From Lepidodermella squamata (taxonomy: Eukaryota > Animalia > Gastrotricha), in contig JBLDXI010000009.1 in NCBI GenBank assembly GCA_047495785.1, forward strand, positions 2,542,001 through 2,606,000: a DNA stretch of 64,000 nucleotides, in the 5' to 3' direction. The notes beneath the pieces were generated by a model that did not search any database, had not been told where the DNA came from, and saw only the letters and a list, made by a program, of their open reading frames with translations. The translations under genes and the position numbers were made by a program. Of the stretch, positions 1-64,000 are shown in pieces (the first letter of the stretch is position 1; every line of letters begins with the position of its first letter).

Positions 1-1051
1 AGCAATTATCTTTAAGAAATATCCAAAGAAATTGTCTCGTGTACCTGACGTATCTTCGCAAGGCAGATGGCTGGCTGATGAAATCGATAGTAGCAGAAGA
101 ATGGCCCATACTATTATTTCAATCATATTATAAGGTCTACTGCGCGATAGAAATGAAATGAAAGTCGTTTTTAGAGTGCGCAGGTAACGATTTTCTTCTT
201 CATCTCAAAGGTTTTTTCTAGAGCTGGCTTGGGTAATGATTTCCGCCTCAGTTCTAAATAATAGATATAAAATGTAGTGCTGTTCTTTTTGCTTAAATTT
301 GAAACCTAAAAAGGTTAAAAAATGTGACTTGGGGTCCCAAAACATGCCCAGCAATCAATTTGATTTAGCAGTATTCATTTTATTGCAAAGGCTGGGTACT
401 TGCAGGTCCCAAGAGTTGACCTTGTAATCACCATACGTCATTTCTACCCATGATATCATGAGATCGCAGCTCTAAAAATGTCTCATTTAATAGGTTAATC
501 ACGGTGAAGGTTGCTGCAGATGCGTGGAAGTTAAATGAAACCAGCGAACCTTTATTTTCTTTTCTCGAACTTAAAGCGTCTAAAGCGTAATTCTAACTTA
601 AAGCGTCGGAACCATTGGAATATTTAATTTTCGTATTTTCAACAAAACCATCGGAAAATTCAAAGTTTTACTTAATATCAGTTTCCGTTGGGTTAAGACA
701 CCTTATATTATTTCAAATGTACGATCAAATGAGTCAAGCATTATATTACACTTATTCATAAATGATCGGCATCGTCCTGGAAGATGACCCGCGCTACGGC
801 CGCGAGTAACCACGGTTCTTCACAAAGCCTAAGCTCCCGACCTCGACCGTGACCTCGGCCTCGTGTCATATCATGCCGGACGCAGTGGTGCATCTTCAAC
901 ATTCTTCAACATCGTAAATGTGTCATTTTTCCCGAGATGGAGAAGCTTCTTTTTTTTTGTTTTTGTTTCTTATTTCTTGTACCGTTATTCTCACGGTTCA
1001 AGGCATGAATGTATGCTTTCTGCGTGAAAAATTGAAGCTGAAAGTTTTTAA

Positions 1052-1182
1052 GCGCATCAATGAGGAGTTTTAAGAAATTGACAATTTCAAGCATTCTTTT
1101 CACGATAGAACTCCTCAGTTTCTTGAAACTCATCAAAATGACGCGCATCAATTTCGCCTTCTGCGGCTTTTTGGCCACCCTG
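1052..1182. mobile_element. Truncated, diverged copy of the TA-flanked MITE at 35790-35960
   Basis: Ends ...GCGCATCAATTTCGCCTTCTGCGGCTTTTTGGCCACCCTG-TA, matching the TIR of the intact copy. Internal ATGAGGAGTTT and TTTCAAGCATT are also shared. Confidence 0.7.
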
Positions 1183-2502
1183 TAGGCGTTAGCATGATCG
1201 CACTAATAATGGAATGTCTTAACAACGTCGGAATTAAATCAGGGCTTGACAATATGCGAACTGAACGATCAATGGTGTAGGTCATGCAACCTGCACCGTG
1301 CACAGAGGTAAATAAGATGTCTAACAACCGTCGGAATATCCAATACCTGTCCGCGCGTTAATCTTCGCATGAAAGCAAATCATGATAACAGCGCAAACAA
1401 TGTATTCGATAGCAATAAATTGAGACCCGTCTAGCGATTTCGGCCCTATCTCTAGCCGCAGCCACTCGAAAATAGGGTGTTGTTGGTACTAACTCATTGA
1501 TAAAGCGTCACGTGTAACACGCGCCATCTATCATAGCCGTCATCGGAGGATGGCAGCATCAACTTTCTCAAATTCCGAAAATCCATCTCACCCGTTTTCA
1601 TCGCATCGAATGAATTTGATTTCGTTCGCTATTAGACACAGCGGCAAAGCTTTTCTGTTTCACACATAGAAACAATGCTAGAAAGGCAAATTGTATGAAC
1701 TTCTCCTAGCTTCTAGAACTAGCTTCCTAGAATAATCAGCCCTCGTGAGTGAAGCCAGGTTTAGCTGACAGTTTTTCTATTGTTGCACGGGAAATGGTCT
1801 AAAGAGGCATCTCAATTTCCCGGTTTTGTTTCCCTCGTCTACAAGGTCAGATTCTACTCACGTTACTGCCATTAGAATGGAAGGGTGTTCCGACGTTTTA
1901 AGATAATGTTACGATGAAATAGTCGCGTGTTCCGATTAAATAAATCAAAATAAGTCATTCCGATGGAATAATTTACTTTCCTTGCAATTTTTGTATTTCC
2001 GGCGCTTTAAGTCAAAATGGTACGAGAAAAGAAAATAAAAGTTCGATGATATTAGCTGAGTCCGATGCGTGACGCTATTATAGATAAATAGTTCATAGAA
2101 CTTGTTGCAGTTATTAATTAAATTTTTCCATGAACAGAAAACTATGTTTCAATAAACATTCGATAATTCGAAGGGTAAAGCGAAAATCCGATAGGTGATA
2201 TAATCTTCAAGGTCAGCGCACTGCGTTCTTCTGAATTTTGAAGGAGCTGCCTAGTTATTATTCTTGAATTTGAATAAATCGGATAAATAATTATATCAGC
2301 AATACCTTTATATGCCCAACGAAAACTTCGCCTATAATTGCGGGACAGTTTGATTACGGCGGTTTACTGCGCTATCTTTCATGCAGAACTCACTAGAGAA
2401 AGAGCTTGACTCCTGCAGTTTACCTCAAAAACCGCTGTGTTTTGTCGCAGTCAAATATTCCACATGAAATTTATTTAATTTTACCAAATAACTTGAAAAT
2501 GT

Positions 2503-4218
2503 TTACATCCTCGGGGTAAGTTTGACATGGACGCCTCCGATAGGTCGAAGCGGGCCATTTTTCGAGCCGACCTTCAGCTCGCCACCCGGGTAGCCACCAT
2601 CCGGCATATCGATCCGAAACCTAAGTAGCGTGTTAACAACAGTCTGTTTCATCTCGAGTAGAGCCAATCGCCGACCAAGGCAGATCCGAGGGCCGTAGCC
2701 GAAGCCGAGGAAAGCAGCGTTTGGTCTTGACTCGGCTTGCTCACCAAGAAAACGCTCCGGGTAAAAGCGATTAGTATCGACGGGCCCCCATAGCGCTTCG
2801 TTATGATGGACAGACATCGTATCGATTTGGACCATCTGAATGGATTTCGGTAAATTGATGCCGCAAATTGACGTGTCTGACATTACAAATCGATTGAAAA
2901 CATTGACGGCGACCGGGTAGAGTCGAATCGTTTCGTTGCAAACCGCGTCCAGATACGGCATTTGGTGATTAAGGACGTTATAGTCAATCTTCGGGAAACC
3001 ATCGCCACTTCCAGCTGATTTAGGGAATTTTTCCAGTATTTCCTGATACAATTTCTCCTGGAAATCTTGATTCTTGGCCAAAAGGTAAGATAGGAAGCTC
3101 AGCGTTGTGCTAGTCGTTTCGTAGCCGGCGATGAAAAGCGCAATGCACTGAGCTAGAATTTCGATTTCGGACATTGTTTTCCACTTGCTATTAGATCCAG
3201 GCTCAGTTTCGTCCGCTTTCGCATCAATCATCATTTGAAGGATATCGTTGAGTTTTGAGTCTGACTCTCGGCGTTGAGTGATCATTTGTTTGGCAGCTTT
3301 AACGACGTAGCCAAGGGCGGAAAATTTGCCGATGACATATTTGACTTGTAAAAAGAAAGCTTTTCGCATTAAAGGCAGAAGCTCTGACAAGAAAAATGCC
3401 AAGAATACGACGGGAGGAGGATCGGCAGCGATTTCCAAGTGTTGGCGAAGTTTTTCCAAGAAAATATTGCCCTTGCCGCGATTTTTGATGGATTGAAACT
3501 CTAGTCCGAAAGCCGTTTCAGCTATCACTTCCAGCGTCAAGTATTGGAAGCATTCGCGAATTTCAAAATCTTTCCCAGTCCTGAGAAGAAATAAAATTGT
3601 AAGAGGACAAACTGAGGTGAAGTGACCCTACCTAGCATTTTCTTTGAATAGTTCCATCAAATCAGCCTGACTTTTATCCAGAAGAGGCAAGTAAGATTTC
3701 AGCTTGGCAGAAGAGAACGCAGGATTCAAGATAGTTCGAACACGTTTCCAAGGTTCCCCGCGTTGCAGTAGAATGACATGTGCCAAGAAAAATTCATCCA
3801 GCTCATTGGGCTCAGGTTGAATCGGAAATAACTTGAATTGACATGAATTATAAGAATTTTTAAATTAATAAGTTTTTCTCACCATGTGCCCCTGAAAATC
3901 AGAGGCTTGTTTGACGCAAATCTGATCGATTGCTTCCACGCTGCTCGTGATCAAAATTGGCGTTGCGCCGAAATAAATGCCGTAAAAATCGCCGTATTTC
4001 TTCGACCATTCAGCAATGACTAAGTGACGATCCTCGCGGAATATCTGGTGTACATTACCGAGTAACCAATGGGGCTCAGGACCGGGAATGCCAAGGTTCT
4101 TGAAAACTCGTTGGCAACAGAATTTTCGGTACAAATAAAAGGCACCGACGAAGCCAATAAAGCCGGCGGTTGCCAGTTGAATCATGCTCAGCTGATTAAA
4201 ATCGACACCAAGCTCCAT
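2503..4218 (-). CDS. Cytochrome P450, clan 3 (CYP3A/CYP5/CYP13-like), paralogue 1. Exons 4218-3883, 3831-3632, 3580-2503
   Basis: N-terminal TM anchor plus IPGPEP, WKRVR C-helix, AGYETT I-helix, ETIR, PERF, FGYGPRICLG heme motif. GT-AG introns join in frame. Confidence 0.95.
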
Positions 4219-4880
4219 TTGGTCAAAAGGTTGAAATTAGGTTAAAATTGAAATGTGTTCAATTCCAAATGCTAGTAGAATCAAGCTCGCGTTATTGCTG
4301 CATGTGTTGCGTGGACAGCTTGTTATATACTGTCTCTATAGCTGTCTACACAGCAGTGAACAAATTACAAACTATGACCTACATTGAAGACACTGGCCTT
4401 TGCCAGTTTCATTTCATGCGAACCAGTTTTTTATATCTTTTCAAGCTGTTATTTGAGGTGCCACTGAAGGAAATCTGACACCTCAGCATGGTAATATGGG
4501 CCGGAATACACGCTGCTCTTGTTTCTGAATTTGCCACAACATGAGACACGGTTAAACTTTATCAGCTTAAAATTAAGCATAAATCCAGCGGAAAAAATCT
4601 CTGGCCGTTCGCAGGTTATCGGTTATATCTTTTCACACTCGAATTAAGAATTATTATTGGAATCAAAGCGCCGAATTGCACGAAATTATTCCTCGGGGTC
4701 TTTCCAACAATTTTTTATTCAACATTTTATATTTCTTTTATTCCTATTATTTCAAATAACAAGGATGGCAATGTTGACCTTGACCCGTCACATTGTCATA
4801 AACTATCATTTCATAAAACTGATAGGAAAACATGAGTCAAATTAAATTATAAATTCAGAGTTCAGAACGCAAAGAAAAAT

Positions 4881-6844
4881 TTAGTCTCTCGGAACGAGCT
4901 TGACATGGACTCCTCCAATAGGTCGAAGCGGGCCGTTATTCGAGCCGACCTTCATCTCACCGCCCGGGTAGCCGCCATCTGGCAAATCGATCCGGAATTT
5001 CAGGAGCATGTTAACAATTGTCAGTTTCAACTCGAGTAGAGCCAATCGCCGACCAAGGCAGATTCTAGGACCATAGCCAAAGCCAAGGAAAGCAGCATTA
5101 GGTCTCGAATCGGCTTGCTCACCCAGAAATCGGTCCGGATAAAACCGATTAGTATCCACCGGACCCCAAAGAGCTTCGTTGCGATGAATAGACCACGTAT
5201 CAACCTGAACAAATTGGATGGATTTTGGTATGGTGATACCGCATACAGACGTGTCGGACATGACAAATCGATTGACAACGTTGAAGCCAACAGGGTAGAG
5301 TCGAAGCGTTTCATTGCAAACTGCGTCAAGGTACGGCATTTGGTGGTTGAGGATGTCGTAGTCAATTTTCGGGGAACCATCCCGATTTCCAGCCGCACTA
5401 GGCAATTTTTCTAGGATTTCTTGATACAACTTCCCCTGAGCATCTTGATTTTTCGCCAAGAGGTAAGATATAAAGCTGAGTGATGTACTTGTGGTTTCGT
5501 AGCCGGCGATGAACAGAGAGATGCATTGAGATAGAACTTCGAGTTCTGACATGGTTTTCGATTTCAATTCCGCTCCAGGTTCATTTCCCTCGGGCTTTGC
5601 ATCGATCATCATTTGAAGGATGTCATTTCGGCTTGACTTAGACTCGCGACGTTGAGAAATGATTTGCGTGACTGCTTTAGCGACGTAGCCAACCGGGCCG
5701 AAGAGACCCGCCAAGAAGTTGAATTGAAGTATGAACATTCGTCGCATTAGAGGAAGAAGTTCGGACATGAAAAATGCAGCGAAAACAATAGCAGGTGGAT
5801 CGGTGGCTGCTTCGACAAACTGGCGTAGCTTTTCCAAGATAACATTGCCCTTTCCTCGACTTTTGACGGCCTTGAACTCTAATCCAAAAGCGGTTTCAGC
5901 AATTACTTCCAAGGTCAAGTATTGAAAACACTCGCGAATTTCGAAGTCTTTGCCAGTTCTGAAATTCGAGAAAATCATTCAAATAATCAAATTAATTATT
6001 AAAATCAAATTAATTAATTAAAAATTTAATTAAAAACAAATTAATTAAAAAAAATCAAGCAATGCTTAAGTTACAATTTTGCAGAATATTGACGGCGAAA
6101 TTATTCAGACCCAATTGTTAGCAAAATTAAAAACGTGGGAAATGGTTTGGCTATCTTGGCCATCTTTATGACGAGAAATTGTCCCTTGTAAATATTTTTT
6201 AAATTTTATGGATAATTTTCTGAATTGTCAGCCTATTTCACGTCTAATTACCTTGATTTCTCATCGAGAAGTTGCATCATATCAGTTTGGCTTTGCTGAA
6301 GAAGAGACATGAAAGATTTCAGTTTCCCAGACGAAAACGCGGGGTTCAGAATATTTCGAAGGCGTTTCCAATGCTCTCCTTGCTGTATAATCACAGAATG
6401 TGCCATGAAAAACTTCTCTTCCGGGTTACCCGGCTCAGGTTGAATAGGAAGTAACTGTCATCGAAAAAATGAACAATTCACACAAAATAAAGCAGAGATT
6501 TTGCATACCATGCGGCCTTGAAATTCATAAAATTGCTTGACAAATATCTGCTCAATAGCTTCAAGGCTGCTCGTGATCAAAACTGGCGTAGCGCCAAGGT
6601 AAATTCCGTAAAATTCGCCGTATTTCTTCGACCATTCAGCGGTAATCAAATGGCGATCGTTGTGAAGCAATTGGCGGGCATTTCCGAACAACCAATGCGG
6701 CTCAGGCCCAGGGATGCCTAGCTTTTTGAAAACTCGGTGACACCAAAATTTCCGGTACAAATAGAAAGCGCCGATGAAGCCAATAAAACCGGTGGCTGCT
6801 AGCTGAATCACACTCAGCTGATTAAAATTGACACCAAGGGTCAT
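4881..6844 (-). CDS. Cytochrome P450, clan 3, paralogue 2. Exons 6844-6509, 6454-6252, 5958-4881
   Basis: Same motifs (AGYETT, ETLR, PDRF, FGYGPRICLG) and same intron positions as paralogue 1. Confidence 0.95.
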
Positions 6845-8490
6845 TTTTTAATATAGCCGTTAACAGTTGAAATTATTCGCGTCGAAAAATAGCAGAGAAT
6901 CATGCTAATACCTAGCGTGCGTGAGCAGCCTATTTATATGCTGGCGGACAGGCTATTTTTTGCCGCTAAACAGTTATGGCCTACATGGTAGACACTGCCC
7001 TATTTTTCTGTTGAGTTTTTTTATCTGTCTTTCTGTCACTCGTGCATTTATTATACGTAGCGAGCGTGGTTTCATTTCGGACAAAAAATATCTTTTCAGC
7101 TTTGCGGTTTTAAAGGTGAATACAAATTTTGAAATGTTCACTGCACCAAAAGTAATTAAAAAATGTCCCAAATAAGAGCATCTCAAATCAGCCACGGTAA
7201 ATAAATTCCTTTTTTACCTGACAGATAATTGCGAAAAGCTTATTTCTGTACAGAACAGTGTAACCGGTAAGAACTGTGTATGGTTAATTTTGACATGGTT
7301 TTCTGCTCTAGAAAACCCGGAAAAAATATAGGTTTTAGTTTATTGAATTAACAATGTCCAGACTGTTACTAAGTAGCAGCTTGCCAAATGACAACGGATA
7401 ATACAGGTTTGCTTAGTTTTTCCAATATAGGTGGTTGTTGACTACCGTCATTTGGGGCAAAATGAACCTTTGGGGTTAATTGGCCAAAAATTGAGATTTT
7501 TATGTTCATATCGATGGCTCAAAAACTACAAGGCCAAACTTCACAATAAAATTTACGGGGACGATTATCAACCAGCCTTCTACATGCCTGCAAATTTGTA
7601 GCCAGGTATGTCCCAAAATGAGGTCACAGCATGTTCTTGTATAAAGGTGAGGTTAGGGAGGTAAAAATGACCCCTTTTAATTGAATTAGCTGGAACAAAT
7701 AACGAGGTTTCATGTTAACTTGACATTTCTTCCTTCGACCATTTTCGTCGTAGATGACAGCAAAAAAAACCGCGACCCCAGGCGATGCACAGGTATGGAT
7801 GGCTAGGTGATTGAGGCCAAATTACTCCATAGAAAACTCAATGAGTCTAATTGGCCACCGTCATCCTTATAATGGGTTTTTAATATTCAGTGATTGTGAG
7901 GGTTGAATGGTCGAGTGGTTGTAATGTGTCATCAGAACTGGTGTGATCTGATGAGCGACGGTTCTTAAATAACCTAGGTATCTACCACTGATGCTTTCAG
8001 AATGCAAAAACGCCATTACACGCTATTTAGGGGCGGGCTGAAACATTTTGCGTTGAAATCGGTTACTCGCGAGTGGGAAAATGCGATATTCAGCACGCGA
8101 ATAAAACTATTTTATTGAGCGAGAAGATGTTCACCAGGCAAGCAAATTTCAGGAAACCATTTCACACACAATCATTAAACTAGTCACCCTCTCTATATTG
8201 TTATCTGCACACTAACTGCACTTACAATTTCTCGGTGCACCAGGGCTAGCATTCACCTGCACCTCGAACAATCATATTAAGTGAAACATGACGATTCAGA
8301 AAAAATTTGAAAGAATAAACATTAGTATGTCTCAAGCTTGTTTCGGTGGAGGTGCCGACTCAATTGATCAATCCTAAGCACAGATCGATGTTTTTCTGGA
8401 ACAGGTAGTACTTGTTGTACCGATTGACCTGGTAGTTCAGAGGTCATAAAAATACTTCAAACGGCATCACGATTATAAGCTTACCTCCAA

Positions 8491-11400
8491 CTCATTTGCA
8501 ACACACTTGCCATCACATCTGATGCCTCTGCTAGCCGAATAGCACTTCCTGGCAGTCTGAAGAAACGTGGAGGAAACTCATGAATAAATAATAGTTAATT
8601 TTGAGATCCTGAAAAATTTACCGCAATGGTGCATTTGGCTTCATAAACAGTGCCATGGCTTAGGAATGTGAATTCAGTTGCGTTGTTGCACTGACGACGG
8701 CAAGATACAAATCGCTTTGTGGCTATCGAACCGCATCGGACACGGACGTTGTCTGACGAAGAGTTGCTCGATGTTGAATTTGTGGTGTTTACTGAAAAAA
8801 CATATAATCTCAACGCCAGTCTGTTAATTGGCTTACAAAAACTAGCGTTGGTTGCTATCGCTGAAAGTTAAAGAACAAAGAAATACCGATGGGAGTTATT
8901 GGTACATTTGTGCCATTCTGCGGCCCGTCTGCAGTTATACAATACAACCCAGTCGGTTTAGAATCGGGATTGCGGAGGTAATTTGCCGATTCGTTGACAA
9001 GACCTCTCGGAAATTTGAGCATCTCGTAGAAATCCGTAACCCAGTCGGTGATTGGCGGCCATGGCAGACAATTCGTGCCGTTAGCTGTCGTACTAGCCTT
9101 GCCTTCGTAGTCGTAACCACTCGTCGTCAGCCTCAGTTCTTGCTTGTCGTCCGACGGGCAGCTTGATCTTGCGATAAGCCTGAACCCCTTGCCTGGAGTC
9201 TTTGAATTGGCTTTGAAGTACACAACGGCTGTGTTGTTGTTCGTTTCGTAGATTTTACCCGAGGTGACGCCATAAGAGCAAAATCTGGGATACGGCAACG
9301 TGCCATCATCCGAATTCCGAAATTCGACGTAATCAAAACATGAGTCATTGTAGATCGAGTAGCCATCGGTGACTATAATATAGAAACAGATTTAAACGGA
9401 AAGTTACAAGTGAAAATTTGAAAGACAGCCAGTTCGTTATTATTTCGAGCACTTTATTAGTTATACTACGAGCACTAAAACTAATGCGCGAGCGCTTAAC
9501 ACTTTAACTGCCAAAAATTAACTGCGAGATCGATATTTGGATCCAAATCCTGGGTCTGTCAATAAAATTCCTTCTTTTCGGGTCAACGACGCGTCATAGG
9601 GCAAAATGCCTGGCTGCAAAATGTAGCCCATGGCCCGGCGGTTCCGTTGACACAGAATTTGGGGAAATAAAATTGAAATAAATCATTTTCACTTCAAGTC
9701 AAACGAGCGCTGTTTTTACTTTTGTGTGCAATTTTCACGGTTAAAAGTCACTGCCAATGCGGTTTGAAACTCAAATTTTGCGGTATCAAATAATCGCAAT
9801 TTCATTAGCTTTTCGATCACATCGTTGGCTGGCACGTGATCTATAAAATTCTCCTCCTTGTAAATAGAAATGATAGATTTCGAAATTATAAAATTCTCAA
9901 ATATTGCCAAAATCCTCCTAAAATTATGAATTATACAACGAATCGTGTCACTGCGGCAGTTTCAAGCCACCCTATATTCTATATTGCAGTACGGAAAAAA
10001 TACTTCAGCAAATTCAAAAATCTGAAAATGTCGATAGACTCGAGGTATTTCTCATGACTCTCGAGCGATTCCGAGTATTAGAGTGTTGTAGTCCGAGTAG
10101 CCCCAAATTTTAAAATTAATGGCCTGATATTAATGTGAGACAATTCTTCCTAAAATATGATACTAACAACACATAAATTTTCATCCGCAATTTAGACATG
10201 TTAAATTTCGATTCCGAATTTTATTTTTTCAAAAATTTTGTCACTCGTTTTCCTCGGGGAAAATTATCAAAATATTTGAATAATTTTCACAGCAACCTAA
10301 AAGCAAGGTACTAGGCACCCATAGACCTCAATCGAGCTAATTTTGAGGTTTTTCTCCAAGAGCCAGACTCGCTCTCTAGCTAAATCTTTCGAATTTGTTT
10401 TAAAAATGGATAAAACAGCGCATTCAGCCTTTCGTGAAAATGATTGCGCAACAGTGAACGTAATTAACTTGGATAATTATGGGTAGTCTAGTGTAAATGC
10501 GACGTCTATCATCTCTATGATAATTACGAAGTAGCGCGTGTAAATGAATTGTTTCGTTAATTTTGAGAGGTTTGGAGCGTATGTCAGTTGGAAATCTTCA
10601 AAGATTTCTCGCTTCGCTCGCTTTTTAGTTGAAATTCCGCAAATATAGCATAACTTTTTTTCCATCCCTGGCAGCTCCGGGATCCAACCCTGTGTTCACG
10701 CGAGGAACCAGCAGATTGGAAATTTGTTTAATTTCTCGTTGGTCAAAACTCAAAATCCATAGGACAATAACGGAATCGCGCCTTAGGGATTTTGGGATAA
10801 AGTGCACTGGGCTAATCGATTAATTGAAAAATTACCTATTCCCGTCGTCAGATCAGGTTTTCCGTCAAAGCCAAACACGATGCCCGGCTGAAAAGAGCTT
10901 TGATTATCGAGTAGAAGGGCGAAAATAAAATTACCACGGAGCTGATTACGCGCCACGAGCAACTGCTACCAATTGGATAAGGGTTTGGATAATTCGGCGA
11001 TTGAATGGCTGTTGAAGTGCAAGGTGGCAGATTGAGAACACCACCACAAGTTTCACCAGCAAATGGCGGCAAAGAGTCACAGGTTGGGCCGCCGAAACCT
11101 GGCGGGCACAAGCACTGAGCGCAAGCTTTTGGATTGCGGTAGCCACCATGCTTGCAGTCAGGAGCTGAGCCATTGCAATTCGCTGAAAACGCACAAGCAA
11201 TAAAATAACACATTGCCACAGCTAAACGCACCTAGGCAGTCGTACAGCATGTTGAAGTATTTAATATTGTTGAACGTTGGAAAGGCTCCATTCATCGCAC
11301 CGACGTAGCGCCAGTCTTTCGGTATGAATTCGACGCCGCCGTCGACTGTAGGATGGGACATTGTGACTGAGGCATAGTCGAATGGCACACCGTAGTCGAC

Positions 11401-14400
11401 GAAATTGTCTTCTTGGTAATTCCACCTAAAATCAGAATAATGCTGGATAAAAAGCGAATTTTTCGTTCAAAATCTTACCAATAGGTATCCCTCAGAATAT
11501 CTATGTACTGCAATCGATCTGATCGAGTGTGCTCAAGGGGCTGAAATTCACCAAAAATGATGTACATATCAATTATAGCTAAACTAAAACCTATGCTATA
11601 AACATGCACTAAAAATATTATATTTGTATGCTATATAACATGAGTAAAGAGTTCATAAACGATTTACGAATGTTATATCTTACAAATATCGAATTGGCCA
11701 AGCTACTCGACCTATATTTTTCGAAGTAACTTCAAATCATCGGAACAACAATAACTTTCAGCGAACCATTTTAACTTAAACCATCGGACTTATCGGAATT
11801 ATTAGTTATACCCGAAAAACGTCTATTTTCATCGGAAAAGCATTATTCTGTTATTATAAAATATTTTTCTATATTTAGGAAACTTACCACGCCAATCAGG
11901 ATAGCCACGACGCGATGGATGCCCTGGATGATAAAATAAATATCGTTAGCGACGCGCCAAAACAACCACTTTGATGACTCATTCGATTTGCATTCGATCG
12001 TACTTAGACGAGCCGAACATAAAGAAGGGTACGTTCGGCTTATTTGAGCACTAGTCGTACTTAACGTAATTTGAACTTGGTCGAACGTACTTTCCACTTT
12101 CCATAAACAAGCTATAAATAGTAACGTGGTTGTTTTGGCGTGTCGCTAACGATATAACAATGAAGTAAATGTCTGCTGGATATACTGATGAGATCGCTAT
12201 GGAGACCAAGATGGAGACGCATTAGCATTTATCGAGACATATCAATTGAAAACTACGATATTACCAGTTTTATTAAGATCATTTGCAATTCTTATCGTTT
12301 AAATTGAGATGCGTTATTTTTCTAGGAATTGACTGACCTCTTTGGTTGAGTAAGCTTCCTGGAAGTTCCTTATTTTTCCAGACGGTAGATTCAATGATGA
12401 TCTGAAAAATTGAAGCGGTCATTAAGTATAATTTTCACAAGGTTTCCGCTTTTATTTCATCTTTGATTTTTATAATGAGTGTTGTAGAAATAGAAATTAC
12501 GTTTATGAACTAAAAAAAATAGTTGCTATTCTGTTTTCTATCGGTCCGCCTACGCTTGCAACCTATTAATCATGGATCATGAGCCATATAGCTCATTCGA
12601 TACAGGTTGAAGCCTGGAAAATCGTGAGGTCTGAAATGATTGGGAATAGCTTTTCCGACTGCGGAATCACTACTTCATGAAAAGTATAGGTAGTTAAACC
12701 TTGCAAGTCTTTTGGAGGCGGCTCATATCAACCTATGGGCTTGATCAAAGCGATGATGTGACGTTTCGGGGTTAATAATTGCCTCCCTAAATTAAAAGCC
12801 CCCTCGAATAAAATTGCCCGCCGATTTTTCACTATTTTTTGAGCTCGGAAAAAATTAATAGCCATGGCTAATCGATGTAAAACGGTATTTCGGTTATTTT
12901 GTTGGATAATGGATATGAATTTTTAGGGTTTTTTTTAGTATTTTAAACTCCAGTTATAATGTAAACATATATGGCTTGTATACAAGCCATATATGCTATA
13001 GCAACGAAATACCAAAGCAAAAATTCAATTTTAGAAGGAATTGTTACTTCCAGTAACCTCTATTCCAGATAGTAATAAGGAAATTGAGGAAATTGACTTT
13101 GATCATGGTGTTGGGTATGCGGAAAAAACTAGTTCCATACTGCAGAAAAATATGAGGAATGGAGCCGGGCCGCCAACCAGAAAGCCAACCAGAAAGGCCG
13201 CCGAATGTTGAACCGGTCCTGAACCTACACCGTTTCTGTGCATGGATTTCTCGAATATGGGAAAATGTCTAGAAATGTTGGTCTAAAAATTAAAATTTCT
13301 CTTTATAAATCGACGCAGATTTAAGATGTAAGCCCAAAATAAAATCAAATGTATCTAAAAGATTGGCTCCACGAGAAGCAAACTGGAGGAGAAGACTCTC
13401 ATAATTAAAAGCAAGCAGAGATGAGGCCTCAGATAACTGGCACGAGTCAAAACCCACACTTGGAAGACAGATTCTTGAAATGAAACATAAAATGTGGTAG
13501 CGTTGCATACACATCGTCCTGGTAAACGATCGCATTGGTGGGGTCGGAGACATTTACAACCGCGAAATCGAAGCACGTGTGTTGCTTCCAAAAGTCGAAC
13601 ACAGCAATACAATCGGTTTTGAAGGAAGCCGCTATAAATTTCATTGAAGATGATTCGCTTCAATAAGGTTTCATATTAGATAGCTTACGGCTATACTTTT
13701 CGTTGAAGTAGATGCTCATCGGCAGTTGCCAAGTTTTCAGACCAACAGCAGCGACTATAGGTTCGTCAACTGGACCGTGGTATCGCATCATGTATTGATT
13801 GTAAAAAGATTGTGCTGTTGCCAAGTCTAAAGTCTTCTCTCGCTTGCCGATGATATACCCTTCGAAAGAGACCTGAAATAAAAACAAAAAAGAGTTGTTG
13901 TACCGATTACTGCAAGCGCGCTTTCGCGACTACGGCATAAAAAATGTCTGAGCCGTTAACGTAAACAAGACACGTGCTATGAAATGGTTCGGACATCGTA
14001 AAAAATAACTAGGTATTTAAGAGGCACAAACACTCCTTTAAAATTTCGAATCTTTCCGGGTGCCTAGCCAATTGTTGTCAAAGCAAGACAAGGTTGCAAT
14101 ATAAGACGAAAAAACAACGAAACGCTTTTTCTTCATAAGTAAAATTACTTATGACAATATTCGGAGCGGAAGGTGAGTTGGGTCATCACGGCAAACGCCA
14201 AGGACACAAAGTCGAAGGTGGCGACGGAACGAGCGGGTGTCAGGTAAGCGGTACAGCACCTTCAGAAAGACAGCCCTGTACGGCAAACAACCGAGTGGAA
14301 CCATGGAAGATTTAGACCAAAGCGATTGAGCACATATTCAATGTGGGGCTTCCAGGTCAACTTCTCATCGAACAGAATGCCCAGCAGTATTTCAAGGGGT

Positions 14401-16601
14401 GATAACTGTGTGGTCACTGTGCCTCCCGGTTCGAGCCGTACATTCGGGTGACGACGACGATCTCAATCTTGATGTTGGGGTTAAATTGTAGACAGATTAC
14501 CAGTTCGCGGATCGCGGATCGATGTCGAAGGACGTGGACCGCAGTGCAGTTAACCCTAGCCGAGTTGCGACAAGGTAAATGAAGCATGTAGCTTGTAGGT
14601 TTCCACATTTCAGCATCGCCCTAGAGCGTAGATTTCGCATTCAGGTCGCCCAAAAAAACACATGGGGTGCGAGTTCGGCATTCGCCTGGCCTATTGTTAC
14701 TTGCTACCAGAAAAGCACGAATCCGGTGGTACAAATTCATCGTCGTGCCAAGTTTCTAGAAGACCGACTTGGAGAAGTTGATTAGAAGAGAGATAACGTC
14801 CGGGAAAGATTCAGGCCTAAATTTGAATATGTTCCATGCTACAAAATTCAATTTTAAGAAAATATAGGAAAAGACGGTAGATCGACAGACATTATAAGAC
14901 ACATTAGAATTTGCATGATTAACATTAAACATATTTTCGCAATTTATCTTAGGCAGAGGAAATTTCGTTAGAAATCCCAGTTACCCCCCGACCCGTCTTG
15001 AAACTGCATCGAAATTTCCCATGAAACTTTCGTTTCAGCCAGCCGAAGGCCGGCGCGAAGGACAATCCTTCGAGTTTGCGGTGTGCTCGCCACCACAATT
15101 GCAGCAACGAACACCTCGCAAGCAAGTCTTCACGCCGTGTTTGCGACCACATCGTAAGCATCGCGTCTCATCAGAGCAGTTTCGAGCCAGGTGGCCATAT
15201 CGCTGGCAGTTAAAACGATGAACAACATCAGATTGCTTGACAATAAACCATCGGAATCTTAACTTGAACGGCTTGCAAATCAAGCCGTTTTTCACGCAAT
15301 TTTCAGCAAGATCGTAGTCATTGAGCTCGAACATAGCTTGTTTGCCGCGCAGTTTGACCATAGTCATCTTGTCACCAAAGACCAAAGGCAGCTATGATCG
15401 CAGTCGTTGATATAGCGTCGGTGTCGAAGTTGGTCAATACAATTCTGTATTTTGGCTTAGCAATTTGAATGATCTTCGCACCAGGAATCTTTTCCAGACA
15501 TCGGATCTGAGCCGCCTGCTCGCTCGAATCGAGACGAATAGACAGCCCATTTGCTACTGGTTTACAGCTCTTGAAGCTGGCGTATAGACCAGAGTTGTTT
15601 CCGGTCGCAGTTCGGATTCGTTTGAATTCATTCGCCCTCTCGAATTCGCATATGAGAAACCGCAAGTCCTAATCGAACGCTGGAGGGCAATATCTGGTGG
15701 CGATTCGAAGAGTGGCTGAACAAGGATTTAGGGGCGACATCAAGAGACGCAACCATTCACTGCGCTTGTGACCCACCATTACCAATTAGTTCGCTTAGGC
15801 AGGTGAGCTAACGAGTCTTCGAAGTCTTAACGCCAGGCGACCTGGTTAGCGCGATCACCTGCTACAGCGTCGGACGAGGTTTGCTGTTGAAGTAGAATAT
15901 TCTTGAGCATGGAATAAATATGCCGGAAAAAGCGGCACTGAGCTGAACTCTGGCAACGCAGTTTTTTTAGCTGCGACTCGGCGTAACTTGTGGCGACTTG
16001 ATACATCCTTGACGACTGCTGGCAATACGTCAAGTTTGTCGAGCGTTGCAGCATAGTGTGAGTACGACGGGATTCCACTTCAGTCGAATTGGCAGCCTTG
16101 ATAGCAGTACAACCGCGCCATGTGCTGAAATGCTTCGGAGACCCACCGTCGAGACAGTTACAGCATTGAGCTCTGTCAACGGAATAGCACAGACGATCAC
16201 CAACAACCTATGATAATTAATATTCAATCGCAGGTGTCATTTATTTATCCCGGCAGTGAAAAAAATGTTGAAGGCCTGATTTGTCTGAATTTGTATTGCA
16301 ACTTCTGTGCGCATTTGGATTTTGGAGCCTTTCCAAACCTATATATTGCATTTCGTAGCAATTCAGCGATATTTACAAAGTAGATCATAGGTCACACTTA
16401 CGCATTCTTGATTGGCATCTTTCTTAATTTGGCAATCTAGCTCATAGAGAATCCGCTTCACCTCCTCGCTATCGCCAGCAAGTACCTACAAATTGCAAAT
16501 AAACCAGTTGCCAAAGGCAAATCAACGCGATTCCTTGTTCTCACCCGTTGGACGTGGGCAACTGAAATGATCGCCAGCGCAATATAGCCGATCAGTTGCA
16601 T
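8491..16601 (-). CDS. Astacin-like secreted protein (signal peptide, prodomain, degenerate astacin domain, EGF, CUB, kringle-like). Multi-exon; probably non-catalytic, possibly a pseudogene
   Basis: Exons: MQLIGYIALAIISVAHVQR (16601-16545); VSFEGYIIG...KTWQLPMSIYF (from 13872); FWKQHTCFDF (~13590); PLEHTRSDRLQYIDI (~11540); YGVPFDYASVTMS...FNMLYDC (~11426-11233); EGF [27 protein letters not shown] and CUB IQSPNYPNPY (~11183-10950); CFDYVEF..RFC..GFRL and kringle GYDYEGKASTTANGTNCLPW..NYLRNPD (~9374-8887). Central exons and the 3' end are uncertain. Confidence 0.7.
11941..12154. mobile_element. MITE-like element with ~29-bp terminal inverted repeats
   Basis: TATCGTTAGCGACGCGCCAAAACAACCAC ... 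GTGGTTGTTTTGGCGTGTCGCTAACGATA (1 mismatch), with TA ends. Confidence 0.7.
12690..12830 (+). repeat. Dispersed ~140-bp repeat; inverted copy at 18462-18594
   Basis: GCTCATATCAACCTATGGGCTTGAT...TGACGTTTCGGGGTTAATAATTGCCTCC...CCCCTCGAATA is found reverse-complemented at ~18462-18594. Confidence 0.8.
14150..16200 (-). mobile_element. Decayed non-LTR retrotransposon (I/Jockey-like LINE) within an astacin intron
   Basis: ORF1 with three zinc knuckles (FNCQRYGHLARNC, CLRCGRKHGVKTC, CCNCGGEHTANSKDC), frameshifted near 15380. APE endonuclease remnants (LNFVAWNI, VGLLETWH, ~14850-14745). RT C-terminal LGILFDEKLTWKPHIEY (~14385-14335). Boundaries approximate. Confidence 0.85.
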
Positions 16602-17384
16602 AATATGAATAGATGATAATACTGAAAATTAAAATAAGTGATTCAAGGAAGCAAGGCATCGACTTATTACCGAGTATAAAATGGCAGGTAAAGTTTTAGG
16701 GGAATTATTTTTTAAATTTCGATTTCCGGTAGAATTTGGGTGACTAACCAAAAGAATCCATGCGATCAAAATCGAAATCGAATGTGATTTTCGAACCACT
16801 CTGTTTACAGGCTATTCAACGGTAGCCCACTCATGGGGTCTTTACGTTATCGGCCTCCAAATTTGAGTGGTGCAAAGTCGCCCCATTAGCATCTAACATG
16901 TGTTTCGGTGGCTTTGACCACCGTTACTAGTCCACTACAATTCATGCTTGTACCTGATAGTTACTTTGACTGACTATCTTATTCTACATGTCACTGGCTT
17001 CCCGGCGATATCCATAATGAGGGGGTTTGCATATCAATTAGCCAAGATTTTATTGATTGAAAGTCGATCGCAAAAACCTATGCCACCTCACTAACCAAAG
17101 TCACTCCAAATTATGGTTTATTGTCCTCGTAGTAGCGTTTAGCGTTCCTTGAAATCGGCCTGCGCAAGTTCCTTGGGACTCGAAGCAGTATAGACTCGAA
17201 ACTAGCGGAAAAATAATCAGATCGAGGCGAAAAATGCGATTTTTGTAGGTGAGGGAAAAAATATGGGGGTTTAGCAATAATAACAAGGCCTTGGCTGCAT
17301 TCATTTTTTCGGGTAGGCCCGACAATTAGCGGCTAAACTGCTTCTCAGGTATGACCATGGGACTTTGATTTTTAGATTCCTCAG

Positions 17385-17635
17385 CTCACGACGAATCGTT
17401 TCATATAAAAATTAATTGCTTAATTTTAGATCGGAGTCGCAAACATTCTCATTTAACATTCTCAAAAAAGGCAGTAAAAAATGGCAGCAATGGTATGACT
17501 CATCATCCTTTTGCAATTTCTTTGCAAGTGAAGCTGATGACTACAAAAACCTAGATAAAACTGCAAACGCATCAAATAAAAAAACGCAGGAGAACAAAAT
17601 ACGTTAAATTTTTATATAAAACGATTCGTCGTGAG
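17385..17635. mobile_element. MITE-like element with ~30-bp inverted termini
   Basis: CTCACGACGAATCGTTTCATATAAAAATTAA ... TTAAATTTTTATATAAAACGATTCGTCGTGAG. Confidence 0.65.
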
Positions 17636-18461
17636 GCCCGAGCGCTGACCTCCTCAACATTTGTAATTTGTTTTTTGATGCAATCATCCCAACTTAATTT
17701 TGGTCGCCCTCGAGATTTAATGAATAGCTAGCTATTACCGGTCGGTAGCAATATAGCTATAACCCGGTGCAATAAACCGGTGCTATTCAATAGCATTGTT
17801 GCGAAAGGTGAACCTATACCGTCAATTGGAGCAAATGAAACTTTAGCGCTAATTGGTCTTAAAAAATAGAAAACATACGCTCTCTATGGTCTAAAATTGA
17901 TGTCTTAAAGCGCATCATAACCAACTAAAACGGCTGATCAACGACTCGAAAGACGGCGAGGTCAATTTATCAGGAAACACAAGGCCTATTCGAATTCAGT
18001 TTCCTATGAAATTGGAATCAACCCTACGTAAAATGCGAAAAAACAGGAGTTATTGTTTAATAATTAATTTAATAATGTTTATAATTTAAAGGGGAAAAGG
18101 GAAAATAGGTAATACAGAATTGAAAAAATGCGAAAATACATTTGATAATACGTTTTCCGAATCACTGAAACACTGAGAGAAAAACAGGTTATCGACACGC
18201 GAGTGAGTTAAGATGAGGCTTTGCCACGTGTATGAAAATTCAGCCACTGTATCTAACGCGTGCTCTTTTTAAACGCAACAGCCATATATTATTGATGCCG
18301 GGGCGAAGTTTGGAGGATGTTGTTATGCTGTTGAATGTTGTTTTCTCATTTACCTTCTGTTTTAGGTGCAAACGTTAAGGAGTTCGCACAAACTCGAACG
18401 CTTTTTAGCTATGTATTTCTTTATAGCAATATTTCTTAGCAATAGAGTAATAATAAAATTA

Positions 18462-18594
18462 AAAACTCGGGCAACTATTCGAGGGGTCTATTATTCAACG
18501 GAGGCAATTATTAACCCCGAAACGTCACAGCATCATCACTTTAATCAAGCCCATAGGTTGATATGAGCATCAAAAAGCTTGCCAGGTTTGCTAC
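18462..18594 (-). repeat. Inverted copy of the repeat at 12690-12830
   Basis: Direct reverse-complement match, read by eye. Confidence 0.8.
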
Positions 18595-19372
18595 TGCTAA
18601 AAAGTGTTCGAAGTCAAAAGTGTACAAAATTACCCCGTCCGCAATAAGACCAGCTTACGGTATGCAATACGACGATTCTTGTATCCTTGTACATATCTTT
18701 TTCACGAGCTATTACTTGGAATAAAAAACGAATTGCAGCGGCTGGAATCGAACCCTCGTCTATCGAGGAGTAGCAGCAGCCAATTAACAATTTATTTGTA
18801 GAGACAGGCAAGTGCGTGAAAATAGAAATCAGTCATTTTCTGGGGCGTTGCGGCAACTTAGTGAGTCAGGGTGGTCTGTGACAATAATGAAAAATGTGTT
18901 AGAAGGCGAATGTGACCTTATAAGTAAGTTTGTGAAGCCTCAATCCTTGTTTCATCAGGAGTCCACATAATTTCGATTTTCAATTGGCTATAGCTCAAGA
19001 ATTTTCCCACTTTTTTATTTTTTAATGAAAAAAATCGCAGTTATAGGTAATATAATTGAAAGCTAGCGTTGCTAGATAAGCCGTTTTACGTCAGCTGTGT
19101 AATGTGACAGGTGACATGTGGTAAGGAGCATTTATTTGACTATTTCTAAAAAAACGTGTAAAAGCTATTTAAATTGTTACTCGCCACCTTAAAACTGACG
19201 CAAATCAGCTTTAGGCTTTAATTTGAATTTTTTAATGACGCGAAGAGTACATCAGAGCAGAGCAGAGGGGAACGCCAGATCATGAAACATTGACAATTGA
19301 CCGATATAATTGTTCATTAGTTCATTGCTTTAATTAAGGTAAGATTAGTTTTCGATAACCATGATAGCGGAG

Positions 19373-21125
19373 TTAGTCTCTGGGGACAAGCTTGATATGG
19401 ACGCCTCCAATGGGTCGAAGCGGGCCGTTTTTCGAGCCCACCTTCAGCTCACCTCCCGGGTAGCCGCCATCCGGCAATTCGATCCGGAATCTCAGAAGCA
19501 TGTTGACAACAGTTTGTTTCAACTCCAGTAAAGCCAATCTCCGACCAAGGCAGATCCTGGGGCCGAAGCCGAAGCCAACGAAAGCAGCGTTAGGCCTTGA
19601 CTCTGCTTGCTCGCCCAGAAATCGCTCCGGATAGAAGCGATTAGTATCAACTGGGCCCCATAGAGCTTCGTTATGATGAACAGACCAAGTGTCGAATTGA
19701 ATCATTTTGATAGATTTGGGCACGTTGATGCCGCAAACCGACGTGTCAGACATAACGTATCGATTAAACACGTTGAAACCAGCGGGGTAGAGTCGAATCG
19801 TTTCGTTGCAAACTGCGTCAAGGTACGGCATCTGTTGAGTAATGACGTCATAGTCAATTTTCGGGGAAGTATCACGACTTCCAGCTGAACTTGGAAATTT
19901 TTCCAGAATTTCCTGATACAATTTCTCCTGGACATCTTGATTCTTGGCCAATAGATAAGATAAGAAGCTCAGAGTTGTGCTCGTCGTTTCGTAGCCAGCA
20001 ATGAATAGAATTATGCACTGGGCTAGAATTTCGATTTCAGTCATGGTTTTCCATTTGGAAGCTCCAGGTTCATTCCCCTCGGGCTTCGCATCGATCATCA
20101 TTTGAAGAATGTCGTTTCGCTTCAGGTTTGACTCGCGTCGTTGCGCGATAATTTGCTTGATAGCTTTCGAGACGTAGCCAATAGGTCCGAATATCCCTGC
20201 CAGGAATTCGACTTGAAAATAGAAAATCTTCTGCATTACAGGCACTAGCTCGGACATGAAAAATGCAACAAATACAACAGGCGGTGGGTTGGTTGCGATT
20301 TCAAGAAATTCACGAAGTTTCTGCAAAATGAGATTGTCCCGGCCACGATTTTTCACTGATTTGAACTCGAGCCCAAACGCTGTTTCAGCAATCACCTCAA
20401 GAGTCAGACATTGAAAGCTCTCCCGAATTTCAAAGTCCTTCCCAGATCTAAAAGACTTGGATTTATACATTCAACGCAGTTTAGGAACGAACTTGGCCTT
20501 CTCATCGAAAAGTTCCATCAAATCAGCCTGGCTTTGCTGCAGTAGAGGCATGTAAGACTTCAACTTGGCCGACGAGAAGGCAGGGTTCAAGATGGTACGA
20601 AGTCTTTTCCAGGGCTCTCCACGTTGTATTACAAGGGCGTGAGCGAAGAAAAATTTGTCGTGTTCATTTGGCTCAGGCTGAATGGGTATGACCTATATTA
20701 CATTACCTTTGAATTGAAATTTCAAGTAAATAAATTTTTCAAACCATGTGGCCTTGAAAATCAGGCGCCTGCTTGACGCATATCTGCTCGACGGCTTCCA
20801 GACTGCTCGTGACCAAAATTGGCGTGGCGCCAAAATAAATTCCGTAAAATTCGCCGTATTTCTTCGACCATTCAGCAGTCACCAAATGGCGATCATTGTG
20901 AAATAATTGATGGGCATTGCCGAATAGCCAATGCGGCTCAGGCCCAGGGATGCCTAGCTTCTTGAAAACTCGGTGACAACAAAACTTTCGGTACAAATAA
21001 AAAGCTCCGACGAATCCGGCAACGCCAGCCACAACGAGTTGAAATACACTAGGCCGGTAATCTAGGTTATGCATCGACGATCGAAGCTGATTCAGGTATA
21101 GGTTCATCTGATCTGATAAACTCAT
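19373..21125 (-). CDS. Cytochrome P450, clan 3, paralogue 3. Exons 21125-20745, 20692-20493, 20447-19373
   Basis: AGYETT, ETIR, PERF, FGFGPRICLG; conserved intron positions. Confidence 0.95.
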
Positions 21126-21696
21126 AACTCCAATACATACGCCAAGCGGTAAAATTGAGAGATTTTTAAAGTGGGAATTAAAATATATGAAAAACTCGCC
21201 TTGTTTAATGGCACGTGTTACGACATAATGCTCAAATAGGCCATTTTACTGGTTCATTTCCACGTGAGACAAGTTCTGACCGACATGGGAGACACGTTAT
21301 CAAAGAGAATTTCACTCACATGCTTTTAAACCCCATTTTTTGTTTCAAGAGTTGAATGCAATACTATAAGTGTATGCTTTACGAGATCAACCAATGAAAA
21401 CATCAACCAATGAGGGCAATGAAAACCTGGATAAACGTGCAGCTTAATACCAGCAGGCTTCGATTGTTGATGTTTTCATGCTTTGTGAATTTTTCGATCC
21501 TTACTGAAATTCCATGCTGTATAATGTTGGTATAAGTCTGAAAGACCCAAAATAAAATTCCAGCGGAAACCCGCCAGCGAATTCGAAGGCTTATTTCGAC
21601 CGAAACAAATTCATCGCGATTTTATACACGCAAAAAATGATTTCACAATATTTGATTTATTCAATTATTATAATTTATAGTCTTTCGAGTGTTCTT

Positions 21697-22198
21697 TTAG
21701 TTGGAGACGCTGACCGACTTGCTGAAGGAGTACGAGCCCTTGTTGGCCTTGCGACCGCCGAACTTGCCGCCCTTGCGGCCGTAGCCGAAGTTCTTGCCGT
21801 GCTTGCCGAACTTGCGGCCGCCGAAGCGCTTGTTCTTGCCCCAGCGGTTGCCGGAGAACGAGACCGACTTGGAGTAAGAAACAGACTTGGAGACCGACTT
21901 GGAGTAGGACCCGCGGCGCTTGTTCATCTTGCGGCCGCCGAACTTCTTGCCGCCGTGGAACTTCTTCGGGGCGAACTTCTTGCTGAAGCCGCGATTGTTC
22001 TCGTAGGATCGGCTCACCGTGGCTCTGACCTTCTTCTCGTAGTTGCGGTGCATTTCGTTCGATTCGACATTCCAGACCTTCGCCTCAGAGTAGGCTGAAA
22101 CAATTTGGAGAATGTTTAGGTTATCGTCAAAATTGAGCTTAAAATATCTTACCAAGTCCAAGCAAGACGACAACAGCAACAGCGAGGAAAGCACGCAT
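21697..22198 (-). CDS. Secreted cationic Lys/Gly/Ser/Phe-rich protein, copy A (147 aa). Exons 22198-22153, 22094-21697
   Basis: ATG CGT GCT TTC gives signal peptide MRAFLAVAVVVLLGL; phase-1 GT..TTTCAG intron; then AYSEAKVWNVES...KFGGRK...SKSVSVSN. Upstream TATAAAA, downstream AATAAA, strong codon bias. Confidence 0.9.
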
Positions 22199-23244
22199 TG
22201 TTATTGAAGGAGAATCGGTTGAAGAAAAATTATTAATTTGAAGCGAGAGATTGCTGATGTTTTTGAGCTTAATCGCCGCTGCTTTTATACCATAGTCCTC
22301 GGCTTTAATTGGAATAATTCAGAAGCAGTTCGTGCTCATTATTTCGATGTTATGCCGCATGTCGCTGTCGCATATGAAAAATGATTAGCGAACATCCTCG
22401 GTTGATAATGACAAATCGAAATTTCGCATCGACTTAGAAATGAAATTTGAATCTTTGCGAACGCACTTTCACAAATTTCGATTTAATTTGGTTCGAGAAC
22501 TTCAAGCTGTTTGAGAAATAAAGGTGGTTCGGTGAAATTTGTCTGACGTTGCCTCGCTCTGTAACCAAATTGGCAGATTAAAGTGCGACTAACAACAGAG
22601 TCTTTTGCAACGGAGTTTAAAGGACCTGATCCTGTGAATTTGAACATCCGAATTAATTCGAATTTTTCGAATTTCGGATTTAAAGGGTCAGTAGCAAATC
22701 TGTGAACTCGCAAGGTAGTATTTTAATATTAGGAACGAGCGTTCGAAAAGTATAGGCATCTACTAATTCAAGTAGTGTAGCCCAGGATTGAGGGGTCACG
22801 TTGGTTCGAAAACATGAAAAATTAATAATTCACCGAAAATTAATTTTCGAATTTTTCAAAATTTCGAGGTTGAAACTTTAGTAGTCCGGGCTGCTATAGG
22901 AGCAAATACGGTATGTTAAAGTCTCGATACGCAAAATTCACTCATTTACCGAATGTTTTATATCGAGTCAGTCCGAAAAAAGGTCTAAAAAGCGTATTTA
23001 ATTTAGTTTATTTTAATTTATCTAGTGTATTTAATCGCTGTATTCGGGGACTTCACCTTGAATTTTGTGACTTGTGTACTACAAATCTGGATATCAATCG
23101 AGTTGGAGCCAACTTGAAGAAGAGGAAATTACCGATAATACATTACCATGAAAACGAAATCCGAGTCAATTGATTTATTTGAGTTTAATCGGTTCAGAAA
23201 ATTAAGTTAGTCTATCACGTTACTTCAGATTACAAAGCAAGACG

Positions 23245-25291
23245 CTAGTCTCTCGGTAAAAGCTTTACATGGACGCCGCCAATAGGTCGCAGCGGACCAT
23301 TTTTCGAGCCCACCTTCAGCTCACCGCCCGGGTAGCCGCCGTCAGGGACATCGATCCGGAATCTGAGTAGAATGTTAACAATTGTCTGTTTCAACTCGAG
23401 CAGAGCCAGTCGCCGACCAAGGCAAATTCGAGGGCCGTAGCCAAAGCCAAGGAAAGCAGCATTGTGCCTCGAGTCAGCTCGCTCATCCAAGAATCGCTCC
23501 GGGTAAAAGCGATTAGTATCAACCGGGCCCCAGAGCGCTTCGTTATGATGAATAGACCATGTGTCGAATTGTACTAATTGGATGGACTTGGGCACATTGA
23601 TACCGCAAACTGTCGTGTCGGACATTACAAATCGGTTGAAAACGTTGAAACCAACCGGGTAGAGTCTGATCGTTTCATTGCAAACCGCGTCCAAATAAGG
23701 CATTTGGTTGACAATCACATCATAGTCAATTTTCGGGAATTCACCATCAGCTGATTTTTGAAATCTTTTCGAAATTTCTTGATACAACTTCTCCTGAACG
23801 TCTTGATGCTTTGCCAAGACGTAGGATAGGAAGCTGAGCGTTGTACTTGTGGTTTCGTATCCAGCGACGAAAAGAAGGATGCACTGGGAGAGGATTTCAA
23901 TTTCGGACATGGTTTTCCACTTATTCGTAGGCGCTGCTTCAATGTCGTCAGGTTTCGCGTCAATCATCATTTGGAGGATGTCATTTCGGTTTGACCTGGA
24001 CTCGCGACGTTCAGAAATGATTTGCGTGACTGCTTTGGCGACGTAGCCAACTGGGCCGAATATCCCCGCGAAAAAGTTCAATTGAAATAAGAACATTCGC
24101 CGCATTAGAGGAACAAGCTCGGACATGAAAAATGCGACGAAAACGACAGGAGGTGGGTCAGTGGCCGTTTCGACAAATTGGCGAAGCTTTTCCAAGATAA
24201 GATTGCCCTTTCCTCGATTTTTGACAGCTTGGAACTCTAATCCGAAAGCTGTTTCAGCAATTACTTCCAGGGTCAAGTATTGAAAGCATTCGCGAATTTC
24301 AAACTCTTTTCCAGTTCTGAAATTTATTAAGAACAAAACTCCTTAAAATCATGATACAAAAAAATAATCAGCCCAGCTTTGCCAATTAAATAATTGTAAT
24401 TTCACATTAACGAAAATTAGGTAAAATAATTATTTTTTGAATTACGGAGGTTGAAAAATCACTCAAATTTTACTTGGAGTTATTCAGGCCCTATCCCGAA
24501 CTAATTTAGAGAAAATTGCCGATTAGGCCTAGTTCAAGAGAAAACCAAAAAATATTTTCGGCAAAAATGAGAGTTTACTTATTACGAGGAAAATAGCAAC
24601 AATGCTCTGAAAGTCGCGTTTAAGATTCTTACTTTGACTTCTCATCGAGAAGCTGCATCAGATCAGTCTGGCTCTGCTGGAGAAGAGGCATGAAAGATTT
24701 CAGTTTCCCAGACGAAAACGCCGGGTTCAGAATAGTCCGGATGCGTTTCCAGGCTTCTCCTCGTTGGATGAGAAGAGCATGAGCCATAAAAAATGTCTCG
24801 CGGTCGCCTGGCTCAGGCTGAATAGGAATTAACTGCGATTTTAAATAAATAGAATATTTTTTTCAACGTTCCACGAAAGTACACATTTTTCATACCATGT
24901 GCCCTTGAAATTCAGAATATTGCTTGACGCATATCTGCTCAATGGCTTCTAGGCTGCTCGTGATCAAAATTGGTGTGGCGCCAAGATAAATTCCGTAAAA
25001 TTCGCCGTATTTCTTCGACCACTCAGCAGTTACCAAATGGCGATCATTTTGAAATAACTGGTGAGCATTACCAAGCAACCAATGCGGCTCGGGCCCAGGA
25101 ATGCCTAGCTTCTTGAAAACTCGGTGGCACCAAAACTTTCGGTACAAATAAAAAGCTCCGACAAAGCCGGCAACGCCAGCAGCTGCCAATTGAGCTCGAG
25201 CGCTGGGTCGAAAATCGATTTCGGGCACTGATGACCGAAGTTGAACAAGGTTCAGCTTCATTTGATGGAAGGTGGATGTTAATAAATTCAT
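23245..25291 (-). CDS. Cytochrome P450, clan 3, paralogue 4. Exons 25291-24896, 24832-24633, 24316-23245 (an upstream in-frame ATG exists at 25462)
   Basis: AGYETT, ETIR, PERF, FGYGPRICLG; conserved intron positions. Confidence 0.93.
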
Positions 25292-26178
25292 GGCTTTGTC
25301 ACCTACCGATAAAATTGGAAGCTTTTCAAGTAAAAATTCAAATAGAATAAAAAACTCGGGTTGTTGCTGTTTGCTGTATTGCTGTGACAAATTATGACCT
25401 ACATGGAAGACACTGAGGCCTTTTCGTGCGTTGTTATTACTCTCTTCTGGCGCGCGTTCCATTCAAGATGATGCGTAGGCAGACTGCTGTTTGTGTACTC
25501 ATTAGGGGGTTTACACTGGATTTTGCTAAACAACTTCAACACGTGATGTTTAACACCTAATTTTAGCTGTCTTGTGACTTGTTCCTTTCCGCAATGGTGG
25601 GCTTGTAGGAATTGAAAACTAAAAATGTGACGCTTTTTGGCATAGCAACGGTTGCCAAGTTGCTAAAAAATTATTTAAAATGGATATGACAATTTAGCTC
25701 CCTAAATGTAGGGGCGCAGCGTTACATTTATTCAGTATTATGGTTTGTCGAGTACAAACAATATAATATTTTTATTATAATGTCTTATCGAAAGATCTCA
25801 TATACCGCATTTTGCCTTATGATCGGTTTCCGAATCTGAGAGAGCCAATATCGATTGCTGTTATCGATTTTACGATCAGGGATTTTTCACAAATCCGCCG
25901 CAGTTCGGGCAAACAAAATATGCTTGAATTCGTCGCTGAAGTAAAATAATCCCAAGGTCATAGGTATGTTACCATCAAAAAGAAAAAAATTGAATCGAGA
26001 GAATGGAGATGTAAGCTTAATTTTAGTGGTGAATGGTGACAATTACACTTATACCATATACCATATCTCGAACTTCAAAATGACGTCCACCATCAAGAAA
26101 TACTTCGCGCTTTTATTCGAAAAGCTACAATATTTGATGGAATCAATTATTATAATTTATAGGGTTGTGAGTGTTCTT

Positions 26179-26689
26179 TTAGTTGGAAACGCTGACCGAC
26201 TTGCTGAATGAGTACGAGCCCTTGTTGGCCTTGCGACCGCCGAACTTGCCGTGGCCGAACTTGCCGCCCTTGCGGCCGTAGCCGAAGTTCTTGCCGTGCT
26301 TGCCGAACTTGCGACCGCCGAAGCGCTTGTTCTTGCCCCAGCGGTTGCCGGAGAACGAGACCGACTTGGAGTAGGAAACAGACTTGGAGACCGACTTGGA
26401 GTAGGATCCGCGACGCTTGTTCATCTTGCGGCCGCCGAACTTCTTGCCGTGGAACTTCTTCGGGGCGAACTTCTTGCTGAAGCCGCGATTGTTCTCGTAG
26501 GATCGGCTCACCGTGGCTCTGACCTTCTTCTCGTAGTTGCGGTGCATTTCATTCGATTCGACATTCCAGACCTTGGCCTCGGAGTAGGCTGAAACAATTT
26601 GGAGAAGGTTAGGTTATCGCCGAAAGAGCTTAAGATATCTTACCAAGTCCGAGCAAGACGACAACAGCAACAGCGAGGAAAGCACGCAT
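26179..26689 (-). CDS. Secreted cationic Lys/Gly/Ser/Phe-rich protein, copy B (151 aa). Exons 26689-26644, 26588-26179
   Basis: Same structure as copy A; TATAAAA upstream. Confidence 0.9.
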
Positions 26690-27081
26690 TGTTATTGAAG
26701 GAGAATCGGTTGAAGAAAAAATAATTATTGGAAGCGAGAGATTGATGATGAGTTATGGCTTAGCTGTTGCTGCTTTTATACCATGGTTCTCGGTCCTCTA
26801 ATTGCGGTTTTAATTGGACTACTTAATTCAGAAAGAGCTGCCGCTCATTATTTTTTTGTTATGCCGCATCTTCTGGTTTTCGAATTTGACAATAAGTAGC
26901 AGATATCGCAATTTCCCAAACTGAAAAGAATTGAGAAATTGGAATCCTTGCGAGCCCACTCTATTGGGTCGTGGTTCAAAGTTTGCTTTGATTCGAGGAA
27001 TTCGAATCAATTGTTGCTTTTATTAGCCCACGATATGATAATAAAGAACCAGGACAGATTTTGAATCCTAGTATTCTGCCC

Positions 27082-27181
27082 GCTCCAGTTGCATAGTTGG
27101 TTAGTGCGTCGTACTTATAAGCAGTACATGATTGTACGCTGAGTTATGCGAAGGTCGCGAGTTCGAGCCTCGCCTGGAGCA
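27082..27181 (+). tRNA. tRNA-Ile(UAU) with a 26-nt intron (27120-27145)
   Basis: Acceptor stem GCTCCAG/CTGGAGC+A; D arm; anticodon stem TCGTA/TGCGA with loop CT-TAT-A; intron at the canonical 37/38 position; GTTCGAG T-loop; followed by an oligo-T Pol III terminator. Confidence 0.95.
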
Positions 27182-27726
27182 ATTTTTTTTAATTTTTAAT
27201 GCCACACCTGTAGCTATCAGAACAGAGTTTTAACAAAAAATGCTGCAGCTTTTGATTAGTTCGTGTAATTGTTTGATGAATTGAATCTGGTACCTGGCGT
27301 TAGTCATACCCAAAAGCTACCTGGTAGAAAAATTGGCCCGCCAGGATCAGGAAATGTTTTCAAGACTCAAAGTTTTGCACTTTTCTTTCCATCAAACCCC
27401 GACAAGTAATATGTCTTCATGAACGATAAACACGTCGTTATTATCAACCGTAAATCAGCATAAATATCAGCATAGCGAATAAAATCAGAAATCATTATTC
27501 GCTGCTCCTATCGCAACACATCTGCTCGGTAAAATCAAATCAAGGCAAAAAAATTGATTTTTTATAATCAAGTTTCTATTTACTGTTAAAGTGCCCTTCG
27601 ATATTACGGTGATAGGAATGAAAGTTACATGGAAATTTATAAAAGTTTTAGCCAGAAGGTCTGGCACTAGCTTCGGAATAAGTAAAACAATTTTCACTTG
27701 TGAATTTCACTGATAAAAAATTCTGG

Positions 27727-30700
27727 ATGTTCGCGATTTTGACTGGCTTGTTTCTCTTATGGCTGAGCAATTTTACCTTGGGATTGCCAGCTCCAGTTCT
27801 ACTACTTCCGATAGACAGGTCGAGCGGCACGGCGGACATAGTTGGCGTTTCAACTCTCACCTGGGCAAAGCCGATGGTGCTTTCAAAGGAATTGGCCGGG
27901 CCCTTCGGTTACTTGCAATCCTCGGCCGTTCCAGTAGAAAACCAGTTTCACGGGCTTATTTCATACAAATTGCCAGAAGCTGCTACATTTGATTTTACGC
28001 ATTGTTTCTTTTTCCTCACGGATTCATTCAATAGCTCAATAGGAGTTTATTATTTGGACAAGGGTGGATGGTCAATTAGCTTAACTCTAAACACCCGACG
28101 TTGGGAATTCATACTTTATAGCTATATGTTGAATGCTAAAACTACTTTTAAGATCAGCGGCAATCCCCTAGCCAAGTATCTTTTTATCGCTGTATCGCTA
28201 GTCGATAGCAGTTATGTCACTGTAACTATTGGATCACAGCCAGATTACAAGCTATCGACATTTGGCCCGTATGAAATCGGCACAACTCCGAGTTGGTGGA
28301 ATTACGGAGTTGTATTCGGTACATCCCACCTCTCAAAAAACAACGTCACTCATCACGAAGCTTTCTCATGCATGGCTGCGTTTGAATCGAGACTTGGCAT
28401 CGACGACCTAAAGAATGCTATCGATATGTGCCGTGATCACCATGTGAATGCCTCAACCAGACAACCAGGCATAGTGTTTTTTATTACTTCAGCGTATTCA
28501 CGATATTTCTAATCCCAGCTACGCTGATCGGGCATTACTTCACAAATTTCAACTGGGATCCGTTTTACGCAATACCAGCAAGTCAGGAAAGAAGATTTAT
28601 ATCTGGCGAAGTTTCGAAACAGGTTTCTATCCCGGTGAAAATTTTTATAAATTACAGGGTCAATCTACATCGTTTCGAACGTTTACCTAACCCGAGTGAT
28701 CAAACCACAAACCATTGCGAACGTTTTTTCATTCTTTACATATCTTGTAAAGCTTGGAAGTGAAGGGAACAAAGCACCAACGAACAGTTTCGTTGTTAGT
28801 GAAATTTTGTTATTGGGCATTGCAAGGTCAATTCATATCCGGTTACATAACCCGATCATATCAAACAAGGGAACAATCGACCTTAAGCGTACTGGTAACG
28901 GTGGCTATGGTTTGGCGTCGGTTCTTGTTTTTAGTGTCTAAAGATCCCTTCCCCGCGTCCTCTTTCACGCCTTTTCAACTCTCAACTTAATTTTTGGGCC
29001 TCGAAATGAAAATTTTTTACGCGCTGATCTCACTCTGATTGGGTTGTCGATCGAATTGAAACTGAAAGACCGGATACTTACTACATACAAATTTTTTTTA
29101 TCAAGGTGAGTGGACTGCTAAGAAAAGCCGACATACCGCTACTTTCCGGCGTGCCTGTTGAATTATTCGAAATAAAATCATATGTCATCGAGGCCGGGGA
29201 CAAGTTACGAGTGACTTTCATTGCCTCTGTTGAGCTGTCTCTAAAATATGAACAAGATAAATCGCATGAGGCTCTGTGCCGTTACTTGGAAGAACGAATC
29301 CAATCGCCTGCGATCAAAGTCTCATCAATCTGTCTAGGTAAGAGTTGTCTCAGAAATTGTTCTAGGTGACTCGCTCAATCTTTCAGAGCTTTTACATCCC
29401 AAACCGGCTTCCCTTGTCGCGCTGTGGCCATTCAATGAAAAGTACAAACTACGAGATATCGGGCCTAACAAATTACGCCAAAAGTTACCGAGCGATGCCG
29501 TGAAGTTAGTCGAAGGACCTTTCGCTTCTAAGAAGACTGGCCTGACTAGCGCGCAGTTCTCAATTGACATCACTGAACTTCGATACAGCATTGGAAAAGG
29601 CTGGACACTGGCCATTTTCGTTCGCAAAAGTGCGCAGTTGGCGCGGCGAATGCTATTCAAAATGGAAGGATTGTACTTCTCGTTATCCATCGACGAAAGC
29701 GGCGGGATTGAGATGAAAACACGAAAAGCAGGGAGTTACTCGCTGCCAGCAGCCGTTTTGCCAGTTGGAGAATGGACCTACCTAGCAATAACTCAAACCG
29801 AATTCGCGCTGGCGGCGTACAATTACTTCGGGCAAATTTTCTCTGAAAGAGATTCGACGTTTTTACCAACTGATGCATTCGGGCTGGACCTATTTTCAAG
29901 CAGCGATGAAATATCGTGTCTATCCATTTACGGCGAGCCTCTTGACCATGATGAGATAATGAAAGTTTACGATGCATGCCGCGGCATGATGACTCCTCTT
30001 CAAATGGGCCAATCGGTTGATAGTTCAGGGAATCTTCAGTTGCCTTCAGACTCAATCTCGCAACCTTCGTGCAGTTGGAAAATTTTCCCATATTTTCGCC
30101 TCGAAAATAATTGTATATCGGCAATTTTGGATGAGCACAGCTTGATAACCCTTGAATCCTGCGCAATTCTTAGTAATTCATCCATTCTGAGTACTAAAAA
30201 CGGGTTGGCGATTGTGCGAATCGAGAAACCAATCAATATTAGCCCGAAGCGTAGTAATAATATTGGGCTATTCACGACATTTGCAGGGATTGACGCAATA
30301 TGGTATCAAACCGTCTATATCTATGGCCATAAGGGTTCAACTTGCGAAGCGGAATACTTTGTCGGCCATGTTACGACGGCTGAACCCGAATGTCGAATAA
30401 CAGATGATTTCATTTGTGTTAAGCCAAGTCCACAAGATAACTTCACAGCTTGTAACTTGTTTCCAGGATCAACTCTATCTTTCTTGACAACTCCGGATCC
30501 TGTTACACAATCAACATCGAGATTTCTTTTGGTTTGTTGTTGGAATTCCCTTATTTTCGAATTTTGAACTTGATTTTTTCCTAGGGTGGCATGTATCTTG
30601 GCGATGAAAATTGTGAATCCTCAAAGTTTCTACGCTTTGTCAGTATTGTCAAGTTGAATAGATGGGTTCAAGATACAGTTGCTTGCGGATTCAACCATGC

Positions 30701-31010
30701 CTCGGGTTCGTCGTGCCCATATGGCTCGTTTTCTACAACAGCTGCAACTACTAAAACTACAAAAATCGCTACTCGGACAACTGCTTTGGGTGTATCTAAT
30801 TCAATGACTGGACGAATTTCTGCATCTACGCCGCCTGTGACTGAGCTCGCTACGGTGACTTCCCCGAAAGGATCCATCGAAACCTCCAGTTTGTTGGCTT
30901 CTACTGTAGTTCCCAACACTGCAATCGCAACCAAGATGGCAACACTTTGCTTTGGAGAACTTGGTTGGTTAATTTTGGAATTCTTGATTCTTAGTTGGAT
31001 TGTGGATTGA
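27727..31010 (+). CDS. Orphan secreted/membrane protein with two LamG/ConA-like (Laminin_G_3-type) domains, a Cys-rich region, a Ser/Thr-rich stalk and a hydrophobic C-terminus; multi-exon
   Basis: Signal peptide MFAILTGLFLLWLSNFTLG. Two related segments, PVLLLPID..GTADIVG..LAGPFG..FSCMAAFESRL and LVALWPFNEKYKLRDIG..VEGPFA..ISCLSIYGEPL. Thr-rich tail at 30730-30940. Internal splice sites are not fully resolved. Confidence 0.65.
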
Positions 31011-31509
31011 AAAGACTTCAAACCGGTATAAACGTCAGCTTGTCACGTGAATAAAGCTTTGGAAATTGTTAAATAGGTGGAGCCAGTGATTAATTGATTG
31101 ATTGATGTATTGAAAGTATGTGCGAGAAAGAACTGTTCGATTTAACTGAACTGAATGGCATATTGTAAAATTGGATCTTATTAAATATTCCTCCTAATAT
31201 TATCGACACAAAGCCGTACAGGCGAATGCTGAAAATAATCGAAAAATGGAATAACATCCCGAGAGACGCCTTCCCTAACGTTGTTGATATAGAGTTTTTA
31301 AAGGCCAGATGAACGATCTAGGCCACCACAGTCTAGACTCTCAATTCTAGTGGCTCAACTATTTGGAATTTGGACCCTTTCTCGAAATGATGTCAGCCGT
31401 CAAAAGCACATGTGATTCATCGCGACTTTTTACACGCAAAAAATGATTTCACAATATTTGATTTATTCAATTATTATAATTTATAGTCTTTCGAGTGTTC
31501 TTTTAGTTT

Positions 31510-32026
31510 TTAGTTGGAGACGCTGACCGACTTGCTGAAGGAGTACGAGCCCTTGTTGGCCTTGCGACCGCCGAACTTGCCGTGGCCGAACTTGCCGCCC
31601 TTGCGGCCGTAGCCGAAGTTCTTGCCGTGCCTGCCGAACTTGCGACCGCCGAAGCGCTTGTTCTTGCCCCAGCGGTTGCCGGAGAACGAGACCGACTTGG
31701 AGTAAGAAACAGACTTGGAGACGGACTTGGAGTAGGACCCGCGGCGCTTGTTCATCTTGCGGCCGCCGAACTTCTTGCCGCCGTGGAACTTCTTCGGGGC
31801 GAACTTCTTGCTGAAGCCGCGATTGTTCTCGTAGGATCGGCTCGCCGAGGCGCTGACCTTCTTCTCGTAGTTGCGGTGCATTTCTTTCGATTCGACATTC
31901 CAGACCTTGGCCTCGGAGTAGGCTGAAAGGAGAATGTAGAGCGTTACGTTATCGTCGGAAATAAAGTTTAATAAAGTTACCAAGTCCGAGCAAGACGACA
32001 ACGGCAATAGCGAGGAAAGCACGCAT
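31510..32026 (-). CDS. Secreted cationic Lys/Gly/Ser/Phe-rich protein, copy C (152 aa). Exons 32026-31981, 31922-31510
   Basis: Same structure as copy A; TATAAAA and AATAAA present. Confidence 0.9.
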
Positions 32027-33415
32027 TGTTATTGAAGGAGAATCGGTTGAAGAAAAAATTATTAATTTGAAGCGAGAGATTGCTGATGATTTTGAACATG
32101 GCTTTCGCTGCTTTTATACCATAGTCCTCGGCTTTAATTGGAATAATCCAGAAAGAGTTCGACCGCATTAATTAGTTATTATGCCGTAATTCGCTTTCGC
32201 ATCTGAAAATGATTAGCGAACGTCTTCGGTCTATAATGAGAATATCGCAATTTCAGTAACTGAAATTAAATGACGTTGGAATCCTTTTCTGACACCCATA
32301 GCGTCGTGGCGGGAAATTTACTTTTTCTGCGAGAATTTAGAATTTTCTGCGTCCATCAGGAACGCATTGTAAACTGCAGTCGTTTACCTTTTCAGCTTTT
32401 CGAAATCGAAAGATTATAATATCTTTGCTGAAATTCCACGCCTTGCCGGATTTCGAATAGCGTAAATCTGGACAGCAATTGAGTTTTTGGAAAATCTTAT
32501 ACTATAATCGAATAATGGAATAATCGTGATCGGAAAGTTGTTCAAAATAATCGCGATAAAAAACCCAAAAGTGACGCTTCATAAGAGGTTATTTACGCAT
32601 CCGCCCACAACGGTATCGTGAAAGATTGGAGTCTCGTCCACTTGGAACCGTGTTCGCACCTTACATTTATACATCGGATTGCGTTTAATTCTCTATGAGA
32701 TGAAATCTATGAAATCCCAGTCAAAACCCTGTGTGCCTAGGCTACGCCTATGCTAGGCTTCTCATTTCTAGGCCCAGGCTGGGCTCGAATTTGGCCGCTT
32801 TTTCGGGCCCAGTCTAGGCTTTACTGGGCCTACAGTAGGCCTAGACCCAGAGGTACACGTAATAATAATTAAGTCTGGCTACCCCTGCTCCCCGAGCTCT
32901 CAGGTGCCGGTAACCATTGCAGATCGACTCGTAACGGTATAAACTATGACCTGCTGGATGCTAAAATTACTACTCTGCATTTATTTTTCCAACAGAAAGA
33001 GTGACAATTTCTGCTATTATTCTGCTGCGGTTGGCTCTTCCCTGAATCATCAATTAAATCCCTTGTGGGCAAATTGTAAAAAATTATCCAAATAAGGGAA
33101 CACAAGGTGTGCCAGGTATCGTTAGATAGAGGGCCGGCTCTAGTATTTATGAGCAGAAATACAAAAAATGTAGGAGGTAACAGTGGCTTTTTTATTTTCA
33201 AAATTAATGGGTGGACAGGGCGTTGGGTGGCATAAAAAGTAGTCGTGTGCCGCACTCTTTGCAAATTCAGCTCGAATCAGTAGTGTATGGAAAAAAAACA
33301 GCGCAGTCAAACATACATTCAACTAAATTTATTGTACTCTCAGTTCAGAAAACTAGGTAATCAAACTAATCAAAACGTTCGTCTCTCAGATTATTTCAAG
33401 CGGTAAACCAAAACG

Positions 33416-35132
33416 TTAGTATCGCGGGACAAGCTTGACATGGACGCCATTAATAGGTCGAAGCGTACTGTTTTTCGAGCCGACCTGCAGCTCCCCACCC
33501 GGGTAGCCGCCATCAGGTAAATCGATTCGGAATCTCAGGAGCATATTGACAACGGTCTGTTTCAACTCGAGCAGAGCCAATCGCCGACCAAGACAGATTT
33601 TAGGACCGTAGCCAAATCCGAGAAACGCCGCATTAGGCCTCGACTCAGCTTGCTCACCCAGAAATCGCTCAGGATAGAAGCGATTCGTATCAACCGGCCC
33701 CCAAAGCGCTTCGTTATGATGAACAGACCAGATATCGATTTGGACTATAGGGATGGATTTGGGTACGTTTAAGCCGCAAATCGACGTGTCAGACATAACG
33801 AATCGATTGACAACGTTGGTGCCTACCGGGTAGAGACGAACTGTTTCATTGCAAACAGCGTCCAGGTACGGCATTTGGTGGGTGATGATGTCGTAGTCAG
33901 CCTTCGGGAAACCGTCGCCACTTCCGACTGATTTCGGCAATTTTTCAGTGATTTCTTGATATAACTTCTCCTGAACGTTCTGATTCTTGGCTAGTAGATA
34001 GGATAGAAAGCTCAACGTAATGCTTGTGGTATCATATCCAGCGACGAAAAGAACGATGCACTGGGCTAGAATTTCGATTTCCGACATTGTCTTCAATTTG
34101 GCAGATCCAGCAGGTTCAGTTTCGTCGGGTTTCGCGTCGATCATCATTTGAAGAATATCATTTCGTTTAGAACTGGATGCACGTCGCTGAGAAATCATTT
34201 GTTTGACAGCGTTGGAAACGTAGCCAATAGGGCCTAATATGCCGGCAAGAAATTTGGCCTGAATTAGGAAAATTCGTCGAATCAATGGGATAAGCTCAGG
34301 CATGAAAAACGCGACCATAACCATAGTAGATGGATTACCGCCGACTTGGACAAATTTGCGGAGCTTTTCCAAGATAAGATTGCCCTTTCCTCGATTTTTC
34401 ACGGCCTGGAGCTCCAATCCAAATGCTGTTTCAGCTATCACATCCAAGGTCAAGTATTGAAAGCACTCGCGAATTTCGAAGTCTTTTCCAGATCTAATAC
34501 ATAGTTGATGTTTGACATTCAATTGGCTTATCAAATCTACCTCGCCTTTTCTTCGAAAAGTTCCATCAAATCAGCCTGGCTTTGCTGCAATAGCGGCATG
34601 TACGATTTCAGCTTGGCAGACGAGAACGCCGGGTTCAGTATTGTCCGAAGCCGTTTCCAAGTCTCGCCTCTTTGTAAAATAAGTCCATGAGCCATGAAAA
34701 ATGTTTCTCGTTCATTGGGTTCAAGCTGAATGGGAATTACCTGTAACGAAACGTTAAATTATTTTTTCAGATTATTACAGCTTTTCAAACCATTCGCCCT
34801 TGGAAATCTGAAAATTGCTTGACACAAATCTGCTCAATAGCTTCAAGGTTGCTCGTAACCAGAACTGGCGTTGCGCCAAGATAAATGCCGTAAAATTCGC
34901 CGTATATCTTCGACCATTCAGCAGTCACCAGGTGGCGATCATTTTGAATTAATCGGCGAACATTGCCGAACAGCCAATGCGGCTCAGGTCCAGGAATGCC
35001 TAGCTTCTTGAAAACTCGGTGGCACCAAAATTTTCGGTACAAATAGAAAGCTCCGACAAATCCGGCAATTGCCGTTACTGCCAGTTGAATTCCACTGGGC
35101 CGAAAATTTGTTTCATACAGCGAAGAGTACAT
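33416..35132 (-). CDS. Cytochrome P450, clan 3, paralogue 5. Exons 35132-34791, 34740-34541, 34493-33416
   Basis: AGYDTT, ETVR, PERF, FGYGPKICLG; conserved intron positions. Confidence 0.95.
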
Positions 35133-35789
35133 TTCACTAAAAGTTTCAGCTTTATCAAAGTTTGATGCCTAGTTTCAGATGCGTTTCTCGGAAAGAATCA
35201 GCGCATAAAGAACTCTGTACTTCAGGTTTGAATTCGAATAAAATGAAGAATGTTTCGTTGCTGCTTTTCCTCTGAAGCGCTTTATATATTGCGCAGACGC
35301 ATAATGATTAATGCATATTATTCTTGCCATTTGCAGCAAAACGACAAAATGCGGCTGAGTAGAGAGACACATTTTTTCATCATGCACATGTACACTGGGT
35401 TCTATACATCTGCTTTGACTAAGATGGTTTTTCAGTAGCTTTCAACTGAAAGGGAGTGTGAGATAGTTTTAAATCGCCTGGTTTGAGACAGAGCTAACTC
35501 TTATTAACAACTATAATGGGAAAGCTAAAGCATCATGGCCTATCAAAGCGAAGAGTAAATTTCGGACAAAACCGTGTGTTTCGAGGAGTAAAAATCAGCC
35601 TAAATCCAGCAAATTTTGAAGTTTCCAAAGCAGGTGATTCCGGATTTATATGCTATAATTTTCGCGATTTTAAGAATTATAGCTGAATTTTGAAAATTTA
35701 CCATTTCTGCATCATGTGGGACATTCAGCGGATAAATTTGGACGCAAAATTTTAAGGAAAACATATGTTCGCCCAGTTGCATTTCTATA

Positions 35790-35960
35790 CAGGGTGGCCA
35801 AAAATTCCGCAGTAGGCGAATTCGATGCGCATTATTCTAATGAGGAGTTTCAAGATATTGAGAAGTTTCATTGGCAAAAGAAATGCTTGAAATTCTTCTT
35901 AAACTCCTCATTAAATTGATGCGCATCGAATTCGCCTACTGTGGAATTTTGGCCACCCTG
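35790..35960. mobile_element. Tc1/mariner-type MITE, 171 bp, with TA target-site duplication
   Basis: TA-CAGGGTGGCCAAAAATTCCGCAGTAGGCGAATTCGATGCGCAT ... ATGCGCATCGAATTCGCCTACTGTGGAATTTTGGCCACCCTG-TA. Confidence 0.9.
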
Positions 35961-36039
35961 TACAGCGCGTCCAATTAGTTGTGCAATCAATTTTTTAAGA
36001 TAAATCTAATCATCCTTTCAACCTTTGCCGGATAAATTG

Positions 36040-36270
36040 AAAATTTACCTTGGAAAACCCGAAAAACCCCGATGGTAACTAATTTTCGGTATTTTGCCCG
36101 GTTGGACTTTATTTTTCCGGATTTTTATCCAATGTTGACAAGTGACATATTTTATTTCTATTCTCATGGCACATTGTATTTTTCTAAGATTTTTCTGACC
36201 GTGAGATATGACTTCGCCACTCATTTCAGAGTTTTTGATCCCTTTTCCGTTCATTTTCTTGTTTGCGTTA
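36040..36270 (+). repeat. Dispersed ~230-bp repeat; diverged direct copy at ~53313-53552
   Basis: Colinear blocks AAATTTACC..AAAACCCCGATG..TAATTTTCGGT..ATGGCA..TGAGATA..TGACTTC..CCTTTTCCGT..TTGTTTGCGTTA occur in both places. Confidence 0.75.
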
Positions 36271-39200
36271 TTTAAGAGACCTTCAGGTGATGCCCTGCAA
36301 AAACCAATCGTCAAACTTCATTTTCTTATTGAGAGAACAACGCCGTAGGAATGCGAATTTCATCTCACAATGGTTGTTTGTTAGGGAGATATGAGTCCTG
36401 ATCGAAATCCGAATTCGCACAGCTTATAATATTTCTCAAAAATCAATTATCACTCCATTCAACCTAGGCCTAATGCAATTCGAAAGCTCGAAAGATGGCG
36501 AATTTTTTGCGTAGGAAGCCTCAAGTTTCCAAAGTTTCCCTATCCAAAATGTTCGTAGTCCTTCTTTATAGAAATATCCAGTGTCGATGCTTTTGTCTTC
36601 CGAGTTCATTGCTTTAATCGAAGGATCAAGGACAATAGGAAAAACGTCGCTCTTTTCCAGGTGAATCACCTGTGTATGTACGCAACTCGGTGTTGGATCG
36701 ATGCCCAAGTTTAGCGTAAAGCGCTGCTTTTGTCATGATGCGATGGGTGATTAAATTAAAGTGCATAATTATTTAATAATAATCGCCATGTTTTGGCGCT
36801 GCCTACCAATATAGGACTCATGCTCATTCCCTGGCGACACGTATATAGCAGTTTATTATGCCGAGACAATGAGCGTTTTTAACAAGCTTTTAGCGCCCTG
36901 TAATATACGCCTAATCGAAAAGCGTGGCTACAAAAAGAATAATTAATCATTATTCGAGCGCGCGCTGATCTTTTAGCTGTTAATTTTCGCCGAAATTCCC
37001 GTTGAATTATTAACCAGTCAATTATATCAAACCGGCCCGAAGTATAGCTCTAAAGACCGCACTAACATATTGATCATGCGTATTATATTTATCATCATCA
37101 TCTGCAAAATTATTATATTGGCCGTGAATAATTAATTCCGCTCACAATTTGTCACGTTCAAAGTTCCATTAGTATCGCATTCGTTTAAATTAATTCAACT
37201 GTTATTAAACTTTTATTACCTGGCAATAAAATAATTTTCTCGCTTGTTATTTTTTTGTGTTGCGCTATTTTGCGGCAAATAAGCCTCGCTGCCACTCGAC
37301 GCATAGGTACCTCTATATAGTAAGTACGCAGGCATTGGCAGGACTAAATTAAATTAAAAATTATTTTCTCGACGCGTCACATACACTCAAATGAGCAAAA
37401 TAGTCAAACAGTTACGCTCGGCTGTGCGAGAGCTCATATTATTATATAATAAAAGTAATTTAATAGCAATAATATGAGTTTTCCCTCCTCATCATCATCA
37501 CCGTTCTTGATGAAGATATTTTCGCATAAACCTCCTTATGTGCCTTTCATTCATATATAGTGTACGGCGTAATCTTTTCTTGACAAATGTTTTCACGGCA
37601 ACGACGGTTGGTCATATATAGTTGACACGATCGCAGGTGAATGTCTCGCGCGTCGAGGGCGCAGGATTAATTTGTTGCGCTTAATGAAAAGTGCGCGCGT
37701 TAGATTAGAATATTTTGCGCGCATACTATATGTATCATGGACAAACCAACCTGCCTATAGTGCGCTAAAATGCGAAATCATAATAACAATAAATAGCCGA
37801 GATATATACTGGTGGTCGTCGTATGTATATAAAGTAGCTCGTAATGAAAGTTTAATTAAGAAGCCATTTGCAGCGCGAAAAGTAATTCCGATTCAATAAA
37901 CACAATAATACGCGCGCCTCAATTTCTCATTGCTCAGCTCTCAGCCTGTATTGCATGCTTTTCACGTAAAAGAATCAAAATATTTCACCTTTTATTATCG
38001 TGTCTCGCGTAGCTTTATACCAACATAAAAGTTCATCAACTAGGAATATAGACCGGCTTAATATAATCATAAGGCGATCTAAACTAAAACTTTAATATTA
38101 CATGATTAATGCCATTTTTAAGTGGAGCGCATGTTGTTAATATGAGTATACGCAAAAATTTGCAGCAGCAGCAAAACCGCACCAGAGAGTGCCGGTCAAT
38201 AGCGGCGCGCAATGTTGGTGTATTAAAATAAAAAGCCCTCTTATTTATATTATATTAATATTAAATTTAATAAAGGCGCGCAAAAGCGTATGCGCGCACA
38301 CCTGTGTAGTGTATATAATATAATATGGTAATGCCTAATATAAAAAGCCGATGATATTGATGATGGCGATGGCGGCAACGAAAAGTGTGTGATAAAACAA
38401 ATGAGCAAGAATTACCGAGCCGAGTCGTTTATTTACCAGCGACACGAATAGAGATAGATACCTACTATATACCTAATGCTGCACGCAGATTTTTGTAATA
38501 ATTTGTCATAACAAATAATAATGATGATAATGTGCAATAAATAAAAATTGAGCAGCCGCCAGCAGCGTGAGATGTGTCGCCAAATAAAAAGATAAACACT
38601 ACCGCGCTATTTACAATTGGTGCTTGTTATTGTTAAATTAATATTATTATTTGATTACTTTTATTGCGCGCCCCGAGCCGAGGCGCGTCGAATTATTGCG
38701 CGAAATTGAGCTGCCACTTGACAGTCAGATGATATACACCCAATAAAATAAGACACTTGTTCCAGAAAAAACGTTTATTTCTTTTATCCTTTTATCAATA
38801 ATAATTAATTATAGCAATAATTTACATTTGACACGATGATGATGACACGACGATGATGAGAGAAAAATTTGCGTCTTCTCCGAGTACATTAATAATTACA
38901 TTTTTTTTTATGAAATAAATAATTGAGGAAAGAGATAGAGAGATGAGAAGGAACACATCATGAAAAAAGTGACCTACGCTAACGCAAGGAAGATGCCCTA
39001 AAATTTCAGTCAAGGGGGACAACAAGCAAAAATATTGCACAATTTTTTTAAATTTTATCAACAAAGAAATCTACCTTAAAAACAGGCATTGAGTGGTGCA
39101 ATAATTATAGACAATACTATAACACAAATTAGATGTCAGATCAACTGCTGTATTTTTTTTCGTTCATCATCGAGCGAGAGAGAGACAAATCGAAAAAAAA

Positions 39201-39318
39201 CGAGAATAAATATATATAATAAATCGCGAGATAACATCGATGTGTCTGATTGATTGATTGATTCAAATTAATTTTTTTATATAATAACATTTTTTTGAGA
39301 GAAAGAAACACAAAAAGT

Positions 39319-42300
39319 TTAATTTTTGGTTATCGGCGTAGTCGGTGGCGATGCTGCTAATGCTGCGGCGTGTTGTTGTAGTTGTTGGTGAAGATTAAGA
39401 CCAGGGTTCCCATAACCGCCGCCCCCTAACAGCCCAGCTGCCAGTAAGGCCTGTTGCATGACGAGGTTAGGATTGCCGGATAACAGAGCCGCTGTTAATA
39501 GTTGAGTAGGATTCGGCGTCTGGTGGAAAGACGGCGCCTGGTTCGGCGCCGCGTTTTGCGCCGGATTCGAGGAGGTCGACGAGGCGGATGGCGACGTATT
39601 GGCGCCGTCCTGATTCGAGCCGGGCTGGTTGTTGTAGCCGCTGTCATGACTAGCCGCGTCGTCCGCATCGGGTGATTGCTGCCTTCGCCGATGTCCCAAC
39701 CTGCCATCGTCCTGCCCGTCGTCCGTGACTTCAACATCGCAATCTTCCTCGTTGTCCATGTCACCAGTCACCCTGCCCTCGCCGTCCTCGTCGCCGCACA
39801 AGCTGTTATCCTCGCCGTCTTCGTTCGGGTTCGAGCATGAATCACCGTCGCCCTTCGACCGCTTGTACTTGGTACGGCGGTTCTGGAACCAAACTTTCAC
39901 CTGAGTTTCGGTCAAGCTCAAACTAGCCGCCAGTTCTTTCCGCTCCTGCCCGACTACGTAGTGATTTTTGTCGAAGGCCTGCTCGAGACGCATGAGCTGT
40001 GTCGGGCTGAACGCGGTGCGAATTCGCTTCGGCTTGCGGAATTGTTGGAAAAACAGACCACCAGGGCCGGGACCGCCGCCTTGACCGAGAACTAAAATAA
40101 AAGTACAAATAAATAATTAACCTCAAATCATATTTTTTTCGTTTTTTTTTCATGTCTCATGATTTTTTCCGAGTGCGCCCATGTCATTATTATTAGATGC
40201 GCATTACTGCGCCGAAGACCTGGTAATAATGGCTTGGCAAATAAAGCGCGTCGGCTTTTTGGCTTTTGGCCCTTTCAAAACACGAGCGCAGCGGCAACAA
40301 TAAGCGCGCAATAATAATAACAATAAAAGCAGGCGGGGGAAATAAGAAGTAGTAAGCCTGAGATAGAAACGGGTTGTCGCGCAAATTGGATACACAGTAT
40401 TTGGATACATATATACAGCATCCCTGAGCAAGTGAGTGAGTATATGCGGTGGTGATTGAGCGACTTGAGCTAACATTATGTTATTATTGTCAAGTGTCGC
40501 AAGGCGCCGCCGCTGCGCCATAAAATCATCTCATTCAGCCGCCTTAACGATTGATGGCACGCTTCAAGTGGAGCTACAAGCCCGGAAGAAGCGACTGCCT
40601 TTTGTCGCACCCTATATGGTAATAGCAATAAATAAGTATCCATGTGACATTGTACATGCTAAACCCGCCCCGTTCCGATATAAGCATTACATGAAGATGG
40701 GCTTTTAAGGCGCTTTGTTGGCTCAGTCATCTGCTGCCTGGCATATGGCCCGGCTCTTGTTAATATTATTTTAAATATGTAACATTATAAGGCGGCAACA
40801 ATGGGAGCGCCGCGGTGCGGGAAGTGCCGGCGGCTGGTTATAGCAGGCGCCCGTTGTCTTCTGCTTTACTTACTTACTGCGGCTTGCTTACACAATAAAA
40901 CAATAATGTTGTAACAATCATCAGCAGGCGAGATGACAATTTGACGAGATGACTCTAAGTAGCAATATAATGTCGACTACTACAACTACTACTATACACG
41001 CCGTGCTTCTACCATTTTGCCTAAGTAAGTGATGATGTATCCATATCCGGCCGCTATCTGCAGCGGGTGTTTGCGCTTCGCACCTCAGCCGACACAATGC
41101 CGGGCGCGCAAATGGCGCCAACCACTTGACTATTTATATTGTTGCAATATTGAGGTCTTGAACGCGCCTGCCTGGCTGGCCCGTCGCGCTATAACAATAA
41201 TAACAATAATCTAGCTCTTGTGCCAAATGGCTACCTATATAAGATAGGCATGGGAAACGCTACTGGCTTTTTAGCGTACGCTCATGATCAAACACGCCCA
41301 CGACGATGCGGCGCCGGAAACTCGCGGCAAAGGTGCGCCGTCAAGTGACGCCCTAAATTCCGGATGGCTAAGTGGCGCATTTAACGCTCGTAAATGGAAT
41401 GACAATGGCGACTCTCAATAAATGCCCCAATACCCATTCCCACTTGATATACAACCGAAAAATTGAGGAAGAATAAAATAAAATAATATATTAAGGCGGA
41501 ATTTTTAATTTCAAAATAAAAATAATGAAAATAATTTCCGACTTACAACTTAGCGCAGGTTGGAACATGCCGGGTGGGCCGCGGTTCAGAAGGAAAGGCG
41601 GGACACCAGCCGCCATGAGTCGAGCCGCCTCAGCGAACGCGTTCTGGTTGGCGCCGCTCAGCGCCTCGGCCGCAATCGCCGCCGCCGTAGCCGGGTTCGG
41701 CACGAAATCTGGCGGCATAGGCATGAGACCACCAGGCGGCGGGGGAGGCAGCAGCATTTCGAAGGGATTGCCCTGGCCGTGGTGGCCACCAAACGGCGGC
41801 CGGTTGAACAGCGCCGCAGCTAGCGCGGCTTGTTGCTCGGGCGAGGCGTTGTGCTGTTGCTGTTGATGTTGTTCAGCGGCTAAAATCGAGGCCAATTGCG
41901 CCTGTAACAACTCGGCTGGTAATTGCTGTTCGGCTGATTGCTTTTGCAGCACCTCGGCCATCCACGGCGGCACGACGTTGGCAAGGTTCGGCGCCATTTT
42001 GCCGCCGTTCAGCCGCCACTGCGCCATCAAATTAGCGGCCTGCTCGAGTTGGGACACCTTCTTACCGCCAGGTGGGGACATTGAGTCGCAGTTCGACCCA
42101 TCCAAATCGCCGCCATCCGAGCCGGAATTATTCGCCGCAGCGTTGTTAGCCGCCACCTGGGCGATGAGCGACGATAAAACGGCCTTGAAAAACACCTCAA
42201 ATTGTTCCGATATTTAAAGAAAAAAATCTAACGAAATTACCTGTTGTTGGTCATTCATTCCATTGCCAGCTGTCATAGCTGCCCGTCTCGCGTGTTCGTA

Positions 42301-42633
42301 AAGAATAGCCGAGGCTAGGTTAGGGGTCGGGGGTCGAGGTTGGTTCCGGGCGACTTTCGACGCCGGGGTTAAATCTTCAGCCGAGACGTTACTACTGTTC
42401 TGATCGGTAGTTTTCTCCAGCGCCGGGGTTCCGTGCCGACTTTTCGGCAACTGCGGCGATGGCGCGGCTGAGGTTGATAGATTTTCGGGAGATTCTGACG
42501 TAGTCGATTTCGCACCCTGTTGTTGTTGTTGCTGTTGCTGTTGGCCGATGAGCGAGTCGATCGAAAACGAACCGAACGATCGCTTCTTGCCAGCCAACGA
42601 GCCGCCACGTTGTTCGGCTGCGGTTGTAGCCAT
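39319..42633 (-). CDS. Emx: Emx/empty spiracles homeobox transcription factor. Exons 42633-42241, ~42156(or 42183/42195)-41547, 40091-39319
   Basis: Homeodomain [61 protein letters not shown]-terminal eh1 motif FSIDSLIG. Phase-compatible GT-AG junctions; the exon 2 acceptor is ambiguous. Confidence 0.93.
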
Positions 42634-43189
42634 GTTATAACTTAAATATCAACGTTAATTTCAGAATAAATAACGCTGCCTAGAAATCTAGCGAAAGTTA
42701 GTTAATGATGACAATAATTAAAATAAGCAGCGCGGCGATTTAAAAGTGATATATCAAAAGTATCAAAGTCAAAATAGATCGCTTTGAAAACGAGCCGCCC
42801 CGGCAATTGAGGGCTGATAATCTGTGAAGATTAGCCGGCCGCTGGTCTCACGCGGCGGTGAGAAACGGGAAGTGCGCGCGTCGAAACTTTTCAACTGCAA
42901 CTCCAACGTCTCGTTACCAGTCCGATTTAACGCGCGACATCCGGCAATCGGTTGCTCTCGCCTTTGTCGGCTGCGCGCGCGCCTAAGGCGATTACCCGAA
43001 ATACCCGAATTGGTGCGTGTCATTTCGGGTAAAAGCGTAGATAATTGGTACAGCCGTGGAAACGTCGTCGGGGCGGAAAACTCGAAATATTTTTATGTGA
43101 CTCGGGCTGCTACTACTATACGTGTCTGAGTATACAAGTGCGACGTGTCAACGCGTTAAGACCGATACAATTATTTATTACGTGCGCGA

Positions 43190-43240
43190 ATGAGCGCGCG
43201 CGCTGATTGGCCGCCGCGCAGCCAATGAGAGCGCGCGGTG
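43190..43240 (-). promoter_or_regulatory. Candidate Emx proximal promoter: inverted pair of CCAAT boxes flanked by GCGCGC tracts
   Basis: GAGCGCGCGCGCTGATTGGCCGCCGCGCAGCCAATGAGAGCGCGCGG, ~570 bp upstream of the Emx ATG. Confidence 0.45.
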
Positions 43241-46200
43241 ACAAGTGCGAAAACGTCGTGTAAAGTACGTCATCGCGCCACCAGTTAATAACAACGAAAA
43301 GCGCATCTCTGTATATATTTATTACAACGAATTGATAGCGCCGCGCGACGACGTCGATGACACATCGAAATTGAAAAACAGGTCAATGCGCTTGTAATAA
43401 CGTAATGAAATTGAACCAACAGAAGCAGCAGCTGTCAATGTCGCCACCTCGCCTGTATCAAGTGAATGTCGGGGCGATGACAGCGCCTCAAGGTCTGGTG
43501 GTGGCATTAAAATTATTCGCGATAAATTGATATATTATAAATAAGAAAGTAAACTAGACAATAATGACGATGATTATGATGAGATGCGATACGATCTCAC
43601 GGGCGGCTTGGGAATTTAATAGATCTGCGAAAACCAATTTACCAATTAGGCATTTTACTGCGCTCATCGCGAAAAGGCGGCGTTTTGAAATACAGTAATT
43701 TTCGTAACAACAGAGCCGCGGCGCCTCGTTGCACTGGGGGTGATGCGCGCTTTTTGAAATGTGATCCCGTATCAGCCGCGCACATGTGCGTGCGCCAACA
43801 AACGGCGCCGCGCAGCGCCTATAACTGCGCCTTTTTACGACGAAGCGGAACGCCACTGGCACTGAGTAACAATTAACTGAGTAGCAGAGGCCGGCAGCAA
43901 TTTGCTGGCCGTTTAGTACCCGTGATCGTATCATAATTCATCGACTTCGAGCACCTAATAACATATGGCAAAACGCCGTTATTAAACGCAAGCCGATCCA
44001 ACAACTCATAAAATAATGTAACAAATTATTACGAAAATTAAGAAATCCTCCTTAAAGAAATATCAAATAAAAAACTGCGCGCAGCTCTTATTATAATAAT
44101 GTGAGTTCCAATTTAAGCGAATAAAAAATCGAGTAATAAAAGTAAACAAAAGGCCATTACCAACTAATTAGGTGTTGAGTTTTTTTAACGAGTTTGTTCA
44201 TTCGAAATAATGAGTGTTTGCCAAGAAAATAAGCGCGGCTCTAGGAAAAAAATCGGCAAGGTGTCTTATTGCGCGCGTGTTGATATTGCAGGGTTATTGG
44301 CACTTTTCGAAGGTTTTAATTACAAGTCATAATACAGTAGTATTAGTCGGTTTAGCTGTGTCGCCGCAGTTGCGAGTGCTGCTGTTGCGACGGGCGCGAG
44401 ATGATGATGATTTCGGAAGTGATAATATTTGTATTCCATTTCGGAGCGATAAAAGCTGGGAAACCGGCCTTTTGCGCGCGCAGCTTTCGCTTATTTGGCA
44501 AACAAAAGTATATTACAATTTATTATTTCTCATCAACTCCTTTTCTGCTCGTCGTCGACGATTTCAATTTCCGGTCGCGCGGTGGTGGCGATGGTAGCAG
44601 GTACCACCCCGCCCTGCCGATCGGTGCCCGGCCGTACAGGCGCAGTTGCGGCCTACCCATCTTCGCGCAAATAAACACGCAGAATATGACAAACTTCCGC
44701 CCGCGCGCGGCTCCGAACATGTAAAATGGCTTCGGAATTGGCCGTTATTAGACGGCGTTTTAGACCGCTATTGACGCGTTCGAACCCCAACGAGCATTGA
44801 TCTGCAAATAAACTCGCGCGCTGTTATATATTAACCACGAAAAGAACAGGAAATTAACTATTAATAAAAATATGCGATTTATTATAAAAGTGAACGCAGA
44901 ATCGGGATGAAAAATATTTTCGAGTGCGCAGTGATGATGATGATGATCGGTGGCGAAGAATGTAAAAATTCACGATTGGTGTATATTAAACTTAATTAAG
45001 ACGAGTTAATTACAAAAGAAGGCGGGCGCACTCATAATTTCCGGCGAAATTGAGACGCGCGTTAATTTCTCATTGTTATTGCTCATGAGCGTCGCGCGTT
45101 TTTGGCCTCGAGTGTGCGCATACGTGCGCGCCAAGGTGTTTGATAGTATGCGGGCGCATCTTAATAATAATAATAATAATAACCCGCGATATGGCTAACG
45201 AGTTTTCAATCACTCATCATAAGTGTAATCATCATCTGGTCGCGGCTACAATAACACTCGCGTCCGTTTTATCATTCAGTTTATTACAACACGCTCTGCT
45301 ACGGAATCACGGTTCAACGCCTGTGTTCACGTCCGTCAATAAACCACAATATTATTATTAAATACCTACCTACCAACTCCTGCTAAAACCGAAAATTAAT
45401 TGAGTACTTCCCGTTTTATCATCGTTGTAATTAATTAAGGTTTTTAATTAATACAATTAGTCTATTGTGTATTTTTCGGTCAATGAAAATAGCGCGTACG
45501 AGGAATTTATTACGGGCGAATTTTTGTGCGCGCCGCTAAATTCCATTCTCGCCTGAGAAAACACGCGCGGCCCACTTCAGACGTCAATTTGTAGCCAACT
45601 CTCATCTTGCAACTTTTAGCGGTGTTTTATTTTAATAACACAGACAACAAACACGATGAATAGGCCGACGATACCGGTAGTTATATACTCACGCCTAATG
45701 GAACAGGCGCGCCGATGCTCAAGAGTTATCCGCGGCCGAAAATCACGTTCCGCGCCCCGCAAATGGCGCGCATTCATAAAATATGATCATGATCATCATC
45801 ATAAATCTCGTGTCTCGTTAGTGTTACATTACGCTTTAATACTCAGCAGCGGCATGTCGATGCTTGGCGCATCACGATCGAAGCGCGCGGCGTGTCTTTT
45901 CGGCCGCAATTTGCCATCAATTATTGCCCCTTGTTCGCATCGCATGTGTTGCTGTTGTTGTGTAATTTTGATGTTTTGCCTTGCTCCTTTATTTATTAGC
46001 CGCCTCTGTGCTCCGCGCCACTGTATCAAGGAAGCATCAAACGATGATGCCAGGGTACAAATATGCTGATACGCCATCGACACCCATTAACAACACAGGT
46101 GGGCTGTATATTGATGAATAATGACGGCTGGTTGGTTGGTATAACATCATATTAATTGCAAATACATGAATCATACACTTGAGTTGACCTGATTAGGAAA

Positions 46201-47182
46201 ATCGACAATCGACCTTATTGAGTTTACTTGGCTAAATTTAAGGGTTTATCGAATTAAAATAAGGTCAAATCATTACCTAATAAGGTTATAAAGATATTGG
46301 TTGAAAAAAATGAAATACAAAATAAAAAAATATTGATATGTTTCTCGATTTTTGACAGTCTTCCGGAGTCGAGAAGTTTGATTTGAACGACGACCAGCTA
46401 CCGAGTCCCCGCTATGACTTTCGAGTTCTCAGTATAGCAAGAAGTAAGAGATGAAGAGAAAAAAACCATTTTTCTTAAGGTTTCACCGAAAAATATTCTG
46501 CAGTTTGTACCATATAATAAGGATTCGCCGAAATTTGCGCCAATTGAACATAACATTTGCGCAGTTTTTAGCGCAGTTGTCGTTTGCGCAAATGTCGCCA
46601 TACGCATACGTTAATAAGTGGCGCAATCAACGGAAAGCACGGATTAATTTGAAGTCTCTCAAAGTTTGAAAGGAGAGAGGCGGTCTATCGCATGACCAGA
46701 GCTTGACCAAATGACTCAAATGACCAAATGACTCCGGAGTCAGCCCGTGGACCACACTGAACAAATTGATGTAAAAACCACTGCGGAACCCTTTTTATAT
46801 TTTTCCGTAGTTTGAAATTTTGTTTTATAAATAATTCGAAGATATGAACCCCTGTTAATTATTAAAATCAGGTCGTTTCTTAAAAATCAGTCCTCACGCA
46901 AAGCCGGCGTCACTATGTTTGCGACGTTTTCTCAAATACCTCGAAATTCTAAGATAAGCATGATAAATAAACACTATCCACAGGCAAAATGCGACTCCTG
47001 AAATTGGTTAAGAGATGAATAATTAGCTTTAAAATTTTTATTCATCTTCTCATTCATCACTCGACTAACATTCTAATATCACCGATCAAGCATCCTCACG
47101 AGTGGAATGAGCACGCGCCTGTTATCTTTAAAGTTCGGCTCAAGCAGTCTTGACCTTGACCTTCGAGCCGTACAGATCAGCC

Positions 47183-47658
47183 TCAGCGCTCAGCCTCCTT
47201 GGGGTTGCCTTGAAGGTGCTTGGGATTGCGAACGTTTTTGGACATGGATCCGCGCTCAGCCTCCTTGGGGTTGCCTTGAAGGTGCTTGGGATTGCGAACG
47301 TTTTTGGACATGGATCCGCGCTCAGCCTCCTTGGGGCTGCCTTGAAGGTGCTTGGGATTGCGAACGTTTTTGGACATGGATCCGCGCTCAGCCTCCTTGG
47401 GGCTGCCTTGAAGGTGCTTGGGATTGCGAACGTTTTTGGACATGGATCCGCGCTCAGCCTCCTTGGGGCTGCCTTGAAGGTGCTTGGGATTGCGAACGTT
47501 TTTAGACATGGATCCGCGCTCAGCCTCCTTGGGGTTGCCTTGCTCAGCGTATACAGCGACAACAGCCTGTTAGAACATAAAAACAGTTAACATTTCATAT
47601 ATATTGTGGTATATTGTAGACGAACCGCTAGAAATATAACAATCAGCAATTTGTTCAT
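47183..47658 (-). CDS. Secreted tandem-repeat precursor, 138 aa. Exons 47658-47626, 47566-47183
   Basis: MNKLLIVIFLA|AVVAVYA signal peptide joined across a 59-nt GT-AG intron, then EQGNPKEAER-[GSMSKNVRNPKHLQG(S/N)PKEAER]x5-stop. TATAAGAG at 47748-47741, Inr-like TTCACTT ~30 bp downstream, AATAAA at 47042-47037. Confidence 0.85.
47187..47541. repeat. 66-bp tandem repeat, ~5.4 units (coding; see CDS 47183-47658)
   Basis: CAGCCTCCTT recurs at 47191, 47257, 47323, 47389, 47455 and 47521; only two variable positions among the full units. Confidence 0.97.
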
Positions 47659-48179
47659 TGCGGGAGGGAAAAAGTCGAGTCGAACCGGGAAATGTTTTCG
47701 CGTTAGAGCAAAAAGTGAAATTCGACGGAGACTCTACCGTCTCTTATAGCCTGCTAACCGGCAGGCACCTGTGCACATTTTATTTTCGCAGAGTTCTTGT
47801 GTTGGAAGTGGAGAAATTTAGCGGCGCAGTATGGTAGTGTGGTCAATGGGGAATTGCTTTGGGCATGCCGTTTGGCTTTTTGAACTAGGTTCGAATTTGA
47901 ACAGCCGCCTAGCCATAAGAATGGCAATAATAAGCGAAGCAATAATAATTTCAACTCGCGGGCAATGTGAGCACGTTTTCGAGTTGTTTCGTAGTTAGAA
48001 AGCGATATTTGAGTAGAAGAGCACTAAATTATACTACACTAAAACGAGCTTATTCTATCAACTTGACAAAAAAATAAACTCTTGGTCAAGACCATATAAT
48101 TTTTCGGTCCAGCCATATCAAACTCAGTTTTGATTAAATTTCTGATTTTTGAATATTACATATTTTTTGAAATTTACAG

Positions 48180-48318
48180 CGTTATTGTCATGGTGGTTGG
48201 CGCCGGTCGAGGTCTATTGGTCACCACTACACTCCGCGCCGCCCGCAAAACCAAATGCCTCGTGAAAGTTTACGCGGTCGAGAAGAACCCGAACGCGATC
48301 GTGACGCTGCGTCACCGA
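48180..48318 (+). pseudogene. PRMT5: Isolated exon fragment of protein arginine methyltransferase 5
   Basis: After a TTTACAG acceptor: [43 protein letters not shown], matching the PRMT5 SAM-binding motifs ([16 protein letters not shown]). No other PRMT5 exons seen nearby. Confidence 0.8.
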
Positions 48319-49044
48319 GTGTTCACAGGGTGCGAAGTACAGGGGTGCTGGGGTGTCGCGACACCCCAGCTCCGGGGCTCTAACCAGATCAAGGCTGAAA
48401 AAACCACAGGGGGGACCCTTTGGTTTCTTCGGCTGGGTCCTAGAATCCACGATCTTGAGTTTGAACTCCACTTTATTAAAGCATATTACGAAAAAATGTG
48501 TCATCAAACATAAATTTATAGAAATTTATGGCTTACTTGACTTGGATAATAATTATTAGGATTTTATTATTGGGTGTGACTTTTTTCTCACTTGGAACAA
48601 AGTTTCACTGAATTTTAGCGAATGCGACTTCAAAAAAGGACTCGGTGACCCTGAATATCAGGTTATTCCGAAGTCGATGTTCATTCGGTAAAGGGTTATT
48701 TGGATTGGGAATAGTTTCGAGCGATAAACGCCACACATCAATACCCGAGATTGCACAGGTTATGATTTTTAGATTTTTAGCTTTCAAGATATACGCCATT
48801 CGGAAGCTGGTAGGACGGGAAATTCGTGCAAAAACCCTGTGTTATTCTTGTTCGACGTTGCGAAACCAACGCAGTAAAGATCTGTCCCGTCTCCATTATT
48901 ACAACGCGTTAATGCATGGGCGTAGAAAATTCGAATTAAACCGGTTTTCTCATTATATCGATCGAGGATGTTCGCTAATCATTGTCAATGCGAATGTCAG
49001 ATGCGGCCAAAATCTAAATAATGAGTTGGAACTCATTATTTTGA

Positions 49045-49095
49045 ATTATTCCAATTAAAACCGCAATTAGAAGACCAAGAATCATGGTATAAAAG
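49045..49095 (+). promoter_or_regulatory. Promoter of cationic gene copy D: CAATTA motifs and TATAAAA (49088-49094)
   Basis: TCCAATTAAA and ATGGTATAAAAGCAGC are conserved upstream of all four copies. Confidence 0.7.
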
Positions 49096-49178
49096 CAGCG
49101 GCAGCTAAGTTCGAAATCATCAACCATCTCTCGCTCCAAACTAATAATTTTTCTTCAACCAATTCTCCTTCAATAACA

Positions 49179-49692
49179 ATGCGTGCTTTCCTCGCTATTG
49201 CTGTTGTCGTCTTGCTCGGACTTGGTATTTCCTAAGCTTTATTGTAACCTAACGCTCTACATTCTCCAAACTGTTTCAGCCTACTCCGAGGCTAAGGTCT
49301 GGAATGTCGAATCGAAAGAAATGCACCGCCACTACGAGAAGAAGGTCAGCGCCTCGGCGAGCCGATCCTACGAGAACAAGCGCGGCTTCAGCAAGAAGTT
49401 CGCCCCGAAGAAGTTCCACGGCGGCAAGAAGTTCGGCGGCCGCAAGATGAACAAGCGCCGCGGATCCTACTCCAAGTCGGTCTCCAAGTCTGTTTCGTAC
49501 TCCAAGTCGGTCTCGTTCTCCGGCAACCGCTGGGGCAAGAACAAGCGCTTCGGCGGTCGCAAGTTCGGCAAGCACGGCAAGAACTTCGGCTACGGCCGCA
49601 AGGGCGGCAAGTTCGGCCACGGCAAGTTCGGCGGTCGCAAGGCCAACAAGGGCTCGTACTCCGTCAGCAAGTCGGTCAGCGTCTCCAACTAA
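49179..49692 (+). CDS. Secreted cationic Lys/Gly/Ser/Phe-rich protein, copy D (152 aa). Exons 49179-49224, 49280-49692
   Basis: MRAFLAIAVVVLLGL|AYSEAK...; TATAAAA upstream; AATAAA at ~49733. Confidence 0.9.
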
Positions 49693-50392
49693 AAGAAAAA
49701 CCTCAAAACGCTATAAATTATAATAATTGAACCAATAAAATATTGTGAAATCGATTTTTGTGAATAAAATCAAGATGAATTACCTTACTGCCCGAATCGT
49801 TGATGGGCGTGTGCTTTATTTTTTCAAACCAAGTCGAAACCCCGTCTTATATTTGAGGCCCGACATTTATTATTTCGAACCCTTCTCACTATACAACGCT
49901 TACAGTCGTCAGTCGCTTCTGAATCGGCCTCTAAGAAGATCGGCATATGCGCGGTTTTTAACCGAGGAGAAGGCGATGATGATGACGTAGTAGAATTCAA
50001 ATTCAAATTAAACACTTTTGAAATTCATCAATAAATCATGAAATGATGATATACGCGTGACGACCTGACCATTATTGAGGCCTGACCTTTATTTATCTGT
50101 TCTACTTTGATCTACCCAGCTTTTTCGCAAAAATAAGTGAAGACGTGCTTCAGTTCGAAATCCGTTATGTAATTGATACGACCCGTTTCTCTGATTTTTA
50201 CTAAGGGAAACGGCTTTAATAAAGTAAAAAATCTTAATAACTTAATCAATATTTAAATGCTACAACTTTTCAATGCGCAGGGTGCAGAAGAGGTTCTCGT
50301 AAACATTTTAGCTTAATTAGCACAATTTTTGTCGGGTATGACATACATTCACACTTCAAGACAAATCACTCTCAAAAAATTAGGAAATTGAA

Positions 50393-52720
50393 ATGAAGTT
50401 CACGTTCATTTTTTTCGCGATTAGACTGAACCTATTGAACCCTGTTAATCCAAAGCCATATCGCCTTAGATTATTGGTTCTGACGCCGATTTACGGCTTC
50501 GACCTGACGCAAGCTCAGTCAACCGACCTTTTCGTCCACGAGTTCGCCAGCTGGATCAACAACAGAACTGACATACTGCCTGATTATCATCTAGAAATCG
50601 ACACTAGGGATGAGTTTCTGGGATATGACTCTGTTAACCAATTAATCGCCTTCAGACGTGACGAGGACCCAAGCCAAACCTATCAAGCCCCGATAATTAC
50701 TGGTGTTACTCTGTCGACGAGTTGCAAATCGCTCGGATCTGTTTTGCCTCACATGCATGCTGTCGCTGTAGCAGTGGTTTGCCAATCTCCAATATTCAGC
50801 GACCATAGTACCTACCCTAACTTATATCTATCTTCAAATACTGGAAAAACATCTGCGATCGCATTGCTTCATTTCATGAGAAATGTCGGGAAATGGAATA
50901 AGTTTGGAATTCTTGGCCAGGTTGGTTATATTTTCGACACAACAATGGGATTCTTTATGTATGAAAAAGCTACTGCTAACAACTTTTCGATCCCTTGGTT
51001 TCATTTCGCAACGGAAATCGGCAATGAAGTGATAACTGCCTTTAATGAATCTGGAGTTAGAATACTGCTCCTAACTCTTACGAGTCAAAATTCAATTGCA
51101 AAATTCTTTTGCGAAACATACAAAATGGGAATTACGGGCCCGAGATACGTTTTTCTGGTTCTATCGGCGGTTTTCACGCTGAACCCCGATTCGAAATGCT
51201 CACCTGAAGAAATGGCACTTCAATTACGCCAGACCTTCGCCTTTGGCTACATGTCTACACCTGACAATTTTTCGCGGCTAACTGAACTTGGATACACGCC
51301 TCAATTTCTTGTGGAAACAATGACGAGGCTGAATAATTCAACTAGCGACTATTTGAACGTATTCGACTCGCACGATGCTCTACTTCGAGTTGTTCTGGCC
51401 TTGAATGAAACGGAAAGGCGGCTGAACCTTTATCACAACTTGACTCTACGTGACTACAAGTCCTACCCGGAAGTTGTGATGAAAGAGGCGAATTATTCAG
51501 TATTTCATTCCAAGGTAACCGGCAGCCGGGTTGGGTTGACTTCATATGGCTCAAGGGGCCAGTTTATCGGCGATGTTCAAGCTATTTCCCAATGGTCACC
51601 GAAGCGAGGTATGCAGAACATAGTTTTGATTAGGCGGAAACCTAATAGTTCAGACGATTCAGACGAGTTCGAGCTTCGAAGCTATGGATCTGATGTTGTC
51701 AGACAGCCGGAATGGATATCTTCACAAGTTCCTAATGACAGCTCAACCGTTATTGTTAGGTTCTACAGATATCCGATCGCTGCGACTGGATTTATTCGGT
51801 TCTTAGTAACATCAGCTAGCCTAATCCAAATAGCAGGAATTATCGGCATTTTAACGAAAAAATTACGAATTACAGCTTTTCGAAGTTCGAAAATTCTCGC
51901 GATTCTCGGGTGCGTTATTCTGAACGCATCCTCGGCTTTTTTTATGATTGATCGAGAGGATAAATTTGTTTATTACGCTAAAGCCTCGGTAGCTGTTTTA
52001 CTGTTGGGATGCAGCATTCTGTTGTCATCGACCCTTTTGCGCGTAATACTCATTTATTATTCGATCCAAGCGAGAAATGTCCAGTTGAAGAGAAAACGAG
52101 CCAAGGCTGATAGGCTGAGCATGTACCGTTCATCTGCTTCTTCAAGAGCAGCAGTCGATCGAAACCATAGAATCACGAGTTTAGGTCGGGATGTTCTTTC
52201 CGGAATCGATTTCAAGGTTGTTAAGGCTACATTGGCTATTGCAACGATTGATTTTTCGATTTTGGTCGCTGTCTTCATTTTCACTGACATAAAATGCGAC
52301 GATATATTGCTCCACACTGATTTATCTGAGGGAGTTGATGAAATGGTGGAAATTTGGGCTGTCGACTGTTTTATAAGTGATAACTCTTACACGCCGAGCT
52401 GGTCGATGATGGGCCTTATCTTGAGCGAGTTGTTGCTCCTTGTCCTCGGTGCCTTGACGAGCCTGTCTATCATGAAGCAGATGAAGGTGAAAATTGTTGA
52501 ATTTTCGGCAATGAGTGCTACTGTTGTGGCTGCTGCTACGTTGTTACCAGCTGCGGCGGCTATAATCCTGGCTACGTCGCGCAATGCTTTAGTCCAACAA
52601 GCAGCTTTCGCATTTCTGTCAGTCATTTTTTCGATTGTAATGAGCGTTGCCGTTCTATTTCCTAGTTTGAAGGACAATGTTAGGGTGCAAAATTCAAGAC
52701 GTTTTAAACGAACTCGATAG
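50393..52720 (+). CDS. Intronless class C GPCR (GABA-B-receptor-like: Venus-flytrap domain plus 7TM, no cysteine-rich domain), paralogue 1
   Basis: INNRTDILPDYHL, SPIFSDHSTYPNLY, KW, ITGPRYVFL VFT hallmarks; seven hydrophobic helices ending VLFP. Confidence 0.85.
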   Translation: MKFTFIFFAIRLNLLNPVNPKPYRLRLLVLTPIYGFDLTQAQSTDLFVHEFASWINNRTDILPDYHLEIDTRDEFLGYDSVNQLIAFRRDEDPSQTYQAPIITGVTLSTSCKSLGSVLPHMHAVAVAVVCQSPIFSDHSTYPNLYLSSNTGKTSAIALLHFMRNVGKWNKFGILGQVGYIFDTTMGFFMYEKATANNFSIPWFHFATEIGNEVITAFNESGVRILLLTLTSQNSIAKFFCETYKMGITGPRYVFLVLSAVFTLNPDSKCSPEEMALQLRQTFAFGYMSTPDNFSRLTELGYTPQFLVETMTRLNNSTSDYLNVFDSHDALLRVVLALNETERRLNLYHNLTLRDYKSYPEVVMKEANYSVFHSKVTGSRVGLTSYGSRGQFIGDVQAISQWSPKRGMQNIVLIRRKPNSSDDSDEFELRSYGSDVVRQPEWISSQVPNDSSTVIVRFYRYPIAATGFIRFLVTSASLIQIAGIIGILTKKLRITAFRSSKILAILGCVILNASSAFFMIDREDKFVYYAKASVAVLLLGCSILLSSTLLRVILIYYSIQARNVQLKRKRAKADRLSMYRSSASSRAAVDRNHRITSLGRDVLSGIDFKVVKATLAIATIDFSILVAVFIFTDIKCDDILLHTDLSEGVDEMVEIWAVDCFISDNSYTPSWSMMGLILSELLLLVLGALTSLSIMKQMKVKIVEFSAMSATVVAAATLLPAAAAIILATSRNALVQQAAFAFLSVIFSIVMSVAVLFPSLKDNVRVQNSRRFKRTR

Positions 52721-53312
52721 TTCGTGAAACTTGATGGAACATCAGTTTCGAATTTCTACTAGTTCTATTCCAAATTTTAGTGGAATAATTTTTCAATAAA
52801 TTAGTTTTAATTGTGCCGTAAAAAAGCTCTTGTTAAAACCCTTCTTTTTCGTGTCCGAAAAATTTAGGAAAAATTATAAAAAATAATTACATTTCAGAAT
52901 ATACATAATGTAATTTTGGACAATATATATATTTTATTGTTATAAACAACAAAAGCCCGCTGTTATTTATAAATAACAGTTGCCATAACGACACTGGAGT
53001 GACTAGAATTTCTTTGGATATGTGTTTTAAGGTTAAGGATTATTTCATTTAACGGGTTCGTAGAGGAAAGAATTAATCATCTTGCTGCTGCGATAGGCTA
53101 TTTCCGAAAGGATTCGATGGATGGTCGGTCTGCCGATTCCTAAATTGCGCAATGCGTCCACTGCCGGCTTGCAAATCGAGGCGCGAGATCCGAAATATAA
53201 CCCCAGGACGGTTATCTTTTTCAGCTGGAATTAGGAATTTGAACCAATTTTTTGACATTAAGCCCACTGGGGGAATCCTCCATCCTTTAACCACGATTTT
53301 ACAGAAAAATTA

Positions 53313-53552
53313 GAAATTTACCGGAGAAAGCCCTGAAAACCCCGATGTTAACTGGTTCGGTAATTTTCGGTTTTTACCTGGTTGACACAAATTTCTTCGG
53401 AATTTTTTAATCTCATTCACAGGAGACATACTTGATCAGTATTCTTATGGCATTTTAGATTTATCTAAAAATTTTCTTGTCATGAGATAATGACTTCCCC
53501 TTTCATTTTGGAGTTTCTGATTCCTTTTCCGTGCATTCCTTTTGTTTGCGTT
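53313..53552 (+). repeat. Diverged copy of the repeat at 36040-36270
   Basis: Colinear shared blocks. Confidence 0.75.
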
Positions 53553-54023
53553 ACTTATGTAAGATGTTGCCCATTCTCAAGATAGGATCAAGATAGGTAA
53601 TGAAATAATTTTGACCTTTGACCTTTGAAAACTTTGACCTCTCCTGAACCGGATTCTAGGCGACTATATTTTAATTTTTCACCTGTTGATCGCGATAGCA
53701 GTTGCGAATAACCCATTTTTTTATTTCAAAATTTGCTGACGGTCCCTAATATTTTGACCTAATAAAATGATTATTCATGTGCTCTCCTTTGTCCTCGCTT
53801 TTCAGTTCAAAGCAAATTTTAATTGAAGGCGCGTGCTTCCACCACGCTATATTGTGGAATGATGAATCTTGACTCCTGGCTGCACGTCTTAAACTTAAGG
53901 ATCAATGCTGCGAAAAACTTGTCTTCGATATACAAAGCGAGATAGCTAATTATACAACAACCTTAGCTCTTAGTCGCAGTTGACATAATTTTTCCAACCA
54001 AAATTTCAATCGCTAAAAATAAA

Positions 54024-56306
54024 ATGAAATTAGTCAGCATTTTAATCCTCATCTTGACAGTCTTGGCGAGGCCAGTCTTTCCTAAGCCCTATCGTCTTCG
54101 AATCCTACTCTTATCGCCGATTTTCGGCATTGACCCGGTTCAGAACAAGGCCACAGAATTCTTCATCGCCGACTTCCTAGCTATGATCAACAACCGAACC
54201 GACATTCTGCCCGACTACGACATCGAGTTGGAACGACGCGACGAATTTATCGGATTCAACGCAGTGAAAAACCTGGTTACCTTCCGCCGGGATGCTGCCA
54301 GCATACCAGCTGGAACTTACCAAGCCCCCATCGCAACAGGATTTGCATTTTCGTCCGGGTGCAAATCAGCCGGGCCTGTTTTGCCGTACCTGGACCTTGT
54401 TGGTCTAGCTGTCGTCTGCCAGTCACCGATTTTCAGCGATCGAACCCCGAATCCGAACCTTTATCACACACTGAGTACAGGTAAGACCTCCGCAGTCGCC
54501 CTGCTGCATTTCATACGAAATATCGGGAAATGGAACCGATTCGGGATTATCGGGCAGGTCGGTTCGACTTTCGATACTACTATGGGTTTCTTTCTATTTG
54601 ACAAGGCAACGGAAAATAATTTCACGGTTCCTTGGTTCAATTTTGTAACTGACATCGACGCAGCAGTGGTCAGTGACTTCAAAGATTCAGGGGTTAGAAT
54701 TTTAGTGTCAACCCTCGGCAGCCAAATCGCTGTAGCGCAACTGCTATGTGAGGCCTTCAAAGTTGGGATAACAGGGCCTAAATACGTTTTTCTCGTCAAT
54801 TCCGCCTCTTTCAGCCCGAATCCGTCGTCCGGGTGCCCGGTTGAAGTGATGCTAACGCAACTCAAGCAAACGTTTGTTTTCGGTTACCTAGCAACGCCTG
54901 ATAATTTTACCAGGGTGACTGATCTTGGGTACACGCCGCAATTTATCGACGATCGAATGAGCCGTTTAACCAGCTCTCGGGGTGATTTTATCGGAATTTA
55001 CGGATTTCACGATGGTTTAATTCGCGTCCTAATTACATTGAATGATACCGAGAACCGATTGAAGCTGAAGTACAACTTGACATTACGTGACTACAACCTA
55101 TACCCAGGCTTAACAATGCGAGAGGCTAACAGTTCGATTTTGAACTCGAAGGTAACAGGACTTCGAGTCGGCTTGACATCATACGGGTTGAAGGGACAAG
55201 TCATTGGAGACATTCAGGCCGTATCGCAGTGGTCACCAAACAACGGGATGACCACTATTGTTTTGATTAAGCAAAATCTGAAGGCTGACTCGGATGAATT
55301 CGCTTTCAACACTTTCTCCCTCGATAACTTGAACCAGCCGGCCTGGATTGCAGACAAAGCTCCGTTCGATAGCCCTGTTCTCAAGGTTATCGAATCTAAG
55401 ATCTCGCTCGAAGCTTTTGGCCTTATTTGGTTTCTAATAGCGGCGACAAGCTTGTTTCAATTCGGAGGGATACTTCTTGTCATTATGAAACGAAAAGTTG
55501 TGAATTTCGGCTCTTCGAAATTGATCGGTTTGGCTGGATCAATCGTTTTGAACTCAGCATCAGGGTGCTTTTCGTTTGATAGAACTGCTGGTAGTAGTTA
55601 TCTCGCAGCTTTTTCCATTACCCTAGCGATCTTTGGCAGTAGCGTTATCTTCATCACCTCAGCTTTAAGGATTATTTTCACCTATTTCAGCATTCGTAAA
55701 ATGAACTCGTTTCGAAAGAAATCTAGCCACCATACCTCGGCGAATTTCGCTTCAGGGAACTCGGTGGCTCACGCCGAGTTGGATCCAGCAACTTTGACTC
55801 AAATAGACAGGTCAACAATGAAAGCTGGTTGTGTTTCGGCTGGGGTAAATCTCGCAATTTTGGTCGCTTTTCTCGCAAGTAACAACATGAAATGCTTCGA
55901 TGAGCTGCTAAGCTCTAGTTACTTCGAATCAATCGATGAAGTTGTGGAAATTTGGCATGTTCAATGTGCGATGAGCCGCGAATATTCATCAATCGGTTGG
56001 TTCTTACTGAGTTTCATCGCCGCTGAGGCAATGGCATTTCTATTAATTGCTCTGTTGAGCATCGTACAGATGAAGCATCTGAAGGTCGGGGTCGTCGAAT
56101 TTGCGGCCATGAGTATTGGGGTGATATCATCGAGTACCCTTCTGCCGGCTAGTATTGTTATTCTTCTAGCGACTTCGAATAATACCGTTGTCCAGCAAAC
56201 TGCAGCAGCTTTTCTGACGGTTGGGGTTTCATTGGCGACTGGCGTTCCGCTGATTTATCCGACTTTCCCCCATCGAAATGGGCAACGACGCAGTTCTGAA
56301 TTCTGA
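54024..56306 (+). CDS. Intronless class C GPCR (GABA-B-receptor-like), paralogue 2
   Basis: Signal peptide, INNRTDILPDYDI, SPIFSDRTPNPNLY, ITGPKYVFL, 7TM; colinear with paralogue 1. Confidence 0.85.
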   Translation: MKLVSILILILTVLARPVFPKPYRLRILLLSPIFGIDPVQNKATEFFIADFLAMINNRTDILPDYDIELERRDEFIGFNAVKNLVTFRRDAASIPAGTYQAPIATGFAFSSGCKSAGPVLPYLDLVGLAVVCQSPIFSDRTPNPNLYHTLSTGKTSAVALLHFIRNIGKWNRFGIIGQVGSTFDTTMGFFLFDKATENNFTVPWFNFVTDIDAAVVSDFKDSGVRILVSTLGSQIAVAQLLCEAFKVGITGPKYVFLVNSASFSPNPSSGCPVEVMLTQLKQTFVFGYLATPDNFTRVTDLGYTPQFIDDRMSRLTSSRGDFIGIYGFHDGLIRVLITLNDTENRLKLKYNLTLRDYNLYPGLTMREANSSILNSKVTGLRVGLTSYGLKGQVIGDIQAVSQWSPNNGMTTIVLIKQNLKADSDEFAFNTFSLDNLNQPAWIADKAPFDSPVLKVIESKISLEAFGLIWFLIAATSLFQFGGILLVIMKRKVVNFGSSKLIGLAGSIVLNSASGCFSFDRTAGSSYLAAFSITLAIFGSSVIFITSALRIIFTYFSIRKMNSFRKKSSHHTSANFASGNSVAHAELDPATLTQIDRSTMKAGCVSAGVNLAILVAFLASNNMKCFDELLSSSYFESIDEVVEIWHVQCAMSREYSSIGWFLLSFIAAEAMAFLLIALLSIVQMKHLKVGVVEFAAMSIGVISSSTLLPASIVILLATSNNTVVQQTAAAFLTVGVSLATGVPLIYPTFPHRNGQRRSSEF

Positions 56307-57510
56307 AAAATCTGAGAAACAAATTCAGCAAAAAACCTGATATTGTTGTGAAAATTAAGGAGGCAGCTGCATAATTTCATAATATCAAAAATTAATTTAA
56401 TATTAATTTATTTTGATTGCTCCTTAGTGTCTGTTAAGTTTCCAAATCATTTAGGCCTTTGAAGGCTCCCTAATATTAATTATTTATAAATATAAAAATA
56501 GTCATAAAAATTAGCTGATTATTGATACACTTTTTTACTAATAAAGCTACCAAATAATAGTAGCCCAGAGGGTAGAAGGATAAAAAGCTAGTTCGAAAAC
56601 AGAAAAAATGAAGGATTCAACACATGAATTTTTCGAAATTTCGAGGTCGAAATTTTAGTACCCTTGAAAACAAATATGGTGATTACAATCACGATTACGC
56701 CGTACGCCGTACACTCAAGGATTTTCTATGGTAATTTATCTGGATTTTAAATAAACGTTAAAGATTTATCAACAAGAAATAATTAATCATAAATAATTAA
56801 TCTCACCCAAAAATCGGGATGAGTGGCAGTTTCTATGCCTTACTCTAGAGAATTATGAATTTTCGGGAACAAGCAGGCTGTTTGCAACCGAGCCGTCGGA
56901 CTCGAGCTGATGATCGTCCGTCGCCGTCCCCAAAACCCGCAAGGGTATAAATGTTGTTGACCTCTTTGTTCTTCAACTGGTGGACGAAAAAATAAAACTT
57001 CATTTTGGTCTCACGCAAAAATGCTGAAAAATGCTTTTTTACGGCCAATGTAATATTCAAAAGTTGAGCCCGCTTCTAGTCGAGTTTGGTTTTCCGCCCA
57101 AGCGGTAGGGATAATAAAACTGTGATCTCTACGAACCATTATTGTATATTAGTTTTGCGCTCGGTCAGGCATATGATTGTAGGATTATCCCACGGTTATC
57201 AGCTCAAAACTTTTTCCGTCTCTTCTAAGGTCCCTAGCACAGCCAAAAATGCGTGGACGGTAGTCGCAACCGCATATAGTCCCTAGTCAGTCACCCGATT
57301 ATTTTATTGCGATGTACATACTCTTCTGATTGCCAATATCAAATACCGCCGCGTCAAAGCGTGTGTCCGAACAAATGTCGGTGCACACGCACTTTATTTT
57401 GAACGCTTTAATCCTGCGACATGTCAAAAGTCGGTAAAAAATATGAAGCCAAATTTTTAATTCGGAAATCAACACAACATAATAGCAAAATAAATAATTC
57501 ATTACGATAG

Positions 57511-60500
57511 TCATCCCATTTTTTGATAGTCGAATTGCTGTGAACTCACTGACGTCCTAATTCCGACAGGCTCGTGCCCACTGGAAATAGACGTCGAAGG
57601 CGTCGCTTTCTCCACGATAACCTCAGGCAACTCTACGATATCCGCTTTCAAAGTTTCAACAGAGCGAGTCGCGTTGAAAGAATCACTCGACGCCGATTTT
57701 TTCATATCAGGCGTATTAGACCCGCCGGAATCGTTTGAAGCCACAACCTCCTGCACGGCTAACAGGGTCCTGGCCGCTAGGGTTAACTCAGGGTCGTCGT
57801 CTGAAGAGACTGAAACAGCTCTCAGCCGACGAATCACCCTAGGCCCAAGAGCTCGAGCAGATGATTCCTCCGCCTCGGCCAAGGCATTACTGATTTGATG
57901 CCGGCCAGGCGTGGCAGTTCCAGGACCGCCTAAGCTCATATTACTCCAGGTATCAACCCGTTGCCGGAACCCTGTTTGATTACCGCTGGAGTTGAGGCGA
58001 TTCTCAAAGTCTCGCATTATATCCATTAAAGCACTCTGCCTTATCATGATTTTCTCAACGGCTGATTGAACGGCTTCCATTCGATCGGCGGCATTTCGCA
58101 TTTGATCCTCAGCGGTTGGTTTCGATTTTTCTGTTTCCTTCTGTTCCAGGTACTCATCTCGAGCTTGCTCCTCGAAATCGTGGAGGGACGCGACGTCTTG
58201 TTGGCTGAGGACAATCTTCAGTAAACCAGGATCGCGAGCTCTGGGCGCCTTATCCCTACAAATTCGAAGCAACCATTTCGAAGCCATGTAAATATGGGAG
58301 AAAATGATCAAAGGCGGTGGCAGGATCGGTAAAACCTGGTAGTCGACAATCAATCGGTATCGCTGGAACCGGATTAAAGTCTTCGAAATTCGGTTAACCT
58401 TCTCGAAAACTGAATTAAAAACAGCGATTAAAAGGTTCAGCATCAAAATATTCGCGATAATTAGGTAGATAGCTTGGCCTAAGGGTCCGAGCCAGGTGCA
58501 GCACCAACACGGCGGGTTGTCAGGGTCTGTCGAGTTGCTGTAAGGACTGCAGGTCCCAGTATCGACATATTCGTGATAAACCTCGCCGTAAAGATTCAGG
58601 TAAGGCTCGACCCATATGTCCTTGAGAATCGCCCAATCAGGATCTCGAAACGGGAACCGGGTTGCTTGCAGGACAATACCATAAGTTCCGACTACAACAC
58701 CGAGAATTATAAGAAAAGTCACCATTCGCTTGAACATTTTCTGAAGAATCATGATATATAAGGCTAAATCACTGTTTGCTTGGAAGATGTCGAAAACATG
58801 GATGAGGAAGAAGACGATCGAGGTGATCCAAAGAGCCCGGCTTGTCTGAAATGTCTCCTCGAAGTACCGCATTGAAAGGCCAATCAAAAACAGGGCAATT
58901 CCGATCATGTCGAACATATTCCACACATCTAGAAAGTAGATTTCGAGCCGAACGAAAAACCAACGGGCGTCAATCGATCCTATTTCTCGGATTTTGTCAA
59001 TGGCCAAAGTTCCAACGTAGGCGATGATGTAACGCTCTGGCCAGGCAGCGTAGTGGATTAGGGATTTAGTCAAGATTGTATAACTGAAGCAGACAATGAA
59101 AACGACGTAGGCGAGCTGGAAATAACATCAGTTTCATTGAAAAATTTACTAATTATTATTGGGTGTGCCAAGTGCGCACCCTAAAACTAGGGTTCCAGCA
59201 CTAAATTTGAGACTACAGCACTATATTTCCCTTAAATGTCTTCTCTGGAATCTCAATTTTATCATGCCTAAAAGATAGATCTTCATATTAAGCGTATTTA
59301 GCACTATGAGCGGTCAGTTAATGAGTTTTACTTCAGCCCGCAGAGCCGATATCGATTCCAAGTATCGATTTTACAAATCAGTGATTTTTCCGATATCAGA
59401 TATCGTGGAACCCAACATCGATAATTTTCCTACGTGGCTTAGGGCACCAGTTAGCTAAAATAAAAAATCCCAAGTTCAGGGAGTGCATCAGTATCGATGC
59501 AAACACAAAAACGCCGAAATTGCAAGGAATGGGAAAAATTTAGTGCTAGGACGGTTAAATATTTAGTGCTGGAAACTCATTTTTAGTGGTGCAAAAATTT
59601 GTTATTATTATTTTACCGTGTGATACCAAAATTTCGTGACAGGGGCGTTGTAAAATTCGTATAATTTCATCTTCGTGGTGAGCTGAGTTCCGAATTTTGC
59701 CGCCATCGTTCCCCCCATTTGTCGGAATCTAGAGCGGCCGAATCTCTTCTGAGCAGAAAATTTTGAATCTTCTGACTCAATTCGCACCATTCTCGGTGGT
59801 TGTAGATTCGCCGGGTTTGGATTGACAATAGAGACTTTAGGTTCAACTTGATCGCCGTTAATTGAAGTCGCGGCCTGGTTAAAATTTGGAGGCATTGTCA
59901 CAGGTTGAGTTATAGTTGTAGCGTAAGCTCGGCCAGAATTTCGGAAGCTGCTGCTCATAGGCCCACCGGGGACACTATAAAATCGGGTTAAACTCTCCCT
60001 AATCGGAGCCGCGGTCCCATCCTCGGTGAAATAAACGCTTGGACCACCAGTCGGTGTCAAGATGCCACTTGTCTCGCGATCGGCAATCTGGCTTTGAAGG
60101 CGATCTTCAATTTCTGCCTCAGTCTGCGGTTGGAGACTCAATTCCTCCAATGAAAGGTAATCCAAGCCAAAAATCGCGTAAAAAGGGAAAAATATTCCGA
60201 ACAAAATTTTCCAAGGTCTAGTTGACCTAACCCTTAGACCGCCCATCCACAGCACGTCTAAAAGGTGTTGGCAACACGGATGGGCGACAAGCTGCTTATG
60301 ATTCGAGGTAACAGCTAGGCTCAAACAAGTTTTCTGGCTGAAGTTCGACAGTTCATAGGTCAGCAGCTGCTGGCTCATCACTTCATCCAAGTCGTGAGAA
60401 CGCTCGAGTAGACCAATGGCGAGGTCTGAAAATTCGCGGCCGTTTTCCTTGATTTGATTAAGCGTCTCGGAGGCTACGTCATAGCGAAGAAAATCGGCCA

Positions 60501-63351
60501 TTCCGCGGTGGAGGCGGCAGGCGACTAACGATTTGGCGAGCATCTCTTCACCCTGGGTGCACAGAAGCTTGGCCATGTTGTGGCGCTGCATCAGTACAGC
60601 CCAGATCATGAGCTCAGAGAAAGGATAGCAAAACCGATCAGGGTCATCGTTTGGAACCTATATTATATTAGATATATTAAATATATTATCGAGTTTAATT
60701 CATTGTTTTAATACTTCATCGTAAAATTATCCCCTAATAGTCTTAGTTAGCCAAAAATGTTAAAATTGCCAAAAATCTAAAAAAAGTTAGAAGGAATAGA
60801 ATTCTCAAAATGTACAGAGAATTCAGGAATGACCCTTTCCATCTTAGACTGGCATTTCATTGTATTTCTTTGTTTTCCGAAGCTGATTTTCAATATCAGG
60901 AACCTTGGGAACCTTGAACCTTGGGAACCTTGAACCTCAGGAACTTTAAGCCTTAAGAACCTTATGAACCTGAGGCATTGGGAACCTTAGGAACCCTGAA
61001 CTTCGGGAACTTTAGAACCAAGGATTTTGTACAATCCTTGAGTTCTATATTTTCCCCTTATATTAATGCATCAATTTTGTTTCTATGGTTTACGATTAGG
61101 TAAAAGTGTACCTGAATTGGAGGGCTATTGCTGCCCTGGAAGAACGATTGCCTTGACGAGTTAAGAAACGATTGCCTACGATGAAGCTGATGTCGCGCTC
61201 TACTACGGTACCACGACCTGTAACCGAACCCCATCAGCGCATCTATGGTTGCGCCAACGTCCGCAAGTGTAATTCTCGTGGAGACATGTCGTCCTGCCAA
61301 GAGCCTAGCAGCGTCTCTAAGGAACCAAGAATCCGAATGCTTCATGTTATAAAGCTGTTCGAGACGGTCATATGTTAATACATCGGTCATGTTAACGCCT
61401 TGATTCAGCATGAGCTTAACAAATTCGACTCGGTCCATAAGGAGAGCTTCAATAATAGCCTCGTTTAGCGCTCCTTCCGGCCAAATCTGGCCATCAGTGA
61501 AAATTTCCTTCGTCGCCAAATCGACACGGTTCCAAGCTAGGGCTAGACGTAACTGCTCGGGGGCTGTTCGTTGTTTAGCTCGAAGAAGAGCGCTAAGAAC
61601 GGTGACGTCGAGTTCGTTCTGAGTGGCCACAGCATCAGGGGCCGACCAAACGGTGACAAGTTTTCGCCGGGTCGTGCATAGGACCACTTCATTCAATAGC
61701 GACTTGTTACGCCGAGCTAAAGCTCCGAACATCTGCTCGATCTTCATAGACAACATGTCCCGATCAGGTTCTTCAAGCGTGCCACTGCTTTCACTGAGCT
61801 GGAAAATCGGAAAAAAGATAGGGTTTAAAATTGAGCTAATCCGAATTCCGACTATTTGCACCACTAAAATTGGGGGTTACAGCATTAAATTTGAGCATTC
61901 TAAAACTATATTTTTCATATTTTTGCGATTTCGAATTGTTCTTTTCTTTTTTGACAGTTGCCCAGCCTATTTGTAAGGGAAATTTTATGTTAGCCCATTT
62001 GTTGCATGAACATTTTTCATTATTGGTTGATGTCGGAAATCGTTGATTTTGAAAATCGATAACAAAATCGATAAAACTTAATTTCAACTGAAAAATTTAC
62101 CGATCTTGGCGAAAAATATGGAGATCCTAAAAGAAATTACAGCAATGGCAATACAAAATGAGGTTCCAGGCTTGGAAATCCCATTTCCATAGTTTGGGGA
62201 AACTCAGCGCTGAAACCCGAAATTCAGATTATTCGACTATTTCATGTCCTCGGTTTTGAGGGCAAAGATTCGGTTTCGAAATAAAAAATAGGTAACTCGA
62301 AATTTTATGATGAATTCAAAATTTCAAAATTTCAATTAAAATTTCAAAATAATAATAATTCATAATAAACTCATGCTAAAATCCTGCGTTCGAGGTATAT
62401 AAGCATCCCTTCGAACCAAGCTTCATTGTAATTTCTTGGAAAAATTCGGGAAATTGCTACTGGGCATATTTTGATTTTGAGCCCAATTTAGTCCCGCTCT
62501 TTTGCTAATTTCAGCATTATAAGTATTCTGCTGATTAATCAGAATAGAGAAATCACACCTGCATGGCCATGGTGAGCACATCAGCCGCTCGTCCACTATC
62601 CGCTATAACGACAATCGGTTTCGCATCAGTCAGCAGGTAGTCGACAGCTAAACGAATGCAGTGAGCTCCACCCTCGACGAAAATTGAAATCAAAGGCGCC
62701 GTATGCGGCTCGGCTGTATCGCTCGAAATTTCACTTTCGAACTCCTGACGCCATTTAACCTCCTGGCCATACTTGCCCATTGTCCCGTCATCGACTAGCA
62801 GGAAAATTGAATGGTTCGGGTTGAGGACATTCGCCCCGCTGGCTGTTGTAGGCGGGTAGTACTGGACGTCGGCATTTCGACCAGCGAGCCGGTGTCGCCC
62901 GGCAATCACACCCCACGGCGCGATTCCAATTACTACAGCCCTATTACGACGTAGCACCCCGGCTGTCAAAGCATCGCCGACTTGCTTAGCAACTCCGATA
63001 TTAAGGCCGCTAGTGATAATCCAGCAACCCGGAACGGCAGCCATACGTTGAAGGGAGCGGCGAAACGCTCGTTTAACCCGCGGTGGCAGGTCGAAATTGT
63101 TCATTCCGCCCTGAATTGAAATGACGAGTTTAGGCGGATCGGCGCCCCAATGTTCGGTGAGCAGCCGCACGACATCGGATGGCTTGGTCGCAGGGTTCAT
63201 TCGAAGGTATTGCGCGTGGACCCCGGTTCCGAACTCGACGGAGCCGTAGCAGTCGGTTGGGAAGGCTACGGTGTGTTTGCGCCACGACCACGTGCCGACC
63301 GGCCACGCTGAAGCCGGGTCGTGGGCTGATCTGTCGCGACCGCAACCGCAC
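57511..63351 (-). CDS. TRPM cation channel (TRPM1/3/7, gon-2-like; no kinase domain), 5' end not located. Exons 63351-62559, 61798-61112, 60657-59617, 59115-57511
   Basis: MHR motifs CGCG, PTDCYG, PKLVISIQGG, WIITSGLNIGV, LNPNHSIFLLVDDG, LALAWNRVDLA, LMIWAVL, FYNAPVTKFW; pore YGEVY; NILMLNLLIAVFN; FQRY..LPPP; C-terminal coiled coil. Confidence 0.95.
59173..59593. mobile_element. Degenerate MITE-like element in a TRPM intron; related terminus at ~61857-61910
   Basis: GCACCCTAAAACTAGGGTTCCAGCACTAAAT ... ATTTAGTGCTGGAAACTCATTTTTAGTGGTGC imperfect inverted ends. Confidence 0.5.
60898..61022. repeat. Imperfect tandem repeat of (G)GAACCTT(G) in a TRPM intron
   Basis: About a dozen degenerate GAACCT/GAACTT units. 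Confidence 0.8.
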
Positions 63352-64000
63352 CTGCAACGCATTTTTTATTGGTTCGAAAAATCCAAAGAATTATAAGATT
63401 ACATTTCATTATTGTAGGGATCGCCGAAAAACTGCATGCACTCGCATTTTTGAAAAGTCTCTTCAATCCAGGCTGAAGTGTTTAACAGCTGTTTTATGGG
63501 AATGTATAATAGCAATAAAATTCTGGAAAAATCGCGTTTACAGCCGAACTATTGACAATGACTGTTGACCGCCGCATTGCATCAAGTGAATATCGCAGCT
63601 ATAGGCTCTTCGAAATCTGGAACATTTAAAACAAACGTAAGAATTAGTAGACCATCAATACTATGGAACTAGAGCAATTGAGCTCTTATCATTTACTAGC
63701 AATTTTTTATCTCACTATAATATTCTTCAGTATAAGGCGCAGTGCATTTATACCAGGCGTGATAATAACTCATTTGTTTCACGTGAAAAGTCCGCTTTCA
63801 CCGTAAATTAGGCGTATCCGTCTTATGATACTTATAAACTTATAAGAATGGAACAAAGATTGTAAATATTTTGCATTTACATTCTAGGACACAGTAGCAG
63901 CGTGTTTCAACTGACAAATCAATCGAATACTTCTGGGTCGAAAAATTTGGCCGTTAACATTGAAAAAGTGGGGCAAAGTTTCTGTATTTTCCAGCAAATC

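Follow-up and report, generated by a model that had tools for sequence, protein, structure and literature searches.

The window analysed here is a 64,000-nt stretch of the genome of the gastrotrich Lepidodermella squamata, to which all coordinates below refer. It has a eukaryotic character, with short introns and ~42% G+C, and it contains a 66-bp tandem array that raises two questions: is the array a plain minisatellite or a coding part of a gene, and, if it is coding, what would be made from its product? The initial annotation had read the array as a secreted multi-core peptide precursor, in which a signal peptide is followed by alternating spacers and cores. The published assembly of this species comprises 122 Mb in 157 contigs, and an adult transcriptome is available (PMC11660948). 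The assembly searched in this study comprises 121 Mb in 151 contigs.

Gene structure around the array

From the translations and a direct read of the minus strand, we found all elements of a two-exon gene at 47658-47183 (Table 1). All elements named in the initial annotation were confirmed, at the positions that it gave. Read exon by exon, the gene encodes a hydrophobic leader that ends in the small-residue pattern V-Y-A and is followed by one Glu and then by a nine-residue spacer that occurs six times and alternates with five identical cores of 13 residues, with the stop codon directly 3' of the sixth spacer. Exon 2 thereby carries, in order, the end of the signal peptide, the Glu and six PKEAER motifs that bracket the cores. 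The leader was judged to be a signal peptide by eye and from its conservation in the gene family described below.

The TATA box, TATAAG where most paralogues have TATAAA, is located 32 nt upstream of an initiator-like A at 47716, at which we infer that transcription would start. The upstream promoter block contains an E-box (CAGGTG, 47772-47767), while the second E-box of the family, CACGTG, has been lost from this gene. On the other side, an AATAAA at 47042-47037 lies 140 nt past the stop.

Table 1 Features of the minus-strand gene and its flanks in the window.
Feature	Coordinates	Strand	Remarks
Upstream promoter block, conserved	47749..47800	-	Aligned with 10 paralogous loci; mean pairwise identity 0.61
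TATA box TATAAG	47743..47748	-	Direct read; column conserved in the family alignment
Predicted 5'UTR	47659..47716	-	From initiator-like TCACTT (A at 47716) to the base before the ATG; mean pairwise identity 0.67
Exon 1, coding part	47626..47658	-	11 codons, first part of the signal peptide, phase 0; ATG at 47658
Intron	47567..47625	-	59 nt, GT..AG
Exon 2, coding part	47183..47566	-	127 codons plus TGA (47185-47183)
66-bp tandem array, 5.4 copies	47186..47542	-	Tandem Repeats Finder; single-copy in the genome
Relic of ancestral C-terminal codons and stop	47140..47184	-	+1 frame, untranslated; aligns with paralogue C42b
3'UTR homologous to that of C42b	47037..47139	-	blastn, 80% identity, E 1.9e-10; ends in AATAAA

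The array itself (period 66, 98% matches in Tandem Repeats Finder) is remarkably uniform. A column-by-column comparison of the units revealed only two variable columns, a synonymous TCT/TCC and an AAC/AGC (Asn/Ser), in agreement with the earlier description of the unit variants. A third difference is a G-to-T change that turns the would-be next GGA into the TGA stop. Taken alone, the array is weak evidence for coding because four of the six reading frames are open through it, and the variation within it adds little because two variable sites cannot test selection and the copies are too alike and too young. Codon usage of the family does not separate the frames either, with 0.28 log2 odds per codon for the antisense frame and 0.15 for the sense frame. 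The antisense frame is open over 47150-47590 on the plus strand and reads as a hydrophobic, amphipathic 22-residue repeat. Since this frame has neither an ATG nor a signal peptide across the array, we take its repeat as a by-product of the sense-strand repeat. None of the plus-strand frames across the array has a signal peptide led by an ATG. The +1 frame likewise offers no ATG, nor could the conserved acceptor connect it to exon 1, which rules it out as the translated frame.

An 11-locus gene family with a shared cassette

The decisive evidence that the array is coding is comparative and comes from outside it. The 258-nt 5' part of the gene (47543-47800) matches 10 other loci in the assembly at 71-79% identity, unlike the array, which is unique in the genome. 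In addition, a 21-nt pattern around the ATG was found at the 11 family loci and at one off-target site at two mismatches, while the reversed control gave no match. All 11 loci have the promoter, the 5'UTR, the signal exon, the intron position and the start of exon 2 in common, and their payloads are unrelated. The aligned cassette consists of an upstream block with two E-boxes, a TATA box, an initiator-like block and a 5'UTR, after which the coding part begins with a 33-nt exon; the members then have their intron at one shared codon position and open exon 2 with the same seven codons. Both the position and the length of the intron (56-63 nt) are kept in the nine intact paralogues.

The cassette is not conserved evenly. 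Mean pairwise identity is 0.90 in the coding part of exon 1, 0.82 in the first 21 nt of exon 2 and 0.64 in the intron, and it falls to about 0.5 past the signal peptide. When the gene studied here is compared with its paralogues, the exon parts are 0.85-0.88 identical and the intron 0.58. Exon parts that are more conserved than the intron between them are what one would predict if both the splice and the signal peptide are real. The occurrence of the same promoter, signal exon, intron and cleavage region at 10 other loci thus bears out the earlier claim that the array is coding and not a plain minisatellite.

Intact gene models were obtained at nine of the 11 loci. The two broken members, L016 and L019 (paralogues C13a and C42c), show that genes turn over in this family; in one of them the splice donor and acceptor are gone, and in the other exon 2 runs into a stop after five codons. 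The family promoters (L004-L012) also contain a conserved E-box pair, CACGTG and CAGGTG, just upstream of the TATA box and about 60-140 nt before each ATG, which suggests that the members may be under shared control by a bHLH-type factor.

In a typical member the signal peptide, split by the intron, leads into an acidic stretch of Glu residues and a pro-region that is hydrophilic and rich in Pro; PKEAER comes next, and the protein closes with an amphipathic tail of strong positive charge. Of the family features, the gene studied here has the promoter with TATA box and CAGGTG, the 5'UTR, the 33-nt phase-0 exon, the intron and the junction motif in frame. It has neither the acidic run and full pro-region after the signal peptide nor the strongly cationic amphipathic tail after the motif. 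Its pro-region comprises four residues (the Glu and three more) before the first motif, compared with roughly 40-80 in the family, and the tail is replaced by five tandem 22-residue units, each ending in PKEAER. The best explanation of these comparisons is that the gene would be a remodelled member of a lineage-specific family of two-exon secreted pre-pro-peptide genes.

The 22-residue unit carries a charge of +3 and contains two Pro and 18% hydrophobic residues, and its hydrophobic moment (0.39) is not above that of shuffled sequences. In composition the units are like the pro-regions of the family and unlike its payload peptides. DNA homology between the 48-nt core and any of the paralogues is not above that of shuffles. 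AlphaFold2 gave no fold (mean pLDDT 54.8, pTM 0.12), and disorder is predicted.

The PKEAER motif is a probable cleavage site

A degenerate pattern for DNA coding for PKEAER has 13 matches in the 121 Mb searched and three in the reversed control. Twelve of the 13 fall within the family, six of them in the gene studied here and six in five paralogues. Every codon of the motif varies at its third position among the copies and the peptide is unchanged, which fixes the reading frame of the array and indicates that the motif is under constraint.

In the paralogues, PKEAER or a variant at the same place (KR at three sites, RR at one) directly precedes the tails. The segments before the motif are hydrophilic and not amphipathic. 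The tails past it have a net charge of +6 to +12, and most of them have a helical hydrophobic moment of 0.58-0.73, above all or nearly all shuffles; the C56b tail does not. C42a, C13c and C56c each have two cleavage-type sites, so multi-site layouts recur in the family. Because the motif is specific to the family, has a terminal Arg, can be exchanged for dibasic sites and marks the junction of pro-region and payload, PKEAER is probably a pro-peptide cleavage site.

These observations lend comparative support to the monobasic cut after EAER that the initial annotation had proposed. They do not support its division of the repeat into a 13-residue core and a nine-residue spacer, as nothing marks a cut at the C-terminal side of the core; the supported unit is therefore the whole 22-mer. 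The multi-core reading thus stands for a secreted, spliced gene with a putative cleavage motif, and not for the boundary between core and spacer. At monobasic sites, convertases are expected to have a basic residue at P4, P6 or P8. The motif of the gene studied here, with Glu at P2 and Lys at P5 and P7, fits these usual rules poorly.

Two paralogues stand out for their tails. The tails of C10 (L015:1163-1426:-, residues 57-88) and C56a (L020:1133-1426:-) are 32 residues long, with a charge of +7 to +8, a moment of 0.72-0.73 and an Ala-rich hydrophobic end. Of all products of the family these tails come closest to antimicrobial peptides, and they look like linear cationic host-defence peptides. 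The 3' flanks of these two genes are 91% identical. In C42a (L024:1598-2035:+), a unit of ~44 residues has been duplicated internally, with the KR form of the junction motif in front of both copies; the family thus contains another multi-copy layout of independent origin.

A relic of the ancestral tail downstream of the stop

About 14 codons of an ancestral C-terminus follow immediately after the present TGA in the +1 frame, and they end in the ancestral TGA at 47142-47140. The alignment with C42b runs on from there through ~100 nt to the polyadenylation signal. The present stop is located 42 nt upstream of the ancestral one, after a net frame change of one base. Since the C-terminal codons, the stop and the 3'UTR all align with those of C42b, the ancestor of this gene had a cationic tail.

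Possible fates of the gene product

We assign a probability of about one half to the reading that the gene encodes a secreted polyprotein that would be cut after each motif by the enzyme that matures the paralogues, giving five hydrophilic, non-lytic 22-mers. In this scheme the protein would enter the secretory pathway, signal peptidase would cut after the V-Y-A pattern, and the putative endoprotease that frees the paralogue tails would also cut after the Arg of each motif. Cleavage of this kind would release one decapeptide from the N-terminus together with five 22-mers, almost identical to one another, hydrophilic and of weak positive charge; loss of the terminal Arg to a carboxypeptidase would shorten these to 21-mers. 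Such peptides would not lyse membranes, and so they would serve another role than the host-defence-like tails of the paralogues. A bolder version, which we put forward only tentatively, is that PKEAER could be a non-canonical site (monobasic, Glu at P2) for a new protease, and that the gene may supply five copies of a new non-lytic signalling or modulatory 21-/22-mer from a converted host-defence precursor.

A serious rival, although on balance an unlikely one, is that the gene is a decaying or neutral member of the family. A small indel after the last motif would have made the stop and discarded the tail, the 66-bp piece would have grown by slippage, and the locus would yield no useful product, whether transcribed or not. 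The ancestral C-terminal codons and stop left out of frame in the 3'UTR, the collapsed pro-region, the missing cationic tail and the lost E-box are all in line with such a history, and dead copies do arise in this family, as C13a and C42c demonstrate. In the cassette tree the terminal branch of the gene is 0.19, the same as that of the broken copy C42c, but the tree is star-like and gives no reading on acceleration. There is also no transcript-derived protein in the protein collections, either for the gene or for the paralogues searched. Against decay, no damage is seen in the ATG, the signal peptide, the two splice sites, the TATA box, the initiator or the polyadenylation signal. The length of the unit also divides by three, and every one of the six motifs keeps the frame of the family. 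The excess of exon over intron identity to the paralogues described above likewise argues against a decaying copy.

It is more doubtful that the secreted protein is used uncut, as an intrinsically disordered repeat protein of mucus, adhesive, cuticle or egg coat in which PKEAER would be a binding or cross-linking motif. The lack of a predicted fold and of canonical dibasic sites would suit such a protein, and a neighbouring gene (49181-49692) likewise encodes a secreted cationic repeat protein. However, the fixed place of the motif before amphipathic tails and its KR and RR variants in the paralogues point to proteolysis, and the mature chain, at only ~120 residues, has no recognised feature typical of structural repeat proteins.

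It is very improbable that the array is a minisatellite without coding function, or that the gene lies on the opposite strand or in a different frame. The open frames and the codon score of the antisense strand would allow it, but the conserved cassette, the motif and the homology of the 3'UTR are all found on the minus strand in a single frame, and the competing frames have the defects of start codon, splice junction and signal peptide given above.

Comparison with known precursor systems

The initial annotation had likened the gene to apidaecin-type, neuropeptide and RiPP precursors. This resemblance turned out to be one of layout only, since dibasic sites, an amidation signal, dipeptidyl spacers, neighbouring modifying enzymes and homology are all absent. 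Among the closest layouts is that of the apidaecin and ant hymenoptaecin precursors, which have a signal peptide, direct repeats and a short conserved spacer with a processing site, and in which the copy number grows by tandem duplication inside one exon (PMC3415428). They use RR or KR together with an EAEP spacer, which a dipeptidyl aminopeptidase trims, and the antimicrobial activity of the repeated peptide is proven (PMC3415428). By contrast, the gene studied here has a monobasic site (E-R, Glu at P2), a hydrophilic unit that is not antimicrobial-like and no sequence homology to them. The dibasic RR or KR with an X-Pro/X-Ala dipeptide spacer that defines each unit of those precursors (PMC3415428) is absent from the gene, and Pfam, word-index and exhaustive searches gave no credible similarity of the repeat to known apidaecin or hymenoptaecin members.

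At the level of the family, frog skin peptide genes (PMC7106915) and mussel myticalins (PMC5577615) show a comparable design, with a near-invariant signal region, a pro-piece that is acidic, cleavage at a basic site and a cationic payload that changes fast and is unrelated between members. There is no homology to these genes, and the family described here differs from them in that it also conserves the promoter and 5'UTR and has PKEAER instead of KR at the junction; the gene studied here has, moreover, lost the cationic payload. The Drosophila Baramicin genes offer a parallel for that loss. They encode a modular host-defence polypeptide whose paralogues gain and lose modules by duplication and truncation and probably differ in their roles, and their modules are cut at furin sites to give products that have been detected (PMC8423362, PMC9246212). 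The gene studied here, in contrast, is known from its sequence alone, and the module that it has kept is pro-region-like.

Yeast alpha-factor and the multi-copy neuropeptide precursors of bilaterians also combine a signal peptide with tandem copies of a short peptide and a constant spacer. Such precursors carry dibasic sites at set positions around each copy, with basic sites flanking it on both sides in bilaterian neuropeptide precursors, and frequently a Gly as amidation donor. In the gene studied here the putative site is on one side only, and the Gly precedes Ser/Asn-Pro and not a basic residue. RiPP precursors (cyanobactins, dikaritins) are characterised by nearby genes for dedicated maturation enzymes and by recognition or Kex2 sites that flank each core. 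Here the neighbouring ORFs include no protease or modifying enzyme, and the gene has no KR sites. The likeness to all of these known designs is therefore one of layout and evolution, and not of sequence or cleavage chemistry.

Searches for relatives beyond this genome

Protein searches were run exon by exon. Neither exon 2 nor the exon 2 products of eight paralogues had a Pfam match above the cut-off, and word-index searches with exon 2 of the gene studied here and of C56c and C10 found no counterpart in protein collections. An exhaustive search of representative proteins with exon 2 returned 20 weak matches, the best with an E value of 1.9e-09. Seven of the matched proteins were fetched and proved to have phage or bacterial 22-residue leucine-rich-type repeats or to be unrelated repeat proteins. 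In P0001, P0002, P0013 and P0015, which have a phage-like or bacterial look, the leucine-rich-type repeat of 22 residues has the period of the array and one seven-residue word in common with it. Because the hydrophobic core of the leucine-rich-type repeat is absent from the array, we rejected these matches as periodicity artefacts and judge the likeness to be convergence or chance.

The ESM Atlas gave a best score of 0.79, to generic repeat clusters, which was uninformative. The literal peptide strings were not found in the papers searched, and the exact ORFs of the window were absent from the protein collection. A metagenome scan with a 20-mer of the cassette yielded 14 matches on unrelated contigs, several of them in one conserved coding stretch; there was no similarity beyond the 20-mer, and we consider these matches to be due to chance. 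We thus found no relatives of the family outside this genome in Pfam, protein, Atlas and metagenome searches.

Implications for gastrotrich secreted peptides

A search of the papers available found none on antimicrobial peptides or peptide precursors of gastrotrichs. If the family is expressed, it would be the first candidate family of host-defence or secreted-peptide genes described for this phylum. Its evolutionary design, a frozen cassette of promoter and signal peptide with a free-running payload, is like that of the frog and mussel peptide genes and has an independent origin. The gene studied here appears to capture a payload swap in progress, in which the old tail persists as an out-of-frame relic. 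If it does encode a polyprotein with a new signalling peptide, it would parallel Baramicin in a phylum that has no described peptide effectors; if it is merely a decaying copy, it would be an ordinary by-product of a fast-turnover gene family. With six putative cutting motifs in one short protein, the gene would also be a convenient substrate for finding the processing enzyme.

Neighbouring genes

The neighbouring ORFs comprise a PRMT5 fragment, two ANF-receptor-type ORFs and another secreted repeat protein. The last of these is encoded by a divergent gene at 49088-49692 on the plus strand, which has its own TATA box, a signal-peptide exon (ATG at 49181), a small phase-1 intron and a 136-codon exon rich in Lys, Gly and Phe with Ser-Val-Ser-Lys repeats. 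Pfam gave no match for it, and it falls in another family than the PKEAER genes. Between the two secreted-protein genes lies an isolated plus-strand ORF (48130-48513) with a 48-residue match to the PRMT5 methyltransferase domain (E 1e-14), which represents either a single exon of some larger gene or a mere gene fragment. Further along, two tandem intron-free ORFs at 50393-52720 and 54024-56306 on the plus strand encode 775 and 760 residues, and their exact sequences are absent from the protein collection. Both combine an ANF-receptor ligand-binding domain at the N-terminus with a C-terminal half that is hydrophobic, an arrangement that makes them look like class-C receptors.
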